Assembly: GCF_963921235.1 (NCBI RefSeq)
Contig: NC_086097.1
Coordinates: 122,700,001 to 122,764,000 of the forward strand
Reading direction: 5' to 3'
Source: Mobula hypostoma
Taxonomy: Eukaryota
DNA: 64,000 bases
Position numbers and translations under genes: made by a program. This document shows, one piece after another, positions 1-64,000 of this stretch (positions within the stretch are counted from its first letter, which is position 1; every line of letters begins with the position of its first letter). The notes under the pieces were generated by a model. The model was not told the DNA's origin, searched no databases, and saw nothing but the letters and a program-made list of their open reading frames with translations.

Positions 1-736
1 TTAAAGATGAGTCCTGGCTTTTCGAAGGATAAGTCCTGGCTGTCTGTTGATGTACAGTTCCCAGTCTGTCTCCGAGCTCCAGCCTCCGAGTTATCAGCCT
101 CCGCATTCCAAGATCCCAGCTCCCAGCCTGTCTCCAAGTTCAAGAGCCAAGACCCCAGCCTGTCTCCAAGTTCAAGAGCCAAGACCCCAGCCTGTCTCCA
201 AGTTCAAGAGCCAAGACCCCAGCCTGTCTCCAGGTTCAAGAGCCAAGACCCCAGCCTGTCTTCAGGTTCAAGAGCCAAGACCCCAGCCTGTCTCCAGGTT
301 CAAGAGCCAAGACCCCAGCCTGTCTCCAGGTTCAAGAGCCAAGACCCCAGCCTGTCTCGAAGTTCAAGAGCCAAGGTCCCAGCCTGTCTCCAAGTTCAAG
401 CCTCTAGACCCCAGCCACGTCCTATCCTTGCCTGATTCTAGGGTCCAAGCCCGAGGTAAGACTCAGGTTCTAGGTCCTTGTCCAGTCTCTGGCTCGGAGT
501 CCAAGCCTTGTCTCCTAGTCCATGGTTTCTAGTCCTGGTCCCACTCTCCCTTGCCCAGGCTCCTAGTTCTTAGTTCCTTGTCCAAGTTCCCTGTCTTGTT
601 CCTGTCCTAGCCCTAGTGTGCGTTCTTGTCCCTGCTCCTTGTCTGTATCCTGTCACGTCCCTACTCTAGTCAAGTCCTGTTCCTTGTACTTCAGTGTCTG
701 TGTCTTGCATTTGGGTCCATTCCCAACATTGTGACA
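1..736 (+). mobile_element. 3' part of a probable LTR (Gypsy-like) containing a minisatellite; left end outside the window
   Basis: Ends ...tcttgcatttgggtcc...cattgtgaca (736), an LTR-like CA terminus. The Penelope-derived repeat resumes immediately after it (tttctctaacttctg, as in the reverse complement of 38550-38580). Confidence 0.4.
122..409. repeat. 32-bp minisatellite, ~9 copies (CCCAGCCTGTCTCCARGTTCAAGAGCCAAGAC)
   Basis: Unit starts at 122, 154, 186, 218, 250, 282, 314, 346, 378. It explains the repetitive ORFs 7..435 and 47..532. Confidence 0.95.
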
Positions 737-1645
737 TTTCTCTAACTTCTGATAATTTCTTCCCATCCAGTTCCACTTCTCTCACCTTCCTTTCCCCATT
801 CTGGCTCCCGTTTCACCTCCTCCCTTCTCCTTACCAGCCTATCACTTCCATCTGGTGCCCCTACTCTTTCCCTTTCTCCCACAGCCCATTCTCGTCCCCT
901 ATCAGATTCCATTTTCAGCCCTTTACCTTTTTCACCCATCACCTCCCAGCTTTGTATTTCTTCCCCGTTCTCCACCCAACCACCTTCCCCCTTGTTCGGC
1001 TTCACCTTCTAGCTCATACTCCTGCTCTTCTTCCCATCTTCTTATTCTGGCTTCCTCCCCTTTTCTTTCTAGTCCTGATGAAGGGTCTCAGCCTGAAATG
1101 TTGACACTTCATTCCTCTTCAGAGATGCTGCCTGACTTCATAATAATAATAATAAGTACTTTATTGATCTCAAATAGGAAATTATTTTGTTACAGCAGCA
1201 ACATTTAAAATAATAATAATAAATTCAAAAATCAGTAAATAATAAAGAATAGTAATAATTACAATATTAGCTAACAAAGTACAGCATAATAATATATGCA
1301 ATAATAATTTACCAATGTGCAATAATGTACCATAATAATGTATGAAATAATAAAACAGAGATGATTGTACCATGCTATGTGTTCTCTTGTCGCACAGTGA
1401 TGAACTGTTGTATATGCTTATTGCATTTGGTAGGAAAGATGTTCTGTAATGATCCTTGTGTTAGCAGAGCTGTATGATACTTTTCTAAAAGGTGCTCCGC
1501 TACTTATTCAGTTTGTCATGGAGAGGATGTGCTTGATGGTCCATAATGGATAATAGTTTGTTTAGTGACCTCCTCTCCACCAGTAACTCAAAAGAGTCTG
1601 GGTTGTAGCCAATGATGGATTTGCTGAGTTCCTCCAGCATTTTAT
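737..1645 (+). mobile_element. Penelope-derived repeat with degenerate hammerhead motif (1071-1105), split by a Rex/Babar insertion
   Basis: Pyrimidine-rich tract, then AGTCCTGATGAAGGGTCTCAGCCTGAAATGTTGAC and gatgctgcctgac, with ttgctgagttcctccagc resuming at 1621. Same layout as the GIY-YIG-bearing copy at 25851-26628. Confidence 0.75.
1139..1620 (-). mobile_element. Rex1/Babar LINE 3' fragment
   Basis: Minus strand reads SIIGYNPDSFELLVERRSLNKLLSIMDHQAHPLHD...HYRTSFLPNAISIYN with stops, and has a (TTA)n tail. Confidence 0.7.
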
Positions 1646-1788
1646 TTATATAAGTTTATATACCCTTGTTATGAACCCTACAATTACACTCCCAAAGCAG
1701 CCTGAATGAGCTGGGATAGACCTAATTTCATTTGAGGATGTGTAACATTGAATCAGGTTTGCAAGTCTGGCAAATGATGATCCAACCG

Positions 1789-2280
1789 TCACACCAGTTT
1801 GACTCTCGTGAATTCCCTGTTACGTATAAAACATAGAAGTACCATACCCAGTACTGTAAACCTGAATAGACACCTCCCAGTGTACCACAGTAATCCACCA
1901 GCCCCACCCTGGAGTGTAATAGCTAAAGAGCTGGTCCCGCTCTTTACTTCATACACTGTGTCTTGGGTATGAAGAACCAGGTGAGTGATGTTCTCCAACC
2001 AGTCAGGAATGTAGGTGCAGCATTCTTGTGCAATAACAGTACAAGTGCCACTTTCCTTTGTGAGCAGGTATTCTAAAGTAATCAAAATCAGTTCCTGGAA
2101 CACTCTGGCTGTCCTAAGCTAAGAAAGGCTATTATTCAAAACCTTCCTTCCTTTGTAATAGCCCTCTTATCAACCAGCATGGGCAAGGTGCTCATCCTGG
2201 CCACCAGGGTGGCATACATATAGCACCACATATTAACCCGCACCACCCTGTGGGAACCATGGGTAGGCCTAGGTAAGTAC
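1789..2280 (-). pseudogene. env: Retroviral env remnant (end of SU plus TM subunit, gamma-type)
   Basis: LEYLLTKESGTCTVIAQECCTYIPD is an immunosuppressive-domain-like segment plus CX6CC (2017-2043). Hydrophobic anchor CLFRFTVLGMVLLCFI. Upstream DKR/AIT furin-like site (2160-2171) in another frame. Stops and frameshifts present. Confidence 0.85.
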
Positions 2281-2342
2281 CATTCAGCATCCAGCAAGTG
2301 CCCACCTTCAAATAGACAAACTGGATACTGTTCCTATTCACA

Positions 2343-2537
2343 AAGCAGTGGAGTAAATATATTTAAGACAAGGTTGGATAGAATTTTGCATAGTAGGGGA
2401 ATTAAGGGTTATGGGGAAAAGGCAGGTAGGTGGAGATGAGACCATGGCCAGAGCAGCCATGATCTTATTCAATGGCGGAGCAGGCTCCACGGGCCAGATG
2501 ACCAACTCCTGCTCCTATTTCTTATGTTCTTATGTTC
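2343..2537 (+). mobile_element. CR1 LINE 3' fragment inserted in the ERV env
   Basis: atatttaagacaaggttggatag...ggttatggggaaaaggcagg, ending in a (CTTATGTT)n tail. Confidence 0.85.
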
Positions 2538-3991
2538 ACACTTGCCACACACCTTGCACCTTGTACCTGTACTCAACATGCCACCTACACCAACACTCTG
2601 TGAGGATGGGAAATCACTTTTAAGAGTCAGGACCTTCCAATTAAACAACTGGTACACAGGGAAATAGCAGCCCTAAAAGCACTTACTCCACCAGGTCTAT
2701 TAAGTCCCTGGTTAACTATTAAGTCCCTATTAACTCCACCAAGTCCCTTGTTACCATACTCTGGGTTGAGGTTGGTTGGAATAGACTATCCCCTCCTAGA
2801 TCCCCCAAACCAGAATGCCAAAGCCCGGGCAGCCAGGTAATTTCCCCAACAGTCTTTTTTCTTGTCAAAGAGATCAATATCAGTGGCATTTCTTCCGCGA
2901 TGTAGTAAGGCATTCTTATACAAATTCATCAACCTGAACCATTGGTCCAATATGTAAATTCAAACACCATTCCCAGGAATGTATCACAGGATCTCCCACC
3001 ACTTTGCCATTCTGGAATGCAGCGAGATACAAATGCACTCACTCCTGATTAGTCACTGGATACGTAGAAAGTACAAAAACAACAGAACTACTAGAATTGC
3101 TCCCCAAATGCCCAATTCCCTCGGAAATATGGGCATCTCATATCCAGAATAAAGTTGCCCAAATTTCTACCCCATCAACTGAAATTTCATGTGGCCAATA
3201 TGAAATGAGTCATCCCTACAAGCAATTGCATGGGGAAGAAACAAAGTAACAGATAAGGACACAATGAACGTGTAACAGACTTAAAAAAAAACAAGAAATG
3301 AAGTAACAGACTATAAAAAAAGAAACAAAGTAACAGATTACAGCACAAAACACAAAGCCAAAGCTATACTCCTCTTCTTCAAAGCCTGGTATGGAACTGC
3401 AAAACCTCAAAACAGACAGTTAATTTCTCAGAGAGAAATGGCACACTTATCAGAGAACAACTGCAAAGGAAAAAGGAACTGGGCAGAGCCCAACATATTC
3501 ACATCATCTCTTAAAAAGAAAGCCCACAAAGTCCACACACACATACAGAGTGTCAAAGTGCTGTAGCTTCATTAGTTGACAAGATATCTCCATATTCTTA
3601 TCCTCCAACTTTGTAGCCCCACTCCGAGCCATCAGTAGTGATTCTCTCAGAATAAAAGTGTACTGAGATTTTCCAATTCATTCTTAAGACCTGTTATTGT
3701 TTTATACTGATGTTTTACAATCACTGAAAACAGCCAGAAAGATTCCCACCAGCCATCCTTTCTCCTGGGAAAACCAAATGATTAATTATGGAAACAGTGT
3801 CCTATTTCAACACTAGTAAAATATAACTGGTCTGACCAACCTACTGACATTCCAGAACCCATCAGTAGATTAGTGAGACTTCCAAAGCCCTCACTATTGT
3901 CTGTCCAACCTGGGGCTCTGTATCTCTCATACAGAGGGTCCATTCTTTTAAATAATCTTTTAAAGAAATGCATTTCTGCTCAAAATGCCCT

Positions 3992-4009
3992 GTCCTGCTC
4001 GCAATGCCA
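3992..4009 (-). promoter_or_regulatory. Primer-binding site, tRNA-Ser-like
   Basis: TGGCATTGCGAGCAGGAC, 3 nt after the LTR-terminal CA. It resembles the complement of vertebrate tRNA-Ser 3' ends (TGGCGCWGYGAGCAGG). Confidence 0.65.
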
Positions 4010-4214
4010 AAATGTAATGTTGAATCAGGATCGTGAGGCTGGCAAGTGAGGCAGAAAACACTGACGGCAAATAAGTATATTAATCATTTATTTGCAAGCA
4101 GTAAAATTTGACCAAACATTCATGTTTCCTAAGTTATAGAAACCTTGAAGCTGAATATTCAACGAACATACTTAGCTAAAAGCACACACTGAGCATACCT
4201 TCCCAATGGTTAGC

Positions 4215-4628
4215 ACTTTGCTGGCTCTGAGCCTGAACACACTGGAGTTGAGAAGAATGAGGAGGGGGAAACTCATTGAAAATTATTGAATATTGAATGC
4301 CTAGAACAAGTACATGGAGAGGATGGTTCCTATACTGGAGGAATCTAGGACCAGAATAGAACAACCTCCCTTTAGAACCGAGATGAGGAGGAATTTCTTC
4401 AGCCAGAGGGTGAAGAATCTGTGGAATTCATTTCCACAGATAACTGTGCAGGGCAAGTCTTTGTGTATATTTAAAATGAAGGTTGATAGGTTCTTAACTA
4501 GTAAGGGTGTAAAAGGTTTAGAGGAGAAGGCAGGAGAACAGAGTTGAGAGGGAAAATAAGATAGCCATGATGGAATGGCAGAGCAGAGTCAATGGGCCAA
4601 ATGATCGAATTCTGCTCCATTGTCTTAT
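4215..4628 (+). mobile_element. CR1 LINE 3' fragment
   Basis: FRTEMRRNFFSQRVKNLWNSFP, the CR1 ORF2 C-terminus. Confidence 0.85.
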
Positions 4629-4759
4629 ATATAAGGATTTAGAACAACACTTAAATAGGTATATGCACACCAAAGCTATGTTTGAAATAATTTTCTACTA
4701 TTTTTATTAACCTCAGTTAATGAACAGCATTGCTGACTTTAATCTTCCACCACCTAATG

Positions 4760-6290
4760 TTTTGAAAATGATGGAATACTTTTTTTGCCAATACAGTTTA
4801 AGGCCCTTTTGTGGGTGTCCTGGAAATGGAGAGGCTACTGCCCATGATGGAGCTGGCAAAACTTATAATTTCTTGCTTTTTCTAATCCTGTGTAGTAGTC
4901 TCTCCGTACCAGATGGCAATGGATCCAGTTAGAATGTTCTCCATGGTACATACCAATTTTCCTCAAACTCCCAATGGAATATAGCTACTGTCATGCCTTC
5001 TTTGTAATTGCATCAATATGTTGGGCCCAGAATAGACCCTCAGAGAGGTTGACACCCAGGAACTTGAAAGTGCTCACCCTTTCCTCTTCTGATACCTTGA
5101 TGAGGACTGGTATGTGTTCCCTTGGCTTCCCCCTCCTAAAGTCCATAATCAATTCCTTGGTCTTACTGACATTGAATACAAGGTTGTTGCTGTGATACCC
5201 CTCAACCATCTGATTAATCTCCTCCTGTATGCCTCCTCGACACTATCTGAGATTCTAGCAACAATAGTTATGTTGTCAGCAGATTTATAGATGATGATTA
5301 AAGTGTGCTTAGCCACATAATCACAGGTGTAGAGAGAGCAGATTAGTGGACTGAATATGCATCCTTGTGGTGCAACAGTGCTGATTGCGAGCAAGATGTT
5401 ATTTCCAGTTGCAGAGAAAGGAACAGAGGCCCAGATTTTGGAGCTTTTTGGTTAGAACTAGGTACAATTGTGATGAATGCTGAACTGTAGTCAATAAACA
5501 GCCACCTGATGTACACACTACGGTTGTCCAGGTGATCCAAGGCCGCTTGGAGAGCCAGTGAGATTGCATCTGCTGTAGACCTATTGTAGCAATAGGCGAA
5601 CTGCAGTGGGTCCGTGTCCTTGCTTAGGCAAGAGTTGATTCTAGACATGACCAGCCTCTCAAAGTACTTCATCATCATTAGTGTGAGAGCCACTGGATGA
5701 TGTTCTTTGAGGCAGCTCAATCTGCTCTTCTTAGACATTGGTATGATTGTCACCTTGTTGAACCAGGTGCAAACGTCTGACTGTAACAGTGAGGTATTCA
5801 ACATGTCCTTGAACACTCAGCCAGTTGGTTGGCACAGGTTTTCAGAGCCCTACCAGGTATACCGTCAAGGCCTTATGCACCTGCAAGGTTTCACCCTCTT
5901 GAAAGATGTACTGATGTTTACCTCCAAGACAGAGATCACAGGATCACCAGATGATGGAAGGATTTGCATGGGTGTAGCTTTATTCTCCCTTTCAAAGTGC
6001 GGATAAAAGCCATTGAGATCATCTGGGAGTGAAGCATCACTGCTATTCATGATGTTAGATTTTGCTTTATAGGAAGCAATGGCCTGCAAAGCCTGCCAAA
6101 GCTGCAGTGCATCCAATTCCATCTCTAACCTCAATTGGAATTGTTTTTTTTCACTCTTAAGGTCCATAGATCAAACTTCGACTTTTGTTCAGCTCTGGGT
6201 CACTGGTCTTAAAGCCACAGACCTAGCCTTCAGCAGACTATAAATCTCCTGGTTCATACACGGCATTTGATTTGGGTATGTCCAGTATGA
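4760..6290 (-). mobile_element. Degenerate Rex/Babar LINE (RT region)
   Basis: PVALTLMMMKYFERLV, DPLQFAY..NRSTADAI, LFIDYSSAF, APQGCIFSPL, FNVSKTKELIMDFR, FKFLG across frameshifted ORFs. Confidence 0.85.
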
Positions 6291-7956
6291 ATAAAGGAAA
6301 CATTGCAGACTCCCTTTTAAATCAGAGCTTGTTTTGTTTTTCAGTATAACACCACTAATGGATGTGAGCAAAGTGGGCTGAAGGCCCTGCCTCTGTGTTC
6401 TATGACAATGATTCTGTGACTTTGCTGGACTATCTACTGGTTCGGGGAAATGTTGTTCAGGCAGATCCTTGAGCTCCCACACACCATTGAACAAATTGCT
6501 TTGGAACACTTAATTTCTTTCTTTTTTCATGTTCTGGCTATAATCTTAACCAGATAAAGATTCACTCAAAATTAGTTTACATATCTTGATTTTAACCCTG
6601 CATTTTCTAATCTCTTCAGTTTTATAGAAAAACACTTTATTGATTTGATAAAGAATACATTTGTGAAAACCATACATCAGTTTGAGTGCAATGATGATAA
6701 TTATTGATGGATGTCATCATTGAGACTGCATAAAATATATCACAATTCAGTAAGAATTGATTATGGGGATAATAACTCATTAAGAAGGATTGCTTTGTAT
6801 TGAACTAATGCAGCAAATTGCAAAGTGGTTTGATCGATGTGGTTAAACATGAAGACTTGTAACATCCTTCAAACATATTCAATGATTTTGTTTTATGGAC
6901 TGCACACATGGAATTGTGGCTTTGTCTTACTTTCATCTGGCTGAATGATGCCAACTACTTCAAAATCACAATCAATTTTAATGATCAGAACTAATATGCC
7001 ATTGTGTCACATTGGTTTAATTCCAGAAGTTCTTTTTTGGTTTTGCCAGCATTTATTGTATCCCCATGACAGACTCTAAACCAAGGAAGCAATTAAGACT
7101 TAACTTCATTTGTGATTCTGGAGATGGACAGGCACAGATGGCAGATTTCTTTCCCTAAAGGACATTAATGAACCAGTAGGGTTTTCATAACAACCTAGCC
7201 GCTGTTAATAAGATTAGCATTCAAAAGTAAAACTGCAGACTTGCTCAGTTATTGGAATTTAAATTCTACAGCTACCAGGCACAATTAGGGAGCTTCAGGA
7301 TCATTAATTGAGAAATATGACCACAAATTCAGAACTTCAGCCATTGTATTATCTGACCTCACACTGAGTTCCCAAATCCTATATTGCTTGCACAGATCAA
7401 CTTCCATAGCAGGTAGGTATCTTGCACTTGATAACTAATGAGGGTTAGTAAATTTGCAGATGTCATGAAGAACGTTGGAGTTCTGGATAGTGTTCCATCA
7501 CAAACAGGAGAAAGCCTGCAGATGCTGGAAATCCAAGCAATACACGCAAAATGCTAGAGGAACTCAGCAGGCCAGGCAGCATCTACGGAAAGGAGTATTG
7601 TCAACTATTCGGGCTGAAACCCTTGTGGATGATGTAAAGGGTTGTTGTAGATGTGGCGTTGACAGAGGGCAGAGCTGGGCAGAGAAATGGCAGATGGAGT
7701 TTAATCCGGAAAACAGTGAAGTGATTCCTTTTGGAAGGTTGAATTTGAAGCCAGCATACAGGGTCAATGGCTGGATTCTTGGCAGTGTGAAGGAACAGAG
7801 GGATTTTGATATCTACAACCTTAGATCCCTCAAAATTGCCACGTAAGTTGATAGGGTGGTTAAGAAGGTATATGGTGTGTCGACCTTAATTAGTCAGAAA
7901 TTCAAAAGCCACAAGATAATGTTGCATCTCTATAAAATCCTGGTTAGACCACACTT

Positions 7957-8785
7957 AGGAGGATGATGGTGCCTAACAGCGACTCCTTCGCTGGCATCTT
8001 CGGAAACAGCTCTATTTCTATCTTTGATATCTCTTTTTTTCCTTTTCAGGATTCTTTTGAAGACTCTGAGCTGGAGTTACACATTGACTTCGGTCCTTTG
8101 CAGTTCTTTCGGGACCCGCTGTCAGGGTCTCACGACCGTCCGCTTATTAATATGCTAAGAATGGGCCTGAAAGACTAGCATACCTTCAGGATGCTGCATT
8201 TCATGGCTCTGGAGGCAGGCGGATTCAAGGCCGGTGCCAGTGCCATCGCCGCCTGATGCGTCGTGGAAAATGGAAGATCATAAACAGCAAGCTGGCTGCT
8301 GGCTGTATGCTCAGAGACCCAAATTCTTTGGCCACAGAGCCCAGAAGAAGTGAAGCAACAGATTTTTAACAGCATAAATCAGTAAGTTGCTATGTTATGT
8401 CTCCTCTCTCGCTGTGAAACAGGGGCACCTCTTTTTCCCTTATTAGGGAGAGAGAGACCCTGTGCTAAATCGAATTACTGGGTGAATGAGTAGTCTTTGG
8501 GGTACTACAAGTCTGTGTCTTTATTGATGCTTTGCTGCATGCCTGAATGCTCGGGGGGGGGGGTGCAGATGCTTTTTTGCTGGTGGGGGAGGGGGGTCAT
8601 TGATTTGCTGATGCTTGTGCATGGGAGGGGGAGTTGGGGGGAGCTTTGGGGTTCTAACATTTAACTGTCATTCATTCTTTGGGGCACTCCACTGTTTGTG
8701 TGGATGTTTGCAAAGAAGAAGAATTTTAAGATGTATATTGTATACATTTCTCTGACACCGAATGTACCTATTGAAACCTATTGAA
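7957..8785 (+). mobile_element. Non-autonomous non-LTR (SINE-like) element with (ACCTATTGAA)2 tail
   Basis: It cleanly interrupts the CR1 frame, with a short ACTT duplication at the flanks, a tandem 3' tail and no coding capacity. Confidence 0.55.
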
Positions 8786-8798
8786 ACTTGGAATATTG

Positions 8799-9350
8799 AA
8801 CATAGAACATAGAACATGGAATAGTACAGCACAGTACAGGCCCTTCGGCCCATATTGTTGTGCTGACCCTCAAACCCTGCCTCCCATATAACACCCCACC
8901 TTAAATTCCTCCATATACCTGTCTAGTAGTCTCTTAAATTTCACAAGTGTATCTGTCTCCACCACTGACTCAGGCAGTGTATTCCATGCACCAACCACTC
9001 TCTGAGTAAAAAACCTTCCTTTAATATCCCCCTTGATCTTCCCACCCCTTACCTTAAAGCCATGTCCGCTTGTATTGAGCAGTGGTGCCTTGGGGAAGAG
9101 GCACTGGCTATCCACTCTATCTATTCCTCTTAATATCTTGTATACCTCTATCATGTCTCCTCTCATCCTCCTTCTCTCCAAAGAGTAAAGCCCTAGCTCC
9201 CTTAATCTCTGATCATAATCCATACTCTCTAAACCAGGCAGCATCATGGTAAATCTCCTCTGTACCCTTTCCAATGCTTCCACATCCTTCCTATAGTGAG
9301 GCAACCAGAACTGGACACAGTACTCCAAGAATGGCCTAACCAGAGTTTTC
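8799..9350 (-). mobile_element. 5'-truncated CR1 LINE
   Basis: ORF 8870..9328 LEYCVQFWLPHYRKDVEALERVQRRFT...; (TTCTATG)n tail at ~8799-8817. Confidence 0.92.
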
Positions 9351-9594
9351 TGTCAGAGTTTTCAGAGTTTTTTGTTCAGTTCTGGTCACCTTACTATAGG
9401 AAGGATGTTGATGCATTAGTGAGAGGGCACAGAGGAGCTTTACCAGGATGCTGTCTGGACGAGAGGACGTGTCTTATGAAAATAAGTGAGGTTGACTGAG
9501 CTAGGGATATTCTCTTCGAAGCGAAGGAGGATGAGAGGTGACTTGATAGAGTTGTACAAAGTGATAAAAGAAGCATAAATCGAGTGGATAGCCA

Positions 9595-12500
9595 GGACCA
9601 CTATCCTTGCAGGCAGATTTGCTAGAACTCTTGTGGAAGGTCTAAACTGCTTTGGCAGAGGGATGGAAAACTAAGTGATGGAGCTGAGAATGGGGCAGTT
9701 GGTATACAAACAAATGTAGTGCATAGTGAGACTGTTAGGAAGGACAGGCAGATGATAGGGCAATTTGCATTCAGTGCGATGAGTTGCAGGGTACAGGGAT
9801 AAAATCAAAAAGGGTGACAAATATAGTACTGAGGTGTTATATTGAAATGCATGCAGTATACGGAAATAAGGTAGATGATTTTGTAATGGAGTTAGAGATA
9901 GCAGGTATGACATCGTGGGCATCACTGAGTTGTGGCCGAAAGAAGATTATGTTTGGGAGCTTAACATCCAAGGATACACATTGTATCTGTTACGTACCCC
10001 GTAACTGGGTTGCCAAACCAGCAAAAATGGACCACGCAGTTGGAGTCTGGATTACTAGAACTAAGACAGTTTTATTACAGAAACAAGCAACACAGTACTC
10101 TAATAGTAAAGATACAAATGCAACAGGTTAGCAATGAATAAACACACATGTACACAGATCTAGGATAAACTGGTCAATCAAGCTCTATAGTCGTCTAGGG
10201 GTAAATGACCAGTTTTTAAAGTGACGCAAAGTTCAGTTCAATTTAGTTCAGTTCAGCTCACGGTAATTCCTGCCGTGGGAGAGGGAGAGAGAGAGAGTGC
10301 GAAATGAATATTCAAAACTCGGATTCCCAAACAGACCTTCGATATCGCTCACAAGCAGCTTTCGGGCGAGCCCTTTGTAGTGTCTTCTGAGGTCACTGAC
10401 TGTGACCCCTCCTTCAGATGCGGTCGATCCTCTGCAGTGAACCCGGCACCCAGGCAAGGGCGGACACATACCAGGTTCCCACTGATCATACCTTTCCACC
10501 CTGTGCGTCTAAGGCTTGATCCCGCGATCAGCCGTCCAAAAAGCTTCCCACCGACTTGTGAGAGGCGCACCGCTTCCAGGGTCTCGTTACCTCGGGTGTC
10601 GTGTGTGTCCTGCCTTAGCGAACCTGTCCCTTTTTATCCCCTTGCTGGGGTATCGCCTGTCCATCACACTTCAAACAGTTCAGGGTTCAAAGGGGGAGCC
10701 GATCTTGACAATACCCAGACTGATGGCTCCTTCATTAACATCTCCAAATGCTGCTTCATTGTGTTCCTTATCTCTCCCTCCCCTGAGGACAGATGGCAGA
10801 CTAACTGCTGATGCGACTGGTGCTAGCCCAGGCCAGCAAACATCTTAATTTATGTGTATTCTCGTCACATATCAAAAGGACAGAAAGGTAGGCAGAGGGG
10901 GTGGCATTGCTCTTATGGTAAAAACTGAAATCAAATCCTTAGAAGGAGGTAACATAGGGCCAGAAAATGTAGAATCGTTTGGGTAAAGTTATGGAACTGT
11001 AAGACTGAAAAGACCCTGATGGGAGTTATATACAGGTCTCCGAACCGTAGCCAGAATGTGGGCTTAAAATTTATAACTGGAGATAGAAAATGCATGTCAA
11101 AGGACGATGTTGCAATTGCAAAGGGAGATTTCAATATGCAGGTAGATTGTGAAAATCAGGTTGTTGCTGATTTTGATCCCAAGAGAGAGAATTTGAAGAT
11201 TGCCTACAAGATAGCTCTTTCGAGCAGCTTGTGGTTTAGCCCAATAGGGAATCAGCTATTCTGGATTGAGGGTTCTGTAATGAACCGGATTTGATTAGGG
11301 AGCTTAAGATAAAGGAATCCTTAGGGGGCAGTGATCATAATATGATAGAACTCACCCTGCAATTTGAGAGGGAGAAAGTCAAATGTATCAGTACTACAGT
11401 AAAGGGAATTACAGAAGCATGAGAAAGGAGTTGGACAAAATTGATTGGAAGGGGACACTAGCTGGAACGGTGGCAGAGCAGAAATGGCTGGAGTTTCTGG
11501 GAGTAATTCGGAAAGTGCAGGAAAGATACATGCCAATGAAGAAGTAGTATTCCGAAGACAGGATGACATAACAGTGGGTGACAAGGGAAGTCAAAGGCAA
11601 CATAAAAGTAAAATAGAGGGCATATAATAGAGGAAATATTAGTGGGAAGTTACAGGATTGGGAAGCTTATAAAATCCAGAAGAAGGCAAATAAAAAAATA
11701 CCATAAGGAGGAGAAGGATGAAATATGAAGGTAAGTCAACCAATAATATCAAAGGAGATATGAAAAGTTTTTTCAGACATATACAGAGTAAAAGCGAAGC
11801 AGGAATAGATATTGGACCTCTGGAAAATTACACTGAAGAGATAGTAATGGGGGGCACAGAAACGGCGAATGAACTGAACAAGCATTTTGTATCAGGCTTC
11901 ACCGTGGAAGATACTAGCAGTACACTAGAAGTTTGAGAGTGTCAGGGGGCAGAATTGAGTGTAGTTGCTATTACTAGGGAGATGGCGCTTAGAAACTGAA
12001 AGATCTTGAAGGTAGATAAATCACCGAGACTTGATGGACTACACTCCAGGATTCTTAAAGAGGTGGCTGAAGACATAGTGAAGGTATTAGTAATGATTTT
12101 TCAAGAATCGATAGATTCTGGCATGGTTCCAGAGGACTGGAAAATTTCAAATGTCACTCCATTCTTCAAGAAGTGAGGGAGGCAGATGAAAGGAAATAAT
12201 AGGCCAGTTAGTCTGTACTCTGAGGCTGGGAAGATGTTGGAGTTGATTGTTAAGGATGTGGTTTTGGGGTACTTGGAGGCACATGACAAAATAGGCCAAG
12301 GTCAGCATGGTTTCTTTAAGGAAAAATCTTGCCTAACAAATCTGTTGGAATCCTTTGAAGAGATAACAAGCAGGGTAGTTGTGCACAAGCAGTGAATTTT
12401 GTGTACTTGGATTCTCAGAAGGCCCTTGACAAAGTGCTGTACATGAGGCTGCTAAACAAGATAAGAGCCCAGGGTATTGCAGGAAAGATATTAGCATAGA

Positions 12501-13148
12501 TAGAGCATTGGTTGAATGGCAGGAGGCAAAGAGTGGGAATAAAAGGATTCTTTTTGGAATGGCTACCAGTAACTAGGGGTCTATGTTGGAACTGCTTCTT
12601 TTTACATTGTATGTCAAAGAGTTGGATAGTGAAATCGAAGGCTTAGTGGCCAAGTTTGCAAACAATACGAAGATAGATGGAGGGACAGGTAGTGCTGAGG
12701 AAGCAGAGAGGCTGCAGAAGGACTTAGATGGATGAGGAGAATGAGCAGAGAGATGGCACGTAGAATAGTGTCAGGAAGTGTATTGTTATGCACTTTAGTA
12801 GAAGGAGTAAAAACATAGACTACTTTCTAAATGGGGAGAAAATTAAAAAAACAAGGTGCAAAGGGACTTGGGAGCCCTCGTGCAGGATTTCCTAACGGTT
12901 AATTTGCAGGTTGAATCAGCATTGAGGAAGGCAAATGCAATGTTAGCATTCATTTTGAGGACTAGAGTGTATAAGCAAATATATAATTCTGAAGCTGCAT
13001 GAGGCATTGGTGAGTCCTCACTTGGAGTATTGTGAGCAGGTTTGGGCCCCTTAACTAGGAAAGGATGTGCTGACATTGGAGAGGGTTCAGAAGAAATTCA
13101 CGAAAATGATTTTGAGAATAAAAGGCTTGTCATATAGGGAGCACTTGA
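9595..13148 (+). mobile_element. Degenerate CR1 LINE (ORF1 end plus most of ORF2)
   Basis: TILAGRFARTLVEGLN (ORF1 end), GVIYRSPN, GDFN, QHGFFKEKSCLTNLLE; many stops. Confidence 0.9.
9988..10869 (-). mobile_element. Solo LTR, 882 bp, 4-bp TSD (Gypsy/ERV-type)
   Basis: TGTTACG...CGTCACA termini. TATC is duplicated at 9984-9987 and 10870-10873. The CR1 sequence resumes exactly after it. Strand inferred from AATAAA on minus near 10071. Confidence 0.88.
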
Positions 13149-13714
13149 ACAATTAACCTCCTAACTCATACGTGTTCGGGCTGTAGGAGGAAACTGAAGC
13201 AACAGTCATCGTCCAGAAGGAAAACCTTACTGACAGTGGCGGGAAATGAACCCAAGTTACCGGTGCTGTAAAGTGTTATGTTAATCGCTTCGTTACTGTG
13301 CTTCCCAATGATTTCTATCATTTCCTGAATTTGCAGCATTTTCGATTTGGAACTAAAATCCACTCTATTTTGCAACTATAATTCTGTTCGTGGTGCTATC
13401 TTTATACAATGAGTCACTTTCTGTGGGCGAGAAATAGTTTTAAAGGCAGGATACAGTAACTGAACAAGGGAAACATGGAAATCGATCAGTTTTATTGTGA
13501 TAGCGATCAGCGATAGAAAAATTGCACCAGAATATGTAACCATGGAAAAACTTGTGAATTGTGCGATAGAAATAATGAATACACACCATAGCAAAGAGGT
13601 TCACTTTGTGACTCATCGATGTGTCACCTCAAGGAAATTACGTACTATCGATGGCAACGTGTAATAAAACACTGGCAGAGTCTTGACAATTGCAAGCTTC
13701 TGCTTTTGCCTATA

Positions 13715-14220
13715 AATACACAAGAGACTGCAGATGCTGGAAATCGAGAGTAGGACACATCAAATTCTGCAGGAGCTCAGGAGGTCAGGCAGCATCTATG
13801 GCGGGGAATGCATAGTTGACGTTTCAGGCCCAGAACCTTCATTAGGAATGGAAAGAAAAGGGAAAGAAGACAGAATAAGGAGGAGAGGGGAGGGGAAGGA
13901 GTACAAGCTAGAAGGTAATATGTGAAGCCAGGCGTGTGGGGGAGGGAAGAGGAAGTGAGAATCTGGAAGGTGGTATGTGGAAAAGGTAAAGAGTTGAAGA
14001 AAAAAGAAAGTGATAGGAGAAGAGAGAAGATAGGCAGAAAAGAGGAGGGGCACCAGAGGGAGGTGATAGGCAGATTAGGAGAAGAGGTAAGAGAGATGCT
14101 AGAGAGGGGATGGAAGAAGAGGGAGGTAAAATATTACCGGAAATTAGGGAAATCGATGTTCATACCATCAGATTAGAGGCTACCCAAACAGAATATGAGG
14201 TGGTGCTCCTCCAACCTAAC
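13715..14220 (-). mobile_element. Penelope-derived repeat with degenerate hammerhead (13813-13850)
   Basis: Reverse complement contains ggttggaggagcaccac...ggtagcctc (end of the GIY-YIG ORF), a pyrimidine tract and CCTAATGAAGGTTCTGGGCCTGAAACGTCAAC. Confidence 0.8.
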
Positions 14221-16589
14221 TGGCCATTCTGTTTGTTTCAAACTTCTCCAACTACATCCATTCTCCATCTACAACATGATTTGGTTGTTTCCTACCCATG
14301 AATATTACAGTATCACTTGGCCTTGCCTCAACTTGACTGTGACTTATGGATATAAACATAAAGTTGCCAAGAACAATTATGGTCAAAGACCATGATCACC
14401 CCATGTCATGTGGCACGGGACACAACGATGATGAGACGTAAACGGTTCAAGACCAGTTAGGAAAGTCTTCACCCATAGCATGCTGTGATCTTCACTTACT
14501 TTAGTTACAGATTCGGTTGTAGTTCATGTTGTGAAAGTTTACATGAAACTAGCGAACAATTAATTCCCAGTGGTAATATGACCTGAAAATTCAGTGCCTG
14601 CCCTATTTTTCAACATTATGTAACTGAATATGCTTTTCATAGTGTGAAACAAAGTATCCAGCATTTTCAGCTATTTTGCATTGCTCTGGGAATTCAACTG
14701 AATGAATGCCTTATGGTGTGAGGTACCTTTACACAACTGAGACGCCATCCAGGTTTAACACACGTTACTCCCCTTGCAATGATCCTTTTACAGAACCAAG
14801 AGAGTGCAGATGAGGAAACTGATAAGGAAAAAAGAATCTCCTCTCCACCCAACTGGTTCTATCTGCCCAATTTTACTCCCTTTATCTGTTTCCATCTATC
14901 ACCCACCAGCCTCTGTCTCAAAACTCTCCTCACCTGGCTCCAGCTGCGATTCATCCCACTCCTGACCTTGTTCCACCAGTCACCAACCAGCCCCTTGCCT
15001 CAGCCTTCCTTCACACCACTTTATGCTGGCCACTTCCCTCTGCACTCTCAGTACTGATGCGGGGTCTCAAGGCATAGCATCGGTCATCGCAATGCTGAAT
15101 GTCCCGCTGACTTCCTCCTGCCATTTGGATTTTGATCCGTTGGCAGGTAAGTTGATTGAAGATATTGTGATGAAAGTCATCAACCTGAAGTGTTTACTGT
15201 TTCTCACTCCAAGACTCGGGACTCAAGATTCAAATTTACTTATGACACGTACATTGAAACATATAGTGAAGTGCATCATTTGTGTCAACAACCAACATAC
15301 CCAAGGATGTGCTGGGGACAGTCTGCAAGACTGGCCACTTATTCTGGCGCCAGCATACCATGCCCACAAGGCTCAGCAGAACAACACAGAGGCAGACAAA
15401 AAAAATAGACTGTACCAAGCAACAAAACAACAACAGCAAAACAAGCCCTGCTCCTCCCACCCACTCACCCACAGTCCTCCCGCCCCAGCACAGGCTGTCT
15501 TTGGCCTCCAGCCTTCAGTGCACTTGGACTCAGGCTCCACAGACGTGGCCTGACCTGTTGAGTGTTTCCAGCATTTTCAGAGTTTATATTGAATGAAGGT
15601 GACCAAAGACCAACCATTTTCAGTCACTCCTGGGTCAAACAAAGTTCTTCTAACATAAAGTTTGGCATGGATCATGTGGAGTATGTCCTTCCCTTCCTTG
15701 CCCTGTTCTCTATATTGTACTGACCAACTCCCTAACTCTCCTACACAACTCATCAATCTTGAACCAGGATCTGGACCCTCAATCCCACATGCCCTTGCCC
15801 CACAGACCCTCCTGTTTTAACCCCATAAGGGACACAATCCTTTTCCTTCCACCACTCCTGCCCATTCACCATCACACTGCCACCAGCTGATCGGTCCAGG
15901 CTTCCAACCCATTGAGGGCCTCAGTCATCGGCACTCCACAGCCACACAAATCTGTCTCCCCTTCTATATGCAGTGTTGGATCCTGATGTTTTTGCGTTCC
16001 AGAGGTTGGACAAAGTCAAGCATGAGGTATAAAACTTGTTGTTTATGGCCATTTTATTGTGTCACACGAGAAAAGAAGAAGCATCGGGAGAACTAAAGAG
16101 AAGATCAGATTAAAACATAGTCATGGTCCTCCGATACTAGACCAGAGAGAGCAGAAATTCCATTGATAACAATAAACCGATAAGATAGCCAGATTCAACA
16201 TGCTTCTGAAACTAAAATGTTTCTAGAAAAACACAAAGACAACTGTACCATGATTACTGGAAATTCACTGAAAAATTATGTTTACAAGTGGTTACATAAA
16301 AATACAAGCAAGCATAGGAAAGTTAAACTATAAGGAAAATAACAATTATATACCTCCATTTCAGCACTACCCTGACCCCAGTGTTCAAGCCTTCTCGATC
16401 AGTTCTAGTTCTTCAAAGCTCTAATCCCTGAACCCCAGATCCTAATTGTTCTAATTTCCCCATTAAACAGCAGGCTTTCTAATTCCATCCCAATATCATG
16501 ACCAAATGTTCCAGATCAAACCGGCAGCTAAATGTCATTCTCTGTATACTTACCAAGGGGCCTATTCTTCAAAGCAGCCTCCAGAACTC

Positions 16590-17255
16590 CTTCTGCAGTG
16601 CAGGAGAATGAGGGGAGATCTCACAAAGGTATGCAAAATGATGCGGGTTATAGATAGGGTGCATGGTCACAGACTTATCCCACTCAGAATGAGTGAGTGT
16701 AGAGCTAGAAGTCAAAGGTTTAATGTGAAAGATTAAATATTTCAGAGGAACGTGAGGGGAAACTTCTTCACTCAGAGGGTGATGTGAGTGTGGAACAAGC
16801 TGACAGAGGAAGTGGAAGAGAAGATTGGGTAGGTACATGAATGAGGAGATCTAAGATTCCAATAAACCCCAAAGCAATTTGTATCTGATCACAGCATACC
16901 CTTAATGATGACATAACTGAATCAAGTTTAATATCACTGATATATGTCATGAAATATTTGTTTTACGTCAGCAGTACATGTCAACAGTACACAAAATATG
17001 CTATAAAATAAATAAGAAATATATGTATAAAATTAAATAAGTAGTACAGAAAGAGAGCAGAAATAGTAAGTCAGGGTTCATCAGTACATTGAACATCCGG
17101 AAATCTGAAGGCAGAGGAGAAGAAACAATTCTTAAAATGTTGAATGTGTGTCTTTGGGTTCCTGTACCTCCTCTATGATGGTATAATAAGAAGACGGCTT
17201 GTCCCAGATGGTGAGGGCCAATAATGATGGATGTCACCTTCTTGAGGCATTGACT
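16590..17255. mobile_element. CR1 3' fragment (+, ~16590-16860) and Rex/Babar 3' fragment (-, ~16910-17255)
   Basis: RRMRGDLTKVCKMMRVIDRV on plus; SQCLKKVTSIIIGPHHLGQA on minus. Confidence 0.7.
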
Positions 17256-18650
17256 CAACCTGTAAATGAATCTTTAGAGAATCTTTCACAAGGACTCACA
17301 AGTCCCTAAGCACCACTGATTTTTGAATTTCCTCCCCCCTTTAGAAAATATTTTATGATTTTACTCCTTCTACCAAAGTGCACGACACTTACATTTCCTA
17401 CACTATATTCCATCTGCCAGTTCTTTGGCCATTCTCCCAGTCCATCCGAGTCCTTTTGTAGACTCTCTGCTTCCTCAACACTACCTGCCCCTCCAACTAT
17501 GTTTGTATCGTTCACAAACCTGGCCACAAAGCCATCAATTCCATCATCCAAATCACTGACATATAATGTGAAAAGGACTGGTCCCAACACCGACCCCAGA
17601 AGAACATTACTTATCACTGGGAGCTAATGAGAGAAAGCCCCCTTTATTCTCACTCCTTGCCTCCTGCCGGTTTGCAAAGTTTCTACTCATGCTAGTATCT
17701 TTCCTGCCATATCATGGGCTCTTAACTTGTTACGGTCGAAAATCTAAGTAAACAGAATCCACTGACCATCCTTTGTCTATCTTGCATGTTATTTCCTCAA
17801 AGTATTCCAACAGATTTGACAGGCAAGATTTCCTCTTAAGAAAACTATGCTGACTTTGGCCCATTTTATCATGTGCCTCCAAGTACCCCAAAACCTCATC
17901 CTTAATAATGGACTCCAACATCTTTCCAACCACTGAAGTTAGACCAACTGGTCTATAATTTCTTTTCTTCTTCTTCCCTCCTTAAAGAATTTTCCGGTAT
18001 TTTGGAACCATTCTTGAAAGATCATTACTAATACCTCCATAATCTCTTCAGCTACTGTTTTGAAAACTTTATGGTGTACTCCATCTGGTCCAAGTGACTT
18101 ATCTACCTTCAGACCTTTCAGTTTCCCATGCATCTTTTCCTTAGTAATAGCAGCTACACTCACTTCTACCCCTTAACACTAATTTCTGGCATATTGATAG
18201 TGTCTTCCACAGCAAAGCCTGACTCAAAGTACTTGTCAAGTTCGTCTGCCATTTCTTTATCCCCCATTAATACCTCTCCAGTGTCATTTCCCAGCAGTCC
18301 AATATCTACTCTTGCCTCTCCTTTACTCCATATATATCTGAAAATCTTTTGCTATTCGCTTTTATATTATTGGCTAGCTTGCCTTCAGATTTCATATTTT
18401 TCTCTCCTCATGCTTTTTTTAGTTGGCTTCAGTTGATTTTTAAAAGCTTCCCAATTCTCTAACATCCCACTAATTTTTGCAATATAATATACACTCTTGT
18501 TGGCTTTTATACTGTCATTGACTTCCCTTGACAATCATGGTTGTGTTATCTTCCCTTTAGCTACTTCATCAGCTTTGAGATGTATCTATTGTGCGCCTTC
18601 CAAATTACTCCCAAAAACTCCAGCCATTGCTGTTCTGCCTTCATCCCTAA
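17255..18650 (-). mobile_element. Degenerate CR1 LINE ORF2 fragment
   Basis: LKGLKVDKSLGPDG, QHSFLKRKSCLSNLLE, GSVLGPVLFTLYVSDLDD. Confidence 0.9.
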
Positions 18651-18737
18651 CAGAGCTCTTCTTCGTAGATGTAGCTCATCAGCTTATTCACTAATGTGAT
18701 GATGTTTGAAGAACTGCTCATATTGTGCAACAGTCTA

Positions 18738-19330
18738 CGGTGGTATGCAAAAGTTTGGGCACCCCTGGTCAAAATTTCTGTTCCTGTGAATAGCTAAGCG
18801 AGTAAAAGATGACCTGATTTCCAAAAGGCATAAACTTAAAGACGACACATTTCTTTAATATTTTAGGAAAAATTACTTCTTTATTTCCACCTTTTACATT
18901 TTCAAAATAACAAAAAAGAAAAAGGGCCCGAAGCAAAAGTTTGGGCACCCTTCTTGGCAGTACTTAGTAACACCCCCTTTGGCAAAAATCACAGCTTGTA
19001 AATGCTCTTTGTAGACGGCTAAGAGTTTTTCAATTCTTGTTTGGGGGATTTTTGCCCATTCTTCCTTGCAAAAGGCTTCTAGTTCTGTGAGATTCTTGGG
19101 CTGTCTTGCATGCACTGCTCTTTTGAGGTCTATCCATAGATTCTGATGATGTTTAGGTCAGGGGACTGTGATGGTCATGGCAAAATCTTCAGCTTGCACC
19201 TCTTGAGGTAGTCCATTGTATATTTTGAGGTGTGTTTAGGTTCATTATCCTGTTGTAGAAGCCATCCTCTTTTCATCTTCGGCTTTTTTACAAATGGTGT
19301 GATGTTTGCTTCCAGAATTTGCTCCAACTT
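18738..19330 (-). mobile_element. Tc1-like DNA transposon, 3' part with IR/DR-type terminus
   Basis: TA followed by cggtggtatgcaaaagtttgggcaccc, with inner repeat aaaagtttgggcaccc at ~18935. Transposase motifs LLQQDNEPKHTS, PSQSPDLN, LEAFCKEEWAKIP, AKGGVTKY. Confidence 0.9.
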
Positions 19331-19715
19331 CTGGTAATTCTCTCCCCCTCTCTTCCCCCATCCCAGTTTCACTCTGCCCCTCCTCCAGCTGCCTATCACC
19401 TCCCTCATAGTTCTTCCTCCTTCTACTACCCTTTGTGCTTTTCCCTATTCCTTCTTTACCTTTTTGCCTATCCCCTCCTCCACCCCTTGATCTTTCCCCG
19501 TACTGGTTTTTCACCTGGCACCTACCAGCTTTCTCCTTCCCACCCTCCCCCCACCTTCTTTATAGGGCCCCTGCCCCCTCCCTCTTCAGTCCTGACGAAG
19601 GGTCTCGGCCCGAAATGTTGACTGTTTGTTTTCATGGATGCTGCCCGACCTGCTGAGTTCCTCCAGCGTGTTGTGCGTGTTGCTTTGACCCCAGCATCCG
19701 CAGAGTATTTTGTGT
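19325..19715 (+). mobile_element. Penelope-derived repeat with near-intact hammerhead motif (19587-19624)
   Basis: CAGTC-CTGACGA-A-GGGTCTCGGCCC-GAAA-TGTT-GACTG. Confidence 0.85.
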
Positions 19716-19724
19716 TTATAACTG

Positions 19725-20032
19725 TCAGATGTGTTTTGTTGTTCACACCATTCTCTGTAAACCCTAGAGAATGTCATGCATGAAAATTCTAGGAGATTAG
19801 TTTTTTCTGAGATACTCAAATCACTCCATCTGGCACCAACAATCCTTCCACAGTCAAAGTCACTTAAAACATATTTCCTCCCCATTCTGATGTTTGGTCT
19901 CAAAAACAGCTGAACCACTTGACCACATCTGCATGTTTTTATGTATTGAGTTGTTGCCATATGATTGGCTGATTAGATATTTGCATTAACAAGCAGATGT
20001 ACAGGTGTACCTAATAAAGTGGCCTCTGAGTG
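19725..20032 (-). mobile_element. Tc1-like element 5' end (TIR plus N-terminal HTH); related pieces at 38979-40370 and 49300-49520
   Basis: cactcagaggccactttattaggtacacc terminus; MGRKYVLSDFDCGRIVGARWSDLSISE...SRVYREW. Confidence 0.85.
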
Positions 20033-20889
20033 CATATTCTCAATCATGTTATCAACTGATCAGAGTTGAGGCTTAACAAGACAAATATTAACTTAGTTGC
20101 TTGAACTTTGCAGAACTAAATTGTGGAATTCCATTTGATATATGAATGAATGATTTGTTGATATGTGTACAGCCTAGAGCTCTCAGTGAAGGTTGGATGA
20201 TCTCGGACTAATGTGTTGAAGGGTGATAGGAGACATAACAGAGGTTTTCAAAATGATGAGAGGCCCTGATAAGGTAAACAGCCCGAATATTTTCCCCAGG
20301 GAGATTGTCAAACACCAAAGGACAAACTTGGTATGAATATGCAAATGCCACTTTCAATTTTAACAGGAAGTGATTATTCATGTTGATAGAAAATGGAATT
20401 TAAAAGTTGAATTTGATCTTAATGTAGTTAGTACATTAACCCTTTTCCCAATTCAGTCAGATTGCCACTCTCACTCTCCATCAGCACTTGATAGCGAGGT
20501 TCACCGGCTTCTGATAAAATTGCACTTTTATCATGGCGAGTGCATTGCAAAGTGCCTGATCAACTGTGGCAAGTCAAAACCTGAAACAGAGTTACATGGG
20601 GTGAATGACCAAAAACATTCCAGAGATAGATTTTAAGAAGGATGGGGAAGTAAACAGCCAGATGGTTAGGGAGCCAGTTCCATACGATAGAGCAATGGCA
20701 TTTGAAGGAATAATTATCAAGGTTACCTGAACTTGGAGAAGCAAAGACATCTTAGTCATTTGAGGAGGTTGAGGAGATTACAGAAATAAAGAGGAGAATG
20801 AAAACAAGGAAGACAAACTTGCTGAGGAGTCAATGTAAGTCAGCTACAACTCTATATTCCATGTTATATTTTTCTTTTAGATAACTCAC

Positions 20890-21618
20890 TAGAGCCCATT
20901 ATTAAGGATGATGTTCTGGGGACTCGGAGGCACATGATAAAATAGGCTGATACCAGCACGGTTCCCTTAAGGGGAAATTTTGCCTGAAAAATTTGTTGGA
21001 ATCCTTTGAGGAAATAACAGGCAAGATAGACAAAGGAGAGTCAATGGATATAATGCTAAGGCTTTATATAGCATTGGCCAGACTGCACTTGGAATATGTG
21101 AGCAGTTTTTTGTCCTCTGTCTAAGAAAATATGTGCTGGCATTTGAGAGGATCCAGTGGAGATTTACGAAAATGATCCTGAGAATTAAAGGATTAATGTA
21201 TGAGGATTGTTTGATAGCTCTGAGACAGTACTCACTGGTTTAGAAGAAAGAGGTGGGTATCTCATTAAAATCCATCAAATATTGAAATGTCTAGTTAGAG
21301 TGGACATAGGGAGGATATTTCCTATTGCGGGGGAGTGTAGGAACAGAGGGCACTGTCTCAGAGTACAAGTATGTCCTCTTAGAGCAGAGTGAGGAGCAAT
21401 GTCTTCAGCCAGAGTGTGGCAAATCTGTGAAATTATTACCATAGATGGCTGTGGAAATCAAGTTGTTGGGTAAATTGAAAGCCAAAGTTTCTTGATTAGT
21501 AAGGGTGTCATAGATTATAGAGGGAAGGCAGGAGAATGGGGTTGAGAGGAATAATAAATCAGCCATGACTGAAAGGCAGTGTAGAATTGATGGACCAAAT
21601 AGCCTGTGTCTTATGATC
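20890..21618 (+). mobile_element. Degenerate, internally deleted CR1 fragment
   Basis: QHG/CL..LLESFEEIT region followed directly by the ORF2 C-terminus and a gtcttatg tail. Confidence 0.75.
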
Positions 21619-21858
21619 TAACTCAATGTACTTATGTATGGAATTATCTGACTGGCTGGCACACAAATAAATGCTTTTGACTGCACCTTGAGTCATGTAA
21701 CAATAAATAAATCAATACTAATATCAGTCGTGTATCACAATGTTATGGAATAAATTATCTGCATTCTTCCCCTCTGCCATCCGATTCCTAAATAGACATT
21801 TTACCCATGAACACTACCTCACTTTCTTAATATTTATTATTTTTGTTTTTTGCATGAT

Positions 21859-23116
21859 TAGGTCAATGGCAGATGCAATCTCAATGGCTCTCCACACGGC
21901 TTTAGACCACCTAGACAACACAAACACCTACATCAGAATGCTGTTTCTTCGAATATACGTTTGTAGCTCAGCATTTAATACCATCATTCCCGCAATCCTG
22001 ATTGAGAAGCTGCAGAATCTGGGCCTCTGTGCCTCCCTCTGCAATTGGATCCTTGACTTCCTAAATGGAAGACCACAGTCTGTATGGATTGGTGATAACA
22101 TATCCTCCTTGCTGATGATCAACACTGGTGCACCTCAAGGGTATGTGCTTAGCCCACTGCTCTACACTCTGTATACACATGACTGTGTGGCTAGGCATAG
22201 CTCAAATACCATCTACAAATTTGCTGACAATACAACCATAGTAGGTAGAATCTCAGGTGGTGATGAGAGGGTGTACAGGAGTGAGATATGCCAACTAGTG
22301 GAATGATGCCGCAGCAACAACCTGGCACTCAACGTCAGTAAGACGAAAGAGCTGATTGTGGACTTCAGGAAGGGTAAGACGAAGGAACACATACCCATCC
22401 TCATAGAGGGATCAGAAGTGGAGAGAGTGAGCAGCTTCAAGTTCCTGGGTGTCAAGATCTCTGAGGATCTAATCTGGTCCCAACATTAAGAAGTAATCAT
22501 TAAGAAAGCAAGACAGCGGCTATACTTTATTAGGAGCTTGAAGAGATTTGGCATGTCAACAAATACACTCAAAATCTTCTATAGTTGTACTGTGGAGAGC
22601 ATTCTGACAGGCTGCATCACTGTTTGGTATGTGGGGGGGGGGCTACTGCATGGGACCGAAAGTAACTGCAGAAGGTTGTAAATCAAGTCAGCTCCATCTT
22701 GGGCACTAACCTACAAAGTACCCAGGACATCTTTAAGAATCAGTGTCTCAGAAAGGCAGCGTCCATTATTAAGGACCTCCAGCACCCAGGACATGTCCTT
22801 TTCTCACCGTTACCATCAGGTAGGAGGTACAGAAGCCTGAAGGCACACGCTCAGCGATTCAGGAACAGCTTCTTCCCCTCTGTCATCGGATTCCTGAATG
22901 GACATTGAAGCTTTGGACACTACCTCACTTTTTTAAGTATACAGTGTTTCTGTTTTTGCACATTTTTTAAAATCTATTCAATATACGTAATTGATTTACT
23001 TGTTTAGTTATTATTATTTTTTTTTTCTCTCTGCTAGATTGTGTATTGCATTGAACTGCTGCTGCTAAGTTAGTAAATTTCACGTCACATGCAGGTGATA
23101 ATAAACCTGATTCTGA
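21859..23116 (+). mobile_element. 5'-truncated Rex/Babar LINE nested in an older Rex tail (21760-23285)
   Basis: [62 protein letters not shown]; aataaacctgattctgatt tail. Confidence 0.9.
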
Positions 23117-24689
23117 TTTTTAATCTATTCAATATACATATACTGTAATTGATTTACTTACTTATTATTATTATTATATTTTATTTGTCTTTTCTTCTTC
23201 TATATTATGTATTGCATTGAACTGTTTCTAGGTTAACAATTCTCACAACACATGCTGGGGACAATAAACTGATTCTGATTCTGAATATATCCATCCTATA
23301 TTAACAGAGCGGTGTTAAGAACATTCCCACCTGTGTCATTTGATATGGATCTGAATCTGAACTTATTTATACAATACAATATAGAAGGAGGCCAATTGGC
23401 CCATCAAGTCAATACCAGCTCTCAGAGCAATCCTATCCCCCCACTACCTTCCTTCAGCTTATTCTCTCACATGCCTATTAAGACTGAACTCTCCTACCCC
23501 AACTTCACTATCAGCTCCTGAGCCTCTAACTTCGTTCATGCCTTTGGGTCAGACAGTTCATGGTTCCAAGCTGAACGCTAGCTGTGATTTCTGTAGTAAC
23601 ACCCTTGAAAGCTTGTCTTACCTTGTGGGGGCTGCTGTCCCCATTCCTATGGGTGTGATCTCCACAGAACCCTCCTCACTGGATCAAGCTAAGCAGACCT
23701 TCAGCAACTGTAACCATCTGTGAAGAAGCTGCTTTGCTCAATCCACCAAGCAGGCCCGGAGCAAGGACGACAATGGAGTGGTAGGATTACTGAGTCATGT
23801 TAGCACCAGTACAGGCTAGGCAGCTTGCAGCGCGGGAGTGACAAACCAGGCCTGCCGTGAGAAAAAACATGTGTACTGGGAGGCCCGCTAAAAAAGAGAA
23901 TGGTCTTCGGCATGCAGGAGGCCCAATCACTCACCACATGATCAATCAACCACATACACCCTTGTCACGTTCTCACAATCAATCCAATACGGCTTAAATC
24001 CAATGCAGGAAGTTCTTTGGACACCACACCCGCATGGTGAGGGGCAGGAAATGATGGTATTTTCAGCAGCATAAAAACATTCAGTGTGAACGCTAAAGCA
24101 CTACCGGAGATGTTTTCCCTGATTCTCTGTAACAGGCATCTACCCAGAACCTTTTGATTCAGAGAAAAAGCAGGCTTTGAGTCATGACTAGATGTCAGGT
24201 GGCAGAAATAGCATGGGTCCAAAGTACAAAGTAAATTTATTATTAAACCACATGTACTGTATGTCAACATATAAAACCTTGGGATTCATTTTCTTGCAAG
24301 TATTTACAGGAAAATAAAGAAAAATAATTGAATTCATGGAAAACGATAAATAACAAAGACTGACAAACAACCAGTGTGCAAAAGACGACAAATCCTGCAG
24401 CCCTGCATAATACAGGTTCCATCAGCCGAAAGGAGAATTGGATGTCCAATTAGACATTGATCTGAGATGGCAATTTTTCCATAAAGCCAGCAGTAGTTCT
24501 GACACTGGAACCAGAAATCCCCAGGATAGCCGCAATCCCTGGAAGGCAATGCCCAAATATGTTACCATCTCATTTAACTTTAATGCTGAGCCACATAGTG
24601 ACCAAACTGTGCTCTGTGGTGGGTGAAGATTAACACTCTAGTTAAGAACTTCACTCTCCCTGTAGTCTGCCTAGTAATCAGGGTCAAGT

Positions 24690-25195
24690 CCTATTTGAGT
24701 GGTGCCACGGTTCATCCTGTGCTGCTGCAAGACAGAGGATTCTCCGATCTACGGGTTGCTCCCAGGGATACATGCAGAGATGGACATCAAGAACTGCCGG
24801 CAGATCGTCAGCGAGGTGAAAGACACCCTTTGGTCTGCCAGCACGTTGAGATGACCATGGAGGAATGCTGCCAACCTGAACAATCCAGGCTGCAGGAATA
24901 AATGCTGAAGGACACACTGAAGCTTGGTGCAGGCTTCGTGGGGAAGGACCACAGTATGGCTCTTTTTCCACACTGGAGAGAGAGGGACTGGTCTGGGTGC
25001 GGAAGCCTCTCAATTATTGTAGTAGTTTATCACCCCAGAGCACCACATGAGCGGCGATAGTCCTATTGGTTTAGGAAATGTAATAAAACGCAATTTAATG
25101 CTTCAACTGAGAACGTAAGAATGAATAGGCACTGCGCAGCTTATTCTTGTAAATTTTTTTTACAACGAATAGAGTCTATTTTGATTTTAAAAAAT
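24690..25195 (+). mobile_element. Tx1-like (L1 clade) LINE 3' fragment
   Basis: TEDSPIYGLLPGIHAEMDIKNCRQIVSEVKDTLWSA...EECCQ...SRLQE*MLKDTLKLGA resembles Tx1 ORF2 C-termini; A-rich end near 25190. Confidence 0.65.
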
Positions 25196-25850
25196 GATGC
25201 TCCCCTTCCCAAAGCCCAGTTGATTTCAGGCACCTGCTCCACACAATGTTGGGTTCATTTCCCTGTGGCCCAGTCAAATACAGGTTTAGGGCCTAGCCAA
25301 TGTCAGAGTTAGTGCTTATCTGCTATTGGGCCCAGATCCTTGGTTCTGTCATCTAAGACGTGGTCACGTTTCATAGCCTGCTTTGTTTCTGTATCAGGAG
25401 TATCATGAACAAAGTGGATGAGCTTAGAGCGTGGATCAGTACTTGGAGCTATGATGTTGTGGCCATTACAGAGACTTGGATGGCTCAGGAGCAGGAATGG
25501 TTACGTAAAATGCCAAGCTTTAGATGTTTCAGAAAGGACAAGGGGAGAGGCAAAAGAGGTGGGGGCGTGGCACTGCTGATCAGAGATAGTGTCACGGCTG
25601 TAGAAAAGGAGGAAGTCATGGAGGGATTGTCTATTGAGACTCTGTGGGTGGAAGATAGGAACAGGAAGGGGTTAGTAACTCTACTGGGTGTTTTTTATAG
25701 ACCACTCAATAGTAACAGGGACATTGAGGAGCAGAAAGGGAGATAGATTCTGTAAAGGTGTAATAATAACAGGATTGTCGTTGTGGAAGATTTTAATTTC
25801 CCAAATATTGTTTGGTAAATCCTGAGAGCAAGGGATTTAGATGGAGTGGA

Positions 25851-26628
25851 ACCAGACAGTCCTTCCAGGTGAGGCGACACTTCACCTGTGAGTAGGCTGG
25901 GGTGATATATTGCGTCCAGTGCTCCCGATGTGGCCTTCTATACATTGGGGAGACCTGACGCAGACTGGGAAATCGTTTTGCTGAACACCTACGCACTGTC
26001 CGCCAGAGAAAGCAGGATCTCCCAGTGGCCACACATTTTAATTCCACTTCCCATTCCTATTCTGATATGTCTATCCACGGCCTTCTCTACTGTAAAGATG
26101 AAGCCACACTCAGGTTGGAGGAACAACACCTTATATTCTATCTGGGTAGCCTCCAACCTGATGGCATGAACATTGACTTCTCAAACTTCCGCTAATGCCC
26201 CACCTCCCCCTCGTACCCCATCCGTTATTTATTTATATACACACATTCTTTTTCTCTCTCTCCTTCTTCTCCCTCTGTCCCTCTGACTATACCCCTTGCC
26301 CATCCTCTGGGCTTTTTTCCCCCGCTCTCCCTTTTCTTTCTACCTGGGCCTCCTGTCCCATGATCCTCTCATATCCCTTTTGCCAATCAACAGTCCAGCT
26401 TTTGGCTCCATCCCTCCCCCTCCTGTCTTCTCCTATCATTTCGGATCTCCCCCTCCCCCTCCCACTTTCAAATCTCTTACTAGCTCTTCTTTCAGTTGGT
26501 CCTGACGAAGGGTCTCGGCCCGAAACGTCGACTGTACCTCTTCCTAGAAATGCTGCCTGGCCTGCTGCGTTCACCAGCAACTTTTATGTGTGTTGCTTGA
26601 AATTCCAGTATCTGCAGATTTCCTCGTG
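25851..26628 (+). mobile_element. 5'-truncated Penelope-like element (GIY-YIG endonuclease remnant plus hammerhead-bearing 3' region) with TSD
   Basis: FQVRRHFTCE*AGVIYCVQCSRCGLLYIGET*RRLGNRFAEH is a GIY-YIG domain. TTAGATGGAGTGGA is duplicated at 25837-25850 and 26629-26642. Confidence 0.92.
26497..26534 (+). ncRNA. Minimal type I hammerhead ribozyme motif (intact core)
   Basis: TGGTC-CTGACGA-A-GGGT(CTCG)GCCC-GAA-ACGT-C/GACTG: helix I, CUGANGA core, helix II, GAAA, palindromic ACGU helix III, GUC cleavage triplet (after 26529). Confidence 0.8.
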
Positions 26629-28756
26629 TTAGATGGAGTGGAGTTTGTCAGTTGTGTTCAGGAAGGCTTCCTGACACAATATGTAGATAAGCCGACAAGA
26701 GGAGAGGCTGTACTTGATCTGGGATAGGGAAAGAACCTGGTCAGGTGTCAGGTCTCTCAGTGTGAGAACATTTTGGAGATAGTGTTCACAAATCTATCTC
26801 CTTTACCATACCATTGGAGAGGGATAGGAACAGACAAGTTAGGAAAGCGTTTAATTGGAGTAAAGGGAAATATGAAGCTATCAGGCAGGAACTTGAAAAG
26901 CATAAATTGGGAACAGATGTTCTCAGGGAAATGTACGACAGAAATGTGGCAAATGTTCAGGGGATATTTACGTGGGATTCTGCATAGGTACGTTCCAATG
27001 AGACAGGGAGAGGATGGTAGGGTACAGGAACAGTGGTGTACGGCTGTTGAAAATCTAGTCAAGAAGAAAAGAAAAGCTGACAAAAGGTTCAAAAAACTAG
27101 GTAATGATAGAGATCTAGAAGATTATAAGCATATAGGCATTAAGATAGAGGATGTGTTGGAGCTTTTGGAAAGCATCAAGTTGGATAAGTCATCTAAACT
27201 GGATGAGATGTGCCCCAGGCTACTGTGGGAGGCGAGGGACGAGATTGCTGAGCCTCTGACGATAATCTTTGCATCATCAATGGGGATGAGAGAGGTTCCG
27301 GAGGATTGAAGGGTTGCAGATGTTGTTCCCTTATTCAAGAAAGGGAGTAGGGATAGCCCAGGAAATTATAGACCAACGAGACTTACTTCAGTGGTTGATA
27401 AGTTGATGGAGAAGATCCTGAGAGGCAGGATTTATGAACATTTGGAGAGGCATAATATGATTAGGAATAGTCAGCATGGCTTTGTCAAAGGCAGGTCGTG
27501 CCTTACAAGCCTGATTGAAATTTTTTGGATGTGACTAAACACATTGATGAAGGTAGAGTTGTAGATGGAGTTTATATGTATTTCAGCAAGGCATTTGATA
27601 AGGTTCCCCATGCAAGGCTTATTGAGAAAGTAAGGAGGCATGGGATCCAAGGGGACATTGCTTTGTGGATCCAGATTTGGCTTACCCACAGAAGGCAGAA
27701 TGGTTGTAGATGGGTCATATTCTGCATGGAGGCTGGTGACCAGTATTGTGCCTCAGGGATCTACCTGGGACCCCTTCTCCTCGTGATTTTTATAAATGAC
27801 CTGGATGAGGAAGTGAAGGGACGGGTTAGAAAATTTGTTGATGACACAAAGGTTGGGGGTGTTGTGGATAGTGTGGAGGGCTGTCAGAGGTTACAGTGGG
27901 ACATTGATAGGGTGCAAAATTGGGCTGAGAAGTGGCAGATGGAGTTCAACCCAGATAAATGTGAGGTGGTTCATTTTGGTAGGTCAAATATGATGACAGA
28001 ATATAGTATTAATGGTAAGTCTCCTGGCAGTGTGGAAAATCAGAGGGATCTTGGGGTCTGAGTCCATAGGACACTCAAAGCTGCTGTGCAGGTTGACTCT
28101 GTGGTTTAGAAGGCATACAGAGCATTGGCCTTCATCAATCATGGGAATGAGTTTAAGAGGCAAGAGGTAATGTTCCAGCTATATAGGACCCTGGTCAGAC
28201 CCTACTTGGAGTACAGTGTTCAGTTCTGGTCACCTCACTACAGGAAGGATGTGGAAACTATAGAAAGGGTGCAGAGGAGATTTACAAGTATGTTGCCTGG
28301 ATTAGGGAGCATGCCTTATGAGAATAGGTTGAGAGAGCTTGGCCTTTTCTCCTTGGAGCAACGGAGGATGAGAGGTGACCTGATAGAGGTGTACAAGATG
28401 ATGAGAGGCATTAATTATGTGGATAGTCAGAGGCTTTTTCCCAGGGCTGAAATGGCTAACACGAGAAGGCACAGTTTTAAGGTGCTTGGAAGTAGGTACA
28501 GAGGAGGTGTCAGGGGTAAGTTTTTTACACAGAGAGTGGTGAGTGCATGGAATGTGCCGCTGGCAACGGTGGTGGAGGCAGATACGATCGGGTCTTTTAA
28601 GAGTCTTTTGGATAGGTACATGGAGCTTAGAAAAATAGAGGGCTATGGGTAGCCCTAGGTAATTTCTAAAGTAAGTACATGTTCGGCACAGCATAGTGGG
28701 CTGAAGGGCCTGTATTGTGCTGTAGGTTTTCTATGTTTCTATGTTAAGATCTAAAA

Positions 28757-29555
28757 CCACAAGACCGTAAGACTTGGGAGCAGCATTAGAACATTTGGCC
28801 CATCGAGTCTGCTCTATTATTCAATCATGGCTGATCCTTCTTTTCCCTCCTCAGCCCCACTCCCCTACCTTCTCCCCATAACCTTTGATGTTGTGGCCAA
28901 TCAAGAACCTATCAATTCGCCTTAAATACACTCAACAACCTGGCCTCCACAACTGCCTGTGGTAACAAGTTCCACAACTCACCACCCTCTGGCTAAGGAC
29001 ATTTCTCCGCATCTTTATTTTAAATGGGCACGCCTCTATCAAACGTTCCTCATATGATAACCCTTTCATTCCTGGAATCATCCTTGTGAACCTTCTCTGA
29101 ACCCTCTCCAATGCCAGAACATGTTTTCTTCCATAAGGAGCCCAAAACTGTTCACAATACTCAAGGTGAGGCCTCACCCGTGCCTTATAACATCTCAGCA
29201 TCACATCCCTGATCTTATATTCTAGTCCTCTTGAAATGAATGCTAACATTGCATTTGCTTTCCTCACCACCAACTCAATTTGCAAGTTAACCTTTAAGGT
29301 GTTCTGCACAAGAACTCCCATGTCCCTTTACATCTCAGATTTTTGGATTTTCTCCCCAAGTAGAAAATATTCTGCACATTTATTTCTACTACCAAAGTGC
29401 ATGACCATGCACCTTCCAACATTGTATTTCATTTGCCACTTTCTTGCCCATTCTCCTAATTGATCTAAGTCCTTCAGCAGCCTACCCGTTTTCTCAACTC
29501 TACCTGCCCTCCACCAATCTTTGTATCACCTGCAAATTTGGCAAGAAAGCAATCT
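28757..29555 (-). mobile_element. CR1 LINE 3' fragment
   Basis: KANAMLAFISRGLEYK..RPHLEYCEQFWAP. Confidence 0.88.
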
Positions 29556-30539
29556 AGGTAAATGCTGATTCCTGAAAATTTGAATAAAATGAAGAACCAA
29601 ATAAAGAACATGGGCAGCTGGATGAGACCAAGATTCTAGCCCCAAATTCAGATCCAAGCTCACATCCAACTATGCCTGGGCGAACTATGTTATTGGCAAG
29701 CTCTGTCACAATAACGAGGATTCATTCTGGTGAATACAATTCAGATTAGCTTTATTTGTCAGGCATACATCAAAACATATCATGAAATACACCATTTATG
29801 TCAAATCAAATCAGTGAGAATTGTGCTGTTCCAGCACCAACATAGCAGGCCTACAACTTGCTAAACCTATAATCGTACATACACCTTTGGAATGTGGGAG
29901 GAAACCAGAGCACCCTGAGGAAATCAAACTTCTTATAGACAGCAGCAGGAACTAACCCTACACTACCACGTTGCCTTAACAACATGGAACATTTCACAAC
30001 TTTGTCTGTCATTCTTTTATTCTACAGTACTGGGTGAATACAGGTTAGTGATTGTACAACAGAAGTATAGTTAAAGATGGGTATGGACCTATTTATATAA
30101 TACATCAATTGTGACTACAGTCTTCTCACAGGCACTAACATCAATTTCAGAGAAGGTTTTTTTGAGGAACTGATATAGACACAAATGGTCATAAAGGGCT
30201 TTAAATTATCATCAATGCAATCCCAGGCAGATTGCAAACAGGTGAACCTGAGGGATACTCAGAGATAGTTTCCGCAAGGAAGACTGAAAAGAAATGTTTG
30301 TAAATTAGGACAGTAGGAAACTTTTGTTTTTTTTTTCCCAGAGAGGAAGGTAAAATAGTTTGCTTTAAAGTGCATTTAGCTTTTATGGAGTTCTTTTTTT
30401 CCAGAATGGCCTTTAGTATTTACTTCTAAAAGTAATAGCACAACGCTGAAAAATATTGTAGTTTTTTAAAAAATAGTTACCTTTCAGAAATGGGGAACTA
30501 CGTCACTCACTTCCATCCATGTGTAACTAAGGCTCCATG

Positions 30540-33350
30540 TTTGGTCATATGAAGAAAGGTTGAGTGAATGAGGGCTATTCTCTCTGGAGTGAAGGAGGAT
30601 GAGAGATATTAGACATGTACAAGAGTCTGAGAGGCATAGATAGAGTGTACAGTCAGAAGCTTTTTCCCAGGGTGGCAATGGTCAATACCAGAGGACATAA
30701 ATTTAAAGTGAGTGGAGGAATGTTTAGGGGAATCAGGTTTAATGTCACTGGCATTTGTCATGACGCTTGTTGTCTTTGAAGCAACAGTACAATGCAATAC
30801 TTTACAATAAAGAAAAAAACTGAATTATAGTATATATATATATATATATAAAACAGTTAAATTAAATAAGCAGTGAAAAATTAGAAATTAAGAAGTGGGT
30901 TGAATGTCCATTCAGATGGTGAGGGGAAGAAGCAGTTCCTGAATCGCTGAGCGTTCAGGCTCCTGTACCTCCTTCTTGGTGATAACAGTGAGATCAAGGC
31001 ATGACCTAAGGGATGGGAATCCTTAATGATGGTTGCTGCCTTTTTGAGGCATCGTTCTTTGAAGATGTTCTGGATACTACGGAGGCTAGTCCCCATGATG
31101 GAGCTGAGAAGTTTATGACTCTCTGCTGCTTATTTCGATGCTTGCAGCAGCCACCACCCCATCCCACTCCCATAACGACGGTGATGCAGCCAGCTAAAGT
31201 CAGAGGGAGCTTTGTTTTCACAAAGAGAGTGGCAGGTGTCCGGACAGACTGCTGGGAGTGATGCTGGAGGTACTTACAATAAGGGCATGTAAGAAACTCT
31301 TAGATACGCTCATGAATGTCAGAGGAATGGAGGATACTGGGCTTGATGTCTGAATAAAGATATACATAAAATCACCGAAGAAAAGGCAGCTATAAAAGGA
31401 ATGCAGAAAAAATAGTAATGATGTTAACCATAAGCCATATGAAAGTATGAGAGCTATAGTCAAGAATGAAATTTGGATTGCTAAAAGGAAGTTTGAGAAG
31501 GACCCCAAGAGTTTTTATCAATGCTTTAACAGTAAAAGAAACATCAAGGAAGAAGTTAAGTGCATTAGCAATAACACCGGGGTGACACATTATGCAGAGA
31601 AGGCCATAGTGAATACTATCTGCTAAAGTATTCACCTAGGAAGAAGTTAGCAATATGCCAGTAAGTGTAGAGAAAGTGACTTAGAGATCTTAGAAAGTGA
31701 GGTCCTGCTTCAGTTGAAAAGGCTGAAAGTTAATAAGTTTCCAGGGCCAGACAACATATATCCAAGGGTACTTAAAGAGGTCTGTGGTTGTATATGCAAA
31801 CCCCTAACATGTATTTTTCAAAGGTCAGCGAGGACTGGTGAAATCCCTAAGGACTGGAAATGGGCTAATGTTGTCCCAGTATACAAGAAGGGTGACTGCA
31901 CTGACCCTGGTAACTATAGACTAGTAACCTTAATGTGTGTCGTAGCTTAGATAATGTAAACAGTAATAAAGAATGAGCTGGAAAAGCAGCTGATAAGAAC
32001 AGACATGTTAGCAGAAAGCCAGCATGGGTTCAGAAAGAGGAAACCACATTTTACTAATATACTAGAGTTCTATGAAGGGGAAACTAAAACTTATGATAAC
32101 AATAAAGTAGTTGAAATTATTTACTTGGACTTCCAGAAGGCTTTTGACAAGGTACCTCCCAAGAGGTTAATAATCAAATTACAGGAGGTAGGGATTCAGG
32201 ATAAGGTGTGAATGGGTGCAAAATAGGTTTAAAAACAGAAAACAAAGACTTATGGTGAGAGGATAATTTTCCCACCTGGAGGATGTTAAAATGGGGTTCT
32301 GCAGCGATCAGTTTTGGGGCCGCTGCTGTTTTTAATTTACATTAATGATTTGGGTAAGCACATAACATTTAAGCTAGTGAAGTTTGCTGATGCCCCAAAA
32401 CTCGGGGGAAGGGCTGATAACATTCAGGCAGCAGAATCAATACAGTTAGATTTATACAAAATCCAGATGTGGGCAAATAAATAGCAATGAAATTTAAAGT
32501 AAGCAAATGTAAAGTATTACTTATAGGAAGTATAAATATTAGATATAAATAGCCAATGGGGATCTTGGGTTAGAAAGTGCGCTGTATGAGAAGGATTTGA
32601 GCGTCCTAGTAGACTCATTACTATCAACATCTAGACAATGTACAGAAGCGATTACAAAGGCTAATAGAATGTTGGGCTGTATAATGTGCTCAGTAGAGTT
32701 CAAGTCTAGAGATATTCTCCTTGAGCTGTATAATGCGCTTGTGAAGCTACACCTTGAATAATGTGTACAATTTTGGTCTCCATATACTGTGAGGAACTTG
32801 AAGGCATTGGAGAGAGTTCAAAGAAGGGCGACTAGATTCATTCCAGTTCTGCAGGATATGAGCTATGAAGAAAGATTAAAAGAATTAAATCTTTTTAGTC
32901 TATGTAGATATAGAATGAGAGGAGACATGGTAGAAGTGTTCAAAATCATTAAGGGTATAAGTAAGTTGGATGCCAGCTGCTACGTCAAAATTAATCCATC
33001 ATCAAGGGCACGGGGCTGTGGGTGAGGACTGGTTAAAGGGAGATTTCAGGCCAACATCAGGAACCACTTCTTTACACAGCGAGTTGTGGACACATGGAAC
33101 AAACTAACTAGTTGTATAGCTGAAAGTAGTACTTTAGAGACTTTCAAATCTCAATATGGTTATTTAAACACACTATGTGAATAGGAATTTGGCAAGCTTT
33201 GTTGGGCCGAATGGCCTGTCCTTCTCAAAAACTTTCTAATGTTTTAATAAAGAAGAGAAGGATCAGACTGATAATGGAGTAGGTTTATGTAAGTTGGCAC
33301 AACATTATGGGACAAAGGGCCTGTCCTCGGCTGTATTGTTCTTTGTTCCA
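30540..33350 (+). mobile_element. Nested cluster: CR1 3' fragment containing a Rex tail (-, ~30730-31190) and a second CR1 family fragment (+, ~31345-33245)
   Basis: KFPGPDNIYPRVLKE, PGNYRLV, QHGFRKRK, YLDFQKAFDKVP, LERVQRRAT; Rex ERCLKKAATIIKDSHP on minus. Confidence 0.8.
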
Positions 33351-33494
33351 TGTTTGTCTCTTTCCTTCTTTCATTGAACTGATGTAACTTCACACAAAGT
33401 CCAAGGCTAGAGAAATAGTCTGGCCCATTGATTCAAGGTTGCAGAGCCTGTTTGGCCCAATAACCATATACAGTACGGTTGGGGACCCCTGCAT

Positions 33495-36400
33495 AAGACC
33501 ATATTTACAGGAACAGAATTAAGTTATTTGGTCCATTGCAACTGCTCCGCCATTTCATCATGGCTAATCCAGTTTTCCTCTCAGCCCCAATCTCTTGCCT
33601 TCTCCCCCTATCCTTTCACTTCCTGACCAATCAATAATCTATCAACTTCTGCCATAAATAAAAGTGAAGACTTGGCCTCCACAGCTGCCTGTGGCAAAGA
33701 CTTCCACAGATTCACCACCCTCTGGCTAAAGAAATTACGCCTCATCTCCCTTCTAAAAGAGCACCCCTCTACTCTGCAACTATGTCCTCTAGTCTTAGAC
33801 TCTCCACCATAGGAAACATCCTCTCCACATCCACTCTATCAAGGCCTTTCACCATTTGATAGGCTTCAATGAGACTCATTCTTCTGAATTCTGGCAAATA
33901 CAGGCCCAGAGTCATCAAATGTTCTTCGTATTGCCATTCAATCCTGGAATAATTTTCATGAACCTCCTTTGAACCCTCTCCAGTTTTAGCATTCTTTCTA
34001 AGAAAAGGGGCTCAATCCTGCTCACAATACTCCAAATGAGGCCTCACTAGTGCTTTATAAAGTCTCAACATTACATCCTTGCTTTATATTCTAAACCTCT
34101 TGAAATGAATGCTAACATTGCATTTGCCTTCCTCACCACAGGCTCAACCTGCAAATTAACCTCTAGAGAATCCTTCACAAGGACTCCCAAGTCCCTTTGC
34201 ATCTCAGTTTTTTTAGTATTTTCTCTCCATTTACAAAATAGTCAACCATAAGACCATAAGACCATAAGACCATAAGACCATTAGCGATGATCTTTCAAAA
34301 GTCGATAGATTCTGGCATGGTTCCGGAGGACTGGAAGATTGCAAATGTCACTCCGCTATTTAAGAAGGGGGCAAGGAAGCAAAAAGGAAATTATAGACCT
34401 GTTAGCTTGACGTCGGTGGTTGGGAAGTTGTTGGAGTCGATTGTCAAGGATGAGGTTACAGAGTACCTGGAGGCATATGACAAGATAGGCAGAACTCAAC
34501 ATGGATTCCTTAAAGGAAAATCCTGCCTGACAAACCTATTACAATTTTTTGAGGAAATTACCAGTAGGCTAGACAAGGGAGATGCAGTGGGTGTTGTATA
34601 TTTGGATTTTCAGAAGGCCTTTGACAAGGTGCCACACATGAGGCTGCTTAACAAGATAAGAGCCCATGGAATTACAGGAAAGTTACATACATGGATAGAG
34701 CATTGGCTGATTGGCAGGAAACAGAGAGTGGGAATAAAGGGATCCTATTCTGGTTGGCTGCTGGTTACCAGTGGTGTTCCACAGGGATCAGTGTTGGGGC
34801 CACTTCTTTTTATATTGTACATCAATGATTTGGATTATGGAATAGAGGGCTTTGTGGCTAAGTTTGCTGACGATACAAAGATAGGTGGAGGGGCCGGTAG
34901 TGCTGAGGAAACGGAGAGTCTGCAGAGAGACTTGGGTAGATTGGAAGAATGGGCAGAGAAGTGGCAAATGAAGTACAATGTTGGAAAGTGTATGGTTATG
35001 CACTTTGCAGAAAAAATAAACGGGCAGACTATTATTTAAATGGGGAAAGAATTCAAAGTTCTGAGATGCAACGGGACTTGGGAGTCCTCATACAGGATTC
35101 CCTTAAAGTTAACCTCCAGGTTGAGTCGGTAGTGAAGAAGGCGAACGCAATGTTGGCATTCATTTCTAGAGGAATAGAGTATAGGAGCAGGGATGTGATG
35201 TTGGGGCTCTATAAGGCGCTGGTGAGACCTCACTTGGAGTACTGTGGGCAGTTTTGGTCTCCTTATTTAAGAAAGGATGTGCTGACGTTGGAAAGGGTAC
35301 AGAGAAGATTCACTAGAATGATTCCGGGAATGAGAAGGTTAACAATGAGGAACGTTTGCCCGCTCTTGGACTGTATTCCTTGGAGTTTAGAAGAATGAGG
35401 GGAGACCTCATAGAAACATTTCGAATGTTAAAAGGCATGGACAGAGTGGATGTGGCAAAGTTGTTTCCCATGATGGAGGAGTCTAGTACGAGAGGGCATG
35501 ACTTCAGGATTGAAGGGCGCCCTTTCAGAACAGAAATGAGAAAAAATTTTTTTAGTCAGAGGGTGGTGAATCTATGGAATTTGTTGCCACGGGCAGCAGT
35601 GGAGGCCAAGTCATTGGGTGTCTTTAAGGCAGAGATTGATAGGTATCTGAGTAGCCAGGGCATCAAAGATTATGGTGAGAAGGCGGGGCAGTGGGACTAA
35701 ATAGGATAAAATGGATCAGCTCATGATAAAATGGTGAAGCAAACTTGATGGGCCGAATGGCCTACTTCTGCTCCTTTGTCTTATGGTCTAAAATAGTCAA
35801 CCCTTTTATTTCTTCTACCAAAGTGCATAACCATACACTTCTGACACTGTATTCCATTTGCCATTTCTTTGTCCACTCTCCTAATCTGTCTAAGCTCTTC
35901 TCTGGCCTCTCTATTTCCTCAAAACTACCTGCTCCACCTGTCTTCATATCGTCTGAAAACTATGCAACAAAGCCATCAATTCCATCATCCAAATCATTAA
36001 CATATAACGTAAAAAGTATCAGTCCCAACACAAACCCTGTGGAACTCCACTATTACTGGCATCCAGCCAGAAAAGGTTCCTTTTATTCACATCTTTTGCC
36101 TCCTGCCAGTCAGTCAGCTAATGGTTTATCCATGCTAGAATCTTCCCTGTCATACCATGGGCTCGTAGCTTGTTAAGCAGTCTCACGTGTGGCACCTTGT
36201 CAAAGGCCTTCTGTAAATCCATGTACATAACATCAATCAATTCTCCTTTGTCTATCCTGCTTGTTATTTCTTCAAAGAATTCCAACAGATTTGTCAGGCA
36301 AGATTTGCTGACTATGAACTATTTTATAATGTGCCCCCAAGTACACTGAGACTTCATCCTTAATAGTCGACTCCAACATCTTCCTAACAACTGAGGTCAG

Positions 36401-36782
36401 ACTAACTGGCCTTCCTTCTGCCTCTCTCTCTTCCTGAAGTGGAGTGACATTTTCAATTTTCCAGTCTTCTGGAACCATTCCAGAATCTAGCAATTCCTGG
36501 AAGATCATCACTAATGCGTCCATGATCTCTTTAGCCACCTCTTTCAGAACTCCATGGTGCAGACCATCTGATCCAGGTGACTTATCTACCTTCAGACCTT
36601 GCAGTTTCCCAAGAACCTTCTCTCTAGTTATAGTAACTTCACATACTTCATGCCCCTGACACCTAGAACTTCCACCATTCTGCTAATGCCTTCCACAGTG
36701 AAGACTGAACCAAAATACTCAGTTCATCCGCCATTTCATTTTCCCCCATTACTACCTCTCCAGCATCGTCTTCCAGCGGTCT
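33495..36782 (-). mobile_element. Degenerate CR1 LINE interrupted by a younger CR1 (34248-35789)
   Basis: EIMDALVMIFQELLDSGMVPEDWKIENVTPL; the sequence joins up across the TSD. Confidence 0.85.
34248..35789 (+). mobile_element. Young 5'-truncated CR1 LINE (RT, 2 frameshifts), 13-bp TSD
   Basis: ORFs 34287..35039, 34949..35398 and 35356..35700 (VPQGSVLGP, KFADDTK). AAAATAGTCAACC at 34235-34247 and 35790-35802. Confidence 0.95.
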
Positions 36783-37261
36783 GATAACCACCTACCTACA
36801 ACAAGACCTGCCACAACATGCTACACACATAACCTGTCCCATATTATTGAAATGGAATGCTGCCAGTCTTTGACATCTTGCTTTTAATCTTTAAATACAA
36901 ATTAATTTTACACTTTAAACATTTTCTGATATTCAGAAACATCTAATCTAATCTAAAAAATAGCTAAAATGGATTTATATATAAACTAATTTCTGTCAAA
37001 TAACCACATTTCAAGAAAGATAGCCTGAGAAGCTAGAATATTAGCTGTAATTCTTAAATGAGTCAAAGACAAGGCAATTCACATCATTATTTAATACTGC
37101 TTCCTGAACGTTGAATGGAAGCAGAGAACCACAATTTAATTCAAGTCCTGTGGTCTGTCCATTTCAGATGTGAATATAAATGTTTATATTATATCAGCAT
37201 CTCATATTTTCCGAGTAAGTGCCTGTTTCCTTCATAATCTGCCTGCTTGATATTGCAGCAG

Positions 37262-37800
37262 TCAGAATCAGAAGTGGAATCAGAATCAAGTTTAACATCT
37301 GTCATGAAATGTGTTGTTTTGTGGCTATATATATGTGCACTGTATATATATATTTTTTTTTAATTAATTAAATAGGTAGTGCAGATAGAGAGCAAAAATA
37401 GTGAGGTTGTTTTCATGGGCTGGTTCATTGTCTGTTCAGATATTTGATGGTGAAGGGGGAGAAACTGTTCCTGAAATGCTGAGGGTGTGTCTTTAGGCTT
37501 CTGTACCTCTGTCCTGATGGTAGCATTGTGAAGAGAGCATGTCCTAAGTGATGGGCTTCTTTAGTGATAGATGCCGCTTTTTTGAGACATCACTTCTTGA
37601 AGATCTCCTTGATGCAGGAGAGATTAGTGCCCGTGATGGAGTTGGGTGAGCTTGCAACCCTCTAAAGCCTTTTTCTGGTCCTGCGCAGTGTCCCCCACCC
37701 CCATATAACAGATGGTGATGCAACCAGCAGAATACTCTCCATGGTACATCTGTAGAAACTTGCTAGAGTCTATGGTGACATACCAAATCTCCTCAAAATC
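37262..37800 (-). mobile_element. Rex/Babar 3' fragment (similar pieces at 47123-47685 minus, 48295-48975 plus, 50900-51245 plus)
   Basis: tgattctgatt-type tail, ccatcaggacagaggtacagaagcctaaagacacac, gatttggtatgtcacc as in 22545-22900. Confidence 0.75.
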
Positions 37801-38154
37801 TTGGCGAAAAATAAGAACATTGGCTTGACCTTGATATAATCACTTTACTGGTTGAATATAAGTAATTGCTTTTAACACAACTATCTAATCATTTCTGCAG
37901 GGTGTTTGTGTAGAAACTCCTACAGAAAACTAGCAGTGTTTCCTCTCCATTCAGTGTTGTTAGAAGACTTTTCACTTTGACAACTCAGTATTTTTTAAGG
38001 AATATCTGATTGGATGCCTATACTGAACCAACTAACCTTCCGAGCCAGACCACTGATCTTTCAGAGAAGGCACAAGTCTTGAAACAAGATATGTTAATGG
38101 GAAAGATGACGATTTGATGGTGGTTCTATCAATAGGCACAGTAATTAGTCTAAC

Positions 38155-38580
38155 ATGTACAAAATGCTGGAGGAACATAGCAGGTCAGGCAATAGTAGAC
38201 AATCAATGTTTCAGGCAAGACTCTTCAGCAGGACTGCAAAGGAAGGGGGAAGAAGCCAGAATAAGAAGATGGAGAGAAGGGAAGAAGGGCAAGCTGGCAG
38301 GTGATAGGTGAAGGCAGGTGAGGGAGGAGGTGGATAGGTAAGGGGAGGGGAATGAAATGAGAAGCTGGGAGATGATAGGAGGAAGAAGTGAAGGAAGAAC
38401 GAGGAATCTGACAAGACAGGAGAGTGGAAAATGGGAGAAAGGGAAGGAGGTGGGGCACCAGAGGGAGGTGACGGGCAGGTGAAGAGAAGAGAAGGGATGA
38501 AAGGGAAGCCAGAATGGGGAACGGAAAAAAAGAGAAGGAGGATGAAGGAAGAAATTGCCAGAAGTTAGAGAAATTGATGT
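38155..38580 (-). mobile_element. Penelope-derived repeat with degenerate hammerhead (38200-38236)
   Basis: Reverse complement CAGTCCTGCTGAAGAGTCTTGCCTGAAACATTGATTG with the purine tract on plus. Confidence 0.75.
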
Positions 38581-38978
38581 CCCATTGAGTTTATGTTTGC
38601 AGACAAAGGAGCTTTAATTGCGATACTCATTGTTTTATTCCATTATCTAAACTATATGGGGATACTTTTAGATGGGCTAAACTCCTGAACTAAGACATTG
38701 TTTGCTTTTGTGCCTGGAGGGTGAAGTCATGTTTTGAAGAATCATCTGTGAAGCAAAGTGAGAATGATATCGGTAGTGTGTCTGTAGGGCTCTATAACAG
38801 TGTCTGTTCAGTGCACTGAGCTGAAGTTTGTCTCATTTAAAGTGACTGACCAGTCCAACTAGAACTGATTTAAATGGAATCATTAGATCTCTTACAGATG
38901 AGTGATTATACAGTTGGCTATTCATCCACATTACATAAAGGTTTGAGGCTTGCAATTACGTTAAAGCTTTTGCCAAAT

Positions 38979-40370
38979 ACACTCTGTGGCCAATTTATTA
39001 GGTACCTCCTGTTTCTATGAGTATATGTTCATTGTCTTCTGCTGCTGTAGCTCATCCACTTCAAGGTTCGAATGTATTGTGCATTCAGAGATGATCTTCT
39101 GCACACCACTATTGTAATGTAAGGATATTTGAGTTATTGACCCTTTCCTGTCAGCTTGAACCAGCCTGTCTGTTCTCCTTTGACTGCTTTCATTGACAAG
39201 GCATTTTTGCCCAAAAAACTGCAGCTCAATGGATTTTTTGCTGTTGTTTTTCATGCCATTTTCTGTAGACTCCAAAAACTGTTTGGATTAAAAACCCAGG
39301 AAATCAACTGTTTGGATTAAAAACCCAGGAGATTTTGAGTTTCAGAAATACTCAAACCACCCCGTTGACCATTCACCAACAGAACTAGGTTAGGAAATTC
39401 GCTGCACAACTTGTAATTAATTGAAGCTCACACTTTATTGTCTCTGCACAAACAACAAAGTAACTATGTTGACCCCAGGCCAACAACTTAGAACAGGAAT
39501 TCTACTGTTTCCTCCGTAGCAATACTCACTCAGACCACTTTTCCAATTTACAACACCGAAATAGGGGATCTCCGTTGGCCAGATGAACAATCCTTTCTTC
39601 TATCAGCCCCTGGCATGGAGAGTCTTCCTTGTGATGATGGGTCTCTTGATAGAGTTATCGCTGTCCACTTTTAAATTCATTTCTTACCAATTCAAATATT
39701 TCATTTCAGTGTCATTGACTGTAGGTCATCTGATAGATATTTAACACCTTTTTATTGGCTCTGCTCCAGGCCAGCATCCATTTATTACCCTCTTTCCATC
39801 AAGTGACAATCGGTAATTTATGGCTCTTTGTTCTCTTCAGCAACCAGCTCAACTTGCTCCAGGCAGTCACCAACCCCAATATTCACAAACCTGCTTGTTA
39901 TATTATATCAAAGAACACCTCACAAGTAACTTCTTTGGAAATGATCTCCAGTCCCACAGGTTACCTGAAGCATCATTGTGTCTACTTTAAAACACAGTAA
40001 GTGAAGCAACTTCATCTCACAAAATGGAGGACGTAAAACAGTTCCACAAAATGGCAGCCTGCATCGCCAAACACATGGCAGGAACAGAAACAATTGATCC
40101 GTCTGCTTCCACTGTCCTTGATCCAATTGAGTTTGACATTTTCTTCCATATTTTAAATCCACCATGGTCAACAACCCCATCTGGCACTAACAATCACTCC
40201 ATGGTCAAAGTCACTTATATCACATTTCTGCCCCAATCTGATATTTGGTATGAACAACAATTGAACCTCTTGATTGCCTCTGCATGCTTTCTTGCTGCCA
40301 CATGATTGGCTGATTAGATTGCTCATTAATGAGCAGGAGTACAGGTGTACTGATAAAGTGGCCACTGAAT
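38979..40370 (-). mobile_element. Non-autonomous Tc1-like element with both TIRs, containing an LTR-like insertion
   Basis: tacactctgtggccaatttattaggtac at left and gtactgataaagtggccactgaat at right. The terminal gta is displaced to 45239 by the CR1 insertion. Confidence 0.8.
39364..40173 (-). mobile_element. Solo-LTR-like insertion, ~810 bp
   Basis: Inverted ends GTTGACCAT...ATGGTCAACA. ACCC(C) is duplicated at 39359-39363 and 40174-40178. Removing it restores the Tc1 sequence caaaccaccccatctggcac. AATAAA on minus near 39435. Confidence 0.7.
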
Positions 40371-40466
40371 AGAAACATAGAAACATAGAAAATAGGTGCA
40401 GGAGTAGGCCATTCGGCCCTTCGAGCCTGCACCGCCATTTATTATGATCATGGCTGATCATCCAAC

Positions 40467-43466
40467 TCAGAACCCAGCCTTCCCTCCATACCCCGTGACC
40501 CCTGTAGCCACAAGGGCCATATCTAACTTCCTTTTAAACATAGCTAATGAACTGGCCTCAACAGTTTGCTGTGGCAGAGAATTCCACAGATTCACCACTC
40601 TCTGTGTGAAGAAGTTTTTCCTAACCTCGGTCCTAAAAGGCTTCCCCTCTATCCTCAAACTGTGACCCCTCGTTCTAGACCTCCCCAACATCGGGAACAA
40701 TCTTCCCGCATCTAGCCTGTCCAATCCCTTTAGGATCTTATACGTTTCAATCAGATCCCCCCTCAATCTTCTAAATTCCAACGAGTACAAGCCCAGTTCA
40801 TCCAGTCTTTCTTCATATGAAAGACCTGCCATCCCAGGAATCAATCTGGTGAACCTTCTTTGTACTCCCTCTATGGCAAGGATGTCTTTCCTCAGATTAG
40901 GGGACCAAAACTGCACACAATACTCCAGGTGTGGTCTCACCAAGGCCTTGTACAACTGCAGTAGTACCTCCCTGCTCCTGTACTCGAATCCTCTCGCTAT
41001 AAATGCCAGCATACCGTTCGCCTTTTTCACCGCCTGCTGTACCTGCATGCCCACTTTCAATGACTGGTGTATAATGACACCCAGGTCTCGTTGCACCTCC
41101 CCTTTTCCTAATCGGCCACCATTCAGATAATAATCTGTTTTCCTATTTTTGCCACCAAAGTGGATAACTTCACATTTATCCACATTAAATTGCATCTGCC
41201 ATGAGTTTGCCCACTCACCCAACCTATCCAAGTCACCCTGCATCCTCTTAGCATCCTCCTCACTGCTAACACTGCCACCCAGCTTCGTGTCATCCACAAA
41301 CTTGGAGATGCTGCATTTAATTCCCTCATCCAAGTCATTAATATATATTGTAAACAACTGGGGTCCCAGCACTGAGCCTTGCGGTACCCCACTAGTCACC
41401 GCCTGCCATTCTGAAAAGGTCCCGTTTATTCCCACTCTTTGCTTCCTGTCTGCTAACCAATTCTCCACCCACACCAATACCTTACCCCCAATACCATGTG
41501 CTTTAAGTTTGCACACTAATCTCCTGTGTGGGACCTTGTCAAAAGCCTTTTGAAAATCCAAATATACCACATCCACTGGTTCTCCCCTATCCACTCTACT
41601 AGTTACATCCTCAAAAAATTCTATGAGATTCGTCAGACATGATTTTCCTTTCACAAATCCATGCTGACTTTGTCCGATCATTTCACCGCTTTCCAAATGT
41701 GCTGTTATCACATCCTTGATAACTGACTCCAGCAGTTTCCCCACCACCGACGTTAGGCTAACCGGCCTATAATTCCCCGGTTTCTCTCTCCCTCCTTCTT
41801 TAAAAAGTGGGGTTACATTAGCCACCCTCCAATCCTCAGGAACTAGTCCAGAATCTAACGAGTTTTGAAAAATTATCACTAATGCATCCACTATTTCTTG
41901 GGCCACTTCCTTAAGCACTCTGGGATGCAGACCATCTGGCCCTGGGGATTTATCTGCCTTCAATCCCTTCAATTTACCTAACACCACTTCCCTACTAACA
42001 TGTATTTCGCTCAGTTCCTCCATCTCACTGGACCCTCTGTCCCTTACTATTTCTGGAAGATTATTTATGTCCTCCTTAGTGAAGACAGAACCAAAGTAAT
42101 TATTCAATTGGTCTGCCATGTCCTTGCTCCCCATAATCAATTCACCTGTTTCTGTTTGCAGGGGACCTACATTTGTCTTTATCAGTCTTTTCCTTTTTAC
42201 ATATCTATAAAAGCTTTTACAGTCCGTTTTTATGTTCTCTGCCAGTTTTCTCTCATAATCTTTTTTCCCCTTCCTAATTAAGCCCTTTGTCCTCCTCTGC
42301 TGAACTCTGAATTTCTCCCAGTCCTCAGGTGAGCCACTTTCTCTGGCTAATTTGTATGCTACTTCTTTGGAATTGATACTATCCCTAATTTCTCTTGTCA
42401 GCCACGGGTGCACTACCTTCCTTGATTTATTCTTTTGCCAAACTGGGATGAACAATTGTTGTAGTTCATCCATGCAACCTTTAAATGCCTGCCATTGCAT
42501 ATCCACCGTCAATCCTTGAAGTGTCATTTGCCAGTCTATCTTAGCTAATTCATGTCTCATACCTTCAAAGTTACCCCTCTTTAAGTTCAGAACCTTTGTT
42601 TCTGAATTAACTACGTCACTCTCCATGTTAATGAAGAATTCCACCATATTATGGTCACTCTTACCCAAGGGGCCTCTCACGACAAGATCGCTAATTAACC
42701 CTTCCTCATTGCTCAAAACCCAGTCCAGAATAGCCTGCTCTCTAGTCGGTTCCTCGACATGTTGGTTCAAAAAACCATCCCGCATACATTCCAAGAAATC
42801 CTCTTCCTCAGCACCTTTACCAATTTGGTTCACCCAGTCTACATGTAGATTGAAGTCACCCATTATAACTGCTGTTCCTTTATTGCACACATTTCTAATT
42901 TCCTGTTTAATACCATCTCCGACCTCACTACTACTGTTAGGTGGCCTGTACACAACTCCCAGCAGCGTCTTCTGCCCCTTAGTGTTACGCAGCTCTACCC
43001 ATATCGATTCCACATCTTCCCGGCTTATGTCCTTCCTTTCTATTGCGTTAATCTCTTTTTTAACCAGCAACGCCACCCCACCTCCCCTTCCTTCGTGTCT
43101 ATCCCTCCTGAATATTGAATATCCCTGAACGTTGAGCTCCCATCCCTGGTCACCCTGGAGCCATGTCTCTGTGATCCCAACTATATCATAATCATTAATA
43201 ACAATCTGCACTTTCAATTCATCCACCTTATTACGAATGCTCCTTGCATTGACACATAAAGCCTTCAGGCGCTCTTTTACAACTCTCTTAGCCCTTTTTA
43301 ATGCTTGCCCTGGATTTGTCGGCCTGCCACTTTTACTTTTCCCCTTTGTACTTTTTGCTTCTACGCTCACTTTACACTCCTCTGTCTCTCTGCACTGGTT
43401 CCCATCCCTCTGTTGTGAACTAACCTCCTCACACCTAGCCGCTTTAATTTGATTCCCACCCCCCAA
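40467..43466 (-). CDS. CR1 ORF2p: APE endonuclease plus reverse transcriptase (999 codons open; no AUG before the endonuclease)
   Basis: NARSI, GITETW, YRPP, GDFN, SDH; NYRPVSLT, QHGF, DFQKAFD, VPQGSVLGP, FVDD. Confidence 0.96.
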   Translation of the reverse strand: MGGGNQIKAARCEEVSSQQRDGNQCRETEECKVSVEAKSTKGKSKSGRPTNPGQALKRAKRVVKERLKALCVNARSIRNKVDELKVQIVINDYDIVGITETWLQGDQGWELNVQGYSIFRRDRHEGRGGGVALLVKKEINAIERKDISREDVESIWVELRNTKGQKTLLGVVYRPPNSSSEVGDGIKQEIRNVCNKGTAVIMGDFNLHVDWVNQIGKGAEEEDFLECMRDGFLNQHVEEPTREQAILDWVLSNEEGLISDLVVRGPLGKSDHNMVEFFINMESDVVNSETKVLNLKRGNFEGMRHELAKIDWQMTLQGLTVDMQWQAFKGCMDELQQLFIPVWQKNKSRKVVHPWLTREIRDSINSKEVAYKLARESGSPEDWEKFRVQQRRTKGLIRKGKKDYERKLAENIKTDCKSFYRYVKRKRLIKTNVGPLQTETGELIMGSKDMADQLNNYFGSVFTKEDINNLPEIVRDRGSSEMEELSEIHVSREVVLGKLKGLKADKSPGPDGLHPRVLKEVAQEIVDALVIIFQNSLDSGLVPEDWRVANVTPLFKEGGREKPGNYRPVSLTSVVGKLLESVIKDVITAHLESGEMIGQSQHGFVKGKSCLTNLIEFFEDVTSRVDRGEPVDVVYLDFQKAFDKVPHRRLVCKLKAHGIGGKVLVWVENWLADRKQRVGINGTFSEWQAVTSGVPQGSVLGPQLFTIYINDLDEGIKCSISKFVDDTKLGGSVSSEEDAKRMQGDLDRLGEWANSWQMQFNVDKCEVIHFGGKNRKTDYYLNGGRLGKGEVQRDLGVIIHQSLKVGMQVQQAVKKANGMLAFIARGFEYRSREVLLQLYKALVRPHLEYCVQFWSPNLRKDILAIEGVQRRFTRLIPGMAGLSYEERLDELGLYSLEFRRLRGDLIETYKILKGLDRLDAGRLFPMLGRSRTRGHSLRIEGKPFRTEVRKNFFTQRVVNLWNSLPQQTVEASSLAMFKRKLDMALVATGVTGYGGKAGF

Positions 43467-43471
43467 CCATT

Positions 43472-44407
43472 CTAGTTTAAAGTCACCTCAGTAGCCCCCG
43501 CTAATCTCCCTGCCAGGATATTGGTCCCCCTAGGATTTAAGTGTAACCCATCCTTTTTGTACAGGTCACACCTACGCCAAAAGAGGTCCCAATGATCCAA
43601 AAACTTGAATCCCTGCCCCCTGCTCCAATCCCTCAGCCACGCATTTATCCTCCACCTCATCGCATTCCTACTCTCACTGTCGCGTGGCACAGGCAGTAAT
43701 CCCGAGATTACTACCTTTGCGGTCCTTTTTCTCAACTCCCTTCCTAGCTCCCTATATTCTTCTTTCAGGACCTCATCCCTTTTCCTACCTATGTCATTGG
43801 TACCTATATGTACCAGGACCTCTGGCTCTTCACCCTCCCACTTCAGGATATCTTGGACACGATCAGAAATATCCCGGACCCTGGCACCAGGGAGGCAAAC
43901 TACCATCCGAGTCTCTGGACTGCGTCCACAGAATCGCCTATCTGACCCCCTTACTATCGAGTCCCCTATCACAACTGCCCTCCTCTTCCTTGCCCTACCC
44001 TTCTGAGCTACAGGGCCAGACTCTGTGCCGGAGGCAGGGCCACTGTCGCTTCCCCCGGGTAAGCTGTCCCCCCCAACAGTACTCAAACAGGAGTACCTGT
44101 TGTTAAGGGGCACAGCCGCCGGGGTACTCCTCATCACCTGCCTTTTCCCCTTCCCTCTCCTAACCGTGACCCACTTGTCTGCCTCCCGTGGCCCCGGCGT
44201 GACCACCTGCCTTCCACTCCTCTCTATCACCTCCTCGCTCTCCCTGACCAGACGAAGGTCATCGAGCTGCAGCTCCAGTTCCGTAACGCGGTCCCTTAGG
44301 AGCTGCATCTCGATGCACTTGGCGCAGATGTAGACGTCCGGGAGGCTTGGAGACTCCAGGGCCTCCCACATCCGACACCGAGAACAGCAAACTGCCCTCA
44401 CAGTCAT
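43472..44407 (-). CDS. CR1 ORF1p: zinc-finger/leucine-zipper plus SGNH esterase-like domain (311 aa from first ATG)
   Basis: CCSRC..CAKC, LRDRVTELELQLDDL, VVIGDSIV, CLPGARV, VHIGTND, DGLHLN. Confidence 0.93.
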   Translation of the reverse strand: MTVRAVCCSRCRMWEALESPSLPDVYICAKCIEMQLLRDRVTELELQLDDLRLVRESEEVIERSGRQVVTPGPREADKWVTVRRGKGKRQVMRSTPAAVPLNNRYSCLSTVGGDSLPGGSDSGPASGTESGPVAQKGRARKRRAVVIGDSIVRGSDRRFCGRSPETRMVVCLPGARVRDISDRVQDILKWEGEEPEVLVHIGTNDIGRKRDEVLKEEYRELGRELRKRTAKVVISGLLPVPRDSESRNAMRWRINAWLRDWSRGQGFKFLDHWDLFWRRCDLYKKDGLHLNPRGTNILAGRLAGATEVTLN

Positions 44408-44569
44408 AATGCCCCTCTCCTCAAATAGCAACAGAAAATGAATGTCAAACCTTCCTCGCCTCGCCCGCTTCCGCCTAAGCCCGTTGAGCCGAAGCCCTTA
44501 AGTCTTCACTCTGCTCCCGGCTCACTCCGCCGCCCGCAAACTACGCTGCCCGCTCTATGAGGCTTTGTT

Positions 44570-45238
44570 CCTTTTAAATCTGCCGCGCTGCACTGCCCGA
44601 CGTCACACGCCTGCGCAGTCCCGCCTCTCAGAAAGCCGTTGGAGAAAAAAAAATAACGAAAATTTCAAAAATCTCTTTCTCGGCACTCCCACTCAGACTC
44701 TCAGACTCCTTCTTCGAATCAAATCCGAAGCAGGATGTCTGCCCTTTTAAATCTGCCGCGCTGCACTGCCCGACGTCACACGCCTGCGCAGTCCCGCCTC
44801 TCAGAAAGCCGTTGGAGAAAAAAAAATAACGAAAATTTCAAAAATCTCTTTCTCGGCACTCCCACTCAGACTCTCAGACTCCTTCTTCGAATCAAATCCG
44901 AAGCAGGATGTCTGCCCTTTTAAATCTGCCGCGCTGCACTGCCCGACGTCACACGCCTGCGCAGTCCCGCCTCTCAGAAAGCCGTTGGAGAAAAAAAAAT
45001 AACGAAAATTTCAAAAATCTCTTTCTCGGCACTCCCACTCAGACTCTCAGACTCCTTCTTCGAATCAAATCCGAAGCAGGATGTCTGCCCTTTTAAATCT
45101 GCCGCGCTGCACTGCCCGACGTCACACGCCTGCGCAGTCCCGCCTCTCAGAAAGCCGTTGGAGAAAAAAAAATAACGAAAATTTCAAAAATCTCTTTCTC
45201 GGCACTCCCACTCAGACTCTCAGACTCCTTCTTCGAAT
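44570..45238 (-). repeat. 173-bp tandem monomers (~3.9 identical copies) forming the CR1 5' end
   Basis: CCTTTTAAATCTGCCGCG recurs at 44570, 44743, 44916 and 45089. Confidence 0.97.
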
Positions 45239-45276
45239 GTAAGTAGTGTAGCAGAATCAAAAATCAGAAGTGTGTG

Positions 45277-45415
45277 TTAGTCCTGAAGAAGGGTTTTGCA
45301 CCAAAACATCAACTGTTTATTTCTCTCCATAGATGCTGCCTGACCTGCTGAGCCCTTCCAGCACTTTGTGCGTGTTGCTCTGGATAACCAGCATCTGCAG
45401 ACTTTCTGATGTTTA
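45277..45415 (+). mobile_element. Short Penelope-derived repeat with degenerate hammerhead (others at 50270-50640 minus, 56570-56740 minus, 60609-60710 plus, 62475-62575 minus)
   Basis: AGTCCTGAAGAAGGGTTTTGCACCAAAACATCAACTG...gatgctgcctgacctgctgag...cagcatctgcag. Confidence 0.75.
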
Positions 45416-45675
45416 AAAGTGTGAGGATGGTTTAATTTATGCTGTGTCCTGAAAATCATATTAATCCAATGATATATCATTGATGAAAGCAAATTAGAGA
45501 GAAGAAGCTACTCTTCATGCTGGATTTTAATATATTAATCGAGAACATGTTGTTTGATGCATCTGACAGATCTTTATTCATTCTCTGGATGTAGATATTG
45601 CTGCTGAGATCAGAATCTATTGTATATCACCAATTGTCCCAAAGTTGAGGGTTATTTTCAGAGGATATTAAAGGG

Positions 45676-47047
45676 CACTGGACAGCATTTTTTTTTTCAA
45701 AAGTGTTGCTTCCTCAGTTTCTGCTTATGATACACTGCTTGAAGCTGAACACAAATGAAATTTCATGCTACATGTATCATGTAGGAATTTGGAGAAACAG
45801 GAAATTAACATTTATTGAATATAATGCATTTAATTGCTCAACAGTGCTGATGCTTTGCAATAGTTCAACTAAGCTAAAAATGTTTTGTTGATGATTTTCA
45901 TTTGTACTCAGTGTCTGCGGCTTCTCACTTAACTGTCCACAATAATCAGCTAAAATTTATGGATTCCAGTTGCCCTGATACCATTTCTCCATGACTGCAA
46001 TGTTCTGGAGAAATCTTTCACCATGCTCATCAGGGAAGTGGTCTAAATGGGAATGCAGAATATAAATCCTTAGTGACATGTTGCACTTCATGGTTTTGTA
46101 TGCTTGAAGCATGTTGTCAACCGGCTGCATGTAGTTTGGTGCTCTGTAGTTGCCAAGAAAATTTTCAACAAAATCCTTGAATGCCTTCCAAGCCATTTCT
46201 CCTGTCATTAATAACCCGTTTGATTTGTGGACCATCAAAAATGCCTTCCTTAATCTTGGCATCAGTTATTCTGGGAAACATATGTCTCAAACATCGAAGT
46301 CCTTCAAGGAAATTTTTTGTGCTTGGTGAAAGCAGATTCCATCCTTGCACTCTTGAACCCAGTAATTCTGCTTTTGCCTTGGACAAACCCAAGTCTCTGA
46401 CCAGGTTATTTAACACAGATTGAGTTATCAGATGAGGCTCACTCGACAGAAAGGATTCAAAATCTGTATGGTATCAGTGTCGTTTACTATTCTTCGTGCA
46501 TGTTGCGCAACAAATGTCAAAAGTCCAGGCTTTGGCTTGTTTGCCAATTTTACACCCAAAGTAGAGCTTATAGGCTTTCTTAACAAGAAGAGTCATGCTC
46601 CGTCTTCGAGATTGAAGCATATGCTCTCCACAAATATAACAGAATGTATCACGGCTGTTGCAACATTTGGGTGATACAATTACTTTACTATAATAAGTAC
46701 ACACAATATGCTATGCGCATAGAGCAATGCATCAATGCGATCACAAACCAATATACATAGAAACACAATGCTTAGAACAGTGTGTGTTTTATGCTTTTAT
46801 AGCTATTTTGAAATCTGTCCTGTCATGGAGCATCCACCTAGACATGCCCGGACAAGGTAGAAAATTTTTCAGCTTACATTGTGGGCAACATTTAATTGAC
46901 ATGAATTTTGAATGAAAATAACAATTATAGGCAATTTCAAAAAAGTGATACATGATAGAGAAACTTGATGGTGATTTTTATGATCAGCGTTCAAAAACCC
47001 ATAACTTACACACAGTACTCAGGAAGCAAAATCTTTGTTGTCAAGTA
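45676..47047 (-). mobile_element. Internally deleted Chapaev-like (Chapaev3-type, CMC) DNA transposon
   Basis: Imperfect TIRs CACTGGACAGCA and TGTTGTCAAGTA. Transposase pieces DTFCYICGE..KAYKLYFG, LVRDLGLSKAKAELLGSR, AKIKEGIFDGPQI, NFLGN, HSHLDHFP-DEHGERF. Superfamily assigned from recalled motifs. Confidence 0.72.
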
Positions 47048-47806
47048 GAATCAACTGTATGCCTGAGGGACTGGAGTTATGATTAATAGGGTTAGGACAA
47101 TAAACTTTATTGCCTAAAGGTCAGAATCAAAATCAAGTTTATTGTCACTGACATACTTTGTGTAATCTGTTGTTAAGGGGCAGCAGCACAATGCAATGCG
47201 AAAAAAATACCATAAGTTACAGTAAGAAATATAAAACAGATACAAATTTTGAAAACCAACAGCAAAAAGTGAGGTGACGTTCATGGGTTCGTTTTCTTTT
47301 CAGGAATCAGATGGCGGAGGAGAAGAAGCTGATCCTAAAACATTGAAAATGTGTCTTCAGGCTCCTGTACCTCCTCCCTAAAAGGAACAATGAAAAGAGG
47401 GCACATCCTTGATAGTGATGGTCCTTAATGATGGATGGCACTTTCTAGAGGCATCGCCTTTTGAAGATGTCCTTGATAGTGGGGACGGCAGTGCCCATGA
47501 TGGAGAAGGCTGAGTTTACATCCCTCTGCAGCTTTTTCCAATCCTGTGCTTTGGCCTGTCTATACCAAACATTGATGGTACCATGATCTTCATGGTACTT
47601 GTGTAGAAACTTGTGAGAGTCTTTGGTGACATACCAAATCTCCACAAACTCCTAATGAAATATAACAATGGTGTGCCTTCTTCTAAGTGAACCCGTAATC
47701 TGGCAGGCACCTGGTAACTGGTGCAAAAATTATTTAATAAATTGAATTTAATATCTGCATCTGCCCTGAAGGAACTTGGCTGTACCTCAGTCTCACCCAT
47801 CTAAGG

Positions 47807-48137
47807 CAGTGGTCCCCAACCTCCAGGCCACGAAGCATGCAGGGGTGCAGTGGTAGCTGGGACGGACCCAGCACATCTTTAAGAAAAAAGCCGAGATAAA
47901 CAAGCTAATTAATTAGGTGCCACCCGGCACATAAATGTCAGCCCAGATCAGAGGCGATTGCCAATTGCGTAGAGCAAGTGAAATTGCAATTGCCTCTGAT
48001 CTGGGCCGACATTTACGTGCCGGGCGGCACCAAATTAACTAACTTGTTGAAGCCTTTTTTCTTAAAGATGTGCTGGGTGCGTCCCGGATACCACTGCACG
48101 CCTGCATGCTTCGCGGCCCGGAGGTTGGGGACCACTG
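47807..48137. mobile_element. hAT (Charlie-like) palindromic MITE
   Basis: CAGTGGTCCCCAACCTCC...GGAGGTTGGGGACCACTG; 8-bp TSD ATCTAAGG/ATCTAGGG; arms complementary over ~155 bp. Confidence 0.9.
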
Positions 48138-51100
48138 ATCTAGGGGACTGGATTACTAATCGATTTGAGTAAGTATGACACCACAACACAGGAAACAGTG
48201 GTTCAACTGTACCTCCTCCACAATTCCATAAGCTCAGCAAATTGGAATTCCATTTTAAAGTGAAAAAACAGGATCAGAAAGTAGGAGCAGGAATCAGGAG
48301 ATTAGGAGCTGGACTATGCATATCAATACTCACTACTTTCTACAGATGTGTAGTTGAGAGAATCCTAACATGCTGTCTCATTGTATGGTTTGGAAATTGG
48401 ATTCCAGCTGGCACAAGGACTCTACAGCAGGTAGTTATAACTGCCCAGTGCATCACTGGCACCACCCTCCCCTCCCACAATTAAGGACATACAGCATATT
48501 TAGGAAAGTGCCAGAAAAAGGCCGGCAATATCAGTAATGATTCCACCAACCCTGCCTTTGGACTGTTTGCCCTACTCCTATCAGGGAAAAGCCTACACGG
48601 CATCCACACCTGGACCACTAGGTTCAAAAACAGTTACATTCCTCAAGAAGGCAGGCGGATCAACACCTCCACCCAGTAAAACTCCCCACCACCATTACAT
48701 CAAGACCATCCACTCCTCTCCACAGCCCCTCAGCATACTTCATCCCTTATACATCACTTTATGTAAATACAGTCTATGTATAGAAGCTAACCTTATGGCC
48801 ACACTCAGCAGTTACTTGTACATTGGGTTTTATAGGATTGCTTTTATATTTATATTTATTGTTTTCTTATGCTTATTGTGTCTTTTTATGCTGCACTGCA
48901 TCCAGAATAACAATCATTCCCTTCTTCTTTACACTCACGTGCTGAACAATGACAGTAGACAATCTTGAATCTTGAAATGGGCCGCTTAGTCCTTTGAGCT
49001 TTTGCCATTGTTTTCATCGTGTAATGATCTGGTAGTAATTTCAAATCAGCTCTGAAGAGCTGTCTGTACTTTGCCTCGGTTACCAGATCCATATCTTCAC
49101 TGAAAGCCTTCATCGTGCAGTTTCTGTGAGCAGCCGAGTAGAGTTTGGCTGGGGTCACCAGTCGGGACTCATTCCTCCACTACCTGTTCCTTCACACATG
49201 TACTGCAAGACATGAGGGCCCTGGGCAGGATTGTACAACAGAGAGAACTAGGGGTACAATCACATGATTATTATACATGAAATTTCTAGACAATCAGCAA
49301 CTTCTGAGATACTCAAGCCATCCCACCTGGCACCAACAATCACTCCAAAGCCAAAGTCGCTTAAATCACATTTCTTCCCCATTCTGATATTTGGTCGGAA
49401 CAACAATTGAACCTTTCGACTATGTCTGCTTGCTTTTATGCATTGAATTGCAGCCTCATGATTGAATGATTAGATGTTTGCATTAATAACCAGGTGTACC
49501 TCATGAAGTGGCTACTGTGTAGTTTCAGCAGTACCTTCCAAGGATTGCAGCTGTCCTGTGGATTTCTGGTTCAATTTGCAGAACCACTGTTGGTTATATG
49601 GGAAAATTGCCATCTTATATCAATGTCTAATTGGATATCCAATTTTACTTTCAGATGATGGGTCCTGTATTATGCAGGGCTGCTGGATTGTCTTCTGCAT
49701 ATTGTCTGTTTATCAGCCTTTGTGTGGAGTTTTTCATAAATTGCATCATATTCCTTTATTTCCATGTAAATACCTGCAAGAAAATGAATCTCAACATAGT
49801 ATATGGTGACATGTACTTTCATAATAAATTTACTTTGAACTTGTGAACTTTGAACCCATCATACTAGTTCTGCCACATGATATCTAGTCGTAACTCAAAG
49901 CTGCTTCTTTCTGAAAAAGAGGATTCTGAGTACATGCCCATTCCAGAGAATAAGGTATAAATACTTCACCCTGGGAACAGAAACAGAAATGGCAGAGATG
50001 AAGGAAATGAGAAAAGGGAATGGCAATTTTACAGATGACAGGATAGGAAGAATTATCCACCTATAAGTAGCTGCTCATGAAAAGAGAATTTAATATTTGA
50101 ATTAGTGCAAAGGAACTCTTATTGACCACTGATAAATTATCCATAAGCAGGTCATCTTAACTGTTTATTATTTAACTAGCATATTATAACGTGACATTAA
50201 CCAGTAATTGGTGAATCATTTCAAATCTGGACCTACCATGACAGAAGGAAGATTTTACTTGAGCATCTTACAAAATACTGGAGGAATTCAGCAGGTCAGG
50301 TAACATTAATGGAGAGGAATAAACAATCAACGTTTCAGGCTGAGACCCTTCATCTGGACTGGAAAGGAGAAGGGAAAGAGCCGGAATAAGAAGATTGGGG
50401 GGGGGCGGTGGGGGGGTGGAATGGAAGCTAGAAGGTGATAGTTGAAGCCAGGTGGGAGGGAGAGGTGATAGGTGGAAAAGGTAAAGGGCTGAAGAAGGAG
50501 AAATCTGACAGGAGAGGAGGGTGGACCATGGGAGAAAGAGCAGTAGGACGGATGTGATAGGCAGGTGAGGAGAAGAGAGGAGGTAAGAGGGGAGACTGGG
50601 GGGGGGGGAATGGAAGAAGAGAGAAGGGGAGGGGGAAATTTATTTCTTGATCTTATTTTCTTCAGTGAATAAAATCCCACTCAAATTTATAAAGCAGTTA
50701 CTGATAAGGCTGAAGTTTAAGTTCACATGCAGTTTGCTTACATAGAAGGAGGCTATTCAGCCCACTAGTTCCAATTAGTTCCTTGTTGCCCAGCCCTTTT
50801 CCCTCTATAGTAGCCCTACATGGATGTATGAGTATGATTTTTTTGGCTCTTTTGATCTCAGAGTCAGGCTGCAAGAAGGGGCAAGGTCTTATCAGTGACT
50901 GGACTCATATTGCTGTATCCTTCAACCATCAGTGCTCTGACCCACCGTGGATAACTTCACTCACCTCAACTCTGAACTGATTCCACAACCTATGGACTCA
51001 CTTTCAAGGACTCTACAATTCATGTTCTCATTAGTAATTATTACGTATTTATTTATGATAATTATCTTTGTACTTGCACAGTTTGTCTTCTTTTGCAGAT

Positions 51101-52832
51101 CGGATGTCCTTCTTTGTCTGTAGTTTTCATTGATTCTATTGTGTTTTTTTGAATCTACTGTGAATGCCTGCAAGAAAATGAATCTCTGGGTAGTATATAG
51201 TAACATATATGTACTCCAATAATAAATTTACTCTGAACTTTCAGTTTTGACATAATGCAGTTTGGAAAGGAAATGATATGTTGGACTTCATTGCAAGGGA
51301 CAGAAGAAAGATTGCTGCAATTCTTCTAGCAGGATTTTGTTGACATCACCCATGGATCCTCTGTGCAGTTTTGGATTTGGTAGCTTACGGATAGTGTAAT
51401 TTCCACAGAGTGTTTGAATGATTGAGCGTCTTTTCCTGAGACAGAGTTTCCTCTGGTTGGGGCCTTTTAAATTAGCTGGCATGGACTCAAAATAAGGATC
51501 CAACCACGTAGAGGAGAGAATAGTAGAATTATTTAGTGGCATGTTGGGACCCTGTATCACAGAGAGTTATGGATGATCAAACATTGTGAGTAAGTGACCT
51601 TAAGACCATGAAACTCAAGAGAAATGGGGATCAGTCGAGAAAGAAGGTAAGCCACAGGATCAACCATGATATTATTGAGTTAAGGAGCTGGCTGAAGTGC
51701 TGGATAGCTTATAGTCCTGACACCTTGGCCTGAAACATCAACTGCTTATTCCCCTCAGTGGATGCTGCCTGACCTGCTGAATTCCTCCGGCATTTTGAAT
51801 TTCCAGTATCTGATAGTTTATGTTTGCTCCTAATTCTAATGTTCTTGTTTGTGTTTACTATATCTAGTTGACCACCCAGGGAAGGTAAACCTTAATGTTT
51901 CATTGTTTGGCAAGGGTATCACCAGGATAATGGAGAGGGAATTTACAACCGAGTTCTGATAATCAATATAACCCTGTAGAAGATAAAGAGAATTTTTCTT
52001 TGCACAACGAATAAACACGATGGAAGAAACTGCCTGAAATAACTGGGGCAGCAGATTTATTTTCAAAGGAATACATACTTGAAAAAATAAATATATTCAT
52101 GACAAAGAATAAAGAACAGAAGTATCATGATTAGTTAGCTCTTCCAGTGGCTGCCTTCTATGCAGTACAATTCAGTGTTCTATGCAGTGAGCTTGATTGT
52201 CTGTTACTGATCATTTCTTGCAGATTTATGTATACAGTTTCTGATTATTTTTCTGCATTTTGTTCTTCGAACTTTTCCCATTATTCGTTAAATTGAAGTT
52301 GATTTTCATAATTCTCTAGCTGGACAAATTATTAGTTACACAGGGGTTGGAAGGAAAATGTATTATCATATAATGTATGTTTTCCATGGCTAGATTTTCT
52401 AGTAATGACCAATTTGTAAATCCAGAAACATTGTGAAAATCACAAAGAGGGTGAGCAGGAAGCACTACTTCAGTGAAGCGAAGAGTAGTGAAATCTGCCA
52501 GAAACTTTTGATAATTAATTTATAAGATTTCTTTTCCTCTTTACAAAATAAGGACATGCTTCATTCACACTCTGTTGCTCAGTAGGTCAGTGATCTTATT
52601 TAATTCTTTTTTTCCCATTTTGCACATGATTATTAAATTCCCATTTTCAAAAGCAAAATATTGCAGATTCTGGAATCTGAAGTAATAGCAGGAAAGGTAT
52701 CATAAAAGATCATTAAGCTAAAAAGCAAGTTCAGTTTCTCTCAACACTGATGCTGTCTGACGCACTGAGTACTTCCAGCATCTTACATTTTCATGCCAGT
52801 GTGTTCTACTTTTAATTTCTATTTGTGGTATT

Positions 52833-53135
52833 GCACGGTAGCATGGTGGTTAGTGCAATCACTTTGTAGCACCAACAATCACTGATCAGGGTTCGATTCC
52901 TGCCACTCCACTGCCTGTAAGGAGATGGTTCATTCTTCCCATGAACACGTGAGCTTCCTGTGGTGATCCGATTTCCTCCCACATTCTAAAGACTTATAGT
53001 TAGGGTTAGAGAGTTGTGCACATGGTATGTCAGGAGGATATGGAGGGCTATGGTGCTAGGCAGAATAACAGTTCGGCACAGTCTAGATGGGCCAAATGGC
53101 CTGTTTCTGTACTGTAGTGCCCTATGATTCTATGA
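52833..53135 (+). mobile_element. tRNA-derived V-SINE-like element (related pieces on minus at ~13150-13300, 29870-29980, 55480-55730)
   Basis: gcacggtagcatggtggttag (A-box-like), gggttcgattcc (B-box), tttcctccccacattctaaagac core, CR1-type 3' end. Confidence 0.65.
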
Positions 53136-56029
53136 CCCTTTGTTTTAAGCTAATTTTATTATCAGCTCCTTGTAGATGTGATCGGTCAAGTCCCTTTAAA
53201 ACTTGAACCAGTCAGCCTCCAGAAACATCGAGGAGCTAACAGCTTACAGCCTCACAGCCAAACTACCTGCATTTCCTTTTTGTTCAAAATAGATCATCAA
53301 TAAAATTCAGATAAGAGAAAAATAGTAAAAACCAGTTAATGCTTCTGTTCTGCTGCCATCTAATTCCCTTTATGAACGTCCTTTGTATTCCCAACTACAG
53401 TTCACTTTGCATTGCCTGCACAAGCTTAGAATTGATACTCCAAATATGTAATTCTGTATAAAGTTTGGGCTTGTTTTACCTCCTAGAAGCATTTTAGTAT
53501 CCTTTTCTTCTTTACTTTTGTCTGACATTCTGTGCTTTCCCATAAAAAGTAGTATTAGAAGGTGATTTGGCAAGCCTAGATGAGGCCATATCTTGGGAAC
53601 TATAAAGATGACTGAAAGAGGAAGGTGATTGCACTGGACAAGACAATGGGAAACTGGATTCAAATTTTTTTTTTAAATGCAGATGCTGGAATTTCTGAAA
53701 CAGAAACAGAAACTGCTGAAAATATTCAGCAAAAGTGATTAAGGGGCTTGATCCTGAAATGTTAACTTAGTTTCTCTTCAGACAGATGTAGGCTGATGTG
53801 CTGAGAATTTGAACTTTGACTTTGATTCCCTTCTCCACTGAAATATTTCTCTATACACGTGAGTGATATCTTTGAAGATACAACTTCATCACTAGCCAAA
53901 GTAATGTGCAGTAATACCACATACATGACGTTATTAGTCCCCAGGCACTCTCAGACAGCTCTGATAAGTGCACCCTGAGACTTCCAGGTTGAAACTCTAA
54001 GACACAGTTTTGGTCTGCATCAGTTGCCTTAGGAACACCATGACAAAGCTTTACGCACACTCAAGCCATGATTGAACAGCAGAGTGGATTTGACTGGCAG
54101 AGTGGATTCTGCTGCTATGTCTTTTGTGGTCAAAGTTTCCTATATGCAGATTGACCCCCATTACACAAAGGTATGTTCCACTATGGCATTTCTCAGCAAC
54201 AACTGGTGATCAGTCAGAGAAGGGGCACAGATTAGGCACTGATCCCACAGAAACTAGAAAAGAGGCAGCCATGTTGAGGGAGCCATCATGCTTAGTGGCC
54301 GGATCAATACTTCAGTACTCAAGAAAGAGATGAGATGCAGGCATGGGATGGGGTTCTTGGTTTTTGTACCACATGAGTTTGCTAAGTAGCCATTCTAAGC
54401 ATTCATCCTAAGTAGTAATTCTTCAGATATTTTAGTAAGCACTTCATAGCAGGAAAATCCTCATCACACATGAAACAATGTGAAGGTACATCAGGAGAAC
54501 TGTACAACTTCCAAACATTTGAATAGATTTAAAAATATTTTGTTGTGGTCATTAAAAAGAACAAAGGGGGCAATTGCACGTAAAAGGAAATAATTCAAAT
54601 TGAATCCAATTGGACATTGTGGGCAATGTGACTAATAGTTGTGCTGTGTTCTGTTTGGTTGTGTTCTGAGTTACTCTGCCAAGCACGGTGGGTACGCTAT
54701 GTTGGCATCAGAATGTGTGGCAACACTTGCCGGCTGTCCCTAACACACCCCCGGGTGTTGGTTGTTAACACAAATGACACATTTCACTGCATGCTTCGAC
54801 GTACACATGATAAATAAACTTGAACTTTGAATCATGAACTTTAAAGGTATGCCTGCCTCCTTGTTTGAAGGATGTCAATGGGTGCTGGATTTTCAGAGCA
54901 GATACTCAATCCTGGTAAACGGTGATCAATTTTGAAATGTTGGGCCCCTGCTGTTCAGGTATTTTTTTCTGAACATTCAAAGTAATTGAGGGTCTTTAGC
55001 ACATTAGTGTGCCTGGTTCTGTATGAGCACTATTTATCAATGGTTAAATGTAAATTCAAAAACATCCAGCCATAATTTTAGCATTTTAAAAAAGCTGGTT
55101 GCAATTTATTCTCTTCTATTCATTAATTATTTGTCTAATTGCTAATTATTTAATTGATAATAACGATCTGGTGGAGTGGAATATTGACAATGAAAGTGTA
55201 GAAACGGATCTAAGTCATCTATTGATGTCACACAGGACAGTAAGAAGATGATAATGAGGAGGCAGCCAAGGATTAATCAGTAGGGGCAACACCGGAGCTA
55301 TTGGAACACAAGTGCGGAAAGGAAACATTACTGGAAATTCTCCAGGGAACTATGTAGCCACCCATGGCAAAGCAAGTGCACTAGATTGTAGAAAGTATGA
55401 TTTAATTTATCATGTTATTGGGATGCCAATGAGGTGGGGAAATGCAATCTACCAGCTTTAATCTTATCTATTTATCTTGTTTTTATTTGGAGGTACGTCA
55501 TGGTAACAGGGTTTTTCAGCCCAATAAGCCTGCGCCACGCGGTTACGCCCATGTGACCAATTAGCCTACTAACCTCTACATCTTTGGAATATGGAAGGAA
55601 ACCGGAGTACCCAGAGGAAACCCCCATGCGATCACACGGAGATATACAATTTCACCACAGACAGCAGGAGAGCTGAGCACAGGTTACTGGCACTATAGTG
55701 GCTTTATGCTAATCCAACATTATTGTGCCATTCCCCCTCTCAGTCTTGTGTAAACCTCCTTAATATAAAGGCATGAATGGAATTTGGTGGAAAGGGGAAG
55801 TAAACTGAGAGTGAGGGGTTTGCATTGTCAGGTAATACAATGAGTAATGGACTTACAGCATCCCTTCATTAAGTTTCAAATTCCTAGGTGTAAATATCAC
55901 CAATAACTCAAATTGGGTCTACTCTGCTTCCTCTGAAGTTTAGGAGGAATTCAGTATGTCCCAAATGACCGTCTAAAATATCCTATAGAAAGCATCCCAT
56001 CTGGATGCATCATGACTTTGTATGGCATT

Positions 56030-56460
56030 TGCTGCCTGGATTGGAGAGCATGTCTTATTAGTATAGACTGAGCGAGCTAGGATTGTCCTTGCTGAAGCAA
56101 AGGAAAATGAGAATGATAGGGGTGTACAAGATTATAAGGGGCATAGATAGAGTGGACAGCCAGAGACATTTTTCAAAGACAGTAATGATAATACAAGGGG
56201 GCATAATTTTAAAGAGATTGGAAGAAGGTATAGGTCAATGTCACGGGTAAGCTTTTTACCAACAGAATGGTACACTCTGTCAGGGGCAGTGGTAGAGCCA
56301 GATACATTACAGACATTTAGGAAACTCTTAGATAGGTACATTGATGATAGAAAAATGGAGGGCTATGTAGGAGGGAAGGGTTAGATTGATCTTATAGTTA
56401 GTTAAAATTTTGGCACAGCATTATGGATCAATTACTTTGCTGTAATTGCTATTTTCTATG
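56030..56460 (+). mobile_element. CR1 3' fragment
   Basis: ctgcctggattggagagcatgtctta...gtacaagattataaggggcatagatagagtggacag. Confidence 0.75.
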
Positions 56461-57069
56461 CCCAAGATTGCTAGAAATTGCAGAGAAGTATGAACACAGC
56501 CAAGTCTATGAGGAAAACAAGCCTCCTCTCCAATGATCTGCTTTGGGAAAGCAGCTAATATAATCAAGAACACAAAATAATCTGCAGATGCTGGGGTCAA
56601 AGCAACACTCACAACACACTGGAGGTACTCAGCAGGTCGGGCAGCATCCTTGGAAACGATGAGTCGACACTTCAGGCCGGAACCCCCTTTGTCAGGACTT
56701 TAGAGGGAAGGGGCAGAGGCCCTATAAAGAAGGTGGGGGGACCACCTTTTGAGTGAGCTGCAGGCATGCTATGTTGACAATGGAAGCATGGCAAAACTTG
56801 CGGACTGCCCAGAACAATCCTTACTGATTTGATTTGGAAGTTCAAAAGTTCAAAGTAAGTTTATTATCAAAGTACATATACATATATCACCACATACTAC
56901 TCTGAGATTCATTTTCTTCTTGAAAGATACAACGAATCAAAATAGAATCAATGAAAAACTGCACTTGTGAAAAAGATGACAAACTGTGTAAATAAAAAAA
57001 AAAATAAATAAATAACATCGAGAACATCTGTTGCAGAGTCCTTAAAGTTGAGTGCATTGGTTGTGGAAT

Positions 57070-59109
57070 CATAGAAACATAGAAACATAGAAAATAGGTG
57101 CAGGAGTAGGCCATTCGGCCCTTCGAGCCTGCACCGCCATTTATTATGATCATGGCTGATCATCCAACTCAGAACCCCGCCCCAGCCTTCTCTCCATACC
57201 CCCTGATCCCTGTAGCCACAAGGGCCATATCTAACTCCCTCTTAAATATAGCCAATGAACTGGCCTCAACTGTTTCCTGTGGCAGAGAATTCCACAGATT
57301 CAACACTTTCTGTGTGAAGAAGTTTTTCCTAATCTCGGTCCTAAAAGGCTTCCCCTTTATCCTCAAACTGTGACCCCTTGTTCTGGACTTCCCCAACATC
57401 GGGAACAATCTTCCTGCATCTAGCCTGTCCAATCCCTTTAGGATTTTATACGTTTCAATCAGCTCCCCCCTCAATCTTCTAAATTCCAACGAGTACAAGC
57501 CCAGTTCATCCAGTCTTTCTTCATATGAAAGTCCTGCCATCCCAGGAATCAATCTGGTGAACCTTCTTTGTACTCCCTCTATGGCAAGGATGTCTTTCCT
57601 CAGATTAGGGGACCAAAACTGCACACAATACTCCAGGTGTGGTCTCAGCAAGGCCTTGTACAACTGCAGTAGTACCTCCCTGCTCCTGTACTCGAATCCT
57701 CTCGCTATAAATGCCAGCATACCATTCGCCTTTTTCACCGCCTGCTGTACCTGCATGCCCACTTTCAATGACTGGTGTATAATGACACCCAGGTCTCGTT
57801 GCACCTCCTCTTTTCCTAATCGGCCACCATTCAGATAATAATCTGTTTTCCTATTTTTGCCATCAAAGTGGATAACTTCACATTTATCCACATTAAATTG
57901 CATCTGCCATGAATTTGCCCACTCACCCAACCTATCCAAGTCAGTCTGCATCCTCTTAGCATCCTCCGCACAGCTAACACTGCCACCCAGCTTCGTGTCA
58001 TCCGCAAACTTGGAGATGCTGCATTTAATTCCCTCATCCAAGTCATTAATATATATTGTAAACAACTGGGGTCCCAGCACTGAGCCTTGCGGTACCCCAC
58101 TAGTCACTGCCTGCCATTCTGAAAAGGTCCCGTTTATTCCCACTCTTTGCTTCCTGTCTGCCAACCAATTCTCCATCCACATCAATACCTTACCCCCAAT
58201 ACCATGTGCTTTTAGTTTGCACACTAATTTCCTGTGAGGGACCTTGTCAAAAGCCTTTTGAAAATCCAAATATACCACATCCACTGGTTCTCCCCTATCC
58301 ACTCTACTAGTTACATCCTCAGAAAATTCTATGAGATTCGTCAGACATGATTTTCCTTTCACAAATCCATGCTGACTTTGTCCAATGATTTCACCGCTTT
58401 CCAAATGTGCTGTTATCACATCTTTGATAACTGACTCCAGCAGTTTCCCCACCACCGACGTTAGGCTAACCGGTCTATAATTCTCCGGTTTCTCTCTCCC
58501 TCCTTTTTTAAAAAGTGGGGTTACATTAGCCACCCTCCAATCCTCAGGAACTAGTCCAGAATCTAACGAGTTTTGAAAAATTATCACTAATGCATCCACT
58601 ATTTCTTGGGCTACTTCCTTAAGCACTCTAGGATGTAGACCATCTGGCCCTGGGGATTTATCTGCCTTCAATCCCTTCAATTTACCTAACACCACTTCCC
58701 TACTAACATGTATTTCGCTCAGTTCCTCCATCTCACTGGACCCTCTGTGCCCTACTATTTCTGGAAGATTATTTATGTCTTCCTTAGTGAAGACAGAACC
58801 AAAGTAATTATTCAATTGGTCTGCCATGTCCTTGCTCCCCATAATCAATTCACCTGTTTCTGTCTGCAGGGGACATACATTTGTCTTTACCAGTCTTTTC
58901 CTTTTTACATATCTATAAAAGCTTTTACAGTCTGTTTTTATGTTCCCCGCCAGTTTTCTCTCATAATCTTTTTTCCCCTTCCTAATTAAGCCCTTTGTCC
59001 TCCTCTGCTGAACTCTGAATTTCTCCCAGTCCTCAGGTGAGCCACTTTCTCTGGCTAATTCGTATGCTTCTTCTTTGGAATTGATACTATCCTTAATTTC
59101 TCTTGTCAG
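57070..59109 (-). mobile_element. 5'-truncated CR1, same young subfamily as 40369-45238; RT frame open (57169..58848)
   Basis: Nearly identical to 40369-42401; FADD motif; (TTTCTATG)n tail. Confidence 0.96.
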
Positions 59110-61137
59110 AGAAATCGATTCAGGGTTGAGGTGAATTAAGTTATGCAGGCTGGTTCAAGAGCCAAATGGTTGAGGGGTAATGCAAAAAAAGCTTTCCACT
59201 GTACCTCAGCACATGCAACAATAATTACTGCTCAGCATTTTACACAAGCTTCTCTATCAACATCCTGAAGTATTGATCCTGTTTCTCTCTCCACAGTTGC
59301 TGTCTAATCTGTTGAATATTTCCAGTGTCCCTCTGTTTTCATTTCCCATCAACATCACCTTCCAGTTCATTTACAAACAATGGACGCAGGTGGTTGATAC
59401 CTACTGTCCTTTGGATGCAGTGAGGGACTAGGTGGTATTTATTGGTATACAAGTGCAGGCAGACATCTGGCAATATATTGTTGTTGCAAACACTACTGAT
59501 ACCTATGCATAATGAAATTACAATGCCTATTAGAATGTAGCTTGTCTGAGCACTCCATATACTTTTAGCAATCGTCCATTCAAAAATTTTACAATGACAG
59601 TGAAAGCTGCGTGGGAATGTCTTTAAAGCGGAAATGTTGTTGCATTGGTGCAGTTCCACTCTCTTGATCTCCAGATGTTGGGTCCAGTGCGATGAGTAGT
59701 TATCACAACTGGGGTAGAAGTAATTTGATACAAATGGTTTAGCATATCAGTATTCTTTATCGAATCCACCTCCTACATTTTATTAAGACCATAAGACATG
59801 GGAGCAAAATTAGGCCATTCAGTTCATCAGCTCTGCCCTGCCATTCCATCATGGTTAATTCTTTGAAATCATGAATGCTGCTCTTTTATGTACATACAAA
59901 AATATATGGAACTAAAGCTGAGTTGCAAAACTGTCCATTGCTAAATACTGAGATGAATCTGTGAGAGGACAGGGAGATGTAAGTCTGCTTAATTTCCAAT
60001 GAATCAAATAGATACTGCAAAGATCATTAAGATTATCTTACTAGAAGAAATTCAATTTAATACAGATCTATTTTCGGAAGCATATTATCTGCTGAATCAC
60101 CAGCAGACAGTGCTTCAGAGAGGAGAAATATCCACTTAGTTCTCCCACTCTGCTGATGGTCCTGTCATCCTCATCACACATGCAGGCTTTGAGAAGAGAT
60201 GGCCTATCCCTGATGGATGGCAGGAAAGAATTGGTTAGCGTATCTCTTTCATGCAGTGGCCAATGAAGGCGAAATGTGAGGAAGATGTTTAACTAGTCCT
60301 ACTCTCAGGTTGGAGCAGCAACACTTCATATTCCATCTGAGTAGCCATTAACGGCACCGGAATGTGTGGTGATAGCTGCAGACTGCCCCCAGCACATTTC
60401 ACTGTATGTTTGTATGTACACATGATAAACTATCTTGAATCTTGGATCCCGAATCTTGAAGCTCTGTTCTGAATGACAGATCCCATCCTTTGACACACTG
60501 GCCCTCAGCCAGGAGAAATATCCAATTTGCAGCCACCCTATCAAGCTGCTTAAGAATATTGATCATTTCAATCAAGTCACCTCTCATCCTTCTAAACTCA
60601 GAAGAATAATTCTGATGAAGGGTCTTTGACCTGATACATTAACTCTGTTCCTCTTCCCACAGATGCAGCCTGACTCACTGGGCATTTCCAGCATTTCTGA
60701 TGGTTATTCAAGATGATAAAGGATCACTCTGCTTAACCTCTCCTCATATAGCAACTTGCCAGCTCAGCAGTCAGTAGGATGTATCTTCCTACGTTGCAAA
60801 TATATTCTTTTTTAGCTGAGGAGAGCAGACCCACACACAATGTTATTGATGCAATCTCACCAAAGCCCGGTACAGTTGCAACAGGTATTCAAACTGCTTG
60901 CAATTTTGACAAAATAACATGATTTCCTATCAGTTTACTCAAAGTTCTAAGTAAATTTATCATCAAAGCATAAATGTGCTACTGTATACTACCCTGAGAT
61001 CTATTTTTCTTGCAGGCATTGACAGTAGAACAAAGAAATACAATGGAAAATCTACACACAATAAAAGACTGATAAAAATGCATAAAAGAAGACAAACTTT
61101 GAAAATACAAACAAAATCAAATAATAATAATTATAAC

Positions 61138-61950
61138 ATCCCCACGATCTGAGCAGATAAGATGTCCACAAGGAAGCGTTGGACATCTGGCTCAGAGTTG
61201 GAGACCTCTTCTTAGAAACAGAAGAGTTCCTCATGGCAATACAGAACTAGATGGTTAATACAAAAGTGATCAAAAATACTTAATAAAGACTGAAAAATTC
61301 AAGATGATAAATGCAGAAAATGCCGAGAGAAACCAGAAACAATCTAACACATTACAGGATCCTGCAGCAGTTTAACTCAATCTGATTACTTACACAGGCA
61401 CGATCAAGTGGCAAACATCATTCATCAAAATCTTGCTTTAAAATAGAAGCTCAAAAAAGAAACTTAATCTTACTATAAATACAAGCCTGATCTAGTTTTA
61501 GAGTCAGAGTCCCACATTATATTATGACCAATACATTATTATAGAAAGGACAACTATCTGGATATAATAATGCAGGATAAATAAGCCAGAACAACTTGCT
61601 TAATAGATATAGCCATTCCAAACACACACAACATACAGAAATCAATAAGCAAAAAATACTAGAAATATGTTGAAATAAAAGAAGAAATTGAAAGACTATG
61701 AAACGTGAAGAGGGTATACATTTTCCCGATAGTAATATCAACAATTGATATCATCACAATGTCACTACAAAATAGCATTAAACAATTAGGCCTAAACAGC
61801 AATATTTATGTAAATCTCCAGAAAGCCATAATATTAAACACTACTAGAATAGTTTGAAAGTCCCTAGCAATTGAGGAATTAGTGTGCTTGGCTAATGCCC
61901 GTACCTTAGGCTTTACCAGTTTGAGGTGAGAAAAACATAATAATAATAAT
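61138..61950 (+). mobile_element. R4/Dong-like non-LTR retrotransposon 3' fragment (CCHC knuckle plus restriction-like endonuclease)
   Basis: WLRVGDLFLETEEFLMAIQ, DKCRKCREKPETI*HITGSC, YLHRHDQVANIIH, LIDIAIP, KYVEIKEEI, LQKAIILNTTRI; (TAA)n on both flanks. Confidence 0.85.
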
Positions 61951-63032
61951 AAATAAATACATTCTTATTTTTCCTGTGCTTCTTATTAAGTTTCGTTGAT
62001 TCTTGAGCAAGGTAAATAGGTTCTAACTTCCCGATTTTTCTACCAAATTGGATGACCCCATGTTTCTTCACATTGCCTTCCATTTGATGCTGTAGCCTCT
62101 CTACATCCTCCTTCCTACAGCCCACACTGTCGCCTAGCTCTGTATCATCACCAAAATCAATATTACACTTCATCATTTTATCCAAATAGTTAATATAATA
62201 TAGCTTAACATCAGTCCTAGCAACAACCTTATGATTATTGCAGCTGACTTATTGTAAAGAATCCATTTATTCCTATTCTCCTTGTTCTATTCATTAACTA
62301 CACCCCATTCAATAACAATATATTATTCTCAATACTTTGAGCTATGATTTTTTTAATGACCTCCCAGGTGGCAACTTACCACCTTTATCTATTCCGCAAG
62401 TTACACCAGATCTATCAAATGATTACTCCTTCATAACTCCCTGTTGATTCCACCCAATCCTATCATAGTTTAAAAACGCAAACATGAGGAAATCTGCAGA
62501 TGCTGGAATTTCAAGCAACACACATAAAAATTGCTGGTGAATGCAGCAGGCCAGGCAGCATCTCTAGGAAGAGGCCCTATTCTGGTCTCTGCATTACAGA
62601 CAAGATGTCGAGGCTTTGGCAAGGGTGCAGAAGAGATTCACCAAGATACTTCCTGGATTGGAGAGTATTACAATGAGAGATTGGACATGTGAATATAGGA
62701 GGCTGAAGAGTGGTGTCTTTCCTTTTGTTTAGCTTTCTCTTTTTTAAGAATGCCTTGGTCATCTTTTGCAGAACTCTGAAATTTTGCTAATACTCAAATT
62801 CTTTATGCATTTTTGGCAATGGTATATGCCTTTTTTCCCCTGATTGTCTTTATTTTCTCTTTGGAGCCACTTTTCCTGATTTCTTTTGGCTTAAAGGGAT
62901 GAACATACATTAAGAAACCTATATATCAATTCATTAAAAAATTGCCATTGCTCATTTACTGTCACAATCTCAATCTACTTAAACCCAATTTATGCTACAT
63001 GTCCTTGTAGTTTGCCTTATTCAGTTTAAAGA

Positions 63033-64000
63033 CCCATAAGATCATAAGATATAGGAGTAGAACTAGGCTGACCAAGTCTGTTCTGACAGTCATGACTGAC
63101 TTTTCTTTCCATCTCAACCCCGTTCTCTTGCCTTCTCCTCTAACCTTTGATGTCTTTACTAATCAAGAATCTATCTACTTTAAATATACCAAATGACATG
63201 GCTGTCTGTGGCAGTAAATTCCACAATTCACAATTCTCTGGCAAGAGAAATTCCTCCTCATCTCTGTTCTAAAAGGATGTGATTTTATTCAGAGTCTGTG
63301 CCCCCTGATCCTAGACTGTCCCACTACTGGAAACATTCTCTCCGCATCCTCTCCAACTGGATCTTTCAAAATTTAGTATGTTTCAATGAGATCCCCCTCA
63401 TTCTTCTAAACTCCAGTGAGCACAGGCCAGAGCCATCAAACACTCACTATACATTAACTGTTTGATCCCCAGATCATTCTTGTGAACTTCCTCTGGACCC
63501 TCTCTAATGTCAGCATGTCTTTACTTTCATATGGGGCCTAAAACTGCTCATAATACTCAAAATGTGGTCCGACCAATGCCTTATAAAGCCTAAGTATTAC
63601 ATCCTTGCTTTTGTATTTTAGTCAACCCAAAAAGAATGCTAACATTGCATTTGCCTTCCTCATTACCAACACAATCTGCAAGTTAACCTTTAGGGAATCC
63701 TACACTAGGACTCCTAAGTTTCTTTGTGCCTTTCAGTTTAGATTTCTCTCCCCATTTAGAAAATAGTCTACACTTATTCCTTCTATTAAAGTGCATACAC
63801 CTCCCTACTCAATATTTTATCTGCCGCTTCTTTACCCATTCTCCAAACCTGTGCAAGTGCTTCTGCAGACTCCTTGCTTCCTCCTACCTGCCTCTCTACC
63901 TATCTTTGTATCACCTGCAAACCTGGTCACAAAGACATCAATTCCATCATCCAGATCACTAGCATATAATATGAAAAGTAATGGACCCAATACTACCCAC
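63033..64000 (-). mobile_element. Degenerate CR1 3' region, continuing beyond the window
   Basis: cataagatcataagat tail; tgctaacattgcatttgccttcct (KANAMLAF on minus). Confidence 0.85.

Follow-up and report, generated by a model that had tools for sequence, protein, structure and literature searches.

A probable −1 frameshift signal at the ORF1/ORF2 junction of an esterase-type CR1 retrotransposon from Mobula hypostoma

In retroviral and LTR gag-pol genes and at the nidovirus ORF1a/1b boundary, a structural-type ORF closes on an X_XXY_YYZ heptamer that leads into the polymerase; UUUAAAC is the coronavirus frameshift site. Passages of PMC5009743 place pol in the −1 frame in 28 of 51 animal LTR elements and describe the nsp2 frameshift of PRRSV, for which nsp1beta and poly(C)-binding protein are trans-activators and a short single-stranded motif, placed 11 nt 3′ from where the shift occurs, stands in for an RNA structure, and the frameshift stimulator of Barley yellow dwarf virus, completed by pairing about 4 kb downstream. 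Among LINEs, TRE5-A and TRE3-A of Dictyostelium, APE-type non-LTR retrotransposons known here by description, provide a precedent for frameshifting. Two other ways to translate LINE ORF2 have been described: SART1 uses coupling at a UAAUG stop-start (passage in PMC3708506), and L1 ORF2 is considered to initiate without need of its AUG (passage in PMC5009743). A review regards LINE ORF2 translation as an open and important question (PMC3894237). For CR1, which forms 11.8% of the chicken genome (PMC11835228) and is abundant in the Mobula hypostoma genome too, we found no literature making a link to frameshifting in a search outside key subscription papers, and the word "frameshift" is absent from the main text of a paper on esterase-bearing CR1-clade elements (PMC3905857).

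The window analysed here is a 64,000-nucleotide stretch of Mobula hypostoma contig NC_086097.1, and its features are collected in Table 1. CR1-group elements end in a hairpin and a short tandem-repeat tail in place of poly(A), and the window element has such a hairpin and tail without poly(A). Judged by its domains, its tail and its similarity to bird and reptile records, the element is an intact esterase-type CR1 LINE. The ORF1 start codon has a good context, with A at −3, and the domain matches in ORF2 run from APE endonuclease to reverse transcriptase. An SGNH esterase in ORF1 and an APE-RT ORF2 are both shared with ZfL2-1-type CR1-clade LINEs; according to a passage of PMC3905857, the esterase occurs in CR1, RTEX and Penelope-like elements. 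Rfam gave two weak matches far below gathering scores, and none at the junction. Unlike the window element, TRE5-A and TRE3-A belong to a different clade and kingdom, lack an esterase ORF1 and have a poly(A) tail. The junction resembles those of gag-pol and nidoviruses in the position of its heptamer, but the element is non-LTR, has no protease and no pseudoknot or stem-loop 5-9 nt downstream, and carries a stop directly after the heptamer.

Table 1. Features of the CR1 element and related copies (positions in the window)
Feature	Position	Strand	Remarks
5′ UTR	44408..45243	-	836 nt, zero ATG; about four tandem 173-bp units
ORF1	43472..44407	-	311 aa; Cys motif at N-terminus, coiled-coil-like region, SGNH esterase; Leu-Asn-stop at end
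SGNH/GDSL esterase domain	43526..43972	-	ORF1 residues 146-294, PF13472, E 2.9e-16
TGA closing ORF2 (−1) frame	43488..43490	-	two codons before heptamer
Slippery heptamer T_TTA_AAC	43475..43481	-	X_XXY_YYZ phase; final two ORF1 codons
ORF1 stop TAG	43472..43474	-	directly after heptamer
Nearest AUG after ORF1 stop	43468..43470	-	not in the ORF2 frame; opens 8 codons
G run	43459..43464	-	+11 to +16 after heptamer; candidate 3′ stimulator
ORF2 frame	40467..43487	-	1006 codons between stops; APE endonuclease PF03372, PF14529; reverse transcriptase PF00078
Linker opening ORF2 frame, before endonuclease motif I	43260..43475	-	unconserved; 39 to 107 codons in relatives
First in-frame ORF2 ATG	42861..42863	-	codon 209, in IMGDFN; downstream of invariant endonuclease residues N80, E107, Y180
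3′ UTR two-tier hairpin	40395..40433	-	shape shared with distant CR1 loci
Terminal 8-nt repeat tail	40370..40394	-	
Second copy, same family	57072..59109	-	5′-truncated, 96.8% identical; without junction
Decayed junction of older CR1 fragment	9641..9647	+	TCTAAAC, no stop (TGC), no G5; end of short ORF1 remnant

The initial annotation had described this junction, and its coordinates check: ORF1 on minus at 44407-43472 (311 codons, ending ...EVTLN*), an in-phase TTTAAAC (plus 43475-43481 reads GTTTAAA) within a 16-nt ORF1/ORF2 overlap (−1 frame free of stops over 43487-40467, which makes 1006 codons between stops and 999 counted from TTG), a TGA just upstream in the −1 frame (plus 43488-43490 reads TCA), a first ORF2 AUG about 200 codons in (ATG at 42863, codon 209, IMGDFN) and a G-rich tract beginning 6 nt past the heptamer. 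As the ORF2 frame is closed two codons upstream and its first AUG, which has 13 out-of-frame AUGs ahead of it, lies past N80, E107 and Y180, an AUG start of ORF2 is ruled out here. The T_TTA_AAC codon choice has a probability of about 0.012 given Leu-Asn; both strands together (128 kb) hold 8 copies of TTTAAAC and a single TTTAAACTAG. The 1312 codons contain no second canonical heptamer in phase, against 4.2 in synonymous shuffles, P(0)=0.0125. Among the variants listed, none fell at 43446 to 43484 while the flanks varied, which, with four contig runs, is only a hint.

We propose, with a probability of roughly 0.8, that U_UUA_AAC and its stop form a programmed −1 frameshift site giving a 1313-residue ORF1-ORF2 fusion. 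Ribosomes would initiate at the first AUG and translate ORF1, most of them terminating at UAG to leave a 311-residue ORF1 protein; a minority would slip from UUA AAC to UUU AAA and continue CUA GAA UGG into ORF2. The product would be an esterase-endonuclease-RT fusion of 1313 residues, in which the unconserved linker of 40-100 residues would tether the endonuclease to the esterase. The pause would likely come from the adjacent stop and the G5 run at +11 to +15.

Loci related through an ORF1 protein motif retained the heptamer. The junction was spanned by 17 of the 40 loci found, and TTTAAAC was present in 15 of these, 12 exactly where the protein alignment predicts and 3 shifted by indels; the remaining two read TTTAAAT and TTTAAAA. 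As a control, internal Leu-Asn pairs in 10 elements were never encoded as T_TTA_AAC (0/38). Relatives sharing only about 35% identity in ORF1 carry the heptamer too. A second, independent set, selected by RT motifs, contained 7 esterase loci, and a canonical heptamer ended ORF1 in all 7 (6 TTTAAAC+TAG, from two families, and 1 TTTTTTA); without an esterase, a heptamer was fed by a long 0-frame ORF in 1 of 31 loci. The stop lay at +1 in 16 of 20 representative junctions, with TAG, TGA and TAA all found; the junction columns were centred on the heptamer, so that its own 20/20 is partly by construction. These sequences are related and the counts overstate independence, there being about four lineages at the DNA level and many of the bird-like junction loci coming from one metagenome.

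The ORF1 proteins carried the same pattern. Leu-Asn ended 72 of 76 complete ORF1 tails, in records labelled as rays, sharks, coelacanth, frogs, turtles, squamates and a bird, and 140 of 254 ORF1 relatives. The residue preceding the terminal Leu-Asn took 13 different values, yet K, Q, E, M or W, whose codons never end in T, occurred in 2 of 140, compared with 47 of 190 for internal Leu-Asn. Distant relatives changed to Gln-Gly-Asn, compatible with G_GGA_AAC, and Gln preceded Gly-Asn in 8 of 9 relatives with that ending, as G_GGA_AAC needs. By these comparisons the junction signal is conserved as nucleotides, not merely as protein. No ORF1 relatives were found in viral and prokaryote genome collections, plasmids or phages; 21 viral contigs matched the junction pattern, none of them CR1-related, and were set aside as chance matches. 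Viral RT matches numbered five, at 26-27% identity.

All the comparative tests run here (nucleotide-level conservation, phase, the closed upstream −1 frame, the distant dipeptide switch and the absence of other slippery sites) came out in favour of the −1 frameshift reading that the initial annotation had offered. An older copy that it had also cited does carry TCTAAAC at 9641-9647, but the G-rich sequence said to follow is not kept, the G run having decayed; since heptamer, stop and G run are all decayed there, this copy carries no weight. With a conserved slippery site, stop and G5, and an ORF2 without a start codon, ORF2 is likely made as a fusion. A weak search for longer ORF1 proteins found no natural in-frame ORF1-ORF2 fusion; its 7 matches look like gene-model chimeras or unrelated proteins.

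The alternative that survives best, although we consider it unlikely, is termination at the ORF1 UAG followed by a nearby restart in the −1 frame, at an AUG if there is any and otherwise at a non-AUG codon (here TTG, codon 8), with the G run holding the 40S subunit and ORF2 made as a separate protein. SART1 and L1 supply its precedents, and the stop retained at +1 in most junctions is in keeping with it. The expected lack of an ORF2 AUG in relatives held in other lineages, where the AUG position reads TGG, TCG, GTG or GGG, and in 21 stork predicted proteins, which read FKL-D-S/L-K there without Met. It did not hold in 6 of the 24 junction loci, all bird-like, where an in-frame AUG at codon 3-4 lies 2 nt past the stop (5 loci) or forms a TAATG stop-start (1 locus); ORF2 is long and open in three of the six. 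Among loci with at least 400 open ORF2 codons, 5 of 11 have an AUG before endonuclease motif I. The conservation expected of the heptamer was nevertheless seen even in the six AUG-bearing loci, all of which also keep G5. In the window element, unlike SART1, there is no in-frame AUG near the stop, the nearest AUG being out of frame and opening 8 codons, and the constraint falls on the heptamer upstream of the stop. Reinitiation leaves unexplained the fixed silent positions in the seven bases before the stop, the switch from LN to QGN and the lack of slippery sites elsewhere. Ancestral frameshifting, supplemented or replaced by reinitiation in lineages that have an AUG next to the stop, would accommodate the six loci combining AUG with heptamer and G5; the AUG position, however, varies among close relatives, and the proposal, which we regard as very unlikely, concerns those relatives and not the window element.

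An RNA-level route to ORF2, in which the TAG serves as a splice acceptor or the polymerase slips on T3A3, is scarcely credible: TAG is a YAG, and stork gene models (unverified predictions) often join exons near the junction, but the AG is not conserved, TGA and TAA occur, only 6 of 14 bases upstream are pyrimidines, and in four contig runs, none known to be RNA, neither a joint nor an indel recurred at the site. Three-base tracts are short for slippage by a polymerase. Equally hard to credit is a motif that only looks slippery and is kept for a needed C-terminal Leu-Asn or as a non-translational RNA or DNA element, for although N311 is invariant in the ORF1 alignment and L310 nearly so, silent positions are fixed, the residue before Leu-Asn is filtered by codon ending and not chemistry, Leu gives way to Gly precisely after Gln, and ORF2 would be left without any means of starting.

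Returning to the −1 frameshift, the initial annotation had suggested stimulation by a G-rich structure, and this was not supported; the conserved feature is a G5 run at a fixed distance. Of 24 junctions with coverage, 21 carried G5 at precisely +11 to +15 despite a variable spacer, a new observation of this analysis. The lack of a clear hairpin was borne out in the window element (local folding z 0.18 and −0.13), in which no stem-loop or pseudoknot was found 5-9 nt downstream of the heptamer. Nine relatives gave z −0.60 to 0.80, except for L001, whose z of −2.09 arises from hairpins more than 35 nt away; the one local hairpin, seen by eye in the sequence, was in L063. No pseudoknot above shuffles was found in 9 of 10 junctions tested, and a three-tier quadruplex was absent in 10 of 10; on these 10-junction tests both were rejected as conserved features. 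G4Hunter scored 1.48 in the window element and about 1.0 in three distant loci.

Long-range pairing, as in Barley yellow dwarf virus, was suggested by the best partner of the post-slip tract in the window element, which lies in the 3′ UTR 3.05 kb away (0 of 24 ORF2 blocks were better). Unlike the virus, however, the element has no local bulged stem-loop and the partner is locked in the 3′ hairpin; once that hairpin was allowed to fold, 14% of 181 windows were as good. The 3′ UTR was the best-ranked partner for the window element and L066/L107, came third or fourth for the L070 family, and was poor for L005, L009 and L002. Ranked among pairings, lineage-matched pairs stood at 17 of 24 by duplex and 12 of 24 by cofold; in these comparisons matched pairing to the 3′ UTR was no better across lineages than mismatched. 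A short unstructured motif at a fixed distance of about 10-13 nt, the PRRSV-type feature, is present here as G5. The likeness is one of spacing only, the CR1 G5 starting at +11; the CR1 motif is G-rich whereas that of PRRSV is CCCANCUCC. We judge a protein-binding or unpaired G5, to which we give slightly less than even odds, more likely than an arm of a long-range pairing, which is doubtful, or a quadruplex, which is improbable.

More speculatively, CR1 elements across animals may have depended on −1 frameshifting of the Gag-Pol kind from a time before vertebrates, driven by the stop and a protein-read G5 at +11 with no RNA fold. The reader might be a host G-run binder or ORF1p; this would be the first frameshift of a cellular transposon to be activated in trans, and a membrane-binding esterase would be carried on the reverse transcriptase. 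If the frameshift itself is real, the CR1 enzyme would be an ORF1-ORF2 fusion, which would account for the way a major animal transposon class produces the enzyme that copies it, and current ORF2 gene models would start at the wrong place. One 25-base element would set the ORF1:ORF2 ratio and would have to be retained in engineered CR1 assays, and the fixed G5 would add a new type of stimulator to those found in nature.

The minus strand of the window carries an intact esterase-type CR1 LINE 4.9 kb in length, the parts of which are listed in the table below. A second, 5'-truncated copy at 59109-57072 is 96.8% identical, indicating that the family is young, and among named proteins a Mobula hypostoma gene model is nearest (98%), suggesting a cartilaginous-fish origin. 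ORF1 ends ACT TTA AAC TAG; the −1 frame at the same site reads TTT AAA CTA GAA TGG and is closed by a TGA two codons upstream. ORF2 of this element is without an ordinary start: its first AUG is codon 209, and N80, E107 and Y180, residues that are invariant in all 21 ORF2 proteins aligned, lie upstream of it. From the ORF1 stop to codon 209 there are 13 AUGs, all out of frame; the nearest is 1 base past the stop and opens 8 codons. The coordinates in the initial annotation all held when re-checked. It had also pointed to an older CR1 copy with TCTAAAC in the equivalent place; that sequence is present at 9641-9647 on the plus strand, but the copy is a short remnant there, and its heptamer, stop and G run have all decayed. 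The endonuclease region of that copy is broken by an insertion of ~870 bp (9990-10860). In the 5' UTR of the intact element, at 44570-45238, a 173-bp unit is repeated head to tail about four times, with 100% identity among three of the repeats. Each unit has a CpG-rich stretch with a TTTAAAA motif at its end, and the array resembles the monomer promoter array of L1.

Parts of the intact CR1 element, in window coordinates
Feature	Position	Strand	Description
5' UTR		minus	836 nt; ATG absent
ORF1	44407-43472	minus	311 aa, SGNH esterase
ORF2 frame	43487-40467	minus	APE endonuclease + RT
3' hairpin + 8-nt repeat tail	LINE 3' end	minus	

Two sets of DNA loci were compared at the junction. The first came from scanning metagenome sequence for a motif of ORF1 distant from the junction; this gave 40 loci, 20 of which matched the ORF1 end; 3 of these stopped short of the junction, leaving 17. 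TTTAAAC was present in 15 of the 17 (12 exactly at the position where the protein alignment places the end of ORF1, 3 displaced by indels), with TTTAAAT and TTTAAAA in one each. The second set, chosen by RT motif from eukaryotic DNA within prokaryote assemblies (80 of 305 retained), included the endonuclease start in 38 loci and an esterase ORF1 in 7 of these, and in 7/7 that ORF1 ended in a canonical heptamer; four are near-identical copies of one family, two belong to another, and one has TTTTTTA. The heptamer and phase on which the initial annotation based its −1 frameshift are conserved across relatives. Among the 31 loci lacking the esterase, an in-phase heptamer occurred in 5, only 1 of them fed by a long 0-frame ORF. 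The type of ORF1 and the tail suggest that the loci comprise a bird-like group and at least two non-amniote groups, the latter probably invertebrate. As a control, internal Leu-Asn pairs in 10 elements were spelled T_TTA_AAC in 0/38 cases and T_TTA_AAT in 4/38; codon frequencies gave a probability of 0.012 for the terminal codon choice. Elsewhere in the window element, canonical heptamers in phase are absent from 308 + 1004 codons, where synonymous shuffles (n=2000) led us to expect 4.2, with zero in 1.25%. Many prokaryote assemblies contain contaminating DNA of animal LINEs (L062-L141), and some proteins from such LINEs stand under bacterial names (P0024, P0137). Two LINEs without esterase have other heptamers before an AUG-poor ORF2: in L081, near 1290, a 358-codon ORF leads into an in-phase T_TTT_TTA, and L125 has G_GGT_TTT near 1420.

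Protein relatives of ORF1 were also compared (120 listed among 162 matches, 29-98% identity). Restricting the matches listed to those with the catalytic DGxH motif and a 20-32-residue tail left 76, of which 72 ended in Leu-Asn (LN), in records named as rays, sharks, coelacanth, frogs, turtles, squamates and one bird. A profile search added 134 proteins, 76 with tails of 20-45 residues, which ended in LN (41), Gly-Asn (GN; 8) or otherwise (27); LN ended 140 of the 254 pooled. Codons for Lys, Gln, Glu, Met and Trp never end in T. The residue preceding the terminal LN took 13 different values, and these five residues made up only 2/140, a count of related rather than independent proteins for which binomial significance is overstated, compared with 51/140 at the next residue upstream, 53/140 at the one before that, and 47/190 before internal LN. 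In protein sequence alone, Gln preceded the terminal GN in 8/9 cases, as G_GGA_AAC would need. Five distant esterase ORF1s (P0313, P0330, P0337, P0347, P0375) have Lys-Asn at the usual end position, after which their tails differ; an A_AAA_AAC site set apart from the stop would fit this pattern.

Termination-reinitiation is possible in some lineages. The missing ORF2 AUG, as first described, stands for the window element and fails in six relatives: in five bird-like loci the ORF2 frame has an ATG two bases past the stop, and one further locus has a TAATG stop-start. An ATG also lies upstream of endonuclease motif I in 5 of 11 loci with a long open ORF2. However, all loci with the in-frame ATG retain the heptamer, and the stretch reads FKL-D-S/L-K in 21 gene models from stork, with no Met at that place (FKL upstream in 24 of 97 proteins with the motif). 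Five esterase-less CR1-like loci (L137 1703, L102 1232, L088 2654, L098 948, L115 619) have ORF2 in the frame of ORF1 behind a single stop, with no Met ahead of the endonuclease, and two of them read TGA CAA at the stop, which we take to resemble known readthrough contexts; readthrough is a possible parallel route to an ORF1-ORF2 fusion in such loci.

Of 20 representative junctions, 16 had a stop directly after the heptamer, and all three stop codons were used. Cover extended far enough in 24 junctions, and in 21 of these a five-G run (G5) occupied +11 to +15, counted after the heptamer; none of the 18 or 19 representatives departed from G at +12 to +15, and +4 to +10 varied. Since it extends over wobble positions in the −1 frame, the run is a signal at the nucleotide level. 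The G-rich structure suggested as stimulator was not borne out, as no local fold, pseudoknot or three-tier quadruplex was found at the junction. Pairing of the post-slip region with the far 3' end is possible but unsupported: in the window and in L066/L107 no partner was better than the 3' UTR, which also ranked high in the L070 family but was unremarkable in L005, L009 and L002; lineage-matched pairs came 17th and 12th of 24, and folding of the 3' hairpin removed the gain seen in the window. For the L066/L107 family only, the prediction is that the post-slip tract opens the 3' hairpin and forms a duplex of at least 15 pairs, many G-U. A two-tier 3' hairpin of the same shape and different stem sequences occurs in the window (40395-40433), L070 (6368-6447), L107 (6310-6395), L005 (3438-3520) and L009 (3705-3772), and the non-amniote loci have a second hairpin ahead of the tail. 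The esterase CR1 at L063 (480-520), with T_TTT_TTA and its stop one codon later, has a local GC-rich hairpin at ~+12, where others have G5. The protein-bound PRRSV motif lies 11 nt beyond its shift site on the 3' side (PMC5009743), which equals the spacing of G5; this is a likeness of spacing and a lead only.

In the portions of the literature consulted, −1 frameshifting is said to be needed by TRE5-A and TRE3-A (PMC5911963); HeT-A, TART and mammalian LINEs are treated in the frameshifting review of 2016, which gave no match for CR1 (PMC5009743); PMC3894237 lists reinitiation, IRES and 2A; the word "frameshift" is absent from the main text of PMC3708506 and PMC3905857, and is used for retroviruses only in PMC11835228 and for DIRS-1 only in PMC5006619. 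In the mostly non-subscription literature searched, we found no report linking CR1 to frameshifting; an earlier remark elsewhere is possible.

With the layout, phase, absent start and conservation of the junction directly observed, we put the probability of −1 frameshifting in the window element at about 0.8. We propose that tRNA-Leu and tRNA-Asn would slip in tandem at the heptamer, giving a 1313-residue ORF1-ORF2 fusion and a low output of ORF2, and that the stop and G5 may contribute. With its fixed spacing, G5 is a candidate stimulator of the shift. These comparisons argue for a real, deeply conserved recoding signal at the CR1 junction, most likely a −1 frameshift.
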